The notes under the pieces: model-generated
What the model saw: the letters and a program-made list of their open reading frames with translations, nothing else
Databases searched by the model: none
Told to the model about the DNA's origin: nothing
Source of the DNA: Thermodesulfobacteriota bacterium
GTDB lineage: Bacteria > Desulfobacterota > Desulfarculia > JACQYL01
NCBI GenBank assembly: GCA_963675595.2
Contig: CAXXLZ010000002.1
Span: 4,480,001 to 4,544,000, forward strand
Length of the DNA stretch: 64,000 nt
Direction of reading: 5' to 3'
Program-made: the position numbers and the translations under genes
Part shown: positions 1 to 64,000 of the stretch, one piece after another
How the letters are laid out: each line of letters opens with the position of its first letter
Position numbering within the stretch: position 1 is the stretch's first letter

Positions 1-120
1 AACTTGCGGGAGGCGGGCAGGTTTGCCGACTCGGTGCTTCGGGTTAGAAGGAGCGAGTTCTATCGGTACGTGAAGCGGGCGACCTTGGATTGGGTCACGA
101 ATAAGGAAAAGCCGCAGTGA
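1..120 (+). CDS. 3' end of an upstream gene, probably a glycosyltransferase (partial)
   Basis: Frame 1 is open from the window edge (NLREAGRFADSVLRVRRSEFYRYVKRATLDW...) to TGA at 118-120, which overlaps the next GTG start (GTGA coupling). Confidence 0.5.
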   Translation, partial: NLREAGRFADSVLRVRRSEFYRYVKRATLDWVTNKEKPQ

Positions 121-1253
121 GAGTTCTGCACTTGCTGAAAACCTCCGTGGGAGCTTCTTGGGCCCTCCGTCAGACGCGTGAGCTGGCCCGGCTCGGTGTG
201 GAGGTGCATGTGGCCCTTCCTTCGGGACCTCTCGTGCAGCGGTATGTCGACGTCGGGGTGAGAGTACACGAAGAATGCTTCGATATCCCGTTGGGGCGCC
301 CCTGGGAGATTCCCCATATTCTCTCGCGGCTCAGGCGTTTGGTCGCTTTGGTACGGCCTGATCTGATTCACAGTCATTTCCCGGCGACCACGCTCATGGC
401 CAGGGCGGCCTTGGGGAAGGACCACAAGACGCCCAGAGTCTTTCAAGTACCGGGGCCTCTGCATCTGGAGCATCCCTTGTTTCGCGATCTGGAGGTTGCT
501 TCGGCGGGTTCCGCGGACTACTGGATCGGTTCCTGTCGTTGGACGGTCCGGAAATATCGGACCCTCGGAATTCCGCCGGACCGGATCTTCTTCTCCTACT
601 ATGGGACCGACGTGGAATACGCCGAAGAAGGCAAGAAAGGAGCGCTTCGGAACCTGATCGGAGTGGGGGCGGAAACACCGATTATAGGCATGGTGGCCTA
701 CATGTACGCCCCGAAAAGACTGTTCGGGCAGTGCAAAGGGCTGAAAGGGCACGAAGACCTGATCGACGCTCTGGCATGGTGCCTCGACCGACGGCCGGGA
801 TTGAAGGGTGTTTTTATCGGCGGAGCCTGGAACGGCGCCTTCCGATATGAGGGGAAAATCAGAGCCTACGGGAGAGCTCGATGCGGGGATTCGGTCGTTT
901 TCTTGGGTACGAGGGATGATGTGCACAAGCTCTATCCGGATTTCGATTTGGCCGTACATCCTTCCCATTCCGAGAACGTGGGAGGAGCGGTGGAGTCCTT
1001 CCTGCACGGTATCCCGACCGTTACCACGGATGTCGGCGGATTCCCGGACTTGGTGGAACCTGGAGTGACGGGTTGGCTGGTTCGGCCTCGGGACCCGGTG
1101 GGCTTGGGCCGTGCCGTGCTCGGGGCATTGGAAGACCCCGAACGATCCCGCCGGATGGCGTATGCGGGACGGGAAAAGACCCGAAAGTTGTTCGATGTGA
1201 TCAAGACCGCCAAGGAAGTGCGGGAAATCTATCTGCGAATTCTGAACGCCTAG
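117..1253 (+). CDS. Glycosyltransferase family 4 (GT-B)
   Basis: PDLIHSH, KGHEDL and HPSHSENVGGAVESFLHGIPTVTTDVGGFPDLV, the GT4 nucleotide-sugar binding region. Confidence 0.92.
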   Translation: MRVLHLLKTSVGASWALRQTRELARLGVEVHVALPSGPLVQRYVDVGVRVHEECFDIPLGRPWEIPHILSRLRRLVALVRPDLIHSHFPATTLMARAALGKDHKTPRVFQVPGPLHLEHPLFRDLEVASAGSADYWIGSCRWTVRKYRTLGIPPDRIFFSYYGTDVEYAEEGKKGALRNLIGVGAETPIIGMVAYMYAPKRLFGQCKGLKGHEDLIDALAWCLDRRPGLKGVFIGGAWNGAFRYEGKIRAYGRARCGDSVVFLGTRDDVHKLYPDFDLAVHPSHSENVGGAVESFLHGIPTVTTDVGGFPDLVEPGVTGWLVRPRDPVGLGRAVLGALEDPERSRRMAYAGREKTRKLFDVIKTAKEVREIYLRILNA

Positions 1254-1389
1254 CTGTTGTCCGGCACGATTTTCCGCAAACCTTCATGGAGTGAACCCGG
1301 CCAAAGGTTAATTTCACGGCGGGAGCTAGGGCGGAGTGCCGGGCCGCCTCTCACGCGGACTTGGGTAAGGCCCCTTTCTGGAACAACCG

Positions 1390-2076
1390 ATGCGGCGTAG
1401 CGAAGTTTCGACCCCCATATTCGCCGGATGCGCGCGGTTCGAAGCCGGCAACCGGCTTGATAGTCGGTTCAAACGTCGAATGGATTTCTGGGGTGCGTTG
1501 TCGGCCCTGGTCTTACTATCTCCCGTGTTCCTGCTGGTGTATTGTCTGGTCTTCAGCTTCATGGGAAGACCCGTGTATTTTTCCCAGATCAGAGCGGGAC
1601 GGAGGGGCCGTCCCTTCAGGTTGTACAAATTTCGAACCATGGAGGATACCCGGGACGATCAAGGCCGACTATTGCCCGACGCGGTCAGGATCACTCCCCT
1701 GGGGCGTATGCTCCGGTCCTCTTCGTTGGACGAGTTGCCCCAACTCTGGAACGTACTGAGGGGCGATATGAGTCTGGTGGGTCCACGTCCACTCCCCGTC
1801 GCCTATTTGGAACGTTACGATTCGGTACAGATGCGCAGGCACGATGTGAAGCCCGGATTGACCGGACTGGCCCAGGTGTTGGGACGAAACCGGTTAGGTT
1901 GGGATGAGCGATTCCGATTGGACGTTTGGTATGTGGACCACAGGTCTTTGCTCTTGGAGCTCGGAATCATCGCGAAGACTTTTGAAAAGCTCCTGAAGCG
2001 GGACGGCATTTCGCATCCGGGTTCGGCGACCATGTCGGAATTTCGGGGGAATTCCGGTCTGGAATCCGCCTCCTAG
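1390..2076 (+). CDS. Undecaprenyl-phosphate glycosylphosphotransferase (PglC/sugar transferase family)
   Basis: KRxMD, one membrane segment, FRLYKFRTM, SLDELPQLWNVLRGDMSLVGPRP, KPGLTGLAQV. Confidence 0.93.
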   Translation: MRRSEVSTPIFAGCARFEAGNRLDSRFKRRMDFWGALSALVLLSPVFLLVYCLVFSFMGRPVYFSQIRAGRRGRPFRLYKFRTMEDTRDDQGRLLPDAVRITPLGRMLRSSSLDELPQLWNVLRGDMSLVGPRPLPVAYLERYDSVQMRRHDVKPGLTGLAQVLGRNRLGWDERFRLDVWYVDHRSLLLELGIIAKTFEKLLKRDGISHPGSATMSEFRGNSGLESAS

Positions 2077-2212
2077 CCGCTGAGATCGTCCTGCCCGATG
2101 GGCGGCGACGTCTTTTTGCGGGTATGGAAGAAACCGGCCGGGGAAACTCGGTCGTTTCTTGTTATAAACGAAGACCGTTTTCGGCCTTTAACTGAGGACG
2201 AGTTCCAAGCAT

Positions 2213-3391
2213 ATGGTTGAAGGCAAACAAGTGGGGGAACCGGTTATCGAGCAACGGCATGGAAAGTCGGATTTCATCTTTCTTTCTCCTCCTCATCTTT
2301 CGGGGACGGAATTGAAGTATGTAGCCGAAGCCTTCGCAACGAATTACGTGGCTCCTTTGGGTCCCATGACCGAGGCGTTTGAAGAGGAGTTCCGTCGCAG
2401 GTTGGGATTCAAAGCGGCCGTATCCGTGAACAGCGGCACCGCGGCGCTGCATCTCGCGCTTCATGTGTTGGGTGTGAGCAAGGGCGATGAGGTGTTGGTT
2501 TCCGACTTGACGTTCATCGGAGGTGTATCCCCAGTGGTCTATTTGGGGGCCACGCCGGTATTCATCGATTCCGAACGGGCTTCGTGGAATATGGACCCGG
2601 ATCTCCTGGCCGAGGAATTGGCCTGCCGTGCCGCGAAGGGGAATCCGCCCAAAGCCGTGGTGCCCACGGATCTGTACGGACAGAGTTCGGACGTGGACCG
2701 CCTTGTCGAGGCATGCAACCGGTACGAGGTTCCCGTGGTGCTGGATTCCGCCGAGGCTTTGGGGGCCACGTATAAGGGCGGGAGCGCCGGCTTGGGAGGC
2801 AAAGCCGCGATCTTCTCCTTCAACGGCAACAAGATCATTACGACCTCGGGGGGAGGCATGCTCGCCTCCAACGATCCCGATCTCATCGCCAAGGCCCGTT
2901 TCCTGGCACAACAGGCCAGAGAGCCCGCGATCCATTACGAGCACAGGCAAATCGGATACAATTACCGCATGAGCAACATCCTGGCGGCCATCGGCTTGGG
3001 ACAGATTTCCGTCCTGGACGAAAGAGTTCGGCAGCGGCGAAAGGTGTTTTCCTACTACCAAGACCGACTTGGGGATCTTCCCGGAATTGAGTTCATGCCG
3101 GAGGCCTCGTACGGGGTTTGCTCTCGTTGGCTGACGGTGGTTCTGATCACCCCGGAACTTTTCGGACGGAATCGCGAGGATGTGTGCACCGCTTTGAAGG
3201 AGGCGAACATCGAGTCGCGACCCGTGTGGAAGCCGATGCACCTGCAACCCGTGTTCGAGGGTTTTCGGGTCCGCGGGGGCGCGGTGAGCGAAGACTTGTT
3301 TCGGCGAGGCTTGTGTTTGCCCTCGGGCTCGGCCATGACCGAGCAGGACCTGGATCGCGTGGTTTCCGTGGTTCGGTCGTGCGGCTCCTGA
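2213..3391 (+). CDS. DegT/DnrJ/EryC1/StrS PLP-dependent sugar aminotransferase (PglE-like)
   Basis: SGTAALHLAL, DSAEALGA, SFNGNKIITTSGGG (PLP lysine), GYNYRMSN, GLCLPSGS. Confidence 0.93.
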   Translation: MVEGKQVGEPVIEQRHGKSDFIFLSPPHLSGTELKYVAEAFATNYVAPLGPMTEAFEEEFRRRLGFKAAVSVNSGTAALHLALHVLGVSKGDEVLVSDLTFIGGVSPVVYLGATPVFIDSERASWNMDPDLLAEELACRAAKGNPPKAVVPTDLYGQSSDVDRLVEACNRYEVPVVLDSAEALGATYKGGSAGLGGKAAIFSFNGNKIITTSGGGMLASNDPDLIAKARFLAQQAREPAIHYEHRQIGYNYRMSNILAAIGLGQISVLDERVRQRRKVFSYYQDRLGDLPGIEFMPEASYGVCSRWLTVVLITPELFGRNREDVCTALKEANIESRPVWKPMHLQPVFEGFRVRGGAVSEDLFRRGLCLPSGSAMTEQDLDRVVSVVRSCGS

Positions 3392-3507
3392 AGTACCGAG
3401 TGCCGAGAGGGGGGCTGCCCGGCAAAGGAGTCCGGCCGAAGAGTATGACGACCTATTGACAGTTGCCGATTGAATTGCTAAAAAGAGCCATATTACCTTC
3501 ACAAGAT

Positions 3508-3600
3508 GGGCTTGGATCCAGAGGGTCGGACCGAGACTCGAAAGGGAATTCCGAACAGCGCCCGAGACCGGATGAGAAGCGTCACCGGTACAAGGGAGAT
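3508..3600 (+). ncRNA. pan RNA motif-like cis-regulatory leader
   Basis: CTTGG(A)TCC...GGACCGAG hairpin with a bulged A followed by AC, and a second GAGACCGG...CCGGT hairpin, directly upstream of panC-panD. pan RNAs are known upstream of pantothenate genes in deltaproteobacteria. Confidence 0.7.
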
Positions 3601-3626
3601 CACGCTCGGAAGAGGTTGAATCCTTG

Positions 3627-3659
3627 AACCTTTCGGTCGCCCGGCCGGAGGGTTTTTTT
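3627..3659 (+). terminator. Intrinsic terminator/attenuator immediately before panC
   Basis: AACCTTTCGGTC-GCCC-GGCCGGAGGGTT stem with G:U pairs, then a T run abutting the GTG start. Confidence 0.7.
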
Positions 3660-4505
3660 GTGGAATTGATTCGGGATGTCCGACAAATGCGTTTGTGGTC
3701 CCTCGATTTGAGGAGGGAAGGCAAACGCATTTCTTTTGTTCCCACCATGGGATTCCTGCATGAGGGACATTTGAGCCTCATCAGGGCCGCCCGGAAGGCC
3801 GGCGATGCGGTGGTGGTGAGCATTTTCGTCAATCCCACTCAATTCGGCCCCCAGGAGGATCTGGATGCCTACCCGCGAGATCTGGACCGGGATATGGCTT
3901 TGTGCCGTGAGGAAGGTGTGGACCTCATCTATCACCCGGAACCCGGAAGTATGTACCCCGAGGGGTTTCAGACCTACGTGGAGGTGGAAGGTGTGAGCCG
4001 AGGGCTGTGCGGAGCGAGCAGACCCGGCCATTTTCGCGGGGTGGCCACGGTGGTGGCCAAGCTGTTCAATCAGGTGGCTCCCCACGCGGCGTTTTTCGGC
4101 ATGAAGGACTTCCAGCAGGTCGCCGTCATTCGCCGGATGGTTCGGGATCTGGACATGGACGTGGAAGTGCTCGGATGCCCCACGGTGAGGGAATCCGACG
4201 GTCTGGCCATGAGTTCCAGGAACGTCTACCTGAGCCCGGAGGGTCGCAAGGCGGCTCTGTGTCTGCATCGCTCCATCCTGCTCGCTCGGAAACTGCTCGA
4301 CGAAGGGGTACGGGAGAGCTCGGAGATCACGGAAAAAGTGACACGGCTCATTGGGGATGAGCCGTTGGCGCGGATCGATTACGTGGAAATCAGACACCCG
4401 GATACATTGGAACCGTTGCCCGTAATCAGCGAGCGTGGAGTGCTCCTCCTTGCCGTGCGGGTGGAAAAAGCCAGGCTCATTGACAACGGTTTGTTGCCGG
4501 AATGA
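3660..4505 (+). CDS. panC: Pantoate-beta-alanine ligase
   Basis: FVPTMGFLHEGHLSL, SIFVNPTQF, RPGHFRGVATVV, FGMKDFQQ, GLAMSSRN. GTG start at 3660 chosen. Confidence 0.97.
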   Translation: MELIRDVRQMRLWSLDLRREGKRISFVPTMGFLHEGHLSLIRAARKAGDAVVVSIFVNPTQFGPQEDLDAYPRDLDRDMALCREEGVDLIYHPEPGSMYPEGFQTYVEVEGVSRGLCGASRPGHFRGVATVVAKLFNQVAPHAAFFGMKDFQQVAVIRRMVRDLDMDVEVLGCPTVRESDGLAMSSRNVYLSPEGRKAALCLHRSILLARKLLDEGVRESSEITEKVTRLIGDEPLARIDYVEIRHPDTLEPLPVISERGVLLLAVRVEKARLIDNGLLPE

Positions 4506-4516
4506 AAGGGAGAAAC

Positions 4517-4912
4517 ATGGAGCGCATCCTGTTGAAGTCCAAAATCCATCGGGCCACGATTACGGAAGCGGACCTCCACTATGAAGGAAGCATGGCCATT
4601 GACCTGAACCTTCTGGAGGCGGCAAACATTGTACCCTACGAAATGGTGCGGGTGTACAACATCAACAATGGAGCGCGCTTCGAGACCTACGCCATCGAAG
4701 CGCCGCGTGGATCCGGTACGATTTCCCTGAATGGAGCGGCGGCCCGGATGGGGCATAGAGGCGATTTGGTGATCGTCACCACCTTTGTGAACGTGAAGGA
4801 AGAGGAAGTGGCGAAGCACCGGCCGGTGCTGGTATTCGTTGGTGAAGGGAACGGGATCGGCGAAATTACCCGTGAACCCGAGGAACCGTGTAGAGTGCGT
4901 TCCGTGGGCTGA
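4517..4912 (+). CDS. panD: Aspartate 1-decarboxylase
   Basis: LKSKIHRATITEADLHYEG-S self-cleavage site, NGARFETY, LNGAAAR. Confidence 0.97.
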   Translation: MERILLKSKIHRATITEADLHYEGSMAIDLNLLEAANIVPYEMVRVYNINNGARFETYAIEAPRGSGTISLNGAAARMGHRGDLVIVTTFVNVKEEEVAKHRPVLVFVGEGNGIGEITREPEEPCRVRSVG

Positions 4913-4938
4913 AACCGGCGGACCGGGAGCGTGAAAAG

Positions 4939-4970
4939 ATCGGGGCGGGAACGGGAGCCCCGATTTTTTT
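4939..4970 (+). terminator. Intrinsic terminator after panD
   Basis: ATCGGGGC...GCCCCGAT stem followed by a T run. Confidence 0.75.
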
Positions 4971-4971
4971 A

Positions 4972-5006
4972 TTGACGAATAAACGATCGTTTGATACGAA
5001 CGTTCG
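4972..5006 (+). promoter_or_regulatory. Promoter with tandem palindromic operators, probably TetR autoregulation
   Basis: TTGACG at 4972, perfect palindromes AAACGATCGTTT (4981-4992) and CGAACGTTCG (4997-5006) just before the tetR gene. Confidence 0.65.
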
Positions 5007-5028
5007 AAACATCCGGAAGCAGGGCTTC

Positions 5029-5775
5029 ATGACCCAAATCTCGAATAATGAAAAAGTCGAAGACACGAGGGAGCGAATCCTGGACGAGGCGGAAATTCTT
5101 TTCGCCGGGCAGGGCTACCACGCCGTCAGTGTCCGTGAAATTACCTCCGCGGCTCAGTGCAACCTCGCCGCGGTGAACTATCATTTCGGCAACAAACACA
5201 ACCTCTACCTCGAAGTATTCCGTTCCCGCGTGATCCCAAGGGCCGAAAGGCTCCATAGAGCCTTTGAAGCTTTTCTGGAGGAAGAACCGGAAACTTCAAC
5301 CGAGGCGGTCGTTCGTTCCCTGGCGCGAACGTTTCTCCAAGGCCCTTTGAGCGATGCGGAGCGGGAACGACATTACAGCCTGATCAGCCGTGAATTGGCT
5401 TTGGCCACCGAGGCTTTCGAGATGCTGGCTCAAAGAGCCTTCCAACCTTTCCTTCAGAGACTCTACCGTCTCCTGTTTCCGCAGCTTGATCCGGAGAGGT
5501 ACAAAGTCGAGGGCAAATTGCAGCTTCTGTGCCTCATCGCCCAAGTGCTCTATTTCAACTTTGCCAGGGCCAATGTCACACGGGTAACCGGATGTGAATA
5601 TGATGAACGCTTCAAAGCCCAAATCGTGGAAGCCATCACCCGGTTCTCGTTGCATGGCCTGACTTCCGATCCACGGGACTTCGACGGGAACGCGTCGGCC
5701 CTCGGCCGGGAAGCCGATCCCGAACGCAACGTGACGCGCCCGGAGCGTCTCGCATCCATGTCCGCCAAGGAGTAG
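5029..5775 (+). CDS. TetR/AcrR family regulator (CecR/YbiH-like C-terminus)
   Basis: TRERILDEAEILFAGQGYHAVSVREIT...NLAAVNYHFGNKHNLY helix-turn-helix. Confidence 0.92.
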   Translation: MTQISNNEKVEDTRERILDEAEILFAGQGYHAVSVREITSAAQCNLAAVNYHFGNKHNLYLEVFRSRVIPRAERLHRAFEAFLEEEPETSTEAVVRSLARTFLQGPLSDAERERHYSLISRELALATEAFEMLAQRAFQPFLQRLYRLLFPQLDPERYKVEGKLQLLCLIAQVLYFNFARANVTRVTGCEYDERFKAQIVEAITRFSLHGLTSDPRDFDGNASALGREADPERNVTRPERLASMSAKE

Positions 5776-5944
5776 CCGTGGATTCCGTCGGACGGCAAGA
5801 CCCCGGTCGATTCTTTCCCGAGCCGAATTTCCGCCGGGTATCGTAAATTCCCGGTTCTCGCGGCACGACAATCCGGGCGGAGCCGGAAGCCCGGGCCGCA
5901 ATAGTCCACCTTCTCGTAATCTCATGCCGTTGGCCGGTGAAACG

Positions 5945-7363
5945 ATGAAACAGACGATTCGAATCCTTTGTTTGGTTATGATGCTGCCTTGGTTGGGAAG
6001 TTGCATCAAGCTCGGTCCGGAGTATCGAAGGCCCGACCCTCCGTCCCCGGTTCCCCCGGCGTATCAAAACGCCGGCACGGACGAAGCCGATTCATGGTCG
6101 GATGCCTGGTGGCGGGAGTTCGCCAATCCCGAGATCGATCAATACGTCCGGGAGGCGCTGGGTCACAATCTGGACATCCAACAGGCCACCGCACGTATCC
6201 TCGAGTTACGCGCGGACCTGCGGGTGACTCGTTCGGATCGGTTTCCCTCGCTGGACGTCCGTGGACAATTCGAAAAAGAAAGATATGCCGCCCGAGAGAC
6301 GGACACCTTCAGTGTGTCTCTCCCGGCAAGCTTTGAATTGGACCTATGGGGGCGCTTGGCCGGATTGGAGGAAGCGGCGCGGGCCGATCTCCTGGCGGTC
6401 GAATCCAGTCGGAGGACCGTCGCCCAAGCCGTCATCGCGGAAACGGTGAGCCTGTACCTCGAAATGGAATCCTTTGAACGACGCATCCAAATCACGGAGC
6501 AGAGCATCGAGAATTATCGTCGGAGCCTGCGGTTGGTTCAGGGGAGGTACGAACGCGGGTTGACGTCGATTCTCGATCTGCGCCAAGCAAGAAGAACGTT
6601 GGCGGGAGCCGAGGCGGAGCTGCCTCTGCTGCGCAGGAGTCTTGGAATCACGCAGCAGAAGCTTTCCGTGCTCATCGGACGATATCCGGAGACGAGGCCG
6701 GCTCGAACCCACCCTCCGGATTATTTCAAACATCTTCCGCCGATACCCTCGGGCCTGCCGTCGGAACTCGTGGAACGCCGTCCCGACATAGCGGCGTCCG
6801 AGGCCGCGTTAACGGCGTTGAACGCTCGAGTGGGCGCCGCATTGGCGGCTCGTTTCCCCAGAATCCAACTAACCGGAAACTTCGGGTACGCCAGCGAGGA
6901 ACTCGGTTCTCTGGTTACGCCGGGAAACCAGATTTGGAGTCTGGCCGCGGGGATCCTCCAACCTCTGTTCGACGCGGGTGCACTGAAGGCTTCTCAGAGG
7001 AGGGCCGAGGCCCGCTACAGGCGGGGCGTCGCCGAATATGCCAGAACCGTGCTCGATGCCTTTGCGGAGGTGGAGGAGGCTTTGCTCTCCAGGAAAGAGC
7101 AGCTGGAAAGGCGGGAACGAGTGCTGGTGTTTCTGGAGGAGGCACGGGCCACTCAGCAGGTGGCGGAAACGCGTTATGAGCGGGGCGTACAGGATTACCT
7201 CTCCGTTTTGGACGCGCAACAGACTCGTTTCGGTGCGGAAGATACCTTGGTGCAGGCGGACTTGGCCGTGCTCGCCAATCGGGTGACACTGCACAGGGTC
7301 TTGGGTGGAGGATGGGGGGAATTACCTCCGGTGAACACCGAAGACACCCTCTGGATTTTTTGA
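5945..7363 (+). CDS. RND efflux outer membrane lipoprotein (OprM/NodT family)
   Basis: Lipobox LGSC, SFELDLWGR, LPSELVERRPDIAASEA, LGGGW near the C-terminus. Confidence 0.93.
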   Translation: MKQTIRILCLVMMLPWLGSCIKLGPEYRRPDPPSPVPPAYQNAGTDEADSWSDAWWREFANPEIDQYVREALGHNLDIQQATARILELRADLRVTRSDRFPSLDVRGQFEKERYAARETDTFSVSLPASFELDLWGRLAGLEEAARADLLAVESSRRTVAQAVIAETVSLYLEMESFERRIQITEQSIENYRRSLRLVQGRYERGLTSILDLRQARRTLAGAEAELPLLRRSLGITQQKLSVLIGRYPETRPARTHPPDYFKHLPPIPSGLPSELVERRPDIAASEAALTALNARVGAALAARFPRIQLTGNFGYASEELGSLVTPGNQIWSLAAGILQPLFDAGALKASQRRAEARYRRGVAEYARTVLDAFAEVEEALLSRKEQLERRERVLVFLEEARATQQVAETRYERGVQDYLSVLDAQQTRFGAEDTLVQADLAVLANRVTLHRVLGGGWGELPPVNTEDTLWIF

Positions 7364-7483
7364 CGGAAGATATTGAGGAGTAAGGCGGCGTCGCCGCCGA
7401 AGTCCGAGAGAACTCGGATGAAAGGGACTGAAAGCGATCCGCTTTTCGGTCCGGAATGACTCAAACCAAAGAGTGTTAAAACC

Positions 7484-8665
7484 ATGAGCAAAGCAAAGAG
7501 AAGAGTCATCCACATTGTGCTGACCCTGGCCCTGGTTGGTTCCGGAATCATGGGGTTGGCGGCGTTGACCGCGAGCAAAAGCGAAATCAAGAAGGATTTG
7601 CCTCCGCCTCCGGTGCCCGTGGTGCGAACCCGGGCCGTGGAGGCCGGAAACCTCGTGATTCCGATCCACGGACAGGGAACCGTGAGCGCGTTGCGCGAGA
7701 TCAGCATGGTCCCGCAGGTAAGCGGTAAAGTGGTCCATATGTCGCCGTCCCTGATCAATGGAGGCGAGTTTCAAAAGGGCGACGTGCTGTTGAAAATCGA
7801 TCCGGTGGATTACGAGTTGGCGGTAACCCTGGCCCGCGCCAAAGTGAAGGACTCGGAAAGCAACCTGAGGATCGCGGAAGAGACGGCGGCCATGGCCGTC
7901 GAGGAGTGGAGAGAGCATGTCGGCGGTTCCGGAAAAGAACGGACGCCTCCGCCCCTGGTGGCCAAGGAGCCTCAACTCCTCGCGGCGCAAGCCAAGCTGG
8001 ACGCCGACCGGGCGGAACTGCGCAAGGCGGTCCTGAACCTGGATCGGACGGTGATTCGCGCACCCTTCGAGGGGCGTGTGGACTCCAAACGCGTGGATAT
8101 CGGCCAGTACGTCACCGCGGGCCAGAATCTGGCCACCCTGTTTTCCACGGAAGCGGTGGAAATCGTAGTGCCCTTGGAGGACGCGGATTTGCAGTGGTTC
8201 CAGGTACCGGGCTTCACTCAGGGGAAAGGCCCCGGGTCCGAGGCGGTGGTCGGGGCCCGACTGGCGGGAGAGGAGCGAACCTGGAAAGGCCGAGTCGTGA
8301 GGGCCGAAGGCAAGATGGATGAGGAATCCCGCATGGTGAGGGTGGTGGTTCGGGTGGAACGGCCTTATGCGGCAAGGCCGCCCCTGGCGGTGGGTCTTTT
8401 TGTGACCGTGGATATTCGGGGTGACGCGCTACCCCAAGCCGCGGTCATTCCCCGGGCCGCTCTGCGCGCCGGGGACATGGTTTGGGTGGTGGAGGACCGG
8501 ACGCTCAAGTTCAGAAAGGTTTCGGTGGCCCTGGTGCAGGGAGACAGAGCCGTGATTGCGGGTGGGCTTTCCCATGGAGAGCGGGTGGCGGTCTCCGGCT
8601 TGAAGGCCGTGACGGACGGTATGACCGTGCGCCCGGTGGCCGAAGAGGAGCTCGAACAGTCATGA
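7484..8665 (+). CDS. RND efflux periplasmic adaptor (membrane fusion protein)
   Basis: N-terminal TM, PQVSGKV lipoyl half, coiled coil, TVIRAPFEGRV, position between OMF and RND genes. Confidence 0.92.
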   Translation: MSKAKRRVIHIVLTLALVGSGIMGLAALTASKSEIKKDLPPPPVPVVRTRAVEAGNLVIPIHGQGTVSALREISMVPQVSGKVVHMSPSLINGGEFQKGDVLLKIDPVDYELAVTLARAKVKDSESNLRIAEETAAMAVEEWREHVGGSGKERTPPPLVAKEPQLLAAQAKLDADRAELRKAVLNLDRTVIRAPFEGRVDSKRVDIGQYVTAGQNLATLFSTEAVEIVVPLEDADLQWFQVPGFTQGKGPGSEAVVGARLAGEERTWKGRVVRAEGKMDEESRMVRVVVRVERPYAARPPLAVGLFVTVDIRGDALPQAAVIPRAALRAGDMVWVVEDRTLKFRKVSVALVQGDRAVIAGGLSHGERVAVSGLKAVTDGMTVRPVAEEELEQS

Positions 8666-11600
8666 GAGGCATGGTGGCCTGGTTCGCCGAGAACCACGTG
8701 GCGGCGAATCTCCTGATGATCTTCTTCATATTGGCGGGCGCGGCCATCGGTTTGACCATGAAGCTGGAAGTCTTCCCCGAGAGCTCCCTGGACATGATCT
8801 CGGTTACCATGGAGTATACCGGGGCTTCGCCGGCCGAAGTGGAGGAGGCGATCGTACGGCGCATCGAGGAAAAGGTGGCCGGTCTGGCGGGGATCAAGCG
8901 CATCGATTCGACGGCCCGGGAAGGCTATGCCGTCGTGCTCATCGAAGTGGTCAAAGACTGGGACCTGAAGACCCTTTTGGACGAAGTGAAGGCGGAGGTG
9001 GACCGGATCACCACGTTTCCCGACGAGGCCGAGCGCCCTATCGTGCGGGAAGTGACCCGTCGAAACGAGGTGATCAGCGTGGCGGTTTACGGGGACGCCC
9101 CGGAATTCACCATCAAGCACCTCACGGAAAAGATCAAGGACGAGATCACCAATCTGCCGGGCATCACTCTGGCGGAATTGTTCGGCGTACGGAAGAGCGA
9201 AATTCACGTCGAGGTTTCCGAGGAAATGCTCAGGCGGTACGGGCTCACCCTGGAAAAGGTGTCCGAGGCGGTGCGAAAGGCCAGCCTGGACCTGCCGGCC
9301 GGCAGCGTTCGCACGGCACGAGGGGAGATTCTTATCCGGGCCAAGGGCCGCAAGTACTGGGCGAGGGACTACCAGGACATCCCGGTGATCACTCGATCCG
9401 ACGGCAGTGAGGTCCTGCTTGGACAGATCGCCAATCTGGTGGACGGATTCGAGGAGACGGACGTGTTCGCCCGTTTCCAGGGAAAACCGACCGGCATCAT
9501 TCAGGTGTTCCGCGTGGCGGACCAGAACGCCCTGGACGTGGCGGACAAGGTGAAACGATACATCGACGAAATCCGACCCAGCCTGCCGGCCGGAGTGGAC
9601 ATCGGATTTTATTCGGACATGTCCAAGATTCTGCGCAGCCGTATCGAACTGCTCCTCAGAAACATGGCGCTGGGACTCGTTCTGGTCACGGTTCTGCTTG
9701 GAATATTCCTCAGCGTGCGTCTGGCCTTCTGGGTCACTTTAGGAATCCCCGTCTCGTTTTTGTTCGGTCTCATGGTGCTGCCCCAATTCGACGTGTCCAT
9801 CAACATGGTTTCCCTGTTCGCCTTCATTATGGTGCTGGGTATCGTGGTGGACGACGCCATTGTGGTCGGGGAGAACATCTATCAAAAGCGGGAAGAAGGC
9901 ATGCCCCCTCTCAAGGCTGCGGTGGAGGGGACCCTGGAAGTCGGTCGCCCCGTGATTTTCGCCGTGCTCACCACCATGGTGGCCTTCTGGCCGTTGCTTA
10001 TGGGCGGCGGCATCATGGGGAAGATCATGCGCAACATCCCCGTGGTGGTGATTCTGGTCCTGTTGGGCTCTTTGCTGGAAAGCCTGCTGATATTGCCTTG
10101 CCACCTCGCGTTCGGGAAGCAGGTTCCAAGGCACCGGAAGAAGCCGAACGTGATCGCCCGAATGCTTCGTCGTTTCATCGAAGGCCCCTATGCCCGCACC
10201 GTGGAATTCTGTGTGCGGTGGCGCTATGCTACCATTGCCGGAGGACTCGCATTGCTGCTGCTTATCATGGGGACCTGGACCGGCGGTTTGATCAAGTTCA
10301 CCCTGTTTCCCAAGGTTGAAGGCGACGTACTCAATTGTACCTTGACCATGCCGGCGGGAACTCCCGTGGAGCGGACCCAAACCGTAATCTCCAAAATCGA
10401 AACCGTGGCCCGGGAAATCCTCGAAGAGGAGGATGCTTCGCGGAAAGCAGGAGCACCGTCCCTTTTCGAGTACAGCATCGCGTTGGTGGGTCTGCAAATC
10501 TCGGGTCACGGACCATCGGCGGGGAATGCGGAATCGGGCGGGCACTTGGGGCAGGTCTTCATACAATTGTTGGAGGGCGAAAAACGGGACGTGAGCGCCG
10601 CTCATCTGGCCAAGTTGTGGCGGGAACGAGTGGGGAACGTGCCGGACGCCGAGTCGATCCAGTTTCAGAGCGACCTGTTTCGAGCGGGAAATCCCATCGA
10701 GGTCCATCTCTCCATGGAAGACCACGATCAGTTGCTCGATGCCGCGGATGATCTGAAGCAGCAACTCGAAGGGTATCCGGGCGTCTTCGATGTGAGCGAT
10801 AGTTTTTTGCCCGGGAAAAAGGAGATGCAGCTCCAGCTCAAGCCCGCGGCGGAACCTCTGGGCCTGACCTTGAATGATCTGGCTCGGCAGGTAAGGCACG
10901 CTTTTTATGGAGCGGAGGCGTTGCGCTTGCAGCGGGACCAGGACGAGGTCAAGGTCCTGGTGCGGTATCCGGAATCCGAGCGAAAGTCGTTGGGATACGC
11001 CGAGGAAATGCGGATTCGAACTCCGGACGGCGCCGAAGTCCCGTTCAGCCAGGTGGCTCGGGTGAAAATGGAGCAGGGCTATGCGTCCATTCAGCGGGCC
11101 CAGCGCCTCAGGGTGGTCAAGGTGACCGCCGACGTGGATGAAAAGACGGCCAATGCCAACGAAATACGCATGATGCTGAACAACGGGGTGCTGGAAGACC
11201 TGAAGTACAAGTATCCCTCTTTGAGATACACCATGGAGGGCGAGGGTAAAGAGCAGCAGGAATCCCTGTCGGACGTGATGCGCTCCTTCGTGATTGCGCT
11301 GTTCTGTATTTACGCGCTGTTGGCCGTTCCCTTCAAATCCTTCACCCAACCCCTCATCGTCATGTCCGCCATTCCCTTCGGCATCGGGGGGGCGATCATC
11401 GGGCATATCATCATGGGGCTGAACATCAGTCTGTTAAGTCTGTTCGGAATGGTGGGACTGGCCGGAGTGGTGGTCAACGACTCACTGGTGCTGATCGACG
11501 CGGCCAACCGCTTTCGGTCGGAAGGGGCCACCGCCCTTGATGCGGTGCTGCGCGCCGGAGGGCTTCGATTCAGGGCCGTTTTGTTGACTTCGCTTACCAC

Positions 11601-11820
11601 ATTCGCCGGTTTGACGCCCATGATCCTGGAACGGAGTCTTCAAGCCCAGTTTCTCATTCCCATGGCCGTGAGCCTCGGGTTCGGCGTCTTGTTGGCCACG
11701 GGCGTCACTTTGGTGCTGATCCCCTGCGGCTACATGGTTCTCGAGGATGTTCACGATCTTCTGGAAAAGATCAAGAAACGGTTGTTGTTGGCGATTCCGA
11801 CCCACGATTCCTCCAAGTGA
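8662..11820 (+). CDS. RND efflux permease (AcrB/AcrD/AcrF family)
   Basis: WFAENHVAANLLM, GIVVDDAIVVGEN, GVVVNDSLVL, RFRAVLLTSLTT. ATG overlaps the upstream stop (ATGA). Confidence 0.95.
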   Translation: MRGMVAWFAENHVAANLLMIFFILAGAAIGLTMKLEVFPESSLDMISVTMEYTGASPAEVEEAIVRRIEEKVAGLAGIKRIDSTAREGYAVVLIEVVKDWDLKTLLDEVKAEVDRITTFPDEAERPIVREVTRRNEVISVAVYGDAPEFTIKHLTEKIKDEITNLPGITLAELFGVRKSEIHVEVSEEMLRRYGLTLEKVSEAVRKASLDLPAGSVRTARGEILIRAKGRKYWARDYQDIPVITRSDGSEVLLGQIANLVDGFEETDVFARFQGKPTGIIQVFRVADQNALDVADKVKRYIDEIRPSLPAGVDIGFYSDMSKILRSRIELLLRNMALGLVLVTVLLGIFLSVRLAFWVTLGIPVSFLFGLMVLPQFDVSINMVSLFAFIMVLGIVVDDAIVVGENIYQKREEGMPPLKAAVEGTLEVGRPVIFAVLTTMVAFWPLLMGGGIMGKIMRNIPVVVILVLLGSLLESLLILPCHLAFGKQVPRHRKKPNVIARMLRRFIEGPYARTVEFCVRWRYATIAGGLALLLLIMGTWTGGLIKFTLFPKVEGDVLNCTLTMPAGTPVERTQTVISKIETVAREILEEEDASRKAGAPSLFEYSIALVGLQISGHGPSAGNAESGGHLGQVFIQLLEGEKRDVSAAHLAKLWRERVGNVPDAESIQFQSDLFRAGNPIEVHLSMEDHDQLLDAADDLKQQLEGYPGVFDVSDSFLPGKKEMQLQLKPAAEPLGLTLNDLARQVRHAFYGAEALRLQRDQDEVKVLVRYPESERKSLGYAEEMRIRTPDGAEVPFSQVARVKMEQGYASIQRAQRLRVVKVTADVDEKTANANEIRMMLNNGVLEDLKYKYPSLRYTMEGEGKEQQESLSDVMRSFVIALFCIYALLAVPFKSFTQPLIVMSAIPFGIGGAIIGHIIMGLNISLLSLFGMVGLAGVVVNDSLVLIDAANRFRSEGATALDAVLRAGGLRFRAVLLTSLTTFAGLTPMILERSLQAQFLIPMAVSLGFGVLLATGVTLVLIPCGYMVLEDVHDLLEKIKKRLLLAIPTHDSSK

Positions 11821-12170
11821 TCTCTCCGGCAAGGTTCGGAGCGTGCCCGAAATCGTGCGACATGCACGACATCAGGGGTCGCCCCTGCATAACACGTTAC
11901 CAACGGCGGGGGCCGGTTCTCGGCCCCCGTATCCAATGATTCCCCTTTCATCGAGCGTCTTCTCACGTCTTGTCCTTTGACAAGGAAACGCCTGTTTTTC
12001 GTCTCCCTCCACCACGCCGTCACTCACGGCTCTTCCCGAGCTACGACTCCGAATATTAGGAAATCACTCACATTACGGTCACGGTTTTGTAATCCGCGTG
12101 TTGTTTATTCGGAAACGCAGCTCGAACCATTCATCCACAGTTGGAAAATCACCGAGGGAGATACACGCTC

Positions 12171-14687
12171 ATGAATTTGCGAAGATGGTCGCTGGGAGTG
12201 AAGATCGGAACCGGGTTCGCAGTGCTGATCCTGGTGTTTCTGCTGGTGGGCGGTGTCATGTTGTACGGAGTTGCGGACGTGGCCGAGCGGGCGGGGCAGG
12301 AAATTCGGAGCAATCGGTTGTCGGGGCTCTTTGTGGAACTCGAAATGGATCACTTGCAGTGGCTCAACCGCATAGGCGCGCTGCTCACGGGAAGCGGCGG
12401 CACTGAGAGTGCCGAGGACCTCAACCTGTCCGAGGGTGAAAGCGGTCTGGGTCAATGGCTGACCGGGGAGGAGCGACGAAGCGCGGAGACTCGGTTTTCC
12501 GGCGCTTCGAAATTTTTCACCGCCTTGGAGAGTCAAAACCGGGAGGTCTACGCGGCGGCGCGAGAAGTCGCGGAGGGATTCAGGACGCCTCATGCAGGCC
12601 TGATCTCAAGGCTCCAATCGGTGATGGATCGGCAGAATCTCTACGTCGGCAAACTGGCTCGTTCCGTGGAACAGGAAGCCGGAGCCATTCACACGTACCG
12701 GGTGTTGCTCCGAAACGCGCTGAAACAGGCCACTTCCGTACTCATGGCCTGTGAGCGGGAGCCCAGCTTCGGAGAAAGTGAAGAACGACGGGCCATCGGC
12801 ATGTCCATCATCAAGAACCTGCGCTACGGCATTGAAGGGGAGAACTATTTCTGGGTGACCGACCTGAAAGGCACGATGGTCATGCATCCCACGCGTTTCG
12901 AACTGTTCGCGCAGGACGTTTCGGAATACGAGGACAAGAACGGAAAGAAACTGTTCAAAGAAGCGCTGGCCATGGCCAAGGATTCGGGGTCCGGGTTTCT
13001 CACCTATTTCTGGCCCCCGGATTACGGGGAGGAGCCCAGGCCTGTTTTGGCCTACGTGGAATATTTCGATCCCTGGTATCTGGTGGTGGGCACGGGCGTT
13101 TTTCTCGACCCCGCGGATCCGGGATTGCCGGCGCGGGTCCGGGCGTTCGTAGCCGGGGAGTCCGTCAAACTGAGTGCGGCCGAAGACCCGGGCAAATTCG
13201 CTTTTCGCGAGTTCCTGGACGATCCTGAAACCGGTCTGCTGCGTGGGACGTTTCCCCTACTCCATGAGGCTCTTACCGATGCCGAGGAATCGTACGCCGA
13301 ATTTCTCCGGGCGGCGGCCCAAGTGGAGGAATTGGGCGGTCATATGGAAATCGAATCCGCCAAGCGAGTGATGGCGAACGACCTGGAAACCGCCAGGCAA
13401 CGAATGGAATCCCGGCTGGCGGAAGTGATCCGGGAAGAGGCCGCCATCCGGGCCGAAGCCGTGCACGCGGAACAGGCGTTCTCCGAGCGGCTGATTCCCG
13501 CGTCCCGCGAACTGGTTCGCCTGGTGGGGGAAACCAGAGAGCATTTCATCAACGCCGGCGGGAAACAAAACGTGGTGCTCGAAACCGCCCTGCGCACCAA
13601 GCAGCGGGTCATGGTGGGACTGTCCTTGGCCGTGCTCATCGCCTTGGGTGTGGCCGTGTTCATGATCCGAACCCTCTCCCGGATTCTGCTTCGGGTTTTC
13701 TCGTCCCTCAAGGAAGCCGGAGACGAAGTGGCCGGGACTTCCGGAAAGATTTACGAGTCCAGCCTGGATTTGGCCGAAAGCTCGTCCAAGCAGGCGGATC
13801 ACATCCGGGATATATCGACCACGCTCACCGAACTGGCTTCGAGCACGCAGTCCAACGCGGAACGGGCTCGGAACGCTCGTGGAATCGTGGGGGACTCCAT
13901 GGATGAGCTGAAAAAGGCGACCAAAACCTTGCGTTCTTTGACCGATTCCATGGAGGCCATTCGCCGGTCGGGTCAGGAGAGCAGGAAAATTATCGGCACC
14001 ATCGACGAAATCGCGTTTCAGACCAATCTGCTGGCTTTGAACGCGGCCGTGGAGGCGGCCAGGGCGGGCGAGGCGGGCGCCGGTTTCGGAGTGGTGGCCG
14101 AGGAGGTCCGGAATCTGGCTCGGCGAAGCGCCACGGCCGCGAGCGACACCGCATCCATCCTGGAACAGGCGGCGAGGTCCGTTGAGGCGGGGGCGATTTT
14201 GATTTCCGGCTCCACGGACGTGTTTACACGGATGGAGCGGGAAGCCCAACGGACCATGGAGCTCGTGGAAGAAATCGCGGGCGCATCGGAACGTCAGGCG
14301 CGGGACGTGCGGCACGTGAGCGATGCCGTGGCGGAAACCAACGAAACCGTGGCGGAAACGGCGGCCGCGGCCAAAGCCTCGTCCGAGACCTCGGACGGCA
14401 TGAATCTCCAGGTGGAGAAGATGCGCGACGTGGTGCTGGATATCTCCGCCCTGGTCCGATCCCGGAACGGCAAGGGACTTTTCGGAAGCGAACCGGCCCC
14501 GGCCCGCCTCGAACATCCCGTGCGGCCGTTGATCGAAGATCGGCCGAGCGGAGGAAACGGGCACAAGGAACCCTCGCCCGGAAATTCGGCGTCTCCTTCG
14601 GAGGAAGCCCAAAGCGCGGTCGTTCCTCGGGACGGAAAAAAGGCCCCGGTGGTCGTCGACTCGGAGTACCGCCTGCCGACATTTTAG
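12171..14687 (+). CDS. Methyl-accepting chemotaxis protein with CZB-like and Cache sensor regions
   Basis: Two TMs, [40 protein letters not shown] signalling tip, [15 protein letters not shown]...GFLTYFWP Cache motif. Confidence 0.93.
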
Positions 14688-14702
14688 GGCTTGGCGTAAG
14701 GA

Positions 14703-14743
14703 GCCTCTCCGACGGAGGCGGTGAGGCCCGCTTGAAATGTTTT
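14703..14743 (+). repeat. Repeat family A, small-hairpin half of a split copy
   Basis: GCCTCTCCGACGGAGGCGGTGAGGCCCG matches the start of the intact copies at 26097 and 27040. The second half resumes at 16452. Confidence 0.75.
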
Positions 14744-14849
14744 AGACATAATGGCTGCACGTGCAGGAAAGTAGGCCCGTCTCCTGCGTTGTTGGGTTAT
14801 GGTGCGAGTAATCAGCACGCCCATCGAACCAACACCAAGGAGGCAGGCC

Positions 14850-15956
14850 ATGACCGATTTTATCTATGTTGGATTGGATGTTCACCAGAAATCGATAGAC
14901 GTTGCCTTGGCCGAAGGGTCCCGTGATGGAGAAGTCCGATCTTACGGCAAGATCAACGGGGAGCCGTCGGATGTGGATCGATTGTTTCGCCGGCTGGGCT
15001 ACAAGAAGGATCGGCTTCGAGTGGTCTACGAAGCCGGCCCATGCGGCTACGTTCTTTACCGGCACCTGCATGCCCGGGGAATCCATTGCACGGTCGTGGC
15101 GCCCTCGCTGACGCCCCGACGAGCCGGCGATCGGATCAAGACGGATCGACGGGATGCGGTCACCCTGGCTCGTCTTCATCGGGCGGGAGAACTCACGGGG
15201 GTGTATGTTCCCCGTGTGGAGGACGAGGCGATACGGGATTTGACCAGGGCCCGGGAGGATGCCAAGAGCTCGGAGCGAAAGGCCAAACAGCGGCTCAACG
15301 CCTTTTTGCTGCGCCACGGTCGGAAGTACGGCGGGCCGCGGAAGTGGAGCCGGGCCCACCGGAGGTGGCTTTCGGACCAGTCGTTTGAACACCCGGCCCA
15401 GCAGATCGTTTTTCAGGAGTATATCGACACCATTGAAGAGTGCGAGCGCCGGGTGGCGCGATTGGTGGAGCAGATTGGCGAGCAGGTGGAGCACTGGCCT
15501 ATGAAACCGGTCGTGGAGGCCTTCCAATCGATGCGAGGCGTGTCGTTGATCGTGGCCGTCACTGTGGTGGCCGAAGTGGGCGACATGACGCGATTTGATG
15601 AGCCCGGGCAGTTGACGGCGTATCTGGGTTTGGTCCCCTCGGAGAGTTCCAGCGGAGGACGGCGCAAACAAGGAGGCATTACCAAGTCCGGCAACGGACA
15701 TGCGCGCCGGGTATTGATCCAGGGGGCCTGGACCTATCGCTATCCGCCCCGAGTGGGCCGCAGGCTGAGGGATCGGCGGGAGGAGGTGCCGTCCGAGGTC
15801 TGCAAGATCGGCTGGAAGGCCCAGCTGCGTCTGTGCGGCCGGTACCACCGGCTGATGGCCCGGGGTAAGCCGTCGCAAGTGGCCGTTACGGCCATTGCAC
15901 GGGAGATGGCCGCCTTTCTGTGGGCGATCGCCCGAGAGGTTCCCGTTGCCGCTTAA
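14850..15956 (+). CDS. IS110 family transposase/recombinase (DEDD RuvC-like plus C-terminal Tnp domain)
   Basis: YVGLDVHQ, VYEAGPCG, IKTDRRDA, YLGLVPSESSSGG...GGITKSGN. RBS AAGGAGG. Confidence 0.96.
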   Translation: MTDFIYVGLDVHQKSIDVALAEGSRDGEVRSYGKINGEPSDVDRLFRRLGYKKDRLRVVYEAGPCGYVLYRHLHARGIHCTVVAPSLTPRRAGDRIKTDRRDAVTLARLHRAGELTGVYVPRVEDEAIRDLTRAREDAKSSERKAKQRLNAFLLRHGRKYGGPRKWSRAHRRWLSDQSFEHPAQQIVFQEYIDTIEECERRVARLVEQIGEQVEHWPMKPVVEAFQSMRGVSLIVAVTVVAEVGDMTRFDEPGQLTAYLGLVPSESSSGGRRKQGGITKSGNGHARRVLIQGAWTYRYPPRVGRRLRDRREEVPSEVCKIGWKAQLRLCGRYHRLMARGKPSQVAVTAIAREMAAFLWAIAREVPVAA

Positions 15957-16275
15957 CTTCTCATCAAGTCCACATCGTTCGATTTGGAAGGAGGACGGCG
16001 CCGTAAAGGAGGGAAACACGGGCTTCAACCTGAGAGCAGGGGCGCAACCGCGGTTAGGAGAATCCTCGTGACCTGTTAGGAGATCAGGCATCTGCCGAAT
16101 CCTCGTCTGTAGAAAGAGGCAGCTCCGCGACGAACCAAGTCCGGCGGTAACCAACCCGCGAATATCAGCATGATCCACCGTCGCTATGCAGGTTCCGCCT
16201 CTGTCCGCAGGTTGAAGTTCCATAAATGGTAGCCATACCCCAACGCTACAAGGGGCGGAAGAATGCTGCGCCCTA
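15957..16275 (+). ncRNA. Putative bridge RNA/seekRNA-encoding non-coding region
   Basis: About 320 nt between the tnp stop and the right inverted repeat. Contains CCTGTTA (reverse complement of target TAACAGG) and ATATCAG (circle-junction sequence). RNA ends unknown. Confidence 0.7.
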
Positions 16276-16295
16276 TTGACGTGTGCAGCCATATC

Positions 16296-16451
16296 AACAG
16301 GCTGTTGAAAAACGCGATCTGCCGCGTTGCGCTTCATCCCTCGTCACTGCGACGTACTCTATGTACGTCTCATTCCTCAGGATTTGCGCGCCTTGCATCT
16401 CATCGTTTTTCAGCAGCCTGCTGCAACCGGCTTTTTTCAACGGGCGGTTAA
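16296..16451. repeat. Repeat family B (MITE-like, about 125-155 bp), copy 1
   Basis: CAGGCTGTTGAAAAACG...CGTTTTTCAGCAGCCTG terminal stem, conserved core CTTCATCCCTCGTCACTGCG...GTAC...GTACG...CGCGCCTTGCAT, tail ending TTTTTTCAACGGGCGGTTAA. Confidence 0.85.
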
Positions 16452-16493
16452 GGGGGGAGCACGGGGGGAACTTTTTCAAAAGTTCCCCCCGTG
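16452..16493 (+). repeat. Repeat family A, large-hairpin half of the split copy
   Basis: CACGGGGGGAACTTTTTCAAAAGTTCCCCCCGTG hairpin preceded by a G run. Confidence 0.75.
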
Positions 16494-16523
16494 AATGTCA
16501 ATTTTGATTCTTGCCGAGACCGG

Positions 16524-17822
16524 CTACTCCGTCACCATCTGCCGGCAACGGGTTTCCCGGGTCAGGCTCAACAGGATCACCGACACCAGGGTCCAGGCGG
16601 TCATGAGCAGAAACGCGCTTCGGAATGCTTCCAGGTCGTAGATGCGCACTTCTCCGTTAAGAGCGCCCCGCCATTTCAGGTCCAATACCCATCCCATGAT
16701 CGGCTGGAGAATCATGGGGCCCATCATCACCCCCATATTGCATACCCCGGCCACGGTGCCCGCCAATTTTGGAGGCACGGATTCCTTGGCGTAGGCGAAG
16801 CCCAGGATGATGCATCCCGAGGCGAATCCCACCACGGCCAGCAGCACGGCCAGAACCGAGAAAGGAAGGGCTTCCACGTAGAGAATCACGCCCCACCCGC
16901 CCAAAGCCACCAGGCTTCCAGCCAGATAGATGGGTTTTCTGCGATGGATGCGGTCGGACAGGTAGCCCAGCACCGGACCTCCGAGGGCCCAGGCCACGAG
17001 CAGGGTCGAGGTGAACAGCGCGCTTTCCGACTGGGACAGGCCGTAATGCGTGGACAAGAAGGGCACTCCCCACAGGCCGGAGAAGGCCAAAACCGGACCC
17101 ACCACTCCGCCGGGGGCCAGGGTGAGGAGCCAAGTGTTGCGATACCGGAAAATGGCCCGCAATCCGGACAATGCGGCCCCGAACGTGGCCCCGCCCTTTT
17201 GGCGGGTCGATTCATGGGCGTAGCCTTCGTATCCCTTGTCCGAAGGATCGTCCCGCACCACCGCCCACACGGCTGCGGTGAGCAGGAGGGAGACGCACGC
17301 CGATACGAACATGACGGAGCGCCATCCAAAGGCATTCACCAACAGGCGGAGCGGGACCCCGGCGGTGACCGCTCCCAGAATCCCGCAAAAAAGAGCCATC
17401 CCGCTCACCATGGCGAAGCGCTGTGGCGGGAACCAGTGGGAAGCCAGTTTGAGCAAAGCGACCCACGCCACGGCCACGGAGCCCCCGATGAGAAGCCTGC
17501 CCAGGTCGGCCAGAGCGATGTCCGGGGCCAGGGCGAAGAGAAAGGTCCCCAAGGCGGACACCAGCGCGCCGGCGGCCAGCAGCTTTCTGGGACCCAGATG
17601 GTCCGCCAGGATTCCGGTGGGAATCTGCATGAACACGTAGCTGTAGAAATAGAAGGCGGAGAGATTGCCGAGCACCGCGGCTCCGATGTGAAACTCGGCC
17701 ATGAGCAGGTCCGTCATGACCGCGGGCGCCACCCTCTGGTAGAAGCCTGTGCAGTAGAAGAGCGCTCCCAGTCCCCAGATCATCCAGGACAGGCGGGCCG
17801 GGGGAAATTTTTCGGAATGCAT
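16524..17822 (-). CDS. MFS transporter
   Basis: About 12 hydrophobic segments, MFS motif A GILADHLGPRK and GYLSDRIHRRK. Start at 17822 or 17864; the longer ORF extension runs through repeats. Confidence 0.92.
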   Translation of the reverse strand: MHSEKFPPARLSWMIWGLGALFYCTGFYQRVAPAVMTDLLMAEFHIGAAVLGNLSAFYFYSYVFMQIPTGILADHLGPRKLLAAGALVSALGTFLFALAPDIALADLGRLLIGGSVAVAWVALLKLASHWFPPQRFAMVSGMALFCGILGAVTAGVPLRLLVNAFGWRSVMFVSACVSLLLTAAVWAVVRDDPSDKGYEGYAHESTRQKGGATFGAALSGLRAIFRYRNTWLLTLAPGGVVGPVLAFSGLWGVPFLSTHYGLSQSESALFTSTLLVAWALGGPVLGYLSDRIHRRKPIYLAGSLVALGGWGVILYVEALPFSVLAVLLAVVGFASGCIILGFAYAKESVPPKLAGTVAGVCNMGVMMGPMILQPIMGWVLDLKWRGALNGEVRIYDLEAFRSAFLLMTAWTLVSVILLSLTRETRCRQMVTE

Positions 17823-17866
17823 ATGGGAAAGCCGCCTCGGCGTTGATTCGGAAGATGAGTTCATCT

Positions 17867-18005
17867 GCGGGGGAGGACTTTCGGGAAAGTCCTCCCCCGC
17901 ACCCCCTCTCAAAGCATGCTGGACGGGCCTCACCGCTTGCGGTGCGGCCACGCTGCAAAGTTTTGCGGGGGGCGTGGGGGGCGCTTTTTCAAAAGCGCTC
18001 CCCAC
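17867..18005. repeat. Repeat family A, two inverted copies sharing the small hairpin
   Basis: GCGGGGGAGGACTTTCGGGAAAGTCCTCCCCCGC ... CACCGCTTGCGGTG ... GTGGGGGGCGCTTTTTCAAAAGCGCTCCCCAC. Confidence 0.8.
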
Positions 18006-18101
18006 CCATATGAAAATATGCAACCGGGCATGCTCCGAATCTCCTCGATGAGCATGCTTGGCCGAACAAGAACCCGCTCTCTGAATTGGAGTCCGGGTTT
18101 T

Positions 18102-18127
18102 GTAGGGGCAGGCCACAGTGCCTGCCC
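18102..18127 (+). repeat. GTAG-type REP
   Basis: GTAG followed by the GGGCAGGC-CACAGT-GCCTGCCC hairpin; same sequence at 20039. Confidence 0.8.
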
Positions 18128-18155
18128 GCCTGCCCATTGATCTTTTTTCCCCGGG

Positions 18156-18233
18156 GCGCTCCGCTTGCGGTGCGGCCGCGCTGCAAAGTTTTGCGGGGGG
18201 TGTGGGGGGCGCTTTTTCAAAAGCGCCCCCCAC
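18156..18233 (+). repeat. Repeat family A copy
   Basis: Near duplicate of about 17934-18005. Confidence 0.8.
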
Positions 18234-18255
18234 CCTTCCGAAAATATATCATCAT

Positions 18256-19617
18256 TTAAATAAGATACCCGTAAATCTTGGCCAGCTTTTGTTCCGCGGC
18301 CAGGACCGCCGCTTTGGCGGAACGCTTCTGCACCAGCACTTCCTCGAACAGGTTCACGATGACGTACTCATGCATGGCCGCGGCGGAAGCGGCTCCCAAC
18401 GGCCCTTCGTATCCGTTCCACAGCATGCGGCTGATGCAGTCGCGGAAAGGGGTCACCCGAGGATCGTCATCCCAGGACGGATGTTCGGCGTAGGACTTGA
18501 GGGTCTGGGTGATGTAGCCGGCCGCCCCGGCGAGCCACGCCTCGTATTGCGTGCGTTCCATCATGAAGCGCAGGTAGTGCTTGGCCGTCTTGGGAACGCG
18601 GGTTCTGCGGAATACAAAGGCCAGGCTCAGGAGGGACAGCTCCGTGGGGTGTCCCACGGGTCCCACGGGATAATTGGCGGTGGCCAGGTCTCTGTTGATC
18701 GCGGGTTGCTTTTTGGCGGCGGCGTCCAGCAGGCTGGTTCCGTTATTGGTCAGGGAGATGTCTCCCGCAAGGAAGGCCAGGTTGTTGTCCGCGTCGTCCC
18801 AATGTTCCACGCCGGGAATCATGGTTTCGTACAGTTCCCGCCCGGCTTCCAACGCCTGCAGCGTCTCGGGGCTGCGTATGGCCACGGTCTTGCCGTCGGC
18901 CTGCACCGCTTTGCCTCCGAAGGACCAGAGCCACCAGTGGGTCCAGGAGTTGGCGTCTCCCACCGCGTGCCCCAGGGGAAAACCCGTTCGGTAGCCTTTG
19001 GATTTGAGGGCCTTGCAGCAACGCAGGAATCCCGCCAGGTCGTCCGGCAGGCTGTCGTACCCGGCTTCCATGAGACGACTGAGCCGAAAATTGATGCACA
19101 GGCCGGCGCAAACCATGGGCAGCGCGATCCAGCGTCCCGACTTGGAATCCTTACCGTATTTTTCGCACACCGGGTACCAGCCGCCGTATCGACTTCCCAG
19201 GGATTCGGCCGTGTCCGAAAGGTCCAGCAGTTTGTCGGGGTAGAGGTGGGGATCGTCGAACCAGCCGAGCACCACGTCGTGACCGTCCGCCAGAGCCGAC
19301 TCCATGGCCGCGCGAGGCCGAAGTTGATCCCAGGGAACGGTTTCGGTGAACACCTTGCCCCCGGTCAGGGCTTCCCATTTCCGGGTGTTGGCGTTCCACA
19401 CGTCTTCCTCGGACTGCACAAAGCTGGACCACCGCAGCACCTTGAGGACCGGATATTTCTCCAATTCCCCGAGGGCTTCGGATTCTTCGGCGGCCCATGC
19501 GGACCCGCGGAAAAGAGAGTTCATTCCGGGCAAGGAAGCGCTCAAAGCGGCGGCGCCGGCCACGGAAGTCTTGAGAAAATCCCTCCGGGAGGGGAGGTTC
19601 GGCTTGCGGCGTTTCAT
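18256..19617 (-). CDS. Tat-exported ABC transporter substrate-binding protein (sugar-type family)
   Basis: Twin-arginine SRRDFLK signal, KVLRWSSFV, WDDADNNLAFLAGDISLTNNGTS. RBS AGGAGG. Confidence 0.88.
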   Translation of the reverse strand: MKRRKPNLPSRRDFLKTSVAGAAALSASLPGMNSLFRGSAWAAEESEALGELEKYPVLKVLRWSSFVQSEEDVWNANTRKWEALTGGKVFTETVPWDQLRPRAAMESALADGHDVVLGWFDDPHLYPDKLLDLSDTAESLGSRYGGWYPVCEKYGKDSKSGRWIALPMVCAGLCINFRLSRLMEAGYDSLPDDLAGFLRCCKALKSKGYRTGFPLGHAVGDANSWTHWWLWSFGGKAVQADGKTVAIRSPETLQALEAGRELYETMIPGVEHWDDADNNLAFLAGDISLTNNGTSLLDAAAKKQPAINRDLATANYPVGPVGHPTELSLLSLAFVFRRTRVPKTAKHYLRFMMERTQYEAWLAGAAGYITQTLKSYAEHPSWDDDPRVTPFRDCISRMLWNGYEGPLGAASAAAMHEYVIVNLFEEVLVQKRSAKAAVLAAEQKLAKIYGYLI

Positions 19618-19797
19618 GAGCGGGTCTCCTCCTAATTGAACGCAACAGGCAAGGGCAGGGCGGCCGATCCCGCGGGGTCCGCCGCGCCGAGTCGTCGTTC
19701 AGCCCGCATGGGAGCCCGCCGGCCAACGGGTGCGCAAGCGGTCCATGGGGCTGAGGTTTCCTTAGAAAAAGATGGAAGGCATGCATTCACGGGGTAT

Positions 19798-19848
19798 CCG
19801 GGACAACCTTTTGAAAAAGGTTTTCCCGGCCCCTTTCCCAAACTTCTT
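19798..19848 (-). repeat. Repeat family A, large hairpin only
   Basis: CCGGGACAACCTTTTGAAAAAGGTTTTCCCGG followed by CCCC...AAACTT. Confidence 0.7.
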
Positions 19849-20038
19849 GAGCGTGTTGTTCGATCGCGCCTCGCAAGCGGGGTCGGGGGTTCTCTATGAA
19901 CAGCCCGCCGGGTCCGAACAACCGGAACTTTCGACAAGGTCGTCGCCGTTTGAATGCGCTGAATCGGCAAGTAAGCTCACCCTGTAAATCAGTGCGACGG
20001 AAGAAGCGGCCATCGCTCACGGGAGGAATTTCTTTATT

Positions 20039-20064
20039 GTAGGGGCAGGCCACAGTGCCTGCCC
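20039..20064 (+). repeat. GTAG-type REP
   Basis: GTAGGGGCAGGCCACAGTGCCTGCCC; downstream GGCCGAAGGCC-ACCTT is shared with the copy at 33533. Confidence 0.8.
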
Positions 20065-20142
20065 AAGAGGCGGCCGAAGGCCCACCTTCTCCCCTGTGCT
20101 CCCGTGCCGGCGCTCCCCCGGTGATCCTGTGCATGAAAACGC

Positions 20143-20494
20143 ATGCAGGATACCTTTGCGGCGGGGTTCGTGTCCAGCCGGGAGAAAAGCATCCTGTCGA
20201 TTCAGGATGAAGAAGTGGATTCGGAATCAGCGGGACTGGGAGGAATGTATCCAGAAATCTCCATGAGTGAGCCTTTGGGGTGGATATTCGATACATTTTG
20301 CTTGATCCCCGGGAACCCATTTCCCTATTTTGATCTCAGACGAAAAATTGGCGATTGCTTTCGTCAACCGATGCAATTCCGAACGAGGTTTTGTTGGGCT
20401 CCAGTTTGATGTTGATGCAAGGATTATTGAGCGTAAGCGTTCAGATAGGCCGGTTCTTGAGTGGAATGAAGAAGTTAAGAGGCAAGACCTGACC
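20143..20494 (+). pseudogene. Probable degraded REP-associated tyrosine (Y1/RAYT) transposase relic
   Basis: FVSSRE..SIQDEEVD...LGWIFDTFCLIPGN then, after a frameshift, HFPILI resembles the RAYT HVTSRG...YCLMxNHxHLL region. Ends in GGCAAGACCTGACC (GKT-stop). Resemblance judged by eye. Confidence 0.45.
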
Positions 20495-20561
20495 GCACAG
20501 CCAGGAGCGTTATTCTGAAAACCACTCTATATTACAGATTAAAGGCTAAGAGGAGGAGGAC

Positions 20562-21410
20562 ATGAAAACAAGATTCCGGAAGACATCTCTGCTTATGGCT
20601 CTGCTGTCGTTTGGGCTGTTCTGCGGATGGGCCGCCTCCTTGCCCGCTTCAGAAACCGGCCGCCAACTTCAGGCAAACTCGGATTCCGGGCAAGGCCGGG
20701 CCGTCAAGACCATCGGCATCATCGGTGGGGTCAGCTGGGTGTCCTCGGCCGAGTACTACAAATTGATGAACCAAATGGTCGCGGAAAGGTTGGGTGGATT
20801 GCACTCGGCGCAACTGCTGATGTTCTCCATCGAGTTCGGCGAGTTTTCCAAACAGGAGCGCCTTGCCGACCTGGGTGATTGGGCGCCCTTGAAGAAAACA
20901 ATGCTCGATGCCGCCCGGCGGTTGAAGAGCGGGGGTGCCGATTTTGTCGTGATCGCCTCGAACACGTTGAACTCCCAAGCCGGTCTCATCGAGGCCGAGG
21001 TGGGAATCCCCGTCCTGCACATCGCCGACGCCGTCGGCCGGAAGATACAAGAAAAGGGGCTGCGAAAGGTGGCCTTGCTGGGCACGAAATATACCATGGA
21101 GCAACCGTTTTACCGCGATCGCCTCGCCAAGTACGGCATAGATGTGGTGACCCCGAACAAGGACGAGCGGGACTATATCAACGCGGTGATCTTCGACGAG
21201 CTGTGCGCGGGCAAGATCGAAGCGGAGTCCAGGCGCAACTACGTGCGGATCATCGAGCGTCTGGCCGAGGAAGCCGGCGCCCAGGGAGTGATTTTGGGTT
21301 GCACCGAGATTCCCCTGCTGGTCAAGCAGGCGGACGTAAGCATTCCCGTTTTTGACACCACGCTTATACACTCGGAAGCCGCAGTCAAGCACGCTCTGGG
21401 GAATGAATGA
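20562..21410 (+). CDS. Aspartate/glutamate racemase family protein with an N-terminal signal peptide
   Basis: KTIGIIGGVSWVSSAEYY, ASNT, HIADA, LLGTKYTM, ILGCTEIPLL (YgeA/RacX-like). RBS AGGAGGA. Confidence 0.92.
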   Translation: MKTRFRKTSLLMALLSFGLFCGWAASLPASETGRQLQANSDSGQGRAVKTIGIIGGVSWVSSAEYYKLMNQMVAERLGGLHSAQLLMFSIEFGEFSKQERLADLGDWAPLKKTMLDAARRLKSGGADFVVIASNTLNSQAGLIEAEVGIPVLHIADAVGRKIQEKGLRKVALLGTKYTMEQPFYRDRLAKYGIDVVTPNKDERDYINAVIFDELCAGKIEAESRRNYVRIIERLAEEAGAQGVILGCTEIPLLVKQADVSIPVFDTTLIHSEAAVKHALGNE

Positions 21411-21443
21411 CACGGGTTCGGCTGGAGCTGTAAAAGCGCTTTT

Positions 21444-21585
21444 GGGGTCACCCAGACATGCTTCATTCCGAACGAGGTTCTGTTGGACTCCAGCTTGGTG
21501 GTGGTGAAAAGATTATTCGACATAACAGTTCAGATAGACCGGTTCGGGAGTGGAATAAAAAAGTCAAAAGGCAAGACCTGACCCC
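21444..21585 (+). repeat. Second copy of the 119-bp relic repeat, bounded by GGGGTCA...TGACCCC
   Basis: 21465-21583 aligns without gaps to 20376-20494 (ATTCCGAACGAGGTT...GTTCAGATAG...GAGTGGAAT...AGGCAAGACCTGACC). Confidence 0.8.
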
Positions 21586-21780
21586 GATTTCGCTTGCATA
21601 CCCCTCCCCCTTTGGGGCCGCAATCAGGGTAGTCCGTCGAACAGCTGGGCGCAGGTCATGCTATTTGACGCTTCTAATCGTTCAACCAGACGATTTACAG
21701 AGTCGTCTCGCATATGCGGAGGAAGCAGCTCGGTGTTTTGAGCGGACACATCCAATGATCGTTCGAAGGACGGTGATGGA

Positions 21781-22998
21781 ATGAAAAAAGAGTTCTGCAT
21801 CCTGTTTATGGTGATCATGGCGTTTTGTGCCGTTCCCGTGTCTTCGCAGGAGGTGAAAGGAACTGGTACGGATGAGCTTCGAAAGGAGGCGGATTCGGTA
21901 TTGAGGCAAGGCGCAGCGCGCAGAAAGATAGAGGTGGTATTCAATCTGGTTGATCGATTGCTGGAGGAGGGCAGTGAGGATGCCGTGCTGTATCTTGAAG
22001 AGGGTCTGGAGTATTTCCCTTGGAACCTGAAATACCAGATGATTTATGCGGAACTGCTCGCCAAAGGAGGCAGACCGACCCGGGCGAGAGAGAGGGCGGA
22101 ACTCGTTCTCCAATATGGAGAGACGGACGACCTGATCGAGCGGGCGCGGAAACTGTTGGGTAAGGAACCGCTCCCGACATTGGACAAAGTGGGATCGGTT
22201 CCCGGATCGAGTTGTTCCGTGGTGCTTGTCCCGTTGATGGAGGCCGACGTGTGGCTCCTCGAACGAGTCAAAGACCGCCTTTCCGCGACCCTGGGCATTC
22301 CGGTGTACATTCGGACGATGGAAGCGGACTATCCTCCTTTTGCTCGTGATCGTCGCGGTGCGGTGCTGAACGGGTTACGAAAGGATCTTAAGAAAGACAT
22401 CGACAATTTTTGGGTCGCCAAGGTCTTGAAAGACTCGGGAATGACGCCGAAGGACCTGGATGATGAAGCCAAACTTCTCCGCGTCGTGAAGACGCTGATG
22501 AGCGGCGCCGGCCCGGAAGCCATGGCGGAATTCGAAGCCGAGCTCGAACGGTCGCGAGGCAAGGATCCGCAGTGGGATTCCGAGGCGTTGCTGACCGTTC
22601 TGGTTCGAACGGTGAAACCTCACCGCAGGAAGAAGGTTGCGTATCTCGGTGTCACATCCGTGGATATGTATACCAAAGACTACAATTTCCTCTTCGGATG
22701 GGCGGGTCGACGCGGAGGCGTTGTATCGTACCATCGATTCACGGCCGCCTTCAACGACGAGGTGCCGAATCAGGAACGACTGATCAAGAGAACCCTCATG
22801 CAATGCCTTCAATCGATAGGGCATATCTACGGTATGGAAAATTGTACGAACCCGACGTGCGCCCGCGCCTATCCCAATTCCCTGGAGGAACACGACGCAA
22901 AGGAGGATACGCTTTGTCCGCAGTGCAGGAGCCGATTCGAAAAAATCTTCAAACAAGCCCTTCCGAGCGACGTGCCGAAGGCCGGGGCCGAGAAGTAA
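21781..22998 (+). CDS. Exported TPR-like plus archaemetzincin (M54)-like protein with a degenerate catalytic motif
   Basis: Signal peptide, helical repeat region, LGVTSVDMY..DYNFLFG, QSIGHIYGMENCTNPTCARAYPNSLEEHDAKEDTLCPQC. Confidence 0.8.
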   Translation: MKKEFCILFMVIMAFCAVPVSSQEVKGTGTDELRKEADSVLRQGAARRKIEVVFNLVDRLLEEGSEDAVLYLEEGLEYFPWNLKYQMIYAELLAKGGRPTRARERAELVLQYGETDDLIERARKLLGKEPLPTLDKVGSVPGSSCSVVLVPLMEADVWLLERVKDRLSATLGIPVYIRTMEADYPPFARDRRGAVLNGLRKDLKKDIDNFWVAKVLKDSGMTPKDLDDEAKLLRVVKTLMSGAGPEAMAEFEAELERSRGKDPQWDSEALLTVLVRTVKPHRRKKVAYLGVTSVDMYTKDYNFLFGWAGRRGGVVSYHRFTAAFNDEVPNQERLIKRTLMQCLQSIGHIYGMENCTNPTCARAYPNSLEEHDAKEDTLCPQCRSRFEKIFKQALPSDVPKAGAEK

Positions 22999-23306
22999 CG
23001 TTAGGGTTTGGATAAATGGCGATTTCAAGCCGGTGGTATCCGGAATGCCTCACTTTGCAGGAATGACCCCTCGCGCCGTCGTTTGAGGAGCCGGGTCTTC
23101 CGGACGAAGTCAACAGGCGGGGTCCGCCGTTATCTATTGAGACCGCGCGACTGCACTATAATCGGTAGTGTCCAGATTTTTTCGCACTTTGTAGGGGATG
23201 AGCTCAAACGGCCGGACTGCTTGCCGGCCTTGGGGCTTGAGCGGGGATTTGAGCCGGCGGGAGTCGGCTTGCCGTGCTTCGGCAAATAAAGGCCCCGAGA
23301 GATGGG

Positions 23307-23537
23307 TCAGCACTCGTCGAGGAGCTTGAAGTATGCTTCTCTTGACAGTTCCGCCGTCTTGATCAGCCCGAGGATGATGTCCTCATCCACGGCGGTGTAT
23401 TCCGGAATGATAAGAGGTCGCTTTATCCCCGCCTTTTTGTAGGCTCGATGTGAGCCCTTTTGCCTTGCAAAAACGAACCCCGCTTTTTGAAATACGCATT
23501 CCAATTTCCGCCAATGCACGGGCGTTATGCGTGGCAT
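23307..23537 (-). CDS. hicA: HicA family mRNA interferase toxin
   Basis: 76 aa, GFVFARQKGSH motif with the catalytic His. Confidence 0.9.
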   Translation of the reverse strand: MPRITPVHWRKLECVFQKAGFVFARQKGSHRAYKKAGIKRPLIIPEYTAVDEDIILGLIKTAELSREAYFKLLDEC

Positions 23538-23848
23538 CTCTCGGGCATCATTTCGTTAATGATGAACGGTAATGGAATATCCAAGAACTCTTCTTCAGGA
23601 GCAACCTCGTCCTTTTCGATGACACCGGAGAAGGCGGGCGAGAATCCGCACTCTTTCATGATTTCTTCCAGTGTCCCCATTTCATAGGCCGTCTGCAGAA
23701 AAAGCTCCAAAGCCTCCTCGATGTTATGCCTGGCTTCTTCCTCGGTCCTCCCCTGTGACGCGACATTAAACGCGTCGCAATGAGATACGACCCACTCCCC
23801 TTTATGCGCCAATCTGATGGGTACCCGGAAGGTGATCGTCACTCGCAT
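23525..23848 (-). CDS. hicB: HicB family antitoxin (short form)
   Basis: VASQGRTEEEARHNIEEALELFL motif; overlaps the hicA start. Confidence 0.88.
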   Translation of the reverse strand: MRVTITFRVPIRLAHKGEWVVSHCDAFNVASQGRTEEEARHNIEEALELFLQTAYEMGTLEEIMKECGFSPAFSGVIEKDEVAPEEEFLDIPLPFIINEMMPERCHA

Positions 23849-24087
23849 CTTATCGTCCTCGCAAAAGTGGCAATAAAGACAGCCGGTTCACAAAGCATAA
23901 ATCTTCATGTCTCATCTATTTATTATTAAAACGGTGGTTCCGGCCGTCAAGCAGTTTGAGTGCGTTCACACAGCCCCTGTTCCGGGATCAACCCAAACCG
24001 CGCCGAGTTCAGGTCACCCGAGCCGGATTCCGACAGGCTTTTTGATCCGGGGACATCCATACTGTTCATTGAGATGGACGCTCCCTT

Positions 24088-25728
24088 TCAATACGCCAAC
24101 GCGTACCCGTCGCCCCTAGGGTCGGCCCCTCCCTGCAACACGCCGGTGTTCTTGTCTCTCAGAATGCCCTGGGCGTGACCCATGTTCCAGGTCCAGTCGT
24201 CGAGCACGTTGACCTCGTGTCCCAGGTCGAACAGTTTCCGGATGACCGAGGAAGAGATTCTTCCTTCCAGGTTGAACATGGATTTGGGGTCCCCGAGGAT
24301 AACGCTGCCGTGGAGCCATCGAGGGGCTTCGATGGCCTGCTGCATGTGCATGCCGAAGTCGAGCACATTGCTGATCACGGCCAGATGGGTTTGAGGTTGG
24401 CCGTCTCCCCCCATGCTGCCGAAAACCATAAAGAGCTCGTCCGATTCGTCGAATACCATGGAGGCGATGAGGGTGTGCATGGTGCGCTTGCCGGGTTCCA
24501 GGCGGTTCACGTGGGTGGGGTCCAGGGAGAAATAGGCTCCCCGGTTCTGGGGAATGATGCCCGTGCCGGGCACCGCCATGCCGCAGCCGAAAGGAAAATA
24601 GATGCTCTGGATGCAGGATACGGCATTGCCCCATTGATCCATGATCGCAAAGTAGGTGGTGTCCCCCCGAGGGTCCCCGGCCGGCGCCGGCGAAGACATG
24701 GCGCGATCCGGGTTCAACAGGGACCGTCTCCGGTCGGCATAGTCCTTGCTCATTAGTTCATCCAGGGGAATGTCGGCGAATTCCGGGTCCGTGATGTACC
24801 GATCCCGGTCGGCGCAGGCCGTCTTCTTGGCTTCGCACATGAGGTGCAGGCATTCCGCGGAATTGTGCCCCAGGGAACGCACGTCGAAGGCTTCCATGAG
24901 ATTGAATTCCTGGATCGCCTGGAGCCCCTGGGTGTTGGGCGGAGTCTCGTAAATCCGATAGCCTCGATAGGTGGTGGAAATGGGGTCTCCCCAGTCGGAA
25001 TGGTGACCATGCAAATCCTCCTCCCCAAGGAAACCGCCCACACTGTGGGAGAATTGGAGCATCTTCTCGGCGATCTCTCCTCGGTAGAACCCGTCCCGCC
25101 CGTGCGCCGCCAAGGTGCGTAACGTGCGGGCCAGGTCCTTCTGAATCAGGACGTCGCCGGCGCGGGGAGCCCTGCCGCTAGGAAAGAAAATTTCAGCGAA
25201 GGACGGGAACACGTTGAGGTCCTCATGACCCGCGATCCACCACGCAACCTGGTGGCTCAAGGGAAAACCGTCTTCGGCGTAACGGATCGCCGGAGCCAGC
25301 AGGTCCTTCCAATCCATGGAACCGTATCGGTTGAGCACCTCATGCCATCCGTCCACGCATCCGGGCACGGTGATCATGGCCATGGGACCTCGGAACGGGA
25401 TGGCGTTGAGTCCACGGCTTCTGAAATAGTCTCCGTGGGCCGCCCGCGCCGCACGGCCGCTGCCGTTGAGAAACACGACCTTGCCTTCCCGCGCGGGGAA
25501 GAGCAGGTAGAACACGTCGCCCCCCACGCCGCACATGTGAGGCTGAGTCACGTTGAGTACGGCATTGACCGCCACCGCGGCGTCAAAGGCGTTGCCGCCT
25601 CGTTTCAAAACGTCGAGGCCCGTGTCCGAAGCCAGAGGATGAGCCGACGCCACTACGCCTCGACGACCCATGACCGCGGGTCTGGCCGCGAACGCGTCGC
25701 CGCCGATGAGGGGAGAGTGCAATGCCAT
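24088..25728 (-). CDS. ggt: Gamma-glutamyltransferase family Ntn hydrolase (YwrD-like, no signal peptide)
   Basis: GGNAFDAAVA, CGVGGD, GD-TTY autocleavage Thr, PGKRTMHT, GSMGGDGQPQ, GGADPRGDG. Confidence 0.93.
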   Translation of the reverse strand: MALHSPLIGGDAFAARPAVMGRRGVVASAHPLASDTGLDVLKRGGNAFDAAVAVNAVLNVTQPHMCGVGGDVFYLLFPAREGKVVFLNGSGRAARAAHGDYFRSRGLNAIPFRGPMAMITVPGCVDGWHEVLNRYGSMDWKDLLAPAIRYAEDGFPLSHQVAWWIAGHEDLNVFPSFAEIFFPSGRAPRAGDVLIQKDLARTLRTLAAHGRDGFYRGEIAEKMLQFSHSVGGFLGEEDLHGHHSDWGDPISTTYRGYRIYETPPNTQGLQAIQEFNLMEAFDVRSLGHNSAECLHLMCEAKKTACADRDRYITDPEFADIPLDELMSKDYADRRRSLLNPDRAMSSPAPAGDPRGDTTYFAIMDQWGNAVSCIQSIYFPFGCGMAVPGTGIIPQNRGAYFSLDPTHVNRLEPGKRTMHTLIASMVFDESDELFMVFGSMGGDGQPQTHLAVISNVLDFGMHMQQAIEAPRWLHGSVILGDPKSMFNLEGRISSSVIRKLFDLGHEVNVLDDWTWNMGHAQGILRDKNTGVLQGGADPRGDGYALAY

Positions 25729-25798
25729 GGTCGCTCCCGTTGTGACAGGTTTCCGCCTGCTTCCGAAGATATCCGGTATCCGTTCAGAGGATATACCG

Positions 25799-25942
25799 CG
25801 GGGGGACGCCGTCCCCCCGGACCCCCGTTGCGTTTTTTCGAATCGCGTACGCGATTCGAAAAACGAGCGGCATGTGCCGTCCAGCCGATTAAAACATCTG
25901 AAGCTTTCAAAAAGGGTTCCTTCGGATACCCTTCCGAATGCT
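25799..25942. repeat. Repeat family C copy 1, containing a 30-bp perfect palindrome
   Basis: TTTTTCGAATCGCGTACGCGATTCGAAAAA at 25834-25863; colinear with 32024-32169. Confidence 0.85.
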
Positions 25943-26096
25943 CATCCACCTTGTGAAAGTGATCAATGGTACCTCAAGAGAATCCGGTATTGCATCTCCT
26001 TTACCGGATCGTTGAAGGATGCGATGCGCGGCAAGCGCTTCGTCCTTTTTGTCCATTCACGGAATTTCTTTGCCGATTCACGAAAAGTCAAGATCA

Positions 26097-26181
26097 GCCT
26101 CTCCGCCGAAGGCGGTGAGGCCCGTCCAAAGTGCTTTGGGAGGGGGTTTCGGGGGAGGACTTTCTCGAAAGTCCTCCCCCG
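26097..26181 (+). repeat. Repeat family A, intact reference copy
   Basis: GCCTCTCCGCCGAAGGCGGTGAGGC ... GGGGGTTT CGGGGGAGGACTTTCTCGAAAGTCCTCCCCCG. Confidence 0.85.
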
Positions 26182-26286
26182 TGCATTGCGACGAACACCG
26201 GACGCGGAACGCCTCGCTTGTTCTCGTTCCGAGGACCGAACTATAATGGGAATGGTTCACTTTGGGGGATCTTGTTATGGGTTCCC

Positions 26287-26967
26287 CGGGGAACGGCATC
26301 ACCCCGGCCCCCCGGATGCGGGCTCCGTCTCTATCGGGACGAAGTCCCGGACTTTGGCCCTTTATGATAATGCTTGGAACATGATTTGCACGAAATACCT
26401 AATTAATTGCGTATAGTGCAGCGGATTTCAGATTGGGTCTTGTATTTCCGTGCGTTCGTGCCGGAGTCCCTATGTGCACCAACGTCTCAAGAATTTTCGA
26501 GCCGGCATCGAGTCGGGAATATTCTACCTCAAACGCTGTCTTGGGTTGGATCGCTGCAACTAATAAGGGTGGCGCTTCTTCCAGAGCTATGTGCGGGCCT
26601 TGATCGTTTCGGGCAACCTGCTCACGCTTGCTAGGCCAAGTACTGCGGATTAACCTGCAGGAAGAACATTGTTACCGCACATGCATGGAGCATCTCAGGA
26701 TACGAGTGTCATCATAACCACAAGTATTGACGAATAAAATTGCATAGCATCGGTTTAACCAACAGAATACTCTATGTGGCCGGCAACCACCGAACCCGAC
26801 CATAAGTCTGCAATCAGGCCTTTATGGGAATATACTAGCCGTTAGAAGGTTGTAGGATAAATGTTCAAGAAAATATTATTGATTAACTATCTTATTCGGT
26901 ATAATTCACGCAAATTACAGATAGTCAAAGGCCATACAGGTAGGGGCGGTTCGCGAACCGCCCCTAC
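26287..26967 (+). mobile_element. Composite AT-rich repeat, copy 1 (hairpins, imperfect-IR element 26349-26933, GTAG REP)
   Basis: Aligns with 28173-28540 apart from about 310 extra bp. Ends GGACTTTGGCCCTTTATGAT and ATTACAGATAGTCAAAGGCC are imperfect inverted repeats. Followed by GTAGGGGCGGTTCGCGAACCGCCCCTAC. Confidence 0.75.
26471..26653 (+). pseudogene. C-terminal fragment of an ISNCY/IS5-like DDE transposase
   Basis: YVHQRLKNFRAGIESGIFYLKRCLGLDRCN**GWRFFQSYVRALIVSGNLLTLAR, with two in-frame TAA codons at 26561-26566. Confidence 0.8.
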
Positions 26968-27039
26968 GGGAGGATGTTAGCCGATTCAGCGGATGTCAGG
27001 AACGTTGGGAACTGGTGAGGAAACCCGGTTTGTTCAGCA

Positions 27040-27124
27040 GCCTCTCCCCCGAAAGCGGTGAGGCCTGTCCAAGGTGCTTTGCAAGGGGGTTTCGGGGGAG
27101 GATCTTCCCGAAAGTCCTCCCCCG
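27040..27124 (+). repeat. Repeat family A copy
   Basis: Close variant of 26097-26181. Confidence 0.85.
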
Positions 27125-27223
27125 TGAATCCGCATCTAGAATAAGTCGTAACCCGGAGTTGCAGCCGGGGGCTTTTTGAAATTCCTCGAACGGGGAGTGC
27201 GATCAACCGGAAGGGAGGAATGC

Positions 27224-28162
27224 ATGAAACGGATGGTTTTGGTCGTTGCGGGGATGTGCGCGTTGGTGGGAGCTTCGGCGTGGGGGGCGTTCGCCGCCCG
27301 CATGGAGAACCAAATCGTGATTCCGGTGCAGTGGGACTACTGCCTGTTTCGCATCACCGCGCCCGGAGGGGCGGACGTGACCATCGACATGGGTCTGATC
27401 GCCGAGCAGGGCGATCTCAACCTGTACCTCAAGTACGGGGCACCTCCCTATCCGGACTTTGACTACAAATCGGACAACTACGGACTGCACGACGAACAGA
27501 TCGTTCTGGAGAACCCCATGTCCGGCGTGTGGTACCTGGAGATCAACGCCCGCTATCAGGGGGAAGCGCTTTTCTATCTGGACGACGGGGATGCCGGAGT
27601 CGTGTTGGAATGGATCGGTGGGGCGTTGGACGCGGCTTTCTCCGCCTCCTCGCCCAGAGAGGGACCGGCGCCCTTGACGGTCGCCTTCAGCGGCGACGCA
27701 TCCGGAGGCGACATTCAGTCCTATTCGTGGGACTTCGGAGACGGTTCTTCCGTGGAGGGACAGGCTGAACCCACGCACACCTACACAGCGCCGGGAGTGT
27801 ACACGGTGACCCTCACCGTGAGCGACGGGGACACGGACAACGCGGAGACCAAAGCGGACTATGTCACCGTAACAGCCGCCGCTCCCGCCGACGGCGTGTG
27901 GAAGACGTCCGACAACTTGGCCTTCTTTCTTCAGAAATACGCCACAGGCTCCTGCATCGTGGTGGTGTATGGAGCCTGCCCCACGGTGTTTCTGGATGCC
28001 GACTACACGGACGGCGTGGACTGCCCGGACCTGGAAGGAGCGGGCTACCGGATGCGGTTGGACCTGACGGACGCTTCTCACGGAACCCTGACGGCCGACT
28101 TGCCGGAAGAATCCGTGAACCAACCGGCGGAACTGGTCTTCCCCACGGCGGAGACTTTTTAA
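27224..28162 (+). CDS. Exported protein with PPC-like and PKD domains
   Basis: Signal peptide, GDLNLYLKYGAPP...SGVWY (PPC-like), GPAPLTVAF...YSWDFGDG...PTHTYTAPGVYTVTLTV (PKD). RBS GGGAGG. Confidence 0.88.
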   Translation: MKRMVLVVAGMCALVGASAWGAFAARMENQIVIPVQWDYCLFRITAPGGADVTIDMGLIAEQGDLNLYLKYGAPPYPDFDYKSDNYGLHDEQIVLENPMSGVWYLEINARYQGEALFYLDDGDAGVVLEWIGGALDAAFSASSPREGPAPLTVAFSGDASGGDIQSYSWDFGDGSSVEGQAEPTHTYTAPGVYTVTLTVSDGDTDNAETKADYVTVTAAAPADGVWKTSDNLAFFLQKYATGSCIVVVYGACPTVFLDADYTDGVDCPDLEGAGYRMRLDLTDASHGTLTADLPEESVNQPAELVFPTAETF

Positions 28163-28172
28163 TTGGTTTGCC

Positions 28173-28540
28173 GGGGGAACACGGTTCCCCCGGACCCCCT
28201 TGTGTGGGCTTCGTCCCTTTCGGGACGAAGTCCCGGACTTTGGCCCTTTGTGATAATGCCTGGAGCATCCCAAGATACGTGTCTCATCATAACCACAAGT
28301 ATTGACGAATAAAATTGCAGAGCATCGGTTTAACCAACAGAATATTCTATGCGGCGGGCAACCACCGAACCCGACCGTAAGTCGGGAATCAGGTCTTTAT
28401 GATTAGACACTAACCGTTAGAAGGGAAAATAATAAATTATCAAGGAAAGTTTATTGATTCTCTATTTTATGCGGAATAATTCACGCAAATTACAAATAGT
28501 CAAAGGCCATACAGGTAGGGGCGGTTCGCGAACCGCCCCC
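28173..28540 (+). mobile_element. Composite AT-rich repeat, copy 2 (short form; IR element 28235-28508)
   Basis: Direct repeat of 26287-26967 without the transposase fragment; shared blocks include TCATCATAACCACAAGTATTGACGAATAAAATTGCA. Confidence 0.75.
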
Positions 28541-28568
28541 CCGCAAGTGCTCAGGAGCAACGAATCTT

Positions 28569-29474
28569 TCAGCAAGTCCGATAATCGGTTAGGAACAACC
28601 CCGGAAAATGCGACGTGCATTCCATGACGTGCGTAATGGCATTGAAGTCGTATTCGTCTCCCGACCGATAGTCGGTGAAGAACGCGTTGACCCGCTTCAC
28701 CCTTTCCGGCCGGGTTCCCACGGCCTGCAATCCCAGAGACACTCCGAAGTTGGTGAAGGCGAATTTGATCTCCGTCATGCCCGGTCCGCGGCAGAAGTAG
28801 CCGGGGGGATCGATCCACAGCCGGTCCAGCATGGAAAGGGACGCCGCTCGTTGGGCTTGGGCCCACCGCTCCTCGGGAAAGAAATGGGTCATCCAGAGCA
28901 TCATTCCCAGGCCCAGGTCCTGGGCGATTTGCAGGGAAGGGTAGCTCAGGTCCGCCAATGCTTTCATTTCCCGTATTTCATGGGAGAGCGCTTTTTTATC
29001 CAATAGGCGATAGACCACGTAGCCGTGGAAGGCGTCCAGTGCGCCGAATCCGTAACCCGGATAGGGGCCGCTCAGGTCTTCGAGCATTTTCCAATGGACC
29101 CCCACGCCCGGAACCACGAATGCTGGGTGGATTTGCCGCACCAACTTCAGGGCCCGGGCGCGGTAGGCCGGAATGGTGTCGCCCAGCCGAGTCAGAGCGA
29201 AGACCCACATGCCCAGGTAGTGGAAGTACTGCCCGTCGCGATCCGGTTCTTCTCCGATGCGCACGCCGCGAGTCCGCCCCAGGACCCGATCCACCTCGGA
29301 TACGACTTCTTCGGCTTGTTTTAGGAATCGGCGGTCTTTGAGTTCCAGGTAGAGCCCGGTGAGGAGCACCACTCCGAAGGCGTCGGTCCACAGGTATCGC
29401 AGGCCGTTGGGCCAGATTCCTTGTTCCCGCATCCATTGAAGCTTGTCCAACACGAAAGGGATGTCTCTCTCCAT
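28569..29474 (-). CDS. Hypothetical protein with RYLWTDAFGV motif (possible alpha/alpha-barrel fold)
   Basis: 301 aa ORF with host-like codon usage, RBS GGAGGA, motifs RYLWTDAFGV and DGQYFHYL. Fold assignment is inference. Confidence 0.8.
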   Translation of the reverse strand: MERDIPFVLDKLQWMREQGIWPNGLRYLWTDAFGVVLLTGLYLELKDRRFLKQAEEVVSEVDRVLGRTRGVRIGEEPDRDGQYFHYLGMWVFALTRLGDTIPAYRARALKLVRQIHPAFVVPGVGVHWKMLEDLSGPYPGYGFGALDAFHGYVVYRLLDKKALSHEIREMKALADLSYPSLQIAQDLGLGMMLWMTHFFPEERWAQAQRAASLSMLDRLWIDPPGYFCRGPGMTEIKFAFTNFGVSLGLQAVGTRPERVKRVNAFFTDYRSGDEYDFNAITHVMECTSHFPGLFLTDYRTC

Positions 29475-29490
29475 GGCTATCCTCCATTCG

Positions 29491-29615
29491 GCAGGCCGCC
29501 GCAAACCGCGACCTGCGGCGTTGCACTTCATCCCTAGTCACTGCGGCGTACTCCATGTACGCCTCCTTCCTCGGGATTTGCGCGCCTTGCATGTCATCGG
29601 TTTTCGACGGCCTGC
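29491..29615. repeat. Repeat family B copy 2
   Basis: Same core as 16298-16420; terminal stem GCAGGCCGCCGCAAACCG / CGGTTTTCGACGGCCTGC. Confidence 0.85.
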
Positions 29616-29821
29616 GGCAACCGGACTCTTTTCCTCATCCAACCGTTGTTGCCGCTTGGGAAAGAAAGCAGGTTATTGTACGATGAAGTCCTGTATGGAG
29701 GATAGTCATTGCCGGAATCCCCATGACGTCCGGCCTAGCCCGACACGTTGATGCAACGGAGCCCCCGGGAAGCGATGTGAACTCCCCTCACGACAAGGGC
29801 GTGCAAACCGCCGCGAACCGG

Positions 29822-31867
29822 ATGAAGGAGTCCGAGAAGCCGCCGCCGAGGCCTCGGAACCGGCGGTGCCTGTTGATCTCCCTGGTCGCGGCGTCCTGGT
29901 CCCTGTTTCAACTGGCTCTGCCCGAGGTGCTGCTGCTTCAGGCGGTCACCATCCGCGCAGTGCACCTGGCATTCGCCATGGTGCTGGTCTATTTGAGCTT
30001 TCCCTATTTCACCAAGAGGAGACGAAGGGAGGATCGGGATTCTCCCGCGGGAGCCCGATCGGGGGGATGGAGGAATCTCGCGACGGCCCTGGCGGCCGGG
30101 GCGTCCTCCTTGTACCTGGCGATCTTTTATGAGGCATTGAGCGTCCGGCAGGGCTCGCCGAACCTCGCGGACATCATCGTGGGCGTTGTCCTCATTCTGC
30201 TGCTGCTGGAAGCGGCCCGCCGGTCCCTGGGACCGGCCCTTCCCGTGGTGGCCGGGCTGTTTATGCTGTACGCGTTTTTCGGCCCCTATATGCCCGACGT
30301 CATCGCGTTCAAAGGCGTGAGCTTTTCCAGGTTCATGAGCCAGCAGACCATCAGTACGGAAGGCATCTACGGAATCCCTCTGGATGTGTCGGCCAACCTG
30401 GTCTTTCTGTTCGTGTTGTTGGGCTCCATGCTGGAAAAGGCCGGCGGAGGGGAGTATTTCGTGGACCTGGCTTTCAGCCTGCTGGGAACCTTCAAAGGCG
30501 GACCGGCCAAGGCCGCGGTGCTGGCTTCCGGCGCCACGGGGCTCATTTCGGGAAGTTCCATCGCCAATGTGGTGACCACGGGCACCTTTACCATTCCCCT
30601 GATGAAATCCGTGGGCTATCCTCCCGAAAAAGCGGCGGCCGTGGAAGTGGCCGCCAGCACCAACGGTCAGCTCATGCCCCCCATCATGGGCGCCGCGGCC
30701 TTCATCATCGCGGAATACTGCAACATGCCCTACATGGAAGTGGTCAAGGCGGCGTTCGTGCCCGCCATGCTGAGCTATGCCGCGCTGTTCTACATCACCC
30801 ACCTGGAAGCGGGAAAGCTGGGCCTCAAGGGCCTGTCCAAAGAACAAACGCCCCGGTTCCTTTCCACCTTTTTGGGCGGGATTCATTTTCTGATTCCTAT
30901 TGCGGCTCTGCTCTACTTCCTGATGGTGGAGCGCCGAAGTCCCTCATTCGCCGCTTTCTGGTCCATTATGGCGCTTCTGGCCCTTATCGGGATCAAGGAA
31001 CCGTGGGCGGCCGTACGACGCGGTGAATCCTTGAGCCGGGGCCTCGGCAGGGCCGGCGTGATCATTTGGGAATCCCTGGTCGCCGGCGGACGCAACATGA
31101 TGGGCATCGGCGTGGCGGTGGCCGGGGCCGGCATCATCGTGGGCGTGGTGACCATGGGGTTGGGCGGGCTCATCACCGAGGTGGTGGACGTGATCAGCGG
31201 CGGGAACCTGTACCTTCTGCTGATCCTCACCGCGGTCGCCTGTCTGTTGTTGGGCATGGGACTGCCCACCACGGCCAACTACATCGTAATGGCCACCCTC
31301 ACCGCCGGAGTCATTGTTGAACTGGCGCCGGCCGCCGGGTTGGAGGTGCACCTGATTCAGGCGCACCTTTTTGTGTTCTTTTTCGGTATCCTGGCGGACG
31401 ACACCCCGCCGGTGGGGCTGGCCGCCTACGCGGCGAGCGCCATTGCGCGCAGCAACCCCATCGCCACCGGGGTTCAGGGATTTCTGTACGATGTCCGCAC
31501 CGCTGTTTTGCCCTTCATGTTCATCTTCAACGAGCGACTGCTGCTCATCGGCGTGGATTCCTTCGGAACCGCGGCCTGGATCTTCATGAGCGGGATCGTG
31601 GCCATGTTCGCCTTCGCCTGCGCGACGCAAGGATTCTTCATCGCCCGCAACAAACCTTGGGAAACCGTGATTTTCCTGCTGATTACCTTTATGATCCTGA
31701 GACCGTTCAGCGCGACCGGCTGGTTGGGCGCGACCGATCCTTATTCGGCGGGTTTCATGGGAATCGGCGCGGCGGATTGGGTGAAAGCGGGCGGCATCGG
31801 CTTGTACGGTCTGATGTACCTATCACAGTTGCCGCGCGCGCGCAGGGCAAGGGTCGGATCGGCTTAG
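29822..31867 (+). CDS. TRAP transporter fused 4TM/12TM permease (TAXI-associated)
   Basis: GGPAKAAV, SGSSIANVVTTGTFTIPLMK, ASTNGQLMPPIMGAAAF, GMGLPTTANY, ADDTPPVGLAA. Start is 29723 or 29822. Confidence 0.95.
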   Translation: MKESEKPPPRPRNRRCLLISLVAASWSLFQLALPEVLLLQAVTIRAVHLAFAMVLVYLSFPYFTKRRRREDRDSPAGARSGGWRNLATALAAGASSLYLAIFYEALSVRQGSPNLADIIVGVVLILLLLEAARRSLGPALPVVAGLFMLYAFFGPYMPDVIAFKGVSFSRFMSQQTISTEGIYGIPLDVSANLVFLFVLLGSMLEKAGGGEYFVDLAFSLLGTFKGGPAKAAVLASGATGLISGSSIANVVTTGTFTIPLMKSVGYPPEKAAAVEVAASTNGQLMPPIMGAAAFIIAEYCNMPYMEVVKAAFVPAMLSYAALFYITHLEAGKLGLKGLSKEQTPRFLSTFLGGIHFLIPIAALLYFLMVERRSPSFAAFWSIMALLALIGIKEPWAAVRRGESLSRGLGRAGVIIWESLVAGGRNMMGIGVAVAGAGIIVGVVTMGLGGLITEVVDVISGGNLYLLLILTAVACLLLGMGLPTTANYIVMATLTAGVIVELAPAAGLEVHLIQAHLFVFFFGILADDTPPVGLAAYAASAIARSNPIATGVQGFLYDVRTAVLPFMFIFNERLLLIGVDSFGTAAWIFMSGIVAMFAFACATQGFFIARNKPWETVIFLLITFMILRPFSATGWLGATDPYSAGFMGIGAADWVKAGGIGLYGLMYLSQLPRARRARVGSA

Positions 31868-31891
31868 CGCCTCTTGGATTGAGACAGCCGT

Positions 31892-31972
31892 TCCGGGGGG
31901 CGCTTTTGGAAAAGCGCCCCCCGGACTCCCCTGAAAACTTTCGAGCGTGGCCGCACCGCCTACGGCGGAGCG
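31892..31972 (-). repeat. Repeat family A copy
   Basis: TCCGGGGGGCGCTTTTGGAAAAGCGCCCCCCGGA...AAAACTTT...CGCACCGCCTACGGCGGAGCG. Confidence 0.85.
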
Positions 31973-32023
31973 CCTGCCGGGAGTGGGGAGAAGATTCGTG
32001 GCGCCTATTTGCGTGGTGTGCCG

Positions 32024-32169
32024 CCGGGGGACCAATGGCCCCCCGGACCCCCTTTGCGCTTCTGCGAATCGCGTACGCGATTCGCATAACGAGCAGCATG
32101 TGACCGTCCAACGTATTAAAATGCCAACGGTTTTTGGGAGGGTTCCCTCGGATGCCCCTCTGAATGCTC
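32024..32169. repeat. Repeat family C copy 2, containing a 24-bp perfect palindrome
   Basis: TGCGAATCGCGTACGCGATTCGCA at 32063-32086; colinear with 25799-25942. Confidence 0.85.
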
Positions 32170-32305
32170 GCAGTCGTAGTACCCCTGTGAATATGTACGA
32201 TTGGTGAGGCGTCTGCTTGCCGATGTCGCCTCAAAGCGAAATGCACATACGAATCCCGGTCATTCGCATCGAGAATCGGAATACGGACAACCAAGGAGGA
32301 ACGTC

Positions 32306-33298
32306 ATGAAGCGACCGTCGGTATGGCTGTGCGCAGCGCTTTTGCTGATGAGCTTTGTCTTTTCGCCGAACCCGATGCCGGTTCAAGCCGAAACCCGCTT
32401 TGCGGCCATCGGCACCGGAGCCGTGACCGGGGTCTACTATCCCACCGGACTCGCCATCGCCAAAATCGTCAACGAGAAGCGCAGGACCTATGGCCTCCGC
32501 TGTTCGGTGGAGTCCACGGGCGGCAGCGTATTCAATGTGAACGCAGTGATGTCCGGAGACCTGGAATTCGGCATCGTGCAGTCCGACCGACAGTATCAGG
32601 CGGTCCACGGCACGGCGGAATGGACGGACATGGGGCCCCAAAAGGGATTGCGCGCGGTCTTTGCCATTCATTCCGAGTCCCACGTGCTTTGCGCGTCGGA
32701 GAACAGCGGCATCGGGACGGTCCCCGACCTCAAGGGAAAAGCCGTGGCCGTGGGGAATCCCGGCTCCGGCCAGCGGGGGAACTTCATCGATATGTTGAGC
32801 GAGTACGGCATGACCTACGACGACCTGGGACGCGCGGAAGGCTTGAAGGCGTCCGAGTCCTCCAAGCTGCTGCAGGACGGCCGCATCGACGCCTTTGTCT
32901 ATACCGTGGGCCATCCCAGCGCATTTTTCAAGGAAGCCACTGCAGGACGCATCAAGGTGCGCTTCATCCCCTTCGACCGGGACAAGATCGCGGCGCTGAT
33001 CAAGCGGCACCCCTACTATGTGCCGGCGGAAATCCCCATGGAGTATTATCCCGGCGCTCTCAACAAGGAACGGTTCGTGCCCACTTTTGCGGTGAAGGCT
33101 ACTCTGGTGACCCGGGACGACGTGCCCGAGGACATGGTGTATGCCGTGACCAAGGAAGTGTTCGAACACTTCGAAGACTTCAAGAAGCTGCATCCGGCCT
33201 ACGAACACCTGACCAAAGAAGGTATGCTTCAAGGCATGACCGCCCCCATCCATCCCGGAGCGCTGAAATATTACAGGGAAGCGGGACTGATGGAATAG
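32306..33298 (+). CDS. TAXI family TRAP solute-binding protein
   Basis: Signal peptide, IGTGAVTGVYYPTG, ESTGGSVFN, VGNPGSG, PIHPGALKYY. RBS AAGGAGG. Confidence 0.95.
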   Translation: MKRPSVWLCAALLLMSFVFSPNPMPVQAETRFAAIGTGAVTGVYYPTGLAIAKIVNEKRRTYGLRCSVESTGGSVFNVNAVMSGDLEFGIVQSDRQYQAVHGTAEWTDMGPQKGLRAVFAIHSESHVLCASENSGIGTVPDLKGKAVAVGNPGSGQRGNFIDMLSEYGMTYDDLGRAEGLKASESSKLLQDGRIDAFVYTVGHPSAFFKEATAGRIKVRFIPFDRDKIAALIKRHPYYVPAEIPMEYYPGALNKERFVPTFAVKATLVTRDDVPEDMVYAVTKEVFEHFEDFKKLHPAYEHLTKEGMLQGMTAPIHPGALKYYREAGLME

Positions 33299-33323
33299 GG
33301 TGTGTCCGCGTTAATTCAGGATA

Positions 33324-33401
33324 TTGGGGGGTGCTTTGAAAAGCACCCCCCAAGCCCCCCGCAAACTTCCTAAGTGTGGCCGCACCGCTTATGGGGGAGC
33401 G
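33324..33401 (-). repeat. Repeat family A copy
   Basis: TTGGGGGGTGCTTTGAAAAGCACCCCCCAA...CCCC...AAACTT...GCCGCACCGC. Confidence 0.8.
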
Positions 33402-33499
33402 TCCTCCGGGGTGATGAGAAGACTCGGAGCCGGTCTGCAAGTTCACCTTGCATGATCCAAACAAGGTGGGACTCCGCCTCGACCTTTGACCGCACGATC

Positions 33500-33658
33500 T
33501 TGACAAAAACCGCCGTCTGCGGCGGATATGTTGTAGGGGCAGGCCATAGTGCCTGCCCGAGGAGCCGGCCGAAGGCCGACCTTCCATCAGACTCTTATGT
33601 ACGCCTCCACTCCTCGGGATACGCACGCCTTGCCTCTCATCGTTTTTCGACAGTCTGC
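33500..33658. repeat. Degenerate family B copy interrupted by a GTAG REP (33533-33558)
   Basis: AAAAACCGCCGTCTGCGGCG ... GTAGGGGCAGGCCATAGTGCCTGCCC ... ATGTACGCCTCCACTCCTCGGGATACGCACGCCTTGCCTCTCATCGTTTTTCGACAGTCTGC. Confidence 0.7.
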
Positions 33659-33666
33659 CGTTTTGC

Positions 33667-34740
33667 TCATGCGCCCGCCCCCGGCCGCTTCCTCGCCACC
33701 CACAACAGATGCTGGCCCAGGTGACGGATCAGGGGCAACTTCTGTAGGATACTTTCCACAGGCGCTACTGCGGCGCGGATCATCTCGGGCCGGTTTTGGG
33801 CCAGAAATTCCACCACGAGGAAGGGAAAGAATTCGATTTCGAAGCTGCCGCGCCACACCGTGTCGAATCCCGCTTCGTCCAGCAGGATTTCCAGTTGCCG
33901 GTGAGAGAAATGATAATGCATGCCGTAGGCGGGTTCGGGGTTCCGACGGTTGTATTCGAATTGGGCGTGCAGGTTGTGGTAGGGCGGCAAAAACAGGTCG
34001 TCGGCCAGGCTCAGGCATTTCTCCAGAAAAACGAACGGGTTGCAGGTGTAGTTGAGATCGTGACGGCTGGGCGTGCTGAGGACCAGCAGGCCCCCGTCCC
34101 GTAGCAGGTCGGAGCAGGCTTTGAGGGCGGCGGACGGGTCCACCACGTGTTCCAGGACTTCGGTCATGAGCATGCCGTCGAAGGAGGCGGGGCCAAAGGG
34201 CGGCCGCGTCGCGTCACCGCAAACGAAGGAAAGGCCCGCCGGGGTGTCCTCGCCGGCGTATCGTTTCGTCGCCTCCATGAGTTTGAGATCGTCCAGTTCG
34301 AGCCCCACCACGGTGCCGGGATGCTCCCGGGCCATGTAAATCGTGTTCTTTCCGAATCCACAGCCCAGGTCCAGCCGACGCGGGCAATCGCCGATCCATT
34401 GGGACACCAGGGCCTGAACGCGTTCGTACCGGTAATGGTAATAATGGCGATCCAGGGGGGACCTCAACAGTGCCCGTTTTTCCGGGGTGTTGAAGTCGTC
34501 CCGCAGGGTGTAGGTTCGTTCGAGGTTTCGGATGTGTTCCGTGGTCATGCTTTCGCGGATGGGTTCGGAAGCGGCCGCGTCGAGCCGGGCCTCCCGTCGA
34601 TGATACAGATACAGGAGTCCGAAAATGAGGACGGTCGCCCGGAACACGGTTCCGGTATGGAGCAGGACTAGGTCGGCGACCAGGGCCGCGAGGAGGACAA
34701 ATTCGATTCCGTGTTTTCTGAGCCGCTTGGATACCTTCAT
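33667..34740 (-). CDS. Class I SAM-dependent methyltransferase with an N-terminal membrane anchor
   Basis: Two hydrophobic N-terminal segments, LDLGCGFG, GDA..PF...SFD, TEVLEHV, GGLLVLSTP. Confidence 0.9.
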   Translation of the reverse strand: MKVSKRLRKHGIEFVLLAALVADLVLLHTGTVFRATVLIFGLLYLYHRREARLDAAASEPIRESMTTEHIRNLERTYTLRDDFNTPEKRALLRSPLDRHYYHYRYERVQALVSQWIGDCPRRLDLGCGFGKNTIYMAREHPGTVVGLELDDLKLMEATKRYAGEDTPAGLSFVCGDATRPPFGPASFDGMLMTEVLEHVVDPSAALKACSDLLRDGGLLVLSTPSRHDLNYTCNPFVFLEKCLSLADDLFLPPYHNLHAQFEYNRRNPEPAYGMHYHFSHRQLEILLDEAGFDTVWRGSFEIEFFPFLVVEFLAQNRPEMIRAAVAPVESILQKLPLIRHLGQHLLWVARKRPGAGA

Positions 34741-34744
34741 GGGC

Positions 34745-35554
34745 CTATTCCGACATTTTCAAGAGGACGCCGGTCTGTTTCGCCCGGTTCAGGGCCCGAA
34801 AGAGGGCGGCCAGGGAAAGTCCCAGGTAGAGGAGGGCCAGCAGATATCCGTACAACAAGGGAGATCGGCTGCCGGCCTCAAATCCGTAGAAGGAGCGGAA
34901 ATACTCGAGGAAATGGGTCAGGGGAATCCATGCGGAAAGGACCTGTAGAGGTCGCGGCAATACATCCACGGGATAGTAGATTCCACTGAGAAGTATGAGC
35001 AGACTCACGATGGACGTGGCTCCCACGTGGGATCGGCCCCCGAAGCGGAAGGAGAGGGCGCAGACCGTCACGCCCACGGAAACGGCCGTGAGCACCAGGC
35101 CGCCGTAAAAAAGGACCGGGCAAAGGAAATCCCCTCGGGGCAACCGAAAACCGAAGGCGTACCGGCTGAAAATCGACAGGGCCGCGAAGATCAGCGCCGA
35201 ATGAATGATCCCCATGAGCGACGAGCCGGTGATGAGGTGCGGGATGCCTACCGGAGCGGCCATCTCCTGTTTCAGGCTCTTGTTCCACACGCTGTACAGA
35301 ATCACATAGGAAATATCGAGCTGGGCCACCTGCACCACGCTGAGGGCGATGACTCCGATGAGAACGAAGGCGATCATGTCCTCGGACAGGGACAGGAAGC
35401 GGGTGAGCAGGCCCACGGACAGCAGCGCCGTGGCGGGCCAGAAAAGAATTTCGAAGATGTGGAAAAGCCGCTTCTTGGTGATCAGCCGAATCTTGAAGAA
35501 GAAGGCGTTAATCCGGATCAGATGAGTTTGCAAGCGCAAGAAACACGTCTCCAA
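34745..35554 (-). CDS. ABC-2 type exporter permease
   Basis: About 6 TMs, LSGIYYPVDVLPRPLQVLSAWIPLTH ABC-2 signature. Probable TTG start overlapping the ATPase gene. Confidence 0.88.
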   Translation of the reverse strand: METCFLRLQTHLIRINAFFFKIRLITKKRLFHIFEILFWPATALLSVGLLTRFLSLSEDMIAFVLIGVIALSVVQVAQLDISYVILYSVWNKSLKQEMAAPVGIPHLITGSSLMGIIHSALIFAALSIFSRYAFGFRLPRGDFLCPVLFYGGLVLTAVSVGVTVCALSFRFGGRSHVGATSIVSLLILLSGIYYPVDVLPRPLQVLSAWIPLTHFLEYFRSFYGFEAGSRSPLLYGYLLALLYLGLSLAALFRALNRAKQTGVLLKMSE

Positions 35555-36458
35555 GAGTGGGTTGGGTGATTTCCACATGGTCCACGGACCCGCCGCTTTT
35601 GAGCACGGCGTCGAGAATGGCTCCCAAAAGCCCTTGCCGGTCGCTGAGGCCACATTCGAGAAGCCCTTCTTCCATGCGGATCCGGGAAACTCCGGGCAGG
35701 GCTTCCACGGGACCGGACGCCGCGACCAGACCTCGCCCACGGATGGTCAGCCGTTCCTGAAAGCCGATACTCTTCTTGAGGTCTTCCGCTTTTCCTCGAC
35801 GTACGAACCGGCCTTCCTTCATAAAGGCGATTTGTTCGCTTAATTGTTCCGCTTCGTCCATCTGGTGCGTGGTGAGGATGATGGTGACGCCTCGGGCACG
35901 GCTCCAATCGCGGATTCGAGATCGAATCAGCAGACAGGCTTTGGGGTCCAGACCCACGGTAGGCTCGTCCAAGAAGAGCAGTTCCGGATCGTTGATAAGG
36001 GACTTGGCCAGGGCGAGACGCTGCTTGATGCCTGTGGAAAGCTTGTTGAAAGGCGTGCGGGCATAGGGCTCCAATTCGAAAAAGGCAATGAGCTCCCGCG
36101 TCCTTTCCTGTCTTCTCGCACGAGGGATTCCATACAGCATGCCGAAATAGGTCAGGTTCTCCTCCACGGTGAAATTGTCCGGAAAATTGGCGTGTCCGCT
36201 CGCGAGATTCACTCTGGAGCGTATTTTTCCGGTTTGCGTGAGGAGGTCCAGGCCGCACACCGACCCGCCCCCGGCGTCCGGGATGAGCAGTCCGCACAAA
36301 AGGGAGATGAGCGTGGTCTTGCCGGCTCCATTGGGTCCCAGGATGCAGAACGTGGAACCCGCCGGCACCGTCAGGTTGATGCCTTTCAGGGCTCGGACGG
36401 CCGGATTGCCGGGGTAGATTTTTTCAATGTCCCGGATGTCGACTGCCGGAGGCGGCAT
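35508..36458 (-). CDS. ABC exporter ATP-binding protein (DrrA-like)
   Basis: GPNGAGKTT, LSTGIKQR, LFLDEPTVGLD, TTHQMDEAE. Confidence 0.93.
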   Translation of the reverse strand: MPPPAVDIRDIEKIYPGNPAVRALKGINLTVPAGSTFCILGPNGAGKTTLISLLCGLLIPDAGGGSVCGLDLLTQTGKIRSRVNLASGHANFPDNFTVEENLTYFGMLYGIPRARRQERTRELIAFFELEPYARTPFNKLSTGIKQRLALAKSLINDPELLFLDEPTVGLDPKACLLIRSRIRDWSRARGVTIILTTHQMDEAEQLSEQIAFMKEGRFVRRGKAEDLKKSIGFQERLTIRGRGLVAASGPVEALPGVSRIRMEEGLLECGLSDRQGLLGAILDAVLKSGGSVDHVEITQPTLGDVFLALANSSDPD

Positions 36459-36544
36459 GGTTGAAGGCTTCCGTGCGGGTGAACAGGCAACGAGCCGCAC
36501 GAATCCGTGATCGGCGTCGTTGCCCTCAAATGGCCGGGGTGCCG

Positions 36545-37993
36545 TTACCGGATGGTGTATTGGTCCAAATCGACTTCTTTGAATTCCACCCGCTCGAAAC
36601 GTTCGGTTCTCGGGTAGGGCGCGGTGGCGTCCATGCCGATTTTCGTGACCGTTCCCCCTTTGCCGTCCGGGTTGATCCGGACCATGGGGTTGAGGATGTG
36701 ACCCCACTGGTCTTTCATCACCATGAGGTCCGTGTCGGGATTGAAGCGGGTGGTGAGGGCCCAGTTCACGTCGATGGGATCATACAGGTTCACGTCCGTG
36801 TCCACGGCGACGACTCGCTGCAGGGGTTTGAACGCTTCGAACGCGGCCATGATCGCCTTGCGGCCCACGTCCTCGCCGTTCTTGTCCACCTGCACCACGG
36901 CGCCGTAGAAACCGCACCCACCCGGCGTCAGGTAGACGGCTTGTAGCTGAGGAATCTGCTTTTTGACGGTGCCGAAGATTTTGGCTTCAGCGGTAAAGCC
37001 CACGGCGTTCCACACTTCCTGTCCGGACAACAGACTGTGGAAAATCGGGTTCTTGCGGTGGGTGATTGCCTTCACCTTCATGACCCAACGTTGGGCCCGT
37101 TCGGCATAGTATCCGGTCACTTCCGCGAAGGGACCTTCCTCCTCGCGTACGTTGGGAAGGATTTCGGCTTCGATGACGAATTGAGCATCCGCGTAGGCCG
37201 GCACGTCCACGGTTTGAGCCTTGATGAAATTGATGGGCCGTCCCACCAACTGATTGGCGATGCCGTACTTGCCGTCCCCTTGTCTCGGGATGGCGGAAAC
37301 GATCCAGGGCGCCAATCCCACCCCGTTGTTGATGGTCACCTCCAAGGGTTCGTTGCGTTTTTCCATGATTTCGAGATACGCGCCCAGGTGTCGACCGGGG
37401 TCGATGAGGAAGGTAAGGCGGTCTTTGCCGGTGATCATGATCCGATGAATGGAAATGTTGGGAACGCCCGTCTCCGGATTCTTCACCACCACGACGGAGC
37501 TGTCGAAATAACGGCCGCCGTCCTTGAGCGCATGGACGGGAACGGGAAGTTTGTACAGGTCCACTTCCGGCTCAACGACCTCGTTGGCGGGACCTTTCTC
37601 CAGGATGGGCGAGGGAAAGGCTTCTTTATTCCGGTGCCACGGACCGATGGCCGACGCGATGACAAAAGGAACTTGTTCTTTGGACACTCCGAAAAGATCG
37701 CCCACAATGTTGCGGTTCCAGAGCAGGCCCATGAACACCGGATATTCGCTGCCTTTGACGTGTTCAAAGAGAATGCATTTCTTGCCTTCATACTTTTTGG
37801 CGATGCCGGCGAGTTCGTATTCGGGGTTCACTTCGGAAACGACCCGCACCAGGTTGCCGGTTTCTTCGAGATGGGAGATGCACGCGGACAGGTCCACCAG
37901 TCGCTGCGCCGCTTCCTCGGAAACGGCCGGAGCGGCGACGGCCGCGGCCGTCAAAGTCAGGCAAAGCAATAGGGCAAGGGTAAGTCTCATCAT
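36545..37993 (-). CDS. UbiD family prFMN-dependent (de)carboxylase with an N-terminal signal peptide
   Basis: MMRLTLALLLCLTLTAAAVAAP, then DLSACISHLE..GNLVRV..EVNP, DGGRY, NISIHR, EEGPFAEVTGYY, VAVDTDVN..D..DVNWALTTR, KIGMDAT. RBS AAGGA. Confidence 0.93.
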   Translation of the reverse strand: MMRLTLALLLCLTLTAAAVAAPAVSEEAAQRLVDLSACISHLEETGNLVRVVSEVNPEYELAGIAKKYEGKKCILFEHVKGSEYPVFMGLLWNRNIVGDLFGVSKEQVPFVIASAIGPWHRNKEAFPSPILEKGPANEVVEPEVDLYKLPVPVHALKDGGRYFDSSVVVVKNPETGVPNISIHRIMITGKDRLTFLIDPGRHLGAYLEIMEKRNEPLEVTINNGVGLAPWIVSAIPRQGDGKYGIANQLVGRPINFIKAQTVDVPAYADAQFVIEAEILPNVREEEGPFAEVTGYYAERAQRWVMKVKAITHRKNPIFHSLLSGQEVWNAVGFTAEAKIFGTVKKQIPQLQAVYLTPGGCGFYGAVVQVDKNGEDVGRKAIMAAFEAFKPLQRVVAVDTDVNLYDPIDVNWALTTRFNPDTDLMVMKDQWGHILNPMVRINPDGKGGTVTKIGMDATAPYPRTERFERVEFKEVDLDQYTIR

Positions 37994-38201
37994 GATCGGT
38001 TTCCTTTCCACGGTTTTCGTTGGGATGTTGCTTCGCCGGTCCAACGCCGGGCAATTCATTTCACGGGGAAAGAAGCTTCGGGCGCTCCTTCGGAAGGCGC
38101 TCGGAGGTTCCAGGATCTTGCGGCCCCTGCATGAACGGAGCGGATCCATGGTCGGCGATGCGGTCCTTATCGGGGAACCGGACAACGCCCTCCCGAAACC
38201 C

Positions 38202-38777
38202 CTATCGGTTTTCTCCCCACCGTTGAAACAATCGGTGCGGTATGTGGAAACAGTCCAATACCTTACCGATGGTCTGCGCGATGATGTCCTCGATGGTTTG
38301 GGGCCCGTGATAGAAGGCGGGTAGAGGCGGCAGGATGGTCGCGCCGTTGCGGGCGGCTTTCAGCATGAGTTCCAGATGGCCCTGATGCAGAGGCGTTTCC
38401 CGCACCACCAGGACCAGGGGACGACGTTCCTTCAGGGTGACGTCCGCCGCCCGGACGATGAGGTTCTCGTTGTACGAATGCGCAACGGCCGAAAGGGTCT
38501 TGATCGTGCAGGGGATGACCGCCATGCCCATGGTGAGAAACGAGCCGCTGGATACGGCCGCGGCAAGGTCCTGATTCCGGTGAACGACGCCGGCGCAGGA
38601 TTCCACCTCTTCGATGGACACCTTGGTTTCCAGGAGGAAGTTCTTTCGGGCCGCTTCGGTCATGATGAGATGCGTTTCGTAGTCGAGCCGCTTCAGGGCT
38701 TTGAGCAGTTCGAAACCGTAGATGACCCCGCTGGCGCCGGATATGCCCACTACGATCCGTCTGATCGCATCATTCAT
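38202..38777 (-). CDS. ubiX: Flavin prenyltransferase
   Basis: IVVGISGASGVIYG, SSGSF, PCTIKTL, RAADVTLKERRPLVLVVRETP, PAFYHGP. Confidence 0.96.
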   Translation of the reverse strand: MNDAIRRIVVGISGASGVIYGFELLKALKRLDYETHLIMTEAARKNFLLETKVSIEEVESCAGVVHRNQDLAAAVSSGSFLTMGMAVIPCTIKTLSAVAHSYNENLIVRAADVTLKERRPLVLVVRETPLHQGHLELMLKAARNGATILPPLPAFYHGPQTIEDIIAQTIGKVLDCFHIPHRLFQRWGENR

Positions 38778-39058
38778 GATTGTGCTCGTCTGAACGAAGT
38801 TCGAGGTAAACCGGATGTGGCACAAGTAGGGCCGGACTTTAGTGTAGCGGGTTCGAGAAATCAAGACACAATCGGTTTGGGTCCAAGCGCCCGGGAGGAG
38901 CTGTGGTTCGGTCCGGGAAAGGGAACGTCGTAAGGCGTGCATGGCGGTTGGAGTGCGGCCGCCGGTGAGGCTCGGCTTCTCCCCGTGATCCGACGAAACG
39001 CAGGAGTGCTCGTCGCACGCGGCCGATTCGAGTCGGCATGCTCGAGCCCAGCCCTCCC

Positions 39059-42000
39059 CTATGGGGACTTTCCATCCGGAGGCAGGGAAGCGTCGGGCTC
39101 GCTACCTTTCAAGGCCTGACGTACTTTGTCCGCCAATATCTCGATGGTGAATGGTTTCTGAAGGAAATGGACACCTTCCTCCAAAATACCGCGATCGGCG
39201 ATGACATTGTTGGTGTAGCCGGACATGAACAAGCATTTCATCTCGGCTTTCAATGCCGTGAGTGCGCGGGCCAATTGGCGCCCGTTCATTTCCGGCATCA
39301 CCACGTCCGTGATCAGCAGATGGATGGGGCCTTCGTGGGATGCGGCCAGCTCCACGGCCTTCTTGGGTGTCCGTGAAGTGAACACGGTATATCCCAATCT
39401 CTCCAACATGGCTTTCGTCAGTGACAGAATCATTTCTTCGTCTTCCACGATGAGCACGGTTTCAAACCCTCCCTGCAGAACCTGCTCCTTGCTCTCCGGT
39501 ATCGCATCCACAGGTTGGTCTTCCACTGCCGGGAGATAAATCTTGAAAGTCGTGCCGATTCCGGGTTCGCTGTAGACGTTGATGAACCCGTCGTTTTGTC
39601 TCACAATGCCGTAAACCGTGGCCAGCCCCAGGCCTGTTCCCCGGCCGATGTCTTTGGTGGTAAAGAAGGGTTCGAACACCCGGGCCAGTGTCTCCTCGTC
39701 CATTCCGCAACCGTCATCGCTGAATCCCAACATAACGTAACGGCCCGGCACGAATTCCGCATGATCGGCGCCATAAGTCTCGTCCAGCAGCACATTCGAG
39801 GACTCGATGGTGACCTTGCCTACGCCGCCGATGGCGTCTCTCGCGTTGACCGCAAGATTGGCCAGGAGCTGATCCATTTGGGAGGGATCGATACTCACAT
39901 TCCAGAGATCGGCGGCCGGCTTCCATTCCAGTTCGACGTCTTCGCCGATGAGGCGGCGGAGCATCTCGAACATTCCCATGACGGTGCTGTTGACATCCAG
40001 TCTGATCGGCCTGACGGTTTGTTTGCGTGCGAAGGCCAGCAATTGTCGGGTCAACCCGGCCGAGCGTTCGGCGGCTCTTCGGATTTCCGTCAGGTGACTC
40101 TTGAGGTGGGGCTCGGAATCAGCTTCCAGGAGCCCGATCTGGGCATGACCCAGGATGACGCCCAGCATGTTGTTGAAATCATGCGCGACCCCGCCCGCCA
40201 GACGACCTACGGACTCGAGCTTTTGGGCTTGGCGCAACTGTGTCTCCAAATGCTTCTGCGTCGCCTCTCTGCGCCGTTGCTCGGTGACGTCCAAATGGAG
40301 ACCGATGCACTTAACCGGATTTCCCTCGTCATCGAATTCGAATCTGGATTGCGATTGCCAGATTCGCTCTTCTCCGTCGGGCAGAACGATCCGGAATTCC
40401 ACAGGCCAATTTCGTTGCTGTTCGATCATTTGTCGAATTTCTTCCTGCATCCTTGGAAAGTCGTCCGGATGCACGAGTTCCCGCATGTTCTCGAACAGTC
40501 GCGCGGAAATTTCTCCGGGTTTTCTCCCGGCCAGGGCGAACATGTTCCGGGAGAACTCCAAGGTATCCGATTTGACATCCCAGCGGTACGAGCCCATGCC
40601 GGCGATTTCCTGGGCGTCGTTTAAAATGGCTTCGCTGTCCCGGAGGTCCTCTTCGGCTCGTTTGCGGTCGGTGATGTCCAGCAAATTGCTGAGGATGTAT
40701 CTTTCGCTGTCGATCTCGAATAACTCAAAATATCCGAGGGCATATCCTTCTTGGCCCGACGAGGTGACGAATTTCATCTCCCGACCCCTCAGGCTTCCTT
40801 TGGCAACGACGGTTTCGATGACGTGCCTTCTCAACTCAGGATCGGCCCAGAGACCGAAATCCGTGGCGGGACGACCCAGGAGCTGCTCCCGTGGATAACC
40901 GACCGTGTCCGCAAAGGCCTGATTCAGATCGATCAACGTTCCGTCCTTGAGTCGGGTGAAGCTCGAGGGGATGGGGCTCAGGTGAAACAGGTTTCTGAAG
41001 AGGTCCTTGGCCTTGGCCGTTTCGGCCTCGGCACGTTTCCGTTCCGTGATGTTCCGAACGAACGCCATGGTCCCTTTTTGTCCTTCAAAATCAAGGGACA
41101 CCGCCGAGACTTCCACGTCCACCTCGGCGCCGTCCAGCGTCAGATATTTCTCCTCCAATAAAGGAACGGACCGTCGGCCTCGGTTCAGTTCTTTGATTCG
41201 GCGTTGTATGACGTCGCGGGATTCGGGATGCAAGCGTTCCATAACGGGCTTGCCGATCAAATCGGTCTGAGACGAGGCTCCAAAGAGCTTCAGCGCAGCG
41301 GGGTTTGCATAAGCGAATCGGTAATTCCTCGCTATGTAGATGGCGTCGGGGGCATTTTCGACCACCAGGCGAAAGCGTTCTTCGCTTTCCTTCAGCTGTG
41401 CCGTCCGCTCCTCCAGCAAATCTTCGACGCGGAGAAGGGCGCGTTCCCTGCGTGCTCCTTCGCACAAGCGAATCAGGTAGTCGGTCTCGAAAGGTTTCCT
41501 CAGGTACGCGGCCGCGCCGTTCTTCATCCATTCCAGGGCCAGCTCGGGACGGGGATCGTTGGTCATCATGAGGACCACGCAATCGGGCCGAATTTTCTTG
41601 AACTTGACCAGGAGAACATCTCCCAGGACGTCTGGAAGGTGATAATCCAGGATGACGACATCGGGAGGAGCGATATTGAATCTGAGCTCGGCTTCCTCAC
41701 CGGATAGAGCCGTGTCGGCCGTGTAGCCGTGGTCTTCCATCGCTCTTTTCAGAAATCCGGCGAGCGTCTTGCTGTCCTCCACAATAAGAGCGCGAGGCAT
41801 CCGTATATGAGGTTGCGCGGTGAGCAGAGACCGAACTTTGGAGATGAGGGAGTCGGGGTCCACGGGCAGACCCAGAAAGCCGTCGGCTCCGACCTCCTCC
41901 GTGATGCGGGCGGCCTCTTCCCCCGTGTAGGTGGCCGAGACGATCAGTATGGGGACAAGATTGAACCTGCTGAATTCCGCTGAGCGAAGCAGGCGGCAGA

Positions 42001-42217
42001 AACGCCAGCCGTCGATTTGAGGCATGTAGAGGTCGGTAATAATAAGGTCGGGTAAGTCCAGCTTCCCGAGCTCTTGGAGCGCTTCTACGGCATTGGAGAA
42101 CGTGGTTGGATGAAAACCCGCTTTGCGGAGCGTGCTTTCCAGCAGGCGCAACTGGAAAGGATTGTCATTGATCAGGACGACTGTCGCCGTGGGCTGAGGC
42201 CCGGATACCGTCTCCAT
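39059..42217 (-). CDS. Cytoplasmic hybrid sensor kinase (REC-REC-PAS-PAS-PAS-HisKA-HATPase-REC)
   Basis: ITDLYMP and ILDYHLP receivers, three PAS/PAC regions (ITERK, ITDRK, VTEQR), AHDFNN H-box, NARDA, FEPFFTTK, GTGLGL, LITDVVMP. Confidence 0.95.
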   Translation of the reverse strand: METVSGPQPTATVVLINDNPFQLRLLESTLRKAGFHPTTFSNAVEALQELGKLDLPDLIITDLYMPQIDGWRFCRLLRSAEFSRFNLVPILIVSATYTGEEAARITEEVGADGFLGLPVDPDSLISKVRSLLTAQPHIRMPRALIVEDSKTLAGFLKRAMEDHGYTADTALSGEEAELRFNIAPPDVVILDYHLPDVLGDVLLVKFKKIRPDCVVLMMTNDPRPELALEWMKNGAAAYLRKPFETDYLIRLCEGARRERALLRVEDLLEERTAQLKESEERFRLVVENAPDAIYIARNYRFAYANPAALKLFGASSQTDLIGKPVMERLHPESRDVIQRRIKELNRGRRSVPLLEEKYLTLDGAEVDVEVSAVSLDFEGQKGTMAFVRNITERKRAEAETAKAKDLFRNLFHLSPIPSSFTRLKDGTLIDLNQAFADTVGYPREQLLGRPATDFGLWADPELRRHVIETVVAKGSLRGREMKFVTSSGQEGYALGYFELFEIDSERYILSNLLDITDRKRAEEDLRDSEAILNDAQEIAGMGSYRWDVKSDTLEFSRNMFALAGRKPGEISARLFENMRELVHPDDFPRMQEEIRQMIEQQRNWPVEFRIVLPDGEERIWQSQSRFEFDDEGNPVKCIGLHLDVTEQRRREATQKHLETQLRQAQKLESVGRLAGGVAHDFNNMLGVILGHAQIGLLEADSEPHLKSHLTEIRRAAERSAGLTRQLLAFARKQTVRPIRLDVNSTVMGMFEMLRRLIGEDVELEWKPAADLWNVSIDPSQMDQLLANLAVNARDAIGGVGKVTIESSNVLLDETYGADHAEFVPGRYVMLGFSDDGCGMDEETLARVFEPFFTTKDIGRGTGLGLATVYGIVRQNDGFINVYSEPGIGTTFKIYLPAVEDQPVDAIPESKEQVLQGGFETVLIVEDEEMILSLTKAMLERLGYTVFTSRTPKKAVELAASHEGPIHLLITDVVMPEMNGRQLARALTALKAEMKCLFMSGYTNNVIADRGILEEGVHFLQKPFTIEILADKVRQALKGSEPDASLPPDGKSP

Positions 42218-43207
42218 GCTTTCCCCTGGATTCAACGCCAATTCTACGGAAGAGAGATTCCCTGTGGCCGGGGGGCCGACTCACGGCCCAGCAAGTGGGT
42301 CCACGTGCCGAATCAAATGGGCATGGCGGGATGACCCCTTATGGTATGGGCTCTTCTCCGAGCAAAGACCGTTGGTCCGGGAAAGGACGGGGCGGAGGGA
42401 GTGAGCAGGGGAGCGTTTTGAAGCGGGCGACCGCATGGGTGCGGGCATGGAGCCGGCTCTGGGGTAGTCGTGACTGCGTGCCGCAAAGGTTCGCACGGGG
42501 CATTGCTGAAATTCCATTTCATCGGAATTAAGAATTACAGAAACGGGTTCGTTTGGCAAGACGGAAACCCGTTTGTTTCAATCGGCTCATGGGGGCGGTG
42601 ATACCGTGCGATATCGGGAATCGAGCGCTCTGCCGGTTTCGTGGCGTGGAAGCGCGATCTCCTTTCCTTCGGCTGTTGAAAGCAAAACGTACCGCAAAAG
42701 GAAGGCCGGCGATTTGCGTTGCCTCGGGTGCGGCGAATAAGTAGAATGCTTCTATTCTTCCTACAGAATTGAAGAGGCTCCTTGCGAACCCCACGTTCTT
42801 GCGCGATGCCCGTGAACCTTCAGAAAGGGGTCGGCCGACGGCCGGTAATACGGGAGTGCTTCTCTTCACCCGACTTGTCGAGGCTTGATGGCCGGCGTTG
42901 TGCGTTGGGTAGACCTGAATGGAACTTCCGAGGAGGACGTTTGAAGTCGTCGCTCGCCGAAACGTCTTCAGGTTCAAACTCCGTGGCTTGCGAGAGAAGC
43001 CGCGCGCTCGCGATTGGGGAAGGACGTTCCATGAAAGGCGCCGTCGAAGCCTCCGGGATGCCTGTCCGGGCCGTGGGGCCTCCGGGGAGGGTGAGAAAAC
43101 CAACAAGCTCGTTTCGCGGGAGCATTCCGTTCCGATACCGGTTTCCGACAGGACCGGACTTTTTCGCCGGGAACGGGAGATTTCGGATCAAAGACGGATG
43201 AGGAAAT

Positions 43208-43243
43208 CCGGCCCGGGGCGTTTCGCCCCGGGCCGTTTTGTCT
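43208..43243 (+). terminator. Strong hairpin in the leader of the liv-type operon
   Basis: CGGCCCGGGGCG-TTT-CGCCCCGGGCCG followed by TTTTGTCTTT, about 40 nt before the ATG. Confidence 0.5.
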
Positions 43244-43280
43244 TTCCACACGGAATCCTTTAATTCGAGGAGGAAGGCCA

Positions 43281-44555
43281 ATGAAATCCGTACGACTGTG
43301 CGTGCTCGTCACCATGGCGCTGGGGATTCTGCTGTTCTCACCGGCGGCTTCTACTGCGGCGAGTGAGATCGTTATCGGGGTCCCCACATCTCTTACGTTC
43401 TTGGAGGGTGAAGAGAGCCTGAACGCGGTGAAACTGGCCGTGGAAGAGATCAATGCGGGAGGAGGGGTGACCGTAGGGGACAAGAAGCTGCCATTCCGGA
43501 TCGAATCCATCGACATTCGCGATGCGTCGCCCGGCGTACCGGTACCGGAAGCCCTCCTGGGCATTGAAAAGATCATCCTCGAGAAGAAGGTCAACGCCAT
43601 CGTTGTGGGGCCGTTCCGCTCGGAAGCGCTCATGGCCGCCATGGACATTATTTCGAAGCATAAGGTACCCCTGCTGGGGACCATCGCTATGTCTCCCAAG
43701 TCCGAGGCCAAACTGATGGAGAATCCGGAGAAATACAAATACATCTTTCGAACCTGCCTGAACGGCAAGTATCTGGTGGGCTATCTCATCGGCGCCATGA
43801 AATTCCTGAATCAGGAATTCGGATTCAACCGGGTGTTCATTATGAATCAGGACGTGGCTTGGGCCAGGGGCGTGGCGGGAGCCATGATCACGAACTTCTT
43901 CCAGAAGGCCGGGTGGACGGTTCTGGATCAGGAAATCTATCCCACCGGATCGTCGGATTTTTCCGCCGGTCTGCTCAAAGCCAAGGCCAAGGACGCCCAG
44001 GTGATTCTGAGCATTTTCGACATGCCCCAGAGCGGAATTTTGGTGAAGCAGTGGAACGCCATGAAAGTGCCGGCCATTATGTCCGGTTTCATTTCGCCCT
44101 TGGCGGGTCCGGGAGCGTGGAAAGCCTTTGACGGCCGCATCGGCGGCGCCCTCAACTCGATTTTTGAACTCGGCAACATTCCCGCCGAAAAGTATCCTCC
44201 AGCCAAGAAGTTCTATGAAGCCTACGCCGAGAAATACGGTAGGGAAATTGAAGCGGGTCATGGCCCCGCGCCTTCCTACGAGTCCGTGTATGTCTTGGCG
44301 GAAGCCATCTCCAAGGCCGGTTCCCTGGATCCGGATCAAATTGTGGAAGCACTGAAAGCCACGGACCGTCAAGGCGTTATGGGTCGGATCAAATTCAGTG
44401 AAGCCAACCAGGTGATTTATGGCTCGGACCCCGCTTCCGCCGCCTTGGGGTGCGTCTATCAGTGGACGGAAGATGGAAAGCGGGCCATCGTGTATCCGCC
44501 TTCCATCGCCGAAGCTAAGGCCGTTCTTCCCGATTTCGTGAAGTCCGCCAAGTAG
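43281..44555 (+). CDS. Branched-chain amino acid (HAAT/LivK-like) ABC substrate-binding protein
   Basis: Signal peptide, AVEEINAGGG, DFSAGLLKAK, YESVYVLAEAISKAGSLD, GVMGRIKF. Confidence 0.92.
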   Translation: MKSVRLCVLVTMALGILLFSPAASTAASEIVIGVPTSLTFLEGEESLNAVKLAVEEINAGGGVTVGDKKLPFRIESIDIRDASPGVPVPEALLGIEKIILEKKVNAIVVGPFRSEALMAAMDIISKHKVPLLGTIAMSPKSEAKLMENPEKYKYIFRTCLNGKYLVGYLIGAMKFLNQEFGFNRVFIMNQDVAWARGVAGAMITNFFQKAGWTVLDQEIYPTGSSDFSAGLLKAKAKDAQVILSIFDMPQSGILVKQWNAMKVPAIMSGFISPLAGPGAWKAFDGRIGGALNSIFELGNIPAEKYPPAKKFYEAYAEKYGREIEAGHGPAPSYESVYVLAEAISKAGSLDPDQIVEALKATDRQGVMGRIKFSEANQVIYGSDPASAALGCVYQWTEDGKRAIVYPPSIAEAKAVLPDFVKSAK

Positions 44556-44784
44556 TCGCCGATCAGCAACGGTGCGGGATTCCGGCGTGATCGCCTTTAC
44601 CGGTGATTGGACATGCCGCACCAAATGTCTGGGCCGGGGGCTCGACGGACGGCCGAGACCTCGGACGGCCAACGGCTTTTCGTTCCGTGCGCCGACGGTT
44701 TCCGCAACGCGAAGGGGGGTCGGAATCGACCTCCGAGTCGGTGACGGCACTCGGATCGTAACCCGGGAATAGGGGAGCGATATC

Positions 44785-45657
44785 TTGATACTGGGAACCC
44801 TGGTTTACGGCTTCATCAACAGTGTGATCCTGGCGCTCACGGCCATGGGGTTCAACCTTACCTTCGGCATCAGCGGAGTGGCCAATTTTTCCTACGGGGC
44901 TTTATACATCCTGGCAGGCTACTTGGTTTGGATCTTCATCAATCTGCTGTCCCTTCCCTATCTCGTGGGGGTGGCCTTGTCCGTCCTGGCCACCGCCGCC
45001 GCCGGAGCCTTGATGTATCGATTCATCCTGTTGCGTCTTAGGGGCATGGTGGTGTCGGAGGTGATCGCCACCTTCGCCGTGGGACTTATTATTCTGGAAC
45101 TCTTTCGGTACCTGGGGTTCATCGGATTCCAGTATACGCTCCCCGTGTTTTGGCCCGGCAGCGTGGACATTTTCGGCGTATATGTGGATTACCAGCGCGT
45201 GGCCATTGTGGGCATCGGTTTGGTGCTCGCTCCGGGGCTCTATCTGTTTATCCATCACACTAAGACTGGACTTGCGTTTCGCGGAATTGCCCAAGAAGAA
45301 AAAACCGCCCTATCCTTGGGGATTCCCTCCGACCGGATCGCCGGATTGAGCGTGGCTTTCGGTGCCGGTCTGTCCGCCGTTGCCGCAATCGCCGTCCTTC
45401 CTTTGGGCACCATATCGGCCGAAGGCGGGTACGATGTGCTGGTAAACGCACTAGCCGTCTGCATCGTGGGAGGATTGGGGAGCGCGGTGGGCGTGGTGCT
45501 GGCGAGTTTCATCATCGGGTATGCTCAAATGGTCACTTCGACCTATTTGGGCGCGAGTTGGGTCATGATCGTGAGCTTGGTGGCCATTCTCGTCATTCTG
45601 GTGGTAAAGCCTTCCGGTTTGTTCGGCCGACAGAAGGAATTGGAAGAGAGGATTTGA
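44785..45657 (+). CDS. HAAT ABC permease (LivH-like)
   Basis: ALTAMGFNLTFGISGVANFSYG, TKTGLAFRG, IVGGLGS, KPSGLFG. Confidence 0.92.
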   Translation: MILGTLVYGFINSVILALTAMGFNLTFGISGVANFSYGALYILAGYLVWIFINLLSLPYLVGVALSVLATAAAGALMYRFILLRLRGMVVSEVIATFAVGLIILELFRYLGFIGFQYTLPVFWPGSVDIFGVYVDYQRVAIVGIGLVLAPGLYLFIHHTKTGLAFRGIAQEEKTALSLGIPSDRIAGLSVAFGAGLSAVAAIAVLPLGTISAEGGYDVLVNALAVCIVGGLGSAVGVVLASFIIGYAQMVTSTYLGASWVMIVSLVAILVILVVKPSGLFGRQKELEERI

Positions 45658-45664
45658 ATCTCCC

Positions 45665-46663
45665 ATGCAGCGCAGACGGGAACGCATCGACAGGGGAATC
45701 AAGGTACGCAGCGAGGACCTCTTCGCCCTCACATCCCATCGGGAAATGCTTTATCTCGTTCTTCCCAGAGTTTTGCCCGTATTGGCGGTGCTCGTTCTTT
45801 CTCTGACGGTGAGCGGCTACTGGCAGCGCGTACTGATCTCGGCATCGGTCTTCGCCGTGCTGGCTTTGAGCTGGGACCTGCTCATGTGTTGCGGTATGGT
45901 CTCTCTGGGACAGGCCCTGTTCTTCGGAGTGGGCGCCTACATCTCGGGCTGGCTGAATCATGCCCTGGGTTGGAGTCCTTTTTTGACGGTTCCGCTGGCG
46001 GCCGTGTTGGGCGGGGCTTTGTGCACGGCGTTGTTGGTGCCCGTGCTCAGGCTCAGGGGCGTCTATTTCTCCATGGTGACTCTGGTGTTGCCTCTCATGT
46101 TTGAACGGATCATCGAGGCGACCAAAATTCTCGGAGGTACGGAAGGCATCAGCGGGCTTGACTCCTTTCCCCATGAATCGTTCGAGCTGTATCTCCCGTT
46201 GGCTGCGGCGTGGATCGGTCTGTTCGGTCTGCGGCGTATGATGGGCACGGACTACGGGTTGGTTCTCAAGGGAGTCAACGACAACGACCGATCCGTCATG
46301 AGCTCGGGAATCAACATTTATGTACTAAAGGCGCAGGCCCTCTTTATCGGGGCTTCCATGGGGGCCTTCGCCGGTGCGATCATGACTCATGTGTACATGT
46401 TCGTGGGCATGCCGGTTTTCGCGTTGGACTACTCCATCATGCCCATCGCCGCGGCCGTGGTGGGAGGCATGGGCACCTTTGCCGGTCCCATGCTGGGGGC
46501 TTTCCTATTGGTTCCCTTATCGGAATTATTGCGTGGATTCGGGGGGCTGCGTATTATCATCTATTCCCTTTCCTTGGTGATTTTCATTGTGGCCCTGCCG
46601 GAAGGCATCTTTCACTATCTGCAAAGAAAGTACTCCCAGTTCGAACGATGGACGCAACTGTAA
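45665..46663 (+). CDS. HAAT ABC permease (LivM-like)
   Basis: GMVSLGQALFFGVGAY, LRLRGVYFSMVTL, VVGGMGTFAGP, PEGI. Confidence 0.92.
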   Translation: MQRRRERIDRGIKVRSEDLFALTSHREMLYLVLPRVLPVLAVLVLSLTVSGYWQRVLISASVFAVLALSWDLLMCCGMVSLGQALFFGVGAYISGWLNHALGWSPFLTVPLAAVLGGALCTALLVPVLRLRGVYFSMVTLVLPLMFERIIEATKILGGTEGISGLDSFPHESFELYLPLAAAWIGLFGLRRMMGTDYGLVLKGVNDNDRSVMSSGINIYVLKAQALFIGASMGAFAGAIMTHVYMFVGMPVFALDYSIMPIAAAVVGGMGTFAGPMLGAFLLVPLSELLRGFGGLRIIIYSLSLVIFIVALPEGIFHYLQRKYSQFERWTQL

Positions 46664-47424
46664 GCAAAGCGGGTCATTCCCTTTTGGCGGTGCGGAACCT
46701 GACCAAGCGTTTCGGCGGGGTCACGGCCGTGGATTCCGTGGATTTCGAATTGAGGGAGAACGAGCTTCTGGGAGTCATCGGGCCGAATGGATCGGGCAAG
46801 ACCTCCCTGGTGAATCTCATTACCGGTTTCGTTCGGCCGGATTCGGGACGGATTCTTTATCGTGGGACCGATATTACCCAAGCGGCTCCCCATAAGCGCG
46901 CAGACATGGGAATAGCGCGGACTTTCCAAATGGTTAGACCATTTTACCAGTTGCCCGCTTACAAAAATGTGGTCGTTTCCCTGTATTCTCGTCGAGTGAA
47001 ACGTCTCGCCGGCGGGAAATATGGAGACCGCGACGCCGTGGCCAAAGACATTCTCGAGGAAGTGGGGTTCGAACGGGATGCGGACGTGATCACCAAGAGC
47101 GCCGGCGCGTTGCCTCACGGCTACCTGAAACGCCTGGAACTCGCCAAGTGCCTGGCCTTGAGGGCCGACCTGATCATCCTGGACGAACTCTTCTCCGGTC
47201 TGAGCATGGCGGAGGTGGCATCCATTCTCCCGGTCATCGATAAGCTGCGTCTGGAAGGGAAGACCTTTATCATGATCGAGCATCGCCTTCGTGAACTGTT
47301 TCGCATCGCCGATCGAGTGATGGTGCTGAACTTCGGACGCAAGATCGCCGAGGGGCCGCCCAATACGGTCATGGAATCCGAGGAGGTGAAACAAGCCTAC
47401 CTGGGGACCGAGGCGGAAGGTTGA
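46648..47424 (+). CDS. HAAT ABC ATP-binding protein (LivG-like)
   Basis: KRFGGVTAV, GPNGSGKT, GIARTFQ, LPHGYLKRLE, ILDE, V..AYLG. Confidence 0.92.
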   Translation: MDATVSKAGHSLLAVRNLTKRFGGVTAVDSVDFELRENELLGVIGPNGSGKTSLVNLITGFVRPDSGRILYRGTDITQAAPHKRADMGIARTFQMVRPFYQLPAYKNVVVSLYSRRVKRLAGGKYGDRDAVAKDILEEVGFERDADVITKSAGALPHGYLKRLELAKCLALRADLIILDELFSGLSMAEVASILPVIDKLRLEGKTFIMIEHRLRELFRIADRVMVLNFGRKIAEGPPNTVMESEEVKQAYLGTEAEG

Positions 47425-47636
47425 TCGGTATCAGCCTGCAGCAACCGGCTTCCTTGAAGTGCCGGTATAGGACACGTTGAGGCGGCGGCTGAGTCGGAAA
47501 ATCGCAAGGGCATGAGAAGGCCGGAAGGTTGCTCGCCTTGCCGGGTCGGCGGAAGGCGGAGTGAAACGACGCAGCGGGCGACCCGGCGCTTGGACCGCTC
47601 TCCATTGAGAGGGATCGAAAATTTGCGGATGAACGT

Positions 47637-48383
47637 ATGCTGACCGTAAACAACCTCATGGTGTTCTACGAAAACGCCTTGGCCATCAATGAGTTCAGCA
47701 TGGAGGTCAAGCTCGGCGAAATCGTCGGGGTCATCGGGTCCAACAGCGCCGGCAAGACCACTCTGCTCAACACCGTGTCCGGGCTGATGATCGATTTGAA
47801 AATCAAAGAACAGCGCAAGGGCGGGGAACGCATCACCATCCTGGGCGACATTACCTTCCAGGGGGAAAATGTGACCCTGATGCCGCCCCACGAGCGAGTG
47901 AAACGGGGCATCGTGCTGTGCAGGGAACGCCACCCGATCTTCCCGGAGAGTGATGTGCTGGAAAATCTGAGCATCGCCGGGTATCGGCGCCCACGCAAGG
48001 AACTGAAGCGTGCGGTTGAGCGGACGTTTCACCTGTTCCCGGCTCTCATCCCTCTCAAGCGGCGGAAGGCGGGGTTTCTCAGCGGCGGGGAACAGCAGAT
48101 GCTGGCCATCGGCATGGCTCTCATGGTCGGCCCCAAATTGCTGCTGCTGGACGAACCCTTGCTGGGTCTCAGTCCGGCCATGCAAACCGCTCTGGTCCGG
48201 TCCATCCGGGAGCTCAACGAGGTTTCCGGCATTACGCTGTTGATTTCGGAGCAGTTCGTCCGTCCCATACTACCCATGATTGCACGGGGGTATGTGATCG
48301 AGAACGGCATGTTCACCCTGGAAGGCACCGGAGAAGAACTCATGGACAACCCCGAGGTGAAGTCCGCCTATTTCGGGGTTTGA
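47637..48383 (+). CDS. HAAT ABC ATP-binding protein (LivF-like)
   Basis: GSNSAGKTT, LSGGEQQMLAIG, LLLDEPLLGLSP. Confidence 0.92.
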   Translation: MLTVNNLMVFYENALAINEFSMEVKLGEIVGVIGSNSAGKTTLLNTVSGLMIDLKIKEQRKGGERITILGDITFQGENVTLMPPHERVKRGIVLCRERHPIFPESDVLENLSIAGYRRPRKELKRAVERTFHLFPALIPLKRRKAGFLSGGEQQMLAIGMALMVGPKLLLLDEPLLGLSPAMQTALVRSIRELNEVSGITLLISEQFVRPILPMIARGYVIENGMFTLEGTGEELMDNPEVKSAYFGV

Positions 48384-48412
48384 AACGCCGACAGTTGAAC
48401 AGACGGGAAACC

Positions 48413-50047
48413 ATGGGAAACGGGGACCTCGTGAACATTGCGGAAGCTTTCGAGCGGAGCGCCCGAAACCATCCCCAAAAGACGGCGGTGGTCTATCTGG
48501 GCACGCGGTACACCTATGAACGGCTGGAAAAATGGGTTCGCGGTTTTGCCCTTTCACTGCACGAAAAAGGCGTCGACAAGGACCATAAGGTCATTTTGTA
48601 CGCGCCCAATTCCATTCAGTGGATCGTCGCCTGGCTGGGAATCATGAAAGCCGGCGCGGTGGCCGTGCCCATTACGCCCATTTATACGCCCTACGACCTG
48701 GACTTCATCGCCGGGGACACCGGCGCTCTTGCCATTGTGTGCATGGACCGGAATTTCGGGTACGTCAAACAGGTACGGCCCAATTCGCGGATTTCCCTGG
48801 TGGTGGCGGCCAACCTGACGGACCTTCTGCCCTGGTGGAAGCGCTGGTTTGGGTGGATTTTCGACAAGGTGCCCAGCGGCAAGGTGGAATGGGGTCCCGA
48901 CACGTATCCCCTGTCCAAACTGGTGTGCGCAGCTTCGGACCAAGCGGAATTTCCTGAGGTTCAACCGGAAGACTGCGCGGAAATTTTGTACACGGGCGGC
49001 ACCACGAAACACCCCAAGGGCGTGCCCATCACCCACGGCATGTTTCTGAAAGCCACGTTGGAGCAATTGGCGGTATGCGAGGGCCTGTTTCCCAAAGAAG
49101 ACAACGTGGTCATGTGCGGCGCGCCCCTGTTTCACATTCTTGGCCAAGCCTGCGGATTGGGCACTTTGCTGGTGGGCGGTACGCTTTTGGTGACTCCGCG
49201 GGTGAATTTGGACGCGCTGATGGACACCATCCGGCGGTTCCGCGCCCGAACTCTCCTGGGTGTTCCCGCCCTATACCGAATGCTGCTGGAGCACGATCGC
49301 CGCGATCAGTATGACCTGAGTTCCCTTGAATATTGCTTCTCCGCCGGGGACGTGCTCCCCGGGGAAGTGGCCGCGAGGTGGCGGGAGGCGTTCCGACGTC
49401 CCATCTACCAGGGATACGGCGCCACGGAAACCGTGGGAGGTGTGGCCATGTGCCGCACCGGGGAAGAACCTGTGCCCGGGTCCATGGGAAAGCCGTTGCC
49501 CAGTAAGAGGATTCGCGTCGTGGTTCCTGCGACCATCCAGGAGTCCGAAGTAGGAGAGCCGGGAGAACTGCTGGTGTCGTCCGACGACATGGTGAACGCC
49601 TACTGGAACAATCCGGAGGAAACGGAAACCTCTTTCGTACGGTTCGAGGGGCGGTCCTGGTATCGCACGGGGGACATCGTCAAAGCGGACGAGGAAAACA
49701 ACCTTTTCTTCGTGGACCGCACCGTGGATACCATCAAGCACAAAGGGTATCGTGTCAGCGCCAGTGAAATTGAAGCCGTGCTCCAGGAACATCCGGCGGT
49801 CATTGCCTCGTGCGTGGTGGGCATTCCGGACGAAAAAACGGGCGAGCGCATCAAGGCCGTGGTGGTGCTGAAGAAGGACATCAAAGGAATCACCGGCTAC
49901 GATCTGCTGAAATGGGTCCGAAAACGCCTACCCGCGTACAAGGTGCCCCAGTACATCGAGTTTCGGGACATGCTCCCCAAGTCCAAAGTGGGCAAGCTGC
50001 TGCGACGCGAAATTCGCGGCGAAGAACAGAAGCGAAGAGTGCTGTAG
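48413..50047 (+). CDS. AMP-forming acyl-CoA ligase (long-chain fatty acid or aromatic acid)
   Basis: YTGGTTKHPKG P-loop, PLFH, GYGATE, YRTGD, LPKSKVGK. Confidence 0.93.
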   Translation: MGNGDLVNIAEAFERSARNHPQKTAVVYLGTRYTYERLEKWVRGFALSLHEKGVDKDHKVILYAPNSIQWIVAWLGIMKAGAVAVPITPIYTPYDLDFIAGDTGALAIVCMDRNFGYVKQVRPNSRISLVVAANLTDLLPWWKRWFGWIFDKVPSGKVEWGPDTYPLSKLVCAASDQAEFPEVQPEDCAEILYTGGTTKHPKGVPITHGMFLKATLEQLAVCEGLFPKEDNVVMCGAPLFHILGQACGLGTLLVGGTLLVTPRVNLDALMDTIRRFRARTLLGVPALYRMLLEHDRRDQYDLSSLEYCFSAGDVLPGEVAARWREAFRRPIYQGYGATETVGGVAMCRTGEEPVPGSMGKPLPSKRIRVVVPATIQESEVGEPGELLVSSDDMVNAYWNNPEETETSFVRFEGRSWYRTGDIVKADEENNLFFVDRTVDTIKHKGYRVSASEIEAVLQEHPAVIASCVVGIPDEKTGERIKAVVVLKKDIKGITGYDLLKWVRKRLPAYKVPQYIEFRDMLPKSKVGKLLRREIRGEEQKRRVL

Positions 50048-50064
50048 GCTTTGTCCGATGTTTT

Positions 50065-51141
50065 TCACAAGGGCCGTGAAGACACACGATCGCGATATTT
50101 GCGGTACAGCCCACGGAACTGGTCGTAAGTGAGGCCCAGGAGGGCGGCGGCGTCCTTCTGGCGATGATCCGACTTCCACAGGGCTGCGGCGATGAGGCTG
50201 ACTTCCAGCCTTTCGACCTGTTCCCGAAACGTCCCGCCTTGCTCCTCCGAAGCCTCGAAGACCGGCCGGTCCGCCGTTTCGCTCCCTGCGGAATGGGGAG
50301 ACGGCTTCGACTCTCCAAGCTTGGGAAACGGATCGAATATGACTCGCCGGATCATCTCCGATTCCGTGCGATAGACGGCACGCTCCACCACGTTCTTCAA
50401 TTCCCGGATGTTCCCGGGCCAGGAATGGGACTCCAGAGCGTGCAATGCTTCCTCCGAGAAGGTGGGAGCCGCGTCCCTGCCCATTTCCTGAGCCATGCGC
50501 GCGGCGAAGAAGTGAGCAAGATAGGAAATGTCTCCCTCCCGGACCCGCAGGGGAGGAACCGTCAGCACTTCAAAAGAAAGCCGATCCAGCAGGTCCTGCT
50601 TGAATTTTCCTTGAGCCGCCAAGCGGGGCAGGTCGGCGTGAGTCGCCCCGATGATGCGCACGTCCACCTGAACGGTGGCCGATCCCCCCACCCGCTCGAA
50701 AGAACCATACTCCACCACTCGAAGAATTTTTTCCTGGGCTTCCAGCGGAATGTTGCCGATTTCGTCCAGAAATACGGTGCCGCCGTGGGCCGCTTCGAAC
50801 CGTCCCAGTCGTTTTCTCACGGCCCCGGTGAAGGCTCCGGCTTCGTAGCCGAACAGTTCCGATTCAATGAGACTGGGAGACAGGGCGGCGCAGTTCAGGG
50901 TGACCAGAGGCTCCTGCCAGCGACGCGACAGGAAATGCAGTCGCCCCGCTGCGAGTTCTTTGCCCGTGCCCCTTTCCCCCACAATGAGGACCGGGCGGTT
51001 CACCGGGGCCACCCTGGACAGCCTTTCCTGAAAAGCCAGAAAGGCCTCGGACTGGCCCAGGGATTCCGGAGGCGGTGCGGCGGCGGTTCCATTCGTTTCA
51101 GTCATGGGGCGATTCCTCGAGGCCGGAAGTTCGTTTTTCAT
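50065..51141 (-). CDS. pspF: Phage shock protein operon sigma54 activator
   Basis: GERGTGKE, GAFTGA, FLDE, WPGNIRELKN, C-terminal HTH LGLTYDQFRGL, no N-terminal regulatory domain, divergent from pspA. Confidence 0.95.
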   Translation of the reverse strand: MKNELPASRNRPMTETNGTAAAPPPESLGQSEAFLAFQERLSRVAPVNRPVLIVGERGTGKELAAGRLHFLSRRWQEPLVTLNCAALSPSLIESELFGYEAGAFTGAVRKRLGRFEAAHGGTVFLDEIGNIPLEAQEKILRVVEYGSFERVGGSATVQVDVRIIGATHADLPRLAAQGKFKQDLLDRLSFEVLTVPPLRVREGDISYLAHFFAARMAQEMGRDAAPTFSEEALHALESHSWPGNIRELKNVVERAVYRTESEMIRRVIFDPFPKLGESKPSPHSAGSETADRPVFEASEEQGGTFREQVERLEVSLIAAALWKSDHRQKDAAALLGLTYDQFRGLYRKYRDRVSSRPL

Positions 51142-51148
51142 GGTTAAG

Positions 51149-51299
51149 TTGGGTTTATTTTACCATAGCGCTTGAGGATATAAAACCATTTTGTGGCATA
51201 ATAAACCATTTGATGATGAACGAAAAGCCGGCGTTCTCTGATAACTTATTGATATAAAATGAGTTTAGTGGATCCGCTGATTTCGGCCCGAAGATTGCT
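51149..51299 (+). promoter_or_regulatory. PspF-dependent sigma54 promoter with UAS-like and IHF-like sites
   Basis: GG-N10-GC at 51285-51298 (CGGCCCGAAGATTGCT), IHF-like TAACTTATTGATA at 51242-51254, two imperfect palindromes TGGGTTTATTTTACCA and TGGCATAATAAACCA. Confidence 0.75.
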
Positions 51300-51419
51300 T
51301 AGGGAAGGAGCATACAAAGAACGGGCGGACGGCCTCAAGCAACGGACCCTAAAAAGAGTCGTCATGGCGCCGCGCGTGAACGATCAAACTTGGAAAAACA
51401 GACACTGGGAGGTAACGTC

Positions 51420-52103
51420 ATGGGAGTCTTCACCCGGGTACGCGATATCATCAACTCCAATATCAATTCCATGCTGGACCACGCGGAGAATCCGGAAAAG
51501 TTGGTCAAGCTCATGATCCACGAGATGGAGGACACGCTGGTCGAGATCAAGGCGTCCTGCGCCGGGGCCATGGCGTCCAGGAAAAAGGTGCTCCGCGCGC
51601 TGGAAGAGGCTCGGGATAGAGCGGATGCGTGGGGGGGCAAGGCGGAACTCGCCGTGTCCAAAGGCCGGGAGGACCTGGCTCGGGAGGCCTTGATGGAAAA
51701 GAAACGATACCTGGAGCGGGTGCGCTCTTTGGACGAGGAAGCCGTGGAGACTCAGGGTATCGTGGAACAATATCAGGAGCAGATTGTTCAGATCGAAAGC
51801 AAGCTCGAGGCGGTCCGGGAAAAACAGCGTCTCCTGGTGCAGCGTCATGTGCATGCCAGACAAAAGCGGCAGGCTCAAGAAGAAATCCGACGTTTTGAAA
51901 CCGCGGACCTGTTCACCCGGTTCGAGCAGTTCGAACAGCGTATCGAGCGCATGGAAGCCGACGCGGATTTGGTGAATTACGGACGCAAGTCCACTCTGGA
52001 GGAGGAGTTCGCGCGGCTCGAAGAGGACGAGGAGATTGAACGGGAACTTCAGGCCCTGAAAAAAAGAAGGGACGGGGAAGACAACGAAGAGCGCCAGGCG
52101 TAA
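51420..52103 (+). CDS. pspA: Phage shock protein A
   Basis: MGVFTRVRDIINSNINSMLDHAENPEKLVKLMIHEMEDTL, GREDLAREAL, coiled coil. Confidence 0.97.
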   Translation: MGVFTRVRDIINSNINSMLDHAENPEKLVKLMIHEMEDTLVEIKASCAGAMASRKKVLRALEEARDRADAWGGKAELAVSKGREDLAREALMEKKRYLERVRSLDEEAVETQGIVEQYQEQIVQIESKLEAVREKQRLLVQRHVHARQKRQAQEEIRRFETADLFTRFEQFEQRIERMEADADLVNYGRKSTLEEEFARLEEDEEIERELQALKKRRDGEDNEERQA

Positions 52104-52217
52104 ACTGGAATCTGAATCGGCTGATTCCATCCGGCCTCATGAGTGCGTGACGTCGCTGTGTGTTCCCTCAAGGGCCGATGACCATAGGTTCCGGGAAAAT
52201 CCGAAGAAGGAGAAGCA

Positions 52218-52463
52218 ATGCACCCCGGCTACATGTTGTTCATGCTCATTTTCGCTTTGCCCGTGGTGCTCATCGTGGGGTGCTTCGTGGTGTGGGCGTT
52301 GAAGGTCGTATCCGGAGGATCGGGCCGGCAACGCGAGGAAGTTCGAACGGAGGAAACCCGCTTGATCCAGGAAATTCATCAAGGCCTGTTGAAGATGGAA
52401 GAGCGTATCGAGGCATTGGAAACGATCCTGCTCGACCCGAGTAGAAAGGACGACGCCAAATGA
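52218..52463 (+). CDS. pspB: PspB-like membrane protein
   Basis: Single TM, MEERIEALETIL, between pspA and pspC. Confidence 0.82.
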   Translation: MHPGYMLFMLIFALPVVLIVGCFVVWALKVVSGGSGRQREEVRTEETRLIQEIHQGLLKMEERIEALETILLDPSRKDDAK

Positions 52464-52897
52464 GAAGATCCTGCAGCCAAATGAGAGGACGCTACAACCG
52501 TCCTCGAAACAACCGGCGGCGAGACGATCGGGTCGGCCCGTTTCGTTCCAGATCGGGAATCATCCTCGGCGTGTGCAAAGGCCTCGCCGATTATTTCAAC
52601 GTGTCCGTGTTCTGGGTGAGGGTACTGGCGGTCCTGGCCTTTTTCTTCGGCGGGATCTGGCCGGCGGTGGGAATCTACCTGGTGGCCGCGTTGCTGCTCA
52701 AGCCGGAACCCGTGGTTCCTTTCGGGCGGGAGGAGGAACGGGAGTTCTATAATTCCTATTCCGCTTCGAAAAACGAAGCCCTTCAACGGCTCAAACGAAC
52801 CTTCGACCACCTGGACCGCAGACTTCGGCGCATGGAAGACATCGTAACGGATAAAGAATTCGACTGGGAGCGCAGGTTCAAGAGCAACGTCCGCTGA
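52460..52897 (+). CDS. pspC: Phage shock protein C
   Basis: ILGVCKGLADYF...WVR, TM, RLRRMEDIVTDKEF. Confidence 0.93.
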   Translation: MRRSCSQMRGRYNRPRNNRRRDDRVGPFRSRSGIILGVCKGLADYFNVSVFWVRVLAVLAFFFGGIWPAVGIYLVAALLLKPEPVVPFGREEEREFYNSYSASKNEALQRLKRTFDHLDRRLRRMEDIVTDKEFDWERRFKSNVR

Positions 52898-53050
52898 CTC
52901 CCCGGCGCACCGCAATTTCCCGAGCATGTCTTCAGGCAACGGCGAAACTCTTCCCTCCTTTCGCTCCCTGGAAGGCATGCTCTTTCCACCGCTACCGGAT
53001 GTCGAAGTTTTCCCCCTTCTTTGCCCCGATTCCCCGAATTTCGGCATTTC

Positions 53051-53133
53051 CGGGGTAGGACTTTCGAGAAAGTCCTACCCCGAACCCCCTCAAAGCACCT
53101 TGGGCAGGCCTCACCGCCTTCGGCGGAGAGGCT
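53051..53133 (-). repeat. Repeat family A copy
   Basis: CGGGGTAGGACTTTCGAGAAAGTCCTACCCCG...GCCTCACCGCCTTCGGCGGAGAGGC. Confidence 0.85.
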
Positions 53134-53274
53134 CGGGACGAAGCCCGCATAAAAGGCGGCCGGGGTGCTGTCGTGCCCCCGGGGCACCAACAGAAAAGTT
53201 CCCTCTCGTAAACGATTACCCCCGAACTTCCTCGGGCAACGTCTTTCCCGTACCCCCACGGAAATCCCCTCACT

Positions 53275-53300
53275 GTAGGGCCGGGCCACAGTGCACGCCC
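53275..53300 (+). repeat. Degenerate GTAG-type REP
   Basis: GTAGGGCCGGGCCACAGTGCACGCCC. Confidence 0.65.
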
Positions 53301-53423
53301 TCGTTCGGCGATATTTCTCCGCTTGCCTCCGAGCATCGAGTCGGTACTGCGACATTGTCCCCGCTATGGCCCCGGGAACGCCGAGCCCCGGCTCGGCAAT
53401 CATCATTCCTCGCCTGATGAGGT

Positions 53424-53477
53424 TTGACCCGAGTCCGGTGCATCTCTTATAATCTACATTGTAGAATACATGAGATG
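53424..53477 (+). promoter_or_regulatory. Sigma70 promoter overlapped by a palindromic operator
   Basis: TTGACC (53424)-N18-TATAAT (53448); TCTACA-T-TGTAGA inverted repeat nested within CATCTC...GAGATG. Confidence 0.7.
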
Positions 53478-53527
53478 GTAGCATAGTCGTTTCAGTGTTC
53501 ACTCAGCCGTCCCAAGGAGCCCGCCCC

Positions 53528-54622
53528 TTGAATTCCAAAGAACGTATGATGACCGCTCTGTCCGGAGGACTTCCCGACCGGGTGCCCGTGTTCCTCCGGG
53601 ACCTGACTCTGGGCCTCGAAGTCGTCGGGTTTTCCACTCCGGAAGTCTGCGCCGGCGGGCCCCGAGGGGGATACCACGCCGAAAAATCGGCTCAGGCGGT
53701 CATCGCCTGCCGGGAACGCTTCCGTCACGACTGCGTGGTGGGCAGCATCCATGATCTGGGCCTGGACGTGGAAGCCCTGGGAGGCCGCACGGACTTCCCG
53801 GAGCGGGGCATTCCTCGAGTGGTGGAGGAGCCCTTTGCGGACAAAACACGGCTGGTCAAGGCTCGAGTTCCCCGCATGGACACGGACGGCCGTCTGCCCG
53901 GCATGCTCGAATCCTACCGGCTGGTCAAGGAACGCATCGGCGCCGAAACGGCCATATGCGCCAATGTGGACGGCCCCATCACCCGCGCGTCCTTTTTCAG
54001 GGGCACGGAACGGCTCATGCGCGATTTTATCAAAGACCCGGCCTTCGCCCAAGACCTGCTCGATTTTTCCACGGAAACGGCCGTGAGTCACATCCGGTTC
54101 CTGGCCCAAGCCGGAGCGGACTTCGTGTTTCTGGCCTCGTCCGTGGACGGCCCGGTGATCATCAGTCCCAAGTTGTTCCTCGAATATACCATTCCGAGCC
54201 TACGGACCATCGTGACCACCGCCGCGGCCCTGAACCTCCCGGTGGTGTTTCATCCTCACGGCAGGTTCACGGATGAAGCCTTTCGCCCTCTGGTGGACTC
54301 CTCCATCCGTCAGGGCATTACGGGCTTTCAGTTTCCCGAGGACTGCGATCTGGCTCTGGCCAAGCAACTCTGGGGAAACCGTATCTCCATTTTGGGGGGA
54401 GTGGACATCCCCACGGTGCTCAGCCCCGGGCCGGTGGAGAGAATCCGTGAGGAAACCCGCAAATGCATCGATCAGGCCGCGGCCGGAGGAGGCTACGTGA
54501 TGATGCCTTCCTGTTCGATACACCGGGGAGACCCCCTTGATCATATCCAGGCCCTGGTGGACGCGACCCGCGAATTCGGGGTTTACGAGTCCCCGGCGCG
54601 GGAATCGACGATCGGCCATTGA
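53528..54622 (+). CDS. Uroporphyrinogen decarboxylase superfamily protein (MtaA/CmuA-like)
   Basis: NSKERMMTALSGGLPDRVPV, EALGG, DGRLP, ILGGVD, GGGYVMMPSC. TTG start after AAGGAG. Confidence 0.85.
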   Translation: MNSKERMMTALSGGLPDRVPVFLRDLTLGLEVVGFSTPEVCAGGPRGGYHAEKSAQAVIACRERFRHDCVVGSIHDLGLDVEALGGRTDFPERGIPRVVEEPFADKTRLVKARVPRMDTDGRLPGMLESYRLVKERIGAETAICANVDGPITRASFFRGTERLMRDFIKDPAFAQDLLDFSTETAVSHIRFLAQAGADFVFLASSVDGPVIISPKLFLEYTIPSLRTIVTTAAALNLPVVFHPHGRFTDEAFRPLVDSSIRQGITGFQFPEDCDLALAKQLWGNRISILGGVDIPTVLSPGPVERIREETRKCIDQAAAGGGYVMMPSCSIHRGDPLDHIQALVDATREFGVYESPARESTIGH

Positions 54623-54652
54623 CAAACCTTTGAGGCGGGAGGAGCGGATTTC

Positions 54653-55711
54653 ATGCAAACGAAGCGATTTCATACACGATTCACCCTGATTCTGTGCGCC
54701 GGACTCCTCGCCCTGTTCTCCGGTCCCGCATCGGCCGCACCGGTACGACTGAAACTGGCCACCCATTGGCCCGTGCTCCACGACATGAACAACGTGATGA
54801 TCGAGTTCGCCCGCGACGTGGGCCGGGAATCCCAAGGCGGCATCGAAGTGTTCTACTTCCCGGCAGGCACCCTGGCCGGTTCCGGGGAGAAATTCCAGAA
54901 AGTCCGCACCGGAGTGTGCGACATCACCAACATCCACCTGGCCAACCACCCCGGAGCCTTTCCCCCGGCTCAGCTCACCACCCTGCCTTTTCTGTTCGCC
55001 GACGGCACGGAAGCGGCCTGGGTGCTCAACCACATGCAGGACGACTTCGCACCCAACCTGGAATCCAAGAACGTCAAACTCCTGTTCATGGTGGGGGACC
55101 CCAATTTTCAGATTCTTCTCCGGGATAAGAAGGTAACCCGCCCGGAAGACCTCAAGGGACTCCGACTCAAGAGCAGCGGGTTCGCCGACGAAGCTCTCAA
55201 ACTCTGGGGCGCGGTTCCGGTGAAACTCAAACACGGCGACATGTACCTGGCCATGCAGCGGGGCGTGGTGGACGGCATCGTGTTCCCCTTGGGCGCGGCC
55301 CGTTCCTTCAAACTCGAAGAAGTCACCAAATACGTACTCAAAATGGACTTCTTCTCCTACCATCTTTTCATGGGCATGAATTTGGACACCTGGAAACGAC
55401 TGCCCCCGGAACTTCAGGAAGCGGTGATGAGATCGAGCCGCAAAGCGGCCTACCTTTCCGGTTTCCATTATGAGAACACCGACGCCGCGGCCTTTCCCTA
55501 CTATTCCGCCAAGGGCGTGGAGGTTTACGAACCGGCTCCCGAAGTACTTCAGGAACTCAAAGACTCGGTGGCTCCCCTGCGGGAAAAGCTCATCGCGGAC
55601 CTGGAAAGCAAAGGATTTCCGGCAAAGGAAACGTTCCAACGCATGGAAACCCTGATCCGTGAATATCGCCAATGGAGCCGTGTTCAACACCTGAAGCCGA
55701 GCTACCGTTAG
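54653..55711 (+). CDS. dctP: TRAP transporter substrate-binding protein
   Basis: Signal peptide, FPAGTL, PEDLKGLRLK, YLAMQRGVVDG, WKRLPPELQ. Confidence 0.92.
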   Translation: MQTKRFHTRFTLILCAGLLALFSGPASAAPVRLKLATHWPVLHDMNNVMIEFARDVGRESQGGIEVFYFPAGTLAGSGEKFQKVRTGVCDITNIHLANHPGAFPPAQLTTLPFLFADGTEAAWVLNHMQDDFAPNLESKNVKLLFMVGDPNFQILLRDKKVTRPEDLKGLRLKSSGFADEALKLWGAVPVKLKHGDMYLAMQRGVVDGIVFPLGAARSFKLEEVTKYVLKMDFFSYHLFMGMNLDTWKRLPPELQEAVMRSSRKAAYLSGFHYENTDAAAFPYYSAKGVEVYEPAPEVLQELKDSVAPLREKLIADLESKGFPAKETFQRMETLIREYRQWSRVQHLKPSYR

Positions 55712-55835
55712 CAGAGAGGTGAGAAACGCGATCTGCGGCGTTGGGCTTCATCCCTCGTCATTGCGGCGTACTCCATGTACGTCTCAATCCTCGGGATTCG
55801 CGCGCCTTGCATGTCATCGTTCTTCACCTCTCTGC
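55711..55835. repeat. Repeat family B copy 3
   Basis: Same core as copies 1 and 2; terminal stem GCAGAGAGGTGAGAAACG / CGTTCTTCACCTCTCTGC; begins at the dctP stop codon. Confidence 0.85.
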
Positions 55836-55917
55836 AACCATCTTTGTTGCCGAGCCGGCAGAGGAAAGCTTCTGGAACAGGTCTCCTCTGCCTCGCCCCA
55901 ACGCTTCAAGTTGTCTC

Positions 55918-56000
55918 CGCTCCGCCGTAGGCGGTGCGGCGACGCTTAAACGTTTTGCGGGGGGGTCCGGGGGGCGCTTTTCCCAAAAGCGCCCCCCGGA
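55918..56000 (+). repeat. Repeat family A copy
   Basis: CGCTCCGCCGTAGGCGGTGCG...TCCGGGGGGCGCTTTTCCCAAAAGCGCCCCCCGGA. Confidence 0.85.
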
Positions 56001-56020
56001 TATTCACTGAAGGAATTTGG

Positions 56021-56554
56021 ATGCGATCAGCATTATTTAAAAGGATTGCCGAGGGGGTTACGGGAACGAGTCGGTTGTTTGCTCGGATTTCGGACGTGCT
56101 GGTGCTGGTGCTGATGGGGATCGCGGTAACGGACGTATTCGTGAGGAAGTTCCGGTTTTCGTTTCAGGGTTCCGTGGAGCTCATGGAAGTACTTTTCTGC
56201 GTCATCTGTTTTTTCAGTTTCGCGTATGCCTGGGTCAAGGGGGACCACATCGGCGTGGAGATCGTCACGGACCGGTTTTCTCCTTGTTGGAAACGAAGAC
56301 AGCGGGCGGCATCGGCCTTTGTGGGAATACTGGTTTTCGGCGGGCTCTGTTACGGGGCTTTCCGACTGGCCGTGTCTTCCTTTGTGTTGGGGGACACCAC
56401 GTTGGATTTGGGTATTTCCCATGGAATTCCTCAAGGGGCCATAGCCTTGGGATCGGGGCTGTTCGCCCTGCAGTGCGCGGTGAGTTTTCTGAAAGAGTCG
56501 GGGGGCATGCGTGACTCTTTGGACAAGGAAAGCGACGCGAATTCCACGAACTGA
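56021..56554 (+). CDS. dctQ: TRAP transporter small permease
   Basis: 4 TMs, DVFVRK, GSVEL, HIGVEIV. Confidence 0.9.
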   Translation: MRSALFKRIAEGVTGTSRLFARISDVLVLVLMGIAVTDVFVRKFRFSFQGSVELMEVLFCVICFFSFAYAWVKGDHIGVEIVTDRFSPCWKRRQRAASAFVGILVFGGLCYGAFRLAVSSFVLGDTTLDLGISHGIPQGAIALGSGLFALQCAVSFLKESGGMRDSLDKESDANSTN

Positions 56555-56577
56555 TGCATCACCGCATGGATTAGTTC

Positions 56578-56660
56578 GGCCTCTCCGCCGCAGGCGGTGA
56601 GGCGCACTCAAAAGTCTTGGGAGAGGTTTGGGGAACCCTTCTTCAGAAGGGTTCCCCAAG
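56578..56660 (+). repeat. Repeat family A copy
   Basis: GCCTCTCCGCCGCAGGCGGTGAGGC...TTGGGGAACCCTTCTTCAGAAGGGTTCCCCAA. Confidence 0.85.
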
Positions 56661-56701
56661 AACCATCCTCAAACACCTCTATCGCTTCTCCGGAATCTTG
56701 A

Positions 56702-58000
56702 ATGGACCCTGTGTACGGCCTGGTGGGTTTCGCGGTGCTTTTCCTGTTGTTGGCCTTGGGGCTTCCCATTGCGTTTTCCATGGCCTTGGTGGGCGTCGGA
56801 GGCTTTGCGATTCTGTCCGGGGTGCCTCAGGCTTTGGCCGGATTCTCGATTCTCGCGTATTCCAACACGGCCCATTTCGTGTTGGCGTGTATTCCCTTGT
56901 TCATCCTCATGGGTCAGTTCGCTTTCCATGCGGGAGTCACGGAAGACCTCTACGAAGTGGTCCGGAAGTGGTTCGGAGGCGTGCCCGGCGGATTGGCCAT
57001 CGCCACGGTGTTCGCTTCCGCGGGCCTGGGCGCGGTGACCGGTTCGAGCGTGGCTTCCGTGGCCACTCTGGGTACCGTGGCGTTACCGGAGCTCGATCGA
57101 CAGGGGTACGATCCCACCCTGTCGGTGGGCACCATCGCGTCCGCCGGTACCCTGGGCATCCTGATTCCTCCGAGCATTCCCATGGTGTTGTACGGGGTGC
57201 TGGCCGAGGTATCCATCGGCAAGCTGTTTATCGGCGGCATTCTGCCGGGCATCCTCACCGCGATCATCTTCAGCGTCATGATCCTGTTCAGGGTGAAGCG
57301 TCGACCCGAACTGGCGCCCAAGACCGAAGGAGTCTCCTGGCGGGAGCGGCTGTCCGCCTTGTGGAAGGTCTGGGGCGTGGCCGCTCTGTTCTTCCTGGTC
57401 ATCGGAGGCATCTTCCTGGGTTGGTTCACGTCCACGGAAGGCTCGGGCATCGGCGCCGCGGGGGCCTTCGCGCTCTTCGCCCTGTCCGGCCGGATGAACC
57501 GGGCTTTGCTCAAGGAGTCGGTGAGCCGTTCCTTGGGGCTGACGGCCATGATCACGGCCATCCTCATCGGAGCCTCGGCCTTCGCGCAATTCATCGCGGT
57601 CACGGGGCTCACGTCGTCTTTGGCGGACCGCATCGGGTCTCTTCCGGTGGACCGTCACGTGGTGCTCGTGGCCGTGCTGGTACTGTATCTGTTCCTGGGA
57701 TGCGTCATGGACGTGATCGGCATGCTGGTGCTCACCATTCCGGTGATTTTTCCGGTGATGGTCATGTTGGGGTTCGACCCCATCTGGTTCGGCGTGCTGG
57801 TGACCGTGATGATCGAAGTGAGTCTCATCACCCCGCCCGTGGGCACCAACGTCATCATCATCCAACGGGTTTCCGGCCTGCCGTCCATGCAGGTGTTTCG
57901 AGGCGTGGGCTGGTTCTTCGCGCTGGAACTCGTGGTCATCGCCCTGCTGGTGTTGTTTCCCGCCCTGGCCACCGCTCTGCCGGAGTTGATGTTCGAGTGA
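56702..58000 (+). CDS. dctM: TRAP transporter large permease
   Basis: IPLFILMG, GSSVAS, GTLGILIPPSI, FDPIWFG, ITPPVG. Confidence 0.95.
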   Translation: MDPVYGLVGFAVLFLLLALGLPIAFSMALVGVGGFAILSGVPQALAGFSILAYSNTAHFVLACIPLFILMGQFAFHAGVTEDLYEVVRKWFGGVPGGLAIATVFASAGLGAVTGSSVASVATLGTVALPELDRQGYDPTLSVGTIASAGTLGILIPPSIPMVLYGVLAEVSIGKLFIGGILPGILTAIIFSVMILFRVKRRPELAPKTEGVSWRERLSALWKVWGVAALFFLVIGGIFLGWFTSTEGSGIGAAGAFALFALSGRMNRALLKESVSRSLGLTAMITAILIGASAFAQFIAVTGLTSSLADRIGSLPVDRHVVLVAVLVLYLFLGCVMDVIGMLVLTIPVIFPVMVMLGFDPIWFGVLVTVMIEVSLITPPVGTNVIIIQRVSGLPSMQVFRGVGWFFALELVVIALLVLFPALATALPELMFE

Positions 58001-58015
58001 AGGATTTTGGAGGAA

Positions 58016-58099
58016 GGTTTGGGGAACCCTTTTGGAAAAGGGGTCCCCAAACCCCTCCGAAAACTTTCGAGCAGGGAGTACCGCCTTCGGCGGAACTCC
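58016..58099 (-). repeat. Repeat family A copy
   Basis: GGTTTGGGGAACCCTTTTGGAAAAGGGGTCCCCAAACC...AAAACTTT...GGAGTACCGCCTTCGGCGGAACTCC. Confidence 0.85.
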
Positions 58100-58329
58100 G
58101 GGAGCGAATGCACTGTCACCGACCTTCGGAAACCCGCATGGATCAGGAAATAGGGTGGGCCGATCATCTCTCCGGGGCAACCCGTTGCGTTCGGTCACGA
58201 ATACTTGAGGTTGGTTGAAGCCTCTTCTCAGGACGTCCGAGAATCCACGAAAAGATGGGATTGCCGCGCGACTTTTCCTATGTCTGATCGCAGCCGCATT
58301 CGCGAGACTTCGCCGTCCGCCCGGCACCT

Positions 58330-58356
58330 GTAGGGGCGGGTCACGGCGCCCGCTCC
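58330..58356 (+). repeat. Degenerate GTAG-type REP
   Basis: GTAGGGGCGGGTCACGGCGCCCGCTCC. Confidence 0.6.
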
Positions 58357-58496
58357 GGGCTTTTTCCTGTGGAAAACCGGGCGCCCTTGTTCTAAAAAGG
58401 AAACCTGCGCCGGAGGCGGGCCTTCCGCTCAAACGCGCTGGGCGAAACGTCCAACGACCCTCAAATTCACACCTTCACTCTTTCCGGGATATTTTA

Positions 58497-59222
58497 ATGA
58501 CTTCTTCCCTCGAATCCTGCTTCATCACCACGTACGCGGGACGGTTGTCCGCCGCGATGCATCGGCCCGAAAACGATCCGGTCGCCGTGGTGATTTGTTG
58601 TCACGGTATGCTGAGCAGCAAGGACAGCCCCAAGTACACCGCACTGGGGGACATGCTCGCTTCCCGCGGCATGGCCGTGGTGCGGTTCGACCATGCCGGG
58701 TGCGGGGAAAGCGTGCGCACCGGCGGACGATTCAGTCTGAGCGGCCGGGTGAGGGAACTGCAGGAGGTCATCCGGTGGGTGCGGAGTCTTCCCGAGTTTT
58801 CTCGGATTCCCCTGGGACTCATGGGAAGCAGCATGGGAGGCATGGAAGTTCTCATCGCCGGGGGGCGGGACCCTCGAATCGGAGCGGTGGTGAGTTGGGC
58901 CGCTCCCTCGAACATGCTCAAAGGGTTTAAACCGTCGCGGATTTTTCGCATGGCGGTGAAGGTTCCGGCGTTGTTCGTGGATTCCCTGCGTCACGATTTT
59001 CTGAAGGAAATGAGCAAGACCTCGCGAGTGTTGGTGATTCACGGAGCCCAAGACGAACTGGTGCCCGTGTTCCACGCGCGGCGGATCTTCGAGACCGTGT
59101 CCGAGCCCAAGGCGCTGGAAATCATCCCCGAAGGAGACCACCGCATGATCCGGCCGGAACACCGACAGCGGGCTCACGAATGGACCACGGAATGGCTCTG
59201 CCGGTATTTGGCGGCGGAATGA
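58497..59222 (+). CDS. Alpha/beta fold hydrolase
   Basis: CHG, RFDHAGCGES, GSSMGG nucleophile elbow, IHGAQDELVP, GDH. Confidence 0.92.
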   Translation: MTSSLESCFITTYAGRLSAAMHRPENDPVAVVICCHGMLSSKDSPKYTALGDMLASRGMAVVRFDHAGCGESVRTGGRFSLSGRVRELQEVIRWVRSLPEFSRIPLGLMGSSMGGMEVLIAGGRDPRIGAVVSWAAPSNMLKGFKPSRIFRMAVKVPALFVDSLRHDFLKEMSKTSRVLVIHGAQDELVPVFHARRIFETVSEPKALEIIPEGDHRMIRPEHRQRAHEWTTEWLCRYLAAE

Positions 59223-59247
59223 GGAATAGGCCGGTTTTAGTTTTTTG

Positions 59248-59329
59248 CGGAGGAAACTTTCGAGAAAGTTTCCCCCGAGCCCCTTTCAAAGCCCCTTATG
59301 CGCGCCTCACCGCCTGCGGCGGAGAGGCC
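59248..59329 (-). repeat. Repeat family A copy
   Basis: CGGAGGAAACTTTCGAGAAAGTTTCCCCCG...GCCTCACCGCCTGCGGCGGAGAGGC. Confidence 0.85.
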
Positions 59330-59505
59330 GGGGGGAATCGCAGGCAGCCTGCCGAACCTTCCACCGAAGGCGCCGATATCTGATCAAAAAAAGTGAACAA
59401 AGGGGCGGCGGGATGCAGGTTATTGAAGATTCTTCTCCCGTAACCGTCCAATATGTCTGAAGAAAGTCGTTCTTATTACGATTCGGAGGCTTCGTGAAAA
59501 AGTAC

Positions 59506-59534
59506 TTGACGGAAACGTCCCGTCGGATTATGGT
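59506..59534 (+). promoter_or_regulatory. Sigma70 promoter of the cimA-leu operon
   Basis: TTGACG-N17-TATGGT. Confidence 0.7.
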
Positions 59535-59568
59535 ACGGTAACTTTCTTGGCGAAATAGAAGAGTCCCT

Positions 59569-59670
59569 ATGTTTTCTTCCACTCAGGTCAATCTTGTCGG
59601 TGTACCCTCCGTAGCGGGAATTATTTCCCTGCTCCTTCTTATTATTAATGGTGACATATCGGGGGCCTGA
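59569..59670 (+). CDS. Ile/Leu/Val-rich attenuator leader peptide (33 aa; absent from the ORF track)
   Basis: MFSSTQVNLVGVPSVAGIISLLLLIINGDISGA*, between the promoter and terminator upstream of cimA. Confidence 0.82.
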   Translation: MFSSTQVNLVGVPSVAGIISLLLLIINGDISGA

Positions 59671-59700
59671 CAAGCTAACTGGGTGAAAACAAAGAAAAAA

Positions 59701-59737
59701 ATCCGCTGTCAGGCTCCCCTGGCAGCGGATTTTTTTT
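59701..59737 (+). terminator. Attenuator terminator
   Basis: 13-bp stem ATCCGCTGTCAGG-CTCC-CCTGGCAGCGGAT plus T run; competing pairing GGGGCCTGACA (59662-59672) with TGTCAGGCTCC (59707-59717). Confidence 0.88.
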
Positions 59738-59752
59738 GCTCGGAGAAACGCC

Positions 59753-61339
59753 ATGGAGCACGAGGTAAGAATCTACGACACGACTTTGCGGGACGGTACG
59801 CAAGGGGAACTGGTCAACTTCTCGGCGGAAGACAAGATGCGCATTGCGCGCAAAATGGACTCGATGGGATTCCACTACATCGAGGGAGGCTGGCCGGGGT
59901 CCAACCCCAAAGATCGACGTTTCTTCGAGATGGCCAAATCCGAGGAATTTGAAACCGCTCGAATTACCGCTTTCGGCAGCACTCGCCGACCAAGGATCAA
60001 GCCCGGCGACGACGAGAACGTCCGGTCCCTGATGGAATCCGAAACTCCGGTGGTGGCGATTTTCGGGAAAAGCTGGGACCTCCACGCGGTGGATATTCTG
60101 GGTACCACACTGGAAGAAAACTGCGCCATGATTTCCGACACGGTGGCCTTTTTCAAGGATCGGGGTCGGGAGGTGGTGTACGACGCGGAACACTTTTTCG
60201 ACGGGTATCTGCGAAACCCCGAATACGCCATGAAGACCCTGGAAGCGGCGGCCCGGGCGGGCGCGGATTATCTGGTGCTGTGCGACACCAACGGCGGCAC
60301 CCTGCCTCACGGCATTGAGGAAATGGTGTCTCAGGTGGCTGAAAGTCTGCACGTTCCTTTGGGCATCCACTGCCACGACGACTGTGGAGTGGCCGTGGCC
60401 AACAGTCTCGCCGCCTTGCGCCGAGGGGCCGTGATGGTTCACGGCACGGTGAACGGGTATGGGGAGCGGTGTGGGAACGCGGACCTCATCACCCTGATTC
60501 CCACGCTTCAGCTCAAGATGTCCATGTCTTGCATCCCGGAAGACCGGCTGGAGCACGTCACGGACCTGTCCCGGTTCGTGAGCGAACTGGCCAATCGGCC
60601 CCCCAACAACCAGCGGCCTTATGCGGGCCGGAGCGCCTTCGCCCATAAGGGAGGAGTTCACGTGAGCGCCGTGATGAAGAATCCGGCGGCCTACGAACAC
60701 GTGGAACCGTCCACCGTGGGCAACCGAAGACGGGTGATCGTTTCCGACCTGTCCGGCAAGAGCAACGTGCAATACAAGGCCGAGGAATTGGGTATTCGTT
60801 TGGGCGGCAATGGCAAGGACAGTCGGGAGATCGTCGGGGAGATCAAGAAGCTCGAGGATTTGGGATATCAGTTCGATGCGGCGGAAGGGTCCTTCGAGCT
60901 GTTGGTGAAGAAGATCACCGGGCAGTTCATCGAGCCGTTCTGTCTCGAGCATTTCCGGGTGACCATCGAAAAGAACGGCAACGAGGAAGCCAAATCCCAG
61001 GCCATGGTGAAAATCTCCGTGGGAAACGAAAAGGAGATCACCGCCGCGGAAGGGGACGGCCCGGTGAACGCCCTGGACAACGCATTGCGCAAAGCGCTGC
61101 ATACGTTCTTTCCGGACCTGCAGGAGATGCATCTGGTGGACTACAAGGTCCGGGTCATCGAAGGGACCGAAGGAACCGCTGCGCGGGTCAAAGTGCTCAT
61201 CGAATCCCGGGACCCACAGGATATTTGGAGCACCATCGGGGTATCCACGGACATCATCGACGCAAGTTGGCAGGCTCTGGTGGACAGCATTCAGTTTCGT
61301 TTGAGCAGGAAACAATCTACGGAAGCCAAGGTGGCCTAA
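59753..61339 (+). CDS. cimA: (R)-citramalate synthase
   Basis: YDTTLRDGTQGE, YIEGGWPGSNPKD, FGKSWDLH, YDAEHFFDG, AFAHKGGVH (Geobacter-type CimA). Confidence 0.93.
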   Translation: MEHEVRIYDTTLRDGTQGELVNFSAEDKMRIARKMDSMGFHYIEGGWPGSNPKDRRFFEMAKSEEFETARITAFGSTRRPRIKPGDDENVRSLMESETPVVAIFGKSWDLHAVDILGTTLEENCAMISDTVAFFKDRGREVVYDAEHFFDGYLRNPEYAMKTLEAAARAGADYLVLCDTNGGTLPHGIEEMVSQVAESLHVPLGIHCHDDCGVAVANSLAALRRGAVMVHGTVNGYGERCGNADLITLIPTLQLKMSMSCIPEDRLEHVTDLSRFVSELANRPPNNQRPYAGRSAFAHKGGVHVSAVMKNPAAYEHVEPSTVGNRRRVIVSDLSGKSNVQYKAEELGIRLGGNGKDSREIVGEIKKLEDLGYQFDAAEGSFELLVKKITGQFIEPFCLEHFRVTIEKNGNEEAKSQAMVKISVGNEKEITAAEGDGPVNALDNALRKALHTFFPDLQEMHLVDYKVRVIEGTEGTAARVKVLIESRDPQDIWSTIGVSTDIIDASWQALVDSIQFRLSRKQSTEAKVA

Positions 61340-61500
61340 ATGGACGACGGTATTCATTCCAAGCGAGGAGTCACTGCCGCGGGTCGACATACGTGCGATC
61401 CGCGGCAGGCACTGGGCGGGTTTTCTCCTTACGTCTCACGAGTCATTCTACTTTGACGAATCATCATCATTGAAGCACTGAAGACCGGAGGAAACACGCC

Positions 61501-63036
61501 ATGGCGGAACGAGTATACGTATTCGATACGACCCTGAGAGACGGAGAACAATCTCCCGGCGCCAGCATGAACGCGGCGGAAAAGCTGCGACTGGCCTACC
61601 AGTTGGAAAAGCTGGGTGTGGACATTATGGAAGCGGGATTTCCCGCGGCTTCCGAGGGCGATTTTGAAGGCGTTCGGGACATTGCCGGCAAGGTGAGGGG
61701 ATGTCAGATCGCCGGACTGGCCCGGGCCAATAAGGAAGACCTGGATCGAGCCTGGAATGCGGTGAAGGAGGGAGCCAATCCCCGAATTCATACCTTCATC
61801 GCCACGTCGGACATTCACCTCGAGTACAAGCTGAAATTGACCCGCGAGCAGGTGCTGAAGAACGCGGTGGAAGCGGTGAAGTACGCCAGGTCTTTCACGG
61901 AAAACGTCCAGTTCTCCGCCGAAGACGCCACGCGGTCGGATCGGGATTTCCTCGTGAAGGTGTTCGAAGCGGTCATCGAAGCGGGGGCCACCACGGTGAA
62001 TATTCCGGATACCGTGGGTTATGCGGTGCCTTCGGAATTCGGAGAATTCATCCGCTACATCAAAGAGCATACGCCCAACATGGGAAAGGCCGTGATCAGC
62101 GTGCACTGCCACAACGATCTGGGCATGGCCACGGCCAACACGCTCACCGGGGTGGCCAACGGGGCCCGACAGATCGAGGTCACCATGAACGGCATCGGAG
62201 AGCGGGCGGGCAATACGTCCCTCGAAGAGTGCGTCATGGGGGGACGCACGCGTAAGGACCTGCTGGCTTTCGAAACCAATGTGAATACGCAGCTCATTTA
62301 TCCCACCAGCAGATTGGTTTCCATGATCACCGGCATCGTGGTTCAGCCCAACAAAGCCATCGTGGGCGCCAACGCCTTTGCACACGAGGCGGGCATCCAC
62401 CAGGACGGCATGCTCAAGCACGAGTCCACCTATGAAATCATGCGTCCCGCGGACGTGGGCATTGAAGCCAGTTCCCTGGTGCTGGGGAAGCATTCGGGTC
62501 GCCATGCGTTCCGGAAACGTCTCGAAGCCATGGGATACAATGTGGAAAAGGAAGATCTGGACCGTTTGTTCGTGCGTTTCAAGGAACTGGCGGACAAACG
62601 CAAAGAGATTCTGGACGAAGACATCGAGGCCATCGTGGCCGAGGAACTGCTGCGGGCGCCGGACCATTACCGTCTGGATTATCTGAACGTGATCAGTGGC
62701 ACCGTTTCGGTGCCCACGGCCACGGTGCGCATCGAGGTGGACGGAGAAATGCGTCAGGGCGCCGAATTCGGCGTGGGTCCCATTGATGCCACCTTTAACA
62801 CGATCAGCAAGCTGACCAAGACGTCCCCCAAGCTGGTTCGCTTTTCGGTGAACGCCATCACCGGAGGCATGGACGCTCAAGGCGAGGTTACGGTGAGGCT
62901 TCAGGAAGACGGCATCGTGGCTCTGGGCAAAGGCACGGACCCCGACATCATCACGGCCAGCGCCCGGGCCTATGTGAACGGACTCAATAGGCTGCGTCAC
63001 CTGAAGAGTCATCCTTCGGTACGGCCCGAGCTCTGA
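61501..63036 (+). CDS. leuA: 2-isopropylmalate synthase
   Basis: FDTTLRDGEQSPG, HCHNDLG, NGIGERAGN, HEAGIHQDG, LGKHSGR. Confidence 0.96.
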   Translation: MAERVYVFDTTLRDGEQSPGASMNAAEKLRLAYQLEKLGVDIMEAGFPAASEGDFEGVRDIAGKVRGCQIAGLARANKEDLDRAWNAVKEGANPRIHTFIATSDIHLEYKLKLTREQVLKNAVEAVKYARSFTENVQFSAEDATRSDRDFLVKVFEAVIEAGATTVNIPDTVGYAVPSEFGEFIRYIKEHTPNMGKAVISVHCHNDLGMATANTLTGVANGARQIEVTMNGIGERAGNTSLEECVMGGRTRKDLLAFETNVNTQLIYPTSRLVSMITGIVVQPNKAIVGANAFAHEAGIHQDGMLKHESTYEIMRPADVGIEASSLVLGKHSGRHAFRKRLEAMGYNVEKEDLDRLFVRFKELADKRKEILDEDIEAIVAEELLRAPDHYRLDYLNVISGTVSVPTATVRIEVDGEMRQGAEFGVGPIDATFNTISKLTKTSPKLVRFSVNAITGGMDAQGEVTVRLQEDGIVALGKGTDPDIITASARAYVNGLNRLRHLKSHPSVRPEL

Positions 63037-63062
63037 TGGTGATTTGTACGAGTTCACTATAA

Positions 63063-63144
63063 TGGGGCGGTGCTTGGAAAAGGCGCCGCCCGGACTCCCC
63101 GCGGAACCTAATGAATAGGGCCGTACCGCTTCGGGCGGAGCGTC
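63063..63144 (-). repeat. Degenerate repeat family A copy
   Basis: GGGCGGTGCTTGGAAAAGGCGCCGCCC-GGACTCCCC...CGTACCGCTTCGGGCGGAGCG. Confidence 0.7.
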
Positions 63145-63244
63145 CGAGGGGGGCTGGGCCGTCCCACCGATGTGGATTCCCCCGGGATGATGAATGGACC
63201 TGAATGATTCCAACGGAAGTTCGACACCAGAAAAGGCGAAACCC

Positions 63245-64000
63245 ATGCCTATGACGATTACAGAGAAGATACTGGCTGCTCACGCGGGAAAAAGTGAAGT
63301 TCATCCGGGGGAGCTCATTGAAGTGCGCGTGGACCTGGCCTTGGCCAACGACATCACGGCTCCTCTGGCCATCCGGGTCTTTCAGCGGATGGGTGCGGAC
63401 CGGGTGTTCGATCCCGAAAAGGTCGCCTTGATCCAGGACCACTTCGTACCCAACAAGGACATCGACTCCGCGGAGCAGGCGAGGGTCACGCGGGAATTTT
63501 CCCGTGAGCAGGGTTTGAAACATTTTTACGAAATCGGCGAAGCGGGGATTGAGCACGTGATGCTCCCCGAGCGGGGGATGGTAGTGCCCGGAGACGTGGT
63601 CATCGGGGCGGACAGCCACACGTGCACCTATGGCGGTTTGGGCGCCTTTTCCTCCGGCGTGGGCTCCACCGACCTGGCGGGAGTCATGGCCACAGGGGAA
63701 ATCTGGGTCAAAGTGCCGCCCACGATTCGACTGGTTTTCGAAGGCAATCTTGGACGATGGGTGCAGGGTAAGGACCTGATTCTGCATGCCATCGGCCTCC
63801 TGGGCGTGGAAGGTGCTCGATACCGGTCTCTGGAATTTACCGGTCCGGTCATTGAAGCCCTTTCCATGGAGGGACGGCTCACCATGGCCAACATGGCCGT
63901 CGAGGCGGGAGCCAAGAACGGCATCGTTCCTCCGGACCAGGTCACCCGAGCCTACGTGGCGGAACGATCTTCACGCGTGGGCGAGTACTGCGCCGGCGAT
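63245..64000 (+). CDS. leuC: 3-isopropylmalate dehydratase large subunit (partial, runs off the window)
   Basis: MPMTITEKILAAHAG, ANDITAP, DHFVPNKD, GIEH, GADSHTCTYG, GVGSTD, NMAVEAGAKNG. Confidence 0.95.
   Translation, partial: MPMTITEKILAAHAGKSEVHPGELIEVRVDLALANDITAPLAIRVFQRMGADRVFDPEKVALIQDHFVPNKDIDSAEQARVTREFSREQGLKHFYEIGEAGIEHVMLPERGMVVPGDVVIGADSHTCTYGGLGAFSSGVGSTDLAGVMATGEIWVKVPPTIRLVFEGNLGRWVQGKDLILHAIGLLGVEGARYRSLEFTGPVIEALSMEGRLTMANMAVEAGAKNGIVPPDQVTRAYVAERSSRVGEYCAGD

What the first reader, a model, noticed from the sequence alone, without database searches (positions are those of the whole stretch)
14744..16302. IS110/IS1111 element whose 3' non-coding region carries candidate guides for its target and donor (bridge/seek RNA)
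Seen: an intact transposase, sub-terminal inverted repeats and a ~320-nt non-coding region. Removing 14744-16295 restores ...ATGTTTT|AACAGGCTG; joining the ends gives ...CCATATC|AGACATA. The non-coding region contains CCTGTTA (16072-16078, exact reverse complement of target TAACAGG), ATATCAG (16162-16168, identical to the donor junction), GGTTAG (16052-16057, weak left-target match) and GAATCCTCGT twice. Known: IS110/IS1111 recombinases use such RNAs to specify target and donor. Inference: this is an RNA-guided recombinase aimed at the end of a resident MITE. Each 7-mer alone has roughly a 2 percent chance of occurring in 320 nt.
Basis: partly seen in the sequence, partly recalled or inferred. 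Interest (0 to 1): 0.8.

Follow-up and report, generated by a model that had tools for sequence, protein, structure and literature searches.

The report
IS1111-type insertion sequence with bridge RNA
This is a jumping gene of the IS1111 type that carries its own small guide RNA for picking its landing site, here the edge of a short repeat; it is a well-supported but ordinary example of a mechanism first described in 2024.

Summary
Window 14744-16295 is an intact IS1111-group element. It has a DEDD transposase, 10-bp sub-terminal inverted repeats with 7-nt and 3-nt terminal extensions, and a 339-nt 3' non-coding region. The genome holds 5 copies.

- Target guide: CCTGTTA (16072-16078) is the complement of the target T|AACAGG.
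- Donor guide: ATATCAG (16162-16168) equals the circle junction ATATC|AG.

In 44 related elements with different targets, the homologous RNA positions change together with their own flanks. With targets permuted, 0 of 10,000 trials reached the observed match. The donor motif changes together with the element's right end.

Inside this genome, RNA base 16076 (T in this copy, A in the other four) matches flank base 16297. That base is A here and T in three copies; the fifth copy is mismatched.

The RNA spans about 200 nt (16020-16223). It folds into a covariation-supported structure with a target loop and a donor multiloop.

- GGTTAG (16052-16057) is not a guide. The left-target strand is TCTGT (16106-16110) and matches this copy's flank poorly (2 of 5).
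- The repeated GAATCCTCGT is two stem strands, not a repeat with its own role.

Four of 5 copies sit at the end of a MITE.

Verdict: a new member of a known kind (bridge/seek RNA, published 2024). Interest is moderate to low.

The parts
14744..16295 (+). Whole IS1111-group element (1552 bp). The ends are exact only to within the 1-2 nt core A(G).
   Evidence: Five copies share these ends and have unrelated left flanks. In the relatives, the flank bases at -1 and +1 change together with the guide (L080, L131, L089).
14744..14750 (+). 7-nt left terminal extension AGACATA, outside the inverted repeat. It contributes most of a -10-like CATAAT (14747-14752).
   Evidence: An AGAC... extension followed by an inverted repeat that begins with AT (ATG in nearly all) was found in 44 of 83 relatives whose ends could be located.
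14751..14760 (+). Left sub-terminal inverted repeat ATGGCTGCAC
   Evidence: 11 of 14 positions agree with the right repeat.
14850..15956 (+). Transposase/recombinase gene, 368 aa. AAGGAGG lies upstream of the ATG. The protein carries the GLVPSESSSG motif.
   Evidence: The homologues are also 368-372 aa and begin at the same residue.
15887..16109 (+). Mosaic block. It holds 22 of the 26 substitutions specific to this copy, and it covers the end of tnp, the spacer and the whole target loop.
   Evidence: my count from its list. Both versions also appear as separate 237-nt contigs in runs X1 and X2 (table 8).
16020..16223 (+). Bridge/seek RNA region. The outer helix P1 pairs 16024-16048 with 16192-16216.
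   Evidence: Alignment A2 of 44 sequences. There are 45 consensus pairs, 36 of them with compensatory changes. 92.9% of cells are paired against 74.6% in shuffles, with 0 of 500 shuffles as high.
16068..16078 (+). Target loop, 5' strand. The right-target guide 16072-16078 (CCUGUUA) is the complement of the top strand T(14743)|AACAGG(16296-16301).
   Evidence: Base 16076 and flank base 16297 co-vary among the genomic copies.
16105..16115 (+). Target loop, 3' strand. The left-target guide UCUGU (16106-16110) has the same sense as the left flank. It is followed by AGAAA (16111-16115), which resembles the element's left end AGACA (core plus a handshake-like segment).
   Evidence: 16109 is identical to target -2 in 0.86 of sequences and 16110 to -1 in 0.95; own flank matches 2.16 of 4 positions against 1.14 for other flanks, with 0 of 10,000 permutations as high. 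In this copy only 2 of 5 positions match.
16127..16184 (+). Donor multiloop closed by helix P4 (16127-16132 with 16179-16184). It contains the 5' strand 16133-16143, the hairpin 16144-16159 and the 3' strand 16160-16178.
16162..16168 (+). Left-donor guide AUAUCAG. It equals the right end ATATC plus the first two bases AG of the left end, which is the circle junction.
   Evidence: Positions 16164-16166 track the last three bases of the right end in the relatives, through the variants ATC, ATG and GAG.
16276..16281 (+). TTGACG, a -35-like hexamer. On the circle it lies 17 nt upstream of CATAAT (14747-14752), which would form a junction promoter.
   Evidence: Read. TTGAC is aligned in 36 of 45 rows. 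No + strand promoter-like site was found in the integrated copy.
16283..16295 (+). Right sub-terminal inverted repeat GTGCAGCCAT (16283-16292) plus the 3-nt extension ATC (16293-16295).
16298..16447 (.). Resident 150-bp MITE whose left end is the target. It is flanked by TTAA (14742-14743 plus 16296-16297, and 16448-16451). The IS sits inside the left TTAA.
   Evidence: 152 plus 54 ends of the two MITE end types in the genome.

Best explanation
Window 14744-16295 is an active-looking IS1111-group insertion sequence.

Its DEDD recombinase is predicted to work with a structured RNA of about 200 nt, made from the 3' non-coding region (16020-16223). The RNA has two recognition sites.

Target recognition. 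An internal loop reads the target on both strands.
- Its 5' strand (16072-16078) pairs with the top strand of T|A plus five bases of the right flank.
- Its 3' strand (16106-16110) pairs with the bottom strand of the last few bases of the left flank. It then continues into AGAAA, which mimics the element's own left end.

Donor recognition. A multiloop carries AUAUCAG (16162-16168), which matches the junction formed when the element circularises (ATATC|AG).

Expression. Circularisation would also bring TTGACG and CATAAT together, 17 nt apart, to form a promoter that could drive the transposase and the RNA.

What is shown here: the anatomy, the five copies, the RNA structure, the guide-target covariation and the guide-donor covariation.

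What is inferred from the published family mechanism: that the RNA is made, that it binds the protein, and that it directs recombination at a 1-2 nt core, A(G).
For: Family membership. The protein matches the Pfam and NCBIfam models.

Copies. Five copies have identical ends. Their right flanks read A[A/T/T/T/G]CAG[G/C]C.

Covariation within the genome. RNA base 16076 is T in this copy and A in the other four. Flank base 16297 is A here, T in three copies and G in one. The guide therefore matches its own flank in 4 of 5 copies.

Relatives. 44 of 83 related loci have the same end architecture.

RNA structure. There are 45 consensus pairs, 36 with compensatory changes. 92.9% of cells pair against 74.6% in shuffles, and 0 of 500 shuffles were as high. 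Sliding the partners by 1-3 columns lowers pairing to 38-47%.

Right-target guide. Over 38 distinct guides, the guide matches its own target at a mean of 5.0 of 6 variable positions, against 2.63 for other targets. 0 of 10,000 permutations were as high.

Left-target guide. Own flank 2.16 of 4 against 1.14 for other flanks, again with 0 of 10,000 permutations as high.

Position-by-position signal.
- 16078 to 16073 are complementary to target positions -1 to +5 in 0.77-0.93 of sequences.
- 16109 and 16110 are identical to target -2 and -1.
- 16164-16166 are identical to the last three bases of the right end in 0.82-1.0 of sequences.

Donor motif.
- 36 of 37 rows with right end ATATC have ATATCAG.
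- The one row with ATATG has ATATGAG.
- 3 of 3 rows of one subgroup with right end ATGAG have ATGAGAG.

Published mechanism. IS1111 seekRNAs carry a top-strand match placed 5' of a bottom-strand match, and the two overlap at the insertion point (PMC11187229, sections 9 and 10 read). Bridge RNAs were predicted in the right end of 93% of IS1111 elements, often with donor-binding bases in a multiloop (PMC11208160, passages read).
Against: - No RNA evidence was obtained.
- In this copy the left-target strand matches only 2 of 5 flank bases.
- Copy 5 has 5 of 7 right-guide matches and copy 4 has 6 of 7.
- A guide for the element's left end (the right donor) could not be shown. The best pairing register scored 4.31 of 6 for own ends against 4.32 for other ends.
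- In seven relatives with right end CATGAG or CATAAG, the donor motif differs by one or two bases.
- TATCAGG occurs 526 times and TAACAGG 206 times in the genome. The 7-nt guide alone therefore does not explain why 4 of 5 copies sit at MITE ends.
- Related sequences are not independent, so the permutation counts overstate the significance.
- The flanks of the metagenomic relatives rest on my detection of their ends.
- The single-sequence fold is only weakly better than shuffles (z = -1.9; 4 of 100 shuffles fold as well).
Confidence: 0.88

Rival explanations
1. The protein, not the RNA, chooses the site, for example by recognising the hairpin-forming end of the MITE. The conserved 3' RNA would be only a structural cofactor or a regulator of transposase expression.
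For: Four of 5 copies are at MITE ends, although the 7-mers occur 206-526 times in the genome. The left-target match in this copy is poor. IS1111 members are known for landing in REP, attC and terminal-repeat sequences that can fold (PMC11187229, section 8 read).
Against: The guide positions change together with the flanks across 38 distinct guides. This includes the rare changes of the near-constant T at -1 and A at +1 (L080, L131). Copy 4 lies in unique, non-MITE DNA that still carries T|ATCAGC. The excess at MITE ends can also arise because insertions elsewhere are lost to selection.
Confidence: 0.07
2. The matches of 16072-16078 and 16162-16168 are coincidences in a GC-rich non-coding tail, and the element is a conventional IS with no RNA component.
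For: A 7-mer match in 320 nt is not rare once all windows and both strands are allowed. No Rfam family matched the region.
Against: The RNA structure has 36 of 45 pairs with compensatory changes. The guide-flank and guide-end covariation reached 0 of 10,000 permutations. The T/A switch within the genome is matched by A/T in the flank.
Confidence: 0.02
3. The element is a decayed or immobile relic. The RNA and guides are ancestral features that no longer work in this genome.
For: The left-target strand is mismatched in this copy. No RNA data were obtained. No empty site or circle junction was recovered from the laid contigs.
Against: All five copies have open 368-aa frames at 99-100% identity and intact ends. 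The copies are 97-98% identical over the element. Two guide variants persist in two coded organisms' runs.
Confidence: 0.03

Closest known systems
IS1111-family seekRNA elements (ISEc11, ISPa11, ISKpn4; Siddiquee et al. 2024, PMC11187229)
   Same: It has a DEDD transposase, sub-terminal inverted repeats with short terminal extensions, and a long non-coding region downstream of tnp. The RNA carries a top-strand match placed 5' of a bottom-strand match, and the two overlap at the insertion point. The target is a repeat element. A promoter forms only on the circle.
   Different: The transposase is 368 aa, against the 330-350 aa quoted for IS1111 transposases in that paper (section 6). The target is the TTAA-flanked end of a MITE rather than a REP, attC or Tn21 terminal repeat. 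The nearest annotated plasmid relatives are only about 60% identical. I could not compare it with named ISfinder entries.
IS621/IS110 bridge RNA (Durrant et al. 2024, PMC11208160; Hiraizumi et al. 2024, seen in a search listing only)
   Same: A single RNA has one loop for the target and one for the donor. Each loop is read on both strands around a short shared core. A segment of the target loop resembles the donor end (handshake-like).
   Different: Here the RNA is at the 3' end, not the 5' end. The order of the top-strand and bottom-strand guides is reversed. The donor site is a multiloop, and only one donor guide strand could be shown. The shared core appears to be A or AG rather than CT (the CT core is recalled, not checked here). 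The sub-terminal repeats are long (10 bp).
ISPpu9/ISPpu10-type IS110-family elements in REP sequences (PMC12288879, abstract in a search listing only)
   Same: Multiple copies are inserted at a fixed position of an abundant short genomic repeat, with a small RNA gene downstream of the transposase.
   Different: Not compared at sequence level here.

Membership tests
IS1111 group of the IS110 family | DEDD (RuvC-like) N-terminal domain plus the PF02371 C-terminal domain | tested here: met
   PF01548 at 4.5e-17 and PF02371 at 3.3e-22. NF033542 at 276.8 bits against a cut-off of 140.
IS1111 group of the IS110 family | Sub-terminal inverted repeats with a few extra bases outside them | tested here: met
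   ATGGCTGCAC at 14751-14760 and GTGCAGCCAT at 16283-16292. There are 7 nt outside on the left and 3 nt on the right. The same layout is seen in 44 of 83 relatives.
IS1111 group of the IS110 family | The long non-coding region lies downstream of tnp | tested here: met
   339 nt downstream (15957-16295) against 106 nt upstream (14744-14849).
IS1111 group of the IS110 family | GL-P----S(T)G motif in the C-terminal domain (PMC11187229, section 6) | tested here: met
   GLVPSESSSG is read in the translation. G260, P263 and G269 are invariant in alignment A1.
IS1111 group of the IS110 family | No target-site duplication; site-specific insertion | tested here: met
   No direct repeat flanks any of the 5 copies. 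All five lie at T|A-N-CAG.
IS1111 group of the IS110 family | The transposase branches with IS1111 members in a phylogeny | not tested
Bridge/seek RNA | Conserved structured RNA in the non-coding end | tested here: met
   45 pairs, 36 with compensatory changes. 0 of 500 shuffles reached the observed values.
Bridge/seek RNA | [quoted passage not shown] | tested here: met
   In this particular copy the bottom-strand (left) match is only 2 of 5.
Bridge/seek RNA | A loop that matches the donor (circle junction) on both sides | tested here: inconclusive
   The right-end side (ATATC|AG) is met and co-varies. A guide for the left end showed no own-versus-other difference.
Bridge/seek RNA | The RNA is made, binds the recombinase and is needed for transposition | not testable with these tools
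   No RNA run was available to lay. This needs bench work.

The most novel reading that the evidence does not exclude
The whole target loop behaves as a swappable cassette.

A 223-nt block (15887-16109) ends exactly at the left-target strand. In this copy it is about 10% diverged from the other four copies, while the rest of the element differs by 0.35% or less. This looks like recombination with a diverged relative that replaced the target loop but kept the donor loop and the recombinase.

The result is two co-resident guide variants with a one-base difference in specificity (TAACAGG against TATCAGG), each found next to the matching flank.

A second open point: 4 of 5 copies are at MITE ends, far more than a 7-nt guide predicts. 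This may point to an extra determinant, such as DNA structure at the MITE end.
Probability: 0.4. Interest if true: 0.45.

Novelty: new member of a known kind. Interest (0 to 1): 0.3.

Why it matters
The finding adds a cleanly documented, uncharacterised clade of IS1111-type RNA-guided recombinases, with the end pattern AGACATA...ATC.

For this clade, sequence alone now gives a structural model of the RNA, the register of the right-target guide, the left-target guide and one donor guide, and a likely 1-2 nt core. That is useful for annotation and as a candidate for programmable recombination work.

It also gives a natural within-genome example of single-base retargeting. It does not change the picture of how the family works.

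Tried and rejected
Rfam. Nothing relevant came up in 14000-17000 at E up to 1; there were only two chance hits outside the element.

DNA search with the non-coding region. In the 60 other genomes searched (kinship from same family to same class) there was no match. Only the own genome matched.

Single-protein scan of genome contigs. It gave only 3 loci. One (L037) was usable, one (L036) lacked the ends, and one (L038) was truncated.

Relatives dropped. Of 83 related loci, 39 were left out of all guide counts because no pair of ends could be located in the DNA held (short contigs). L088 was dropped from the donor and mutual-information analyses because its 'right end' was mis-assigned inside the RNA. 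L101 was left out of A2 because it was truncated. Own copies 3-5 were left out of A2 as duplicates of copy 2.

Expression. No RNA holder was listed.

Contigs of four runs laid on 14200-16900. No contig bridged a true empty site or a circle junction. One joint, 14737 to 16296, has unknown letters in between. I read it as another copy of the left-flank repeat next to a MITE, not as an excision product.

Guide for the element's left end. I tested the register in which the RNA's AGUC(AU) pairs with the left repeat. Own ends scored 4.31 of 6 and other ends 4.32, so there is no covariation and the point is unresolved.

GGTTAG as left-target guide. It gave no signal and is rejected.

Single-sequence fold. 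The z-score is only -1.9, which is weak on its own.

I mistyped the structure string, shifting the eight outermost pairs by one column. One search repeats the count with the correct string, and only one search is used.

Supplementary files of the two papers were not asked for. Supplementary Table 5 of PMC11208160 and the target logos of PMC11187229 may already list this clade.
Full report
**What is in the sequence**

The region 14744-16295 reads AGACATA-ATGGCTGCAC ... GTGCAGCCAT-ATC. It has these parts:
- a 7-nt left extension and a 10-bp inverted repeat;
- an ORF at 14850-15956, preceded by AAGGAGG;
- a 339-nt non-coding tail;
- the inverted-repeat partner and a 3-nt right extension.

The 368-aa product matches Pfam DEDD_Tnp_IS110 and Transposase_20. 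It also matches NCBIfam NF033542, 'IS110 family RNA-guided transposase', at 276.8 bits against a cut-off of 140.

**Copies and boundaries**

The window's genome holds five full copies at 97-100% DNA identity. All have open 368-aa frames.

All five start with AGACATAATGG after unrelated left flanks that end in T. All five end with GCAGCCATATC. The right flanks read AACAGGCTG, ATCAGGCTG, ATCAGGCTG, ATCAGCCTG and AGCAGCCCG. There is no target duplication.

In relatives, the flank bases at -1 and +1 occasionally differ, and the RNA then differs with them (L080, L131, L089). The A at +1 (often AG) is also the first base of the element. Ends and target share a 1-2 nt core, so the boundary cannot be placed more exactly than that.

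**What the target is**

The right flank is the end of a 150-bp MITE (16298-16447).
- A 17-mer of its end matches 260 places at up to 3 mismatches.
- Stricter patterns find 152 and 54 ends of its two end types.

The left flank belongs to a second family of terminator-like repeats with more than 60 copies. The MITE had inserted into that repeat with a TTAA on each side, and the IS sits inside the left TTAA.

Copies 1, 2, 3 and 5 are at MITE ends. Copy 4 is in unique DNA that still reads T|ATCAGC.

**The within-genome test**

Among the five copies, 40 columns vary. Column 16076 is T here and A in the other four, so the candidate guide reads CCTGTTA here and CCTGATA in the others. The paired flank base 16297 is A here, T in copies 2-4 and G in copy 5. 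Four of 5 copies therefore match at this position.

By my count from the list:
- 26 substitutions are specific to this copy.
- 22 of them lie in 15887-16109 (223 nt).
- 4 lie in the 1143 nt before that block.
- None lies after it.

The block ends at the last variable base of the target loop. Both versions of the block also appear as separate 237-nt contigs (0 against 20 differences) in runs of two coded organisms (table 8). The two variants are therefore not an assembly artefact.

**Relatives**

A protein search found thousands of homologues. The best 120 listed are 60-90% identical and come mostly from metagenomes.

A profile scan of metagenome contigs returned 80 loci at 51-63% identity. A genome scan added 3 more. 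In 44 of these 83 I could locate both ends: AGAC plus three bases, an inverted repeat that begins with AT (ATG in nearly all), its partner ending in AT, and three more bases, usually ATC. The other 39 were too short or truncated and were dropped.

**RNA structure**

The tails align well. RNAalifold gives 45 pairs, and 36 of them have compensatory changes.

Counted on the named structure, 92.9% of cells pair, against 74.6% in shuffles, and 0 of 500 shuffles were as high on all five measures. Pairing falls to 38-47% when the partners are slid by 1-3 columns.

In window coordinates the layout is:
- P1: 16024-16048 with 16192-16216.
- P2: 16057-16060 with 16123-16126, and 16064-16067 with 16116-16119.
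- Target loop, an internal loop: 5' strand 16068-16078 and 3' strand 16105-16115.
- P3: about 16079-16082 with 16101-16104, topped by a small hairpin.
- P4: 16127-16132 with 16179-16184, closing the donor multiloop.
- Donor multiloop: 5' strand 16133-16143, hairpin 16144-16159, 3' strand 16160-16178.

Each stands just before one strand of the target loop.

**Guides**

For each relative I read the columns homologous to 16069-16078 and compared their reverse complement with that relative's own junction. Most rows match for 7-9 bases, on quite different targets. Examples are TAGAGCGTT, TAGGATGG, TAACGCTG, TAGCCTCCT and GAGGAGTG.

Right-target guide, over 38 distinct guides:
- The own target matches 5.0 of 6 variable positions on average. 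The distribution is 15 at 6, 12 at 5, 8 at 4, 2 at 3 and 1 at 2.
- Other targets match 2.63.
- 0 of 10,000 permutations reach the observed mean.

Left-target guide (the 3' strand): it matches the last bases of the left flank in the same sense. Own flank scores 2.16 of 4 against 1.14 for other flanks, again with 0 of 10,000 permutations as high.

A mutual-information scan recovers the same register independently.
- 16078 to 16073 are complementary to target -1 to +5.
- 16109 and 16110 are identical to target -2 and -1.

GGTTAG (16052-16057) gives no such signal. In this copy the left strand UCUGU matches GTTTT at only 2 of 5 positions.

**Donor**

In one search, 36 of the 37 rows whose right end is ATATC carry ATATCAG at the position of 16162-16168. 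The exception is L128, with ATCTCAG.
- The one element ending in ATATG has ATATGAG.
- Three elements ending in ATGAG have ATGAGAG.
- Six ending in CATGAG and one ending in CATAAG have CATCAGAG, which is one or two bases off.

In one search, positions 16165 and 16166 are identical to the last two bases of the right end in all 44 sequences, and 16164 to the third-last in 0.82.

The motif is therefore the circle junction (right end plus AG) in the sense of the top strand.

I could not show a guide for the left end. The best register pairs 4.31 of 6 for own ends and 4.32 for other ends. This reflects conservation on both sides and is not covariation.

The AGAAA after the left-target strand resembles the left end AGACA. 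In relatives it reads AGAGC, AGACC or AGACA. I read it as a handshake-like segment by analogy with IS621; that analogy is recalled, not tested.

**Expression**

TTGACG (16276-16281) and CATAAT (14747-14752) lie 17 nt apart once the ends are joined. TTGAC is aligned in 36 of 45 rows. The consensus scan finds no + strand promoter inside the integrated copy.

This fits the published statement that the only promoter seen in such elements is the one formed on the circle (PMC11187229, section 8).

**Comparison with what is known**

From the seekRNA paper I read sections 6, 8, 9, 10 and 13. It describes exactly this arrangement for IS1111 members: a downstream non-coding region, and an RNA with a top-strand match placed 5' of a bottom-strand match, the two overlapping at the insertion point. 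It also shows natural and engineered retargeting.

From the bridge-RNA paper I read passages found by term search. It predicted bridge RNAs in the right end of 93% of IS1111 elements, often with donor-binding bases in a multiloop.

The present element fits both descriptions. It differs only in detail:
- a 368-aa protein;
- a MITE-end target;
- an A(G) core;
- about 60% identity to the nearest annotated plasmid copies, which are in Azospirillum.

**What remains open**

- TATCAGG and TAACAGG occur 526 and 206 times in the genome, yet 4 of 5 copies are at MITE ends. Loss of harmful insertions by selection, or an extra determinant, could explain this.
- The diverged 223-nt block suggests that the target loop was exchanged by recombination. 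I could not fetch the closest relatives to test this.
- No RNA data and no empty site or circle junction were obtained.

**Verdict**

The element is a new member of a known kind.

Noticed in passing
window 16298-16447, and about 200 ends genome-wide: An abundant 150-bp MITE with inverted ends CAGGCYGTTGAAAAA. It is flanked here by TTAA. TA, CA or TG often precedes the ends one base upstream. I found 152 ends of one type and 54 of the other.
   Followed up: partly
window 14700-14743 and 16452-16495: A second repeat family with more than 60 copies. It consists of a CCTCTCCGCC...GGCGGTGAGG hairpin, a short palindrome and a strong GGGGGGAACTTTTT...AAAAGTTCCCCCC terminator-like hairpin. Here it follows the chemoreceptor gene and has been split by the MITE plus the IS.
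   Followed up: partly
own genome, loci L044-L051 (for example G000:C2:3244346-3245209): A second, unrelated IS110-family element. Its transposase is 32% identical over residues 5-297 and it is present in 8 identical-scoring copies. At least one copy lies next to a copy of the terminator-like repeat.
   Followed up: no
loci L064, L091, L095, L101, L103, L106, L112, L114, L116, L128: Many metagenomic relatives from different samples share the target CCT|AACGC, followed about 10 nt later by GAGCCGCG-like sequence. This suggests that this clade often targets REP-like repeats in other hosts too.
   Followed up: no
loci L094 and L110: Two distant relatives carry nearly the same right-target guide as this element (reverse complement TAACAGGCA). 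They sit at T|AGCAGG. This shows the same mismatch at +2 as copy 5 here, so position +2 may tolerate mismatches.
   Followed up: no
window 12141-14687: An 848-aa ORF on the + strand ends 57 nt upstream of the IS. It looks like a methyl-accepting chemotaxis protein, judged only from reading its translation. Read-through from it could transcribe the integrated element.
   Followed up: no

Follow-up and report, generated by a model that had tools for sequence, protein, structure and literature searches.

Predicted export of a UbiD-family decarboxylase linked to an ABC-2 pump and a membrane-associated methyltransferase in a Thermodesulfobacteriota bacterium

Introduction

To our knowledge, the characterised UbiD enzymes are all cytoplasmic and depend on the prenylated FMN (prFMN) supplied by cytoplasmic UbiX, and no export route for prFMN is known. 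Reduced prFMN is sensitive to oxygen, and some UbiDs need a chaperone for loading. Tat signals can carry a folded protein already loaded with cofactor, which Sec and lipoprotein signals cannot. Sec carries unfolded protein, so that an apo-enzyme leaving the cytoplasm by this pathway would have to acquire prFMN, Mn and a monovalent cation on the other side of the membrane.

The window analysed here, that is, the whole stretch of 64,000 nucleotides, contains a UbiD gene whose best solved relative is AnInD (7p9q; E 2.7e-110, 372.7 bits over residues 33–480), the indole-3-carboxylate decarboxylase of Arthrobacter nicotianae. The available part of the AnInD report gives residue roles for R155, E266 and D169, the last being tied to indole NH binding; it describes expression in E. 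coli and reconstitution with prFMN, and this part contains no suggestion of export (PMC8988006). The second-best solved relative is the 2,5-furandicarboxylate decarboxylase HmfF (6h6v, 6h6x; about 1e-83), which has the same fold and catalytic motifs. The genes downstream of the window UbiD resemble those of DrrAB exporters paired with natural-product methyltransferases, with which they share the DrrA1-3_C ATPase, the ABC-2 permease and a similar methyltransferase fold; unlike such tailoring systems, the window methyltransferase has two predicted membrane helices.

Organization of the Locus

Five genes were confirmed, all on the minus strand: ubiX, UbiD, a DrrA-like ABC ATPase, an ABC-2 permease and a SAM methyltransferase. 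Their order, common strand and spacing are as the original prediction had described them, and the re-read coordinates agree. The first gene, ubiX (38202..38777), encodes the flavin prenyltransferase making prFMNH2 (PF02441, 145 bits; NF004685, 252 bits against a cut-off of 188). It is separated from the UbiD gene (36545-37990, 481 aa) by a 211-nt spacer (37991..38201), which holds the UbiD ribosome-binding site AAGGA. The spacer has no Rfam match at E ≤ 1, does not fold more stably than shuffled sequences (z = +1.27), and no terminator-like site was found in it. The ATPase gene (35508..36458) begins 86 nt after UbiD and overlaps the permease gene (34745..35578) whichever permease start is used: the TTG at 35539, aligned with the starts in relatives, is the likely one, and the alternative is an ATG at 35578. 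The permease alignment over 8 loci shows a mean column identity of 81%. Only 4 nt lie between the permease and the methyltransferase gene (33667..34740), and some 140 nt beyond the stop codon of the methyltransferase there is, on the same strand, a GC hairpin followed by a T-run (33510..33525). This terminator-like site is a consensus match only, and the 9 such sites in the region do not differ much from the mean of 6.6 in shuffled sequences.

The Decarboxylase and Its Predicted Chemistry

The mature UbiD-family decarboxylase domain (36545..37930, minus strand) matches PF20695, PF01977 and PF20696, all above their gathering scores, and TIGR00148 with 266.8 bits against a cut-off of 244.85. The N-x4-R motif (PNISIHR) and the E-x4-E motif (EGPFAE) align residue for residue with those of AnInD and HmfF; that is to say, the catalytic Arg and the E-x4-E are intact, as had been predicted. 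The E(D)-R-E catalytic network and the Asn that binds metal and phosphate are thus conserved. In addition, the Asp at R+14 (LIDPGRHLG) is conserved as in AnInD, unlike in HmfF, which lacks it in the alignment and also has no signal peptide. AnInD likewise has no N-terminal extension, and the alignment begins at its residue 5. The gene is thus predicted to encode a (hetero)aromatic-acid decarboxylase of the prFMN type in the InD/HmfF subgroup (the InD subfamily has no curated model), an assignment considered moderately probable jointly with the whole explanation favoured below. Many homologues are called HmfF by JGI, which is an automatic name and not a tested function.

The N-Terminal Signal and Its Conservation

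The UbiD gene starts with ATG ATG, 8 nt downstream of AAGGA, and its N-terminus reads MMRLTLALLLCLTLTAAAVA/AP. According to sequence rules, residues 1–20 (37931..37990, minus strand) form a signal peptide composed of an MMR n-region and the h/c-region LTLALLLCLTLTAAAVA, in which a hydrophobic stretch of about 17 residues is followed by the predicted cut site AVA/AP. Signal peptides were scored with our own rule-based script rather than SignalP, and the cut site was placed by the -3/-1 rule. In the AlphaFold model of UbiD, residues 1–20 lie outside the globular fold with mean pLDDT values of 53 and 44, and the confident fold begins at about residue 21–25. The twin-arginine motif (S/T-R-R-x-F-L-K) is absent from the n-region of the window UbiD, which has a single Arg.

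A survey of signals across UbiD homologues, which the original prediction had called for, found a hydrophobic signal-type N-terminus by the same rules in 68 of 139 aligned related rows, representing 58 distinct versions, which is far beyond chance. Among these 58, the n-region is net positive in 54, the downstream flank is neutral or negative in 46, RR occurs in 4 and the full Tat motif in none; the predicted Sec-type signal without twin arginine was therefore borne out and is conserved in the clade. The mean pairwise identity is about 20% in the N-terminal part vs 77% in the mature part. At the genome level, 8 of 13 loci (54–79% identical to the query) have a hydrophobic N-terminus in an open frame, which is absent in the other 5. 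One relative (P0008/G596) carries a clear L-A-G-C lipobox. Taken together, the predicted export signal is genuine and conserved in character across a clade, from which we infer cleavage and a periplasmic location.

The start of translation deserves separate consideration. No in-frame ATG lies between the signal and the UbiD core, and to this extent the earlier claim that there is no alternative start stands; what it overlooked is that the codon of V33 is GTG. Initiation there would yield a canonical UbiD N-terminus, just where the alignment with AnInD begins, and the hydrophobic segment would then be an annotation artefact, or else an in-plane membrane helix, with the enzyme remaining in the cytoplasm where its cofactor is made. 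The mature domain, which shows no clade-specific residue relative to the signal-less sister clade, also suits such a cytoplasmic enzyme. However, GAGGA stands 16 nt before the GTG vs 8 nt for the AAGGA before the ATG, and four related loci (L012, L013, L014 and L016) have no start codon at the V33 position; therefore, there is no conserved alternative start, and no conserved downstream start codon was found across the relatives. Moreover, all signal-type loci have an uninterrupted upstream frame that encodes a hydrophobic segment, the charge pattern described above predicts an N-in, C-out orientation, and a lipobox, as in P0008/G596, would make no sense in a protein that is not exported. A cytoplasmic enzyme with a misassigned N-terminus is thus very improbable.

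Another possibility is that the hydrophobic N-terminus is an uncleaved signal anchor, which would keep the enzyme tethered on the periplasmic side of the inner membrane rather than releasing it into the periplasm. The uncharged stretches are long (median 20, maximum 30 residues in the 58 distinct N-termini), the partner proteins are membrane proteins, and the switch of P0008 to a lipid anchor suggests that proximity to the membrane is tolerated or useful. Set against this, a small-x-small site occurs at the end of the hydrophobic stretch in 53 of the 58 N-termini, and the window h-region of about 17 residues followed by AVA/AP is typical of cleaved signals, which makes permanent anchoring fairly unlikely.

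In the tree, the signal-bearing sequences are split between a group of 68 rows and a smaller one of 4 rows, which are separated by a signal-less clade of 45 rows. FastTree support on the branches separating the signal groups is 80–92. The signal-bearing rows do not form a single well-supported clade, and the tree requires at least 6 changes of signal state, 2 of which are forced by well-supported branches. Four rows inside the large signal group (P0047, P0052, P0055 and P0095) have short N-termini, which may be real losses or miscalled starts. When the mature domain was compared with the signal-less sister clade, no clade-specific residues were found, and three conserved cysteines are common to both; thus, there is no sign of adaptation to another compartment.

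The ABC Exporter and the Methyltransferase

The ATPase contains PF00005 and PF13732 (DrrA1-3_C) and reaches 241.7 bits with TIGR01188 (drrA), below the cut-off of 312.45; the permease matches PF01061 with 50.9 bits and drrB with 23.3 bits, below the cut-off of 223.05. With both curated cut-offs missed, a DrrAB daunorubicin-type exporter was rejected in favour of a generic ABC-2 exporter whose ATPase has a DrrA-like C-terminal domain. The third protein is a class I SAM methyltransferase (PF08241 and related families) of a compact family, in which 90 proteins are all found at E ≤ 1e-71. Its AlphaFold model (mean pLDDT 94.7) shows two N-terminal hydrophobic helices at residues 5–27 and 31–63, and the positive-inside rule would place the catalytic domain on the cytoplasmic side. 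The nearest folds, SpnF, AtmM/RebM, MitM and TleD, are those of small-molecule natural-product methyltransferases. A quinone methyltransferase was also considered and rejected (UbiG 48.6 vs a cut-off of 102.95; MenG_MenH_UbiE 32.1 vs a cut-off of 158.35), and no biosynthetic core genes are found beside the window methyltransferase. The original prediction had left cofactor, substrate and product alike as candidates for methylation. The natural-product-like fold fits a role on the substrate or product better and weakens the case for the cofactor.

Linkage of the Triad to the Exported Enzyme

The triad of ATPase, permease and methyltransferase directly follows UbiD in five related loci (L004, L005, L009, L010 and L038), where the ATPase orthologues are 53–59% identical. 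When 244 genomes of two classes were searched, the methyltransferase was present in 9 of 9 genomes with a signal-bearing enzyme, although related genomes in such counts are not independent samples. Among them, the class of G449 has the methyltransferase in 4 of 122 genomes and the UbiD orthologue in the same 4; in the class of G448, each of the 5 genomes that carry a signal-bearing UbiD also encodes the methyltransferase, about 2 kb from UbiD on one contig, and the methyltransferase is absent from G654, the only genome of that class with a signal-less orthologue. In the sample of the window's phylum, 1 of 401 genomes has the methyltransferase, namely the window's own. With the length of the longest contig as a proxy for linkage, 14 methyltransferase clusters match a signal-type UbiD cluster and none matches a signal-less one. 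In two of the nine genomes (G499 and G510) the module is split by insertion sequences at the junction, and these split arrangements contribute little independent evidence that the link is functional. The triad has been inherited with the enzyme in one sub-clade and was found essentially nowhere else.

The second signal-bearing group gives a different picture. Three Syntrophales-like genomes that encode a signal-bearing UbiD were searched for the methyltransferase, and none gave a match at E ≤ 1e-10; their best permease matches, only 22–25% identical, include no orthologue, and all three genomes have ubiX. The expected co-occurrence of ABC and methyltransferase genes with this UbiD clade thus held in one signal-bearing group and failed in the three genomes searched from the other. 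Since signal-bearing enzymes occur there without the methyltransferase or a permease orthologue, the triad is not a general prFMN supplier for exported UbiD.

Supply of the Cofactor

A whole-genome TIGR00421 search gave one match in the 6.8 Mb genome, the ubiX adjacent to UbiD. The genome encodes two further signal-less UbiDs, one of which is a menaquinone decarboxylase, and the sole ubiX must also serve these two cytoplasmic enzymes. Therefore, the position of ubiX upstream of UbiD was read correctly at the outset, but the gene is not a dedicated partner. The real MenG of this genome adjoins MqnL elsewhere.

LpdD is a prFMNH2-binding chaperone (PDB 8pzh; PMC10865409). An LpdD-like homologue (PF21758; E 2.5e-6 to LpdD) lies upstream of ubiX beside a signal-bearing UbiD in L005, L009 and L012, and next to ubiX in G452; in L005 and L009, it and ubiX are divergent beside the four-gene UbiD-ABC block. 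None was found in the window's own genome. The LpdD-like homologues have no signal peptide, so they would act on the cytoplasmic side.

These arrangements bear on the idea of the original prediction that the cluster is a cofactor-delivery pathway, in which prFMNH2, or a methylated version of it, would leave through the ABC-2 pump and load the Sec-exported apo-UbiD. A UbiD that is exported requires prFMN on the far side of the membrane, pump and enzyme are inherited together, and ubiX is adjacent in the window, as it is, together with the LpdD-like gene, beside the UbiD-ABC block of the two relatives just mentioned. The Bfe system of Shewanella, in which Sec-exported flavoproteins receive flavin from a dedicated exporter, also counts in its favour. 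However, the three Syntrophales-like genomes have ubiX without the methyltransferase or a permease orthologue, the sole ubiX of the window's genome is shared with cytoplasmic UbiDs, the methyltransferase fold resembles natural-product methyltransferases, and we know of no part played by any methyltransferase in prFMN supply. Delivery of prFMN by this pump is consequently judged unlikely. The complete extracytoplasmic prFMN system, comprising UbiX, an LpdD-like chaperone in relatives, ABC-2 export, loading of apo-UbiD in an anoxic periplasm, and a methyltransferase tailoring the cargo or the substrate, is likewise unlikely.

Proposed Mechanism

The explanation favoured here, with moderate confidence, is an exported UbiD of the InD/HmfF type, accompanied by a linked pump–methyltransferase module. 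UbiD would carry a cleavable Sec signal peptide, or a lipoprotein signal in some relatives, and the decarboxylase would therefore act in the periplasm or on the periplasmic side of the inner membrane. UbiX would make prFMNH2 in the cytoplasm, where in some relatives the LpdD-like chaperone may hold it, and prFMN would then have to cross the membrane. The methyltransferase and the pump would handle the small aromatic substrate or product of the enzyme at the membrane: a precursor could be methylated and exported and then decarboxylated by the periplasmic enzyme, or a membrane-permeant product could be methylated and expelled.

Significance

The clade includes a cultured member, Desulfoferrobacter suflitae DRH4 (as titled in the database record). 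With this member, a tightly linked module and a close solved relative in AnInD, the question is directly testable. If the complete extracytoplasmic prFMN system were true, it would provide the first export route for a prenylated flavin and the first example of UbiD assembly outside the cytoplasm. A clade of considerable size whose members bear Sec or lipoprotein signals would mean either that prFMN crosses the membrane for insertion outside, or that these enzymes mature in an undescribed way. Either answer would extend what is known of flavin trafficking and of the sites of reversible (de)carboxylation in anaerobes.

Layout of the Gene Cluster

All five genes named in the original prediction are present on the minus strand with matching family profiles, and together they span 33667–38777. 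First in order is ubiX (38202–38777; PF02441, with NF004685 at 252 bits against a cut-off of 188), followed by the gene of a 481-aa UbiD (36545–37990; PF20695, PF01977 and PF20696, with TIGR00148 at 266.8 bits against 244.85), an ABC ATPase (35508–36458; PF00005 with a DrrA1-3_C domain), an ABC-2 permease (34745 to about 35539–35578; PF01061) and a class I SAM methyltransferase of 357 aa (33667–34740). The last three are referred to below as the triad. Spacers of 211 nt and 86 nt separate ubiX from UbiD and UbiD from the ATPase gene, the ATPase and permease genes overlap, and 4 nt lie between permease and methyltransferase; a terminator-like hairpin (33525–33510) lies 3′ of the methyltransferase gene, the last of the cluster. 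In the ubiX–UbiD spacer, an Rfam scan returned no riboswitch or other RNA family and folding gave no unusual structure. A promoter scan gave only weak matches within coding sequence.

A fused TRAP permease (DctM + DUF3394) and a TAXI-type solute receptor are encoded at 29723–33298 on the plus strand, convergent with the cluster, and a 1060-aa hybrid histidine kinase with two receiver domains is encoded upstream of it (39059–42241, minus strand). Neither the TAXI-TRAP genes nor the kinase are conserved beside the cluster in relatives, except for a generic kinase match in locus L004.

Start and Signal Peptide of UbiD

The UbiD gene starts with ATG ATG, preceded at 8 nt by AAGGA, and encodes MMRLTLALLLCLTLTAAAVA/AP, where the slash marks the predicted cut just before AP. 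The claim that no in-frame ATG lies between signal and core was borne out by reading the sequence. Residue V33 is encoded by GTG, and a start there would yield a canonical UbiD N-terminus; this start was rejected because the nearby GAGGA lies 16 nt upstream and because the codon is not a start codon in loci L012, L013, L014 and L016, where the frame upstream of the equivalent codon is open and hydrophobic. The Pfam UbiD_N profile starts at residue 38, and the alignment with AnInD, an indole-3-carboxylate decarboxylase, at residue 33. Residues 1–20 average a pLDDT of 53 and 44 in the AlphaFold model, which becomes confidently folded from about residue 21–25 onwards.

A word-indexed search gave 839 UbiD relatives, and the best 120 of these have two kinds of N-terminus: the first consists of MK/MR, a hydrophobic run and a small-x-small site, and the second is a short, hydrophilic, Lys-rich extension. 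The genome scan gave 13 UbiD loci, eight of which have a hydrophobic N-terminus in the open frame, namely L004, L005 (Desulfoferrobacter suflitae), L009, L010 (Desulfomonilaceae), L012, L013, L014 and L016, at 54–79% identity to the UbiD of the window; the other five, which lack it, are four Rhodocyclaceae loci and L015. The alignment then built has 139 rows: the window's UbiD, the frames of 14 loci, the 120 listed proteins and 4 more distant representatives. Two loci were excluded, namely L011, which a contig end truncates, and L015, which matches in two pieces. A row was counted as signal-type when the mean Kyte-Doolittle value reached 2.0 or more in any 11-residue window of the 45 residues that precede the conserved RLVDL. 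By this rule, 68 rows are signal-type and 71 are not.

Among the 58 distinct signal-type N-termini, the n-region is net positive in 54, the median uncharged stretch is 20 residues, a small-x-small site is found near the end of this stretch in 53, and the flank after it is neutral or negative in 46. RR is present in only 4 of the 58. A Tat signal can carry a cofactor-loaded enzyme, while a Sec signal cannot, which makes a Sec-exported UbiD the harder case to account for. The lipobox pattern has six matches, five of which fall within the h-region, and it is convincing only in the listed homologue P0008 (L-A-G-C; likewise in genome G596). In this one member of the clade (P0008; locus L056, G596:C47), a lipoprotein signal (LLAGC) replaces the Sec/SPase I signal, and the methyltransferase is on the same contig. 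On average, pairs of sequences are 20% identical over the N-terminal part and 77% over the mature part, and this contrast is the signature of a signal peptide conserved for its physical character. In summary, three lines of evidence indicate that the UbiD signal is real.

Spread and Evolution of the Signal

For the best 150 of 4465 cluster representatives at 50% identity, the N-terminus script, whose output consists of the flagged and the longest ones only, flagged just two, P0132 and P0219. P0132 is a fragment of the same signal-bearing UbiD clade; in most full-length representatives among these 150, the listed match starts a few residues from the N-terminus. Judged from these N-termini, the signal is confined to this UbiD clade within the best 150 of 4465 hits. 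P0219, a fragment of 230 aa whose match is restricted to the middle of UbiD, starts with the signal-like MRRLRLPSTTGWIIPVLMAGAVPASAAP, and P0123, a representative 50% identical, has a 30-residue Lys/Arg-rich N-terminal extension.

In the FastTree tree, 64 of the 68 rows in the main group are signal-type and the remaining 4 have short N-termini, possibly through miscalled starts; a separate signal-bearing group of four consists of L012, L013, L014 and L016. Between the two lies a signal-less clade of 45 rows, with branch support of 80–92. The tree requires at least six changes of signal state, two of them forced by well-supported branches; either one gain and one loss or two gains would fit it. 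The signal-less clade retains the PMPE-VA-RL segment that comes after the signal in signal-bearing rows. Members of this sister clade (P0056–P0120) share about 72% identity with the query, and where the others have the signal they carry some 20 hydrophilic, Lys-rich residues; this extension may be the signal minus its hydrophobic core or a precursor of the signal. No residue or cysteine is fixed differently in the signal-bearing UbiDs, and the two kinds share their three conserved cysteines.

Identity of the Enzyme and Other UbiDs in the Genome

The best solved relative of the window's UbiD is AnInD (7p9q, E 2.7e-110), followed by HmfF, the 2,5-furandicarboxylate decarboxylase (about 1e-83), and then by AroY, VdcC and E. 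coli UbiD. The N-x4-R and E-x4-E motifs are conserved. In the alignment with structural relatives, the Asp at R+14 is conserved as well and is shared with AnInD, whereas HmfF is without it; in one report, D169 of AnInD is tied to binding of the indole NH (PMC8988006). Since this Asp is conserved, the best guess for the substrate would be a heteroaromatic acid carrying an NH or OH donor group.

The 6.8 Mb genome contains three UbiD genes. The second encodes a menaquinone decarboxylase (TIGR03701, 640.9 bits versus 495.9) and lies in locus L003 (G000:C2:3511828-3516180) between a MenG/UbiE methyltransferase and an MqnP-like prenyltransferase, and the third is a generic UbiD; neither of the two carries a signal peptide. 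There is no ubiX near the menaquinone decarboxylase, which relies on the window's ubiX about 1 Mb away. The latter is the single copy in the genome and must serve all three UbiDs, so its position is not evidence for a dedicated partnership with the exported UbiD, and this reading was rejected.

Linkage of the Triad to UbiD

That the gene neighbourhood is conserved held only in part: the triad directly follows UbiD in L004, L005, L009, L010 and L038, but it is absent from L012, L013, L014 and L016. It follows UbiD at none of the five signal-less loci. In the genomes of L012, L014 and L016, the triad's methyltransferase was not found at E ≤ 1e-10, the best permease matches are 22–25% identical, and ubiX is present in all three. 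According to the original prediction, the ABC pump possibly delivers prenylated FMN (prFMN), the cofactor made by UbiX, to the exported UbiD. Such delivery is possible, but it is weakened as an explanation because the second signal-bearing group is without the triad.

In the class of genome G449, the methyltransferase occurs in 4 of 122 genomes, and the UbiD orthologue in the same four. In two of this class, G499 and G510, the triad lies 30 kb from UbiD or on another contig. Insertion-sequence genes stand on both sides of the broken UbiD/ABC junction, namely twin 581-aa DUF4277 transposase genes in G499 (L034:9615-11360 and L035:10690-12435) and IS110 genes in G510 (L037:9289-10584 and L036:4726-5635). 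This points to a recent IS-mediated rearrangement of what would have been one ancestral four-gene block; with transposases exactly at the junction, the unlinked genes were rejected as independent evidence of a functional link. In the class of G448, the methyltransferase is found in 7 of 122 genomes and the UbiD orthologue in 6, with both in five, about 2 kb apart. Also in this class, G654 has a signal-less UbiD orthologue with the methyltransferase absent, 543 nt separate the methyltransferase of G617 from the start of its contig, and in G646 the methyltransferase match is only partial.

No UbiD orthologue was found in 60 relatives of the window's genome (best match 37% identical), and among the 401 genomes sampled from the phylum, the methyltransferase was found in the window's genome alone. 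The four-gene block is patchy in distribution and therefore probably mobile. Fourteen methyltransferase clusters have longest contigs equal in size to those of signal-type UbiD clusters and none to those of signal-less ones, equal size being a proxy for shared contigs and not proof of them.

Structure and Family of the Methyltransferase

The methyltransferase family is compact, with 90 proteins all at E ≤ 1e-71. The AlphaFold model (mean pLDDT 94.7) has long N-terminal helices at 5–27 and 31–63, followed by a Rossmann-type core. Since positive residues precede the first helix and follow the second, the catalytic domain would be in the cytoplasm, where SAM is available. The nearest Foldseek neighbours (SpnF, AtmM/RebM, MitM, TleD and TM1389) are methyltransferases acting on small natural products and one uncharacterised quinone-methyltransferase-related protein, and the scores of the UbiG, UbiE and MenG models are far under the cut-offs. 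In alignment A1 of the methyltransferase, three His residues of the C-terminal half are invariant (H255, H275 and H344, within PPYHNLHA, YGIHYHF and GQH) and H258 is nearly so; together these residues may be a metal or substrate site. A metagenome scan gave five weak relatives, 27–31% identical across the SAM-binding core, which provided no context. The predicted complex of the methyltransferase with two permease copies (score 0.00, mark 0.32) counts neither way.

Cofactor Handling and Proposed Role

An LpdD-like gene (PF21758) is found on the minus strand at L005:6052-6447, L009:5939-6364, L012:6337-6669 and L051:2111-2473. It lies directly upstream of ubiX and is divergent from the signal-bearing UbiD in L005, L009 and L012, and in genome G452 it also adjoins ubiX. 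Its product matches LpdD (PDB 8pzh) at E 2.5e-6, LpdD being described in PMC10865409 as a prFMNH2-binding chaperone. The LpdD-like protein lacks a signal peptide, and a search of the window's genome did not find its gene. The LpdD-like gene shows that cofactor handling matters for this UbiD clade and does not indicate a membrane-crossing route. The second-group UbiDs have contexts of their own: at L014:1679-9779, the gene lies among those of the tricarboxylate transporter (TctA, TctB and TctC) and of a fumarate-reductase-like flavoprotein with its Fe-S subunit, and in L016 it comes after the gene of an NADPH-FMN reductase and faces that of a UbiA prenyltransferase.

Full-text searches, judged mostly from listings, found no paper on an exported UbiD; in the available parts of PMC8269228 and PMC13416013, the signal peptides concern hydrolases or methods, not UbiD. 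In the favoured mechanism, UbiD is probably exported via Sec and uses a small (hetero)aromatic acid as its extracytoplasmic substrate, and in the triad-bearing sub-clade, the pump and the methyltransferase would handle the substrate or product of UbiD at the membrane.
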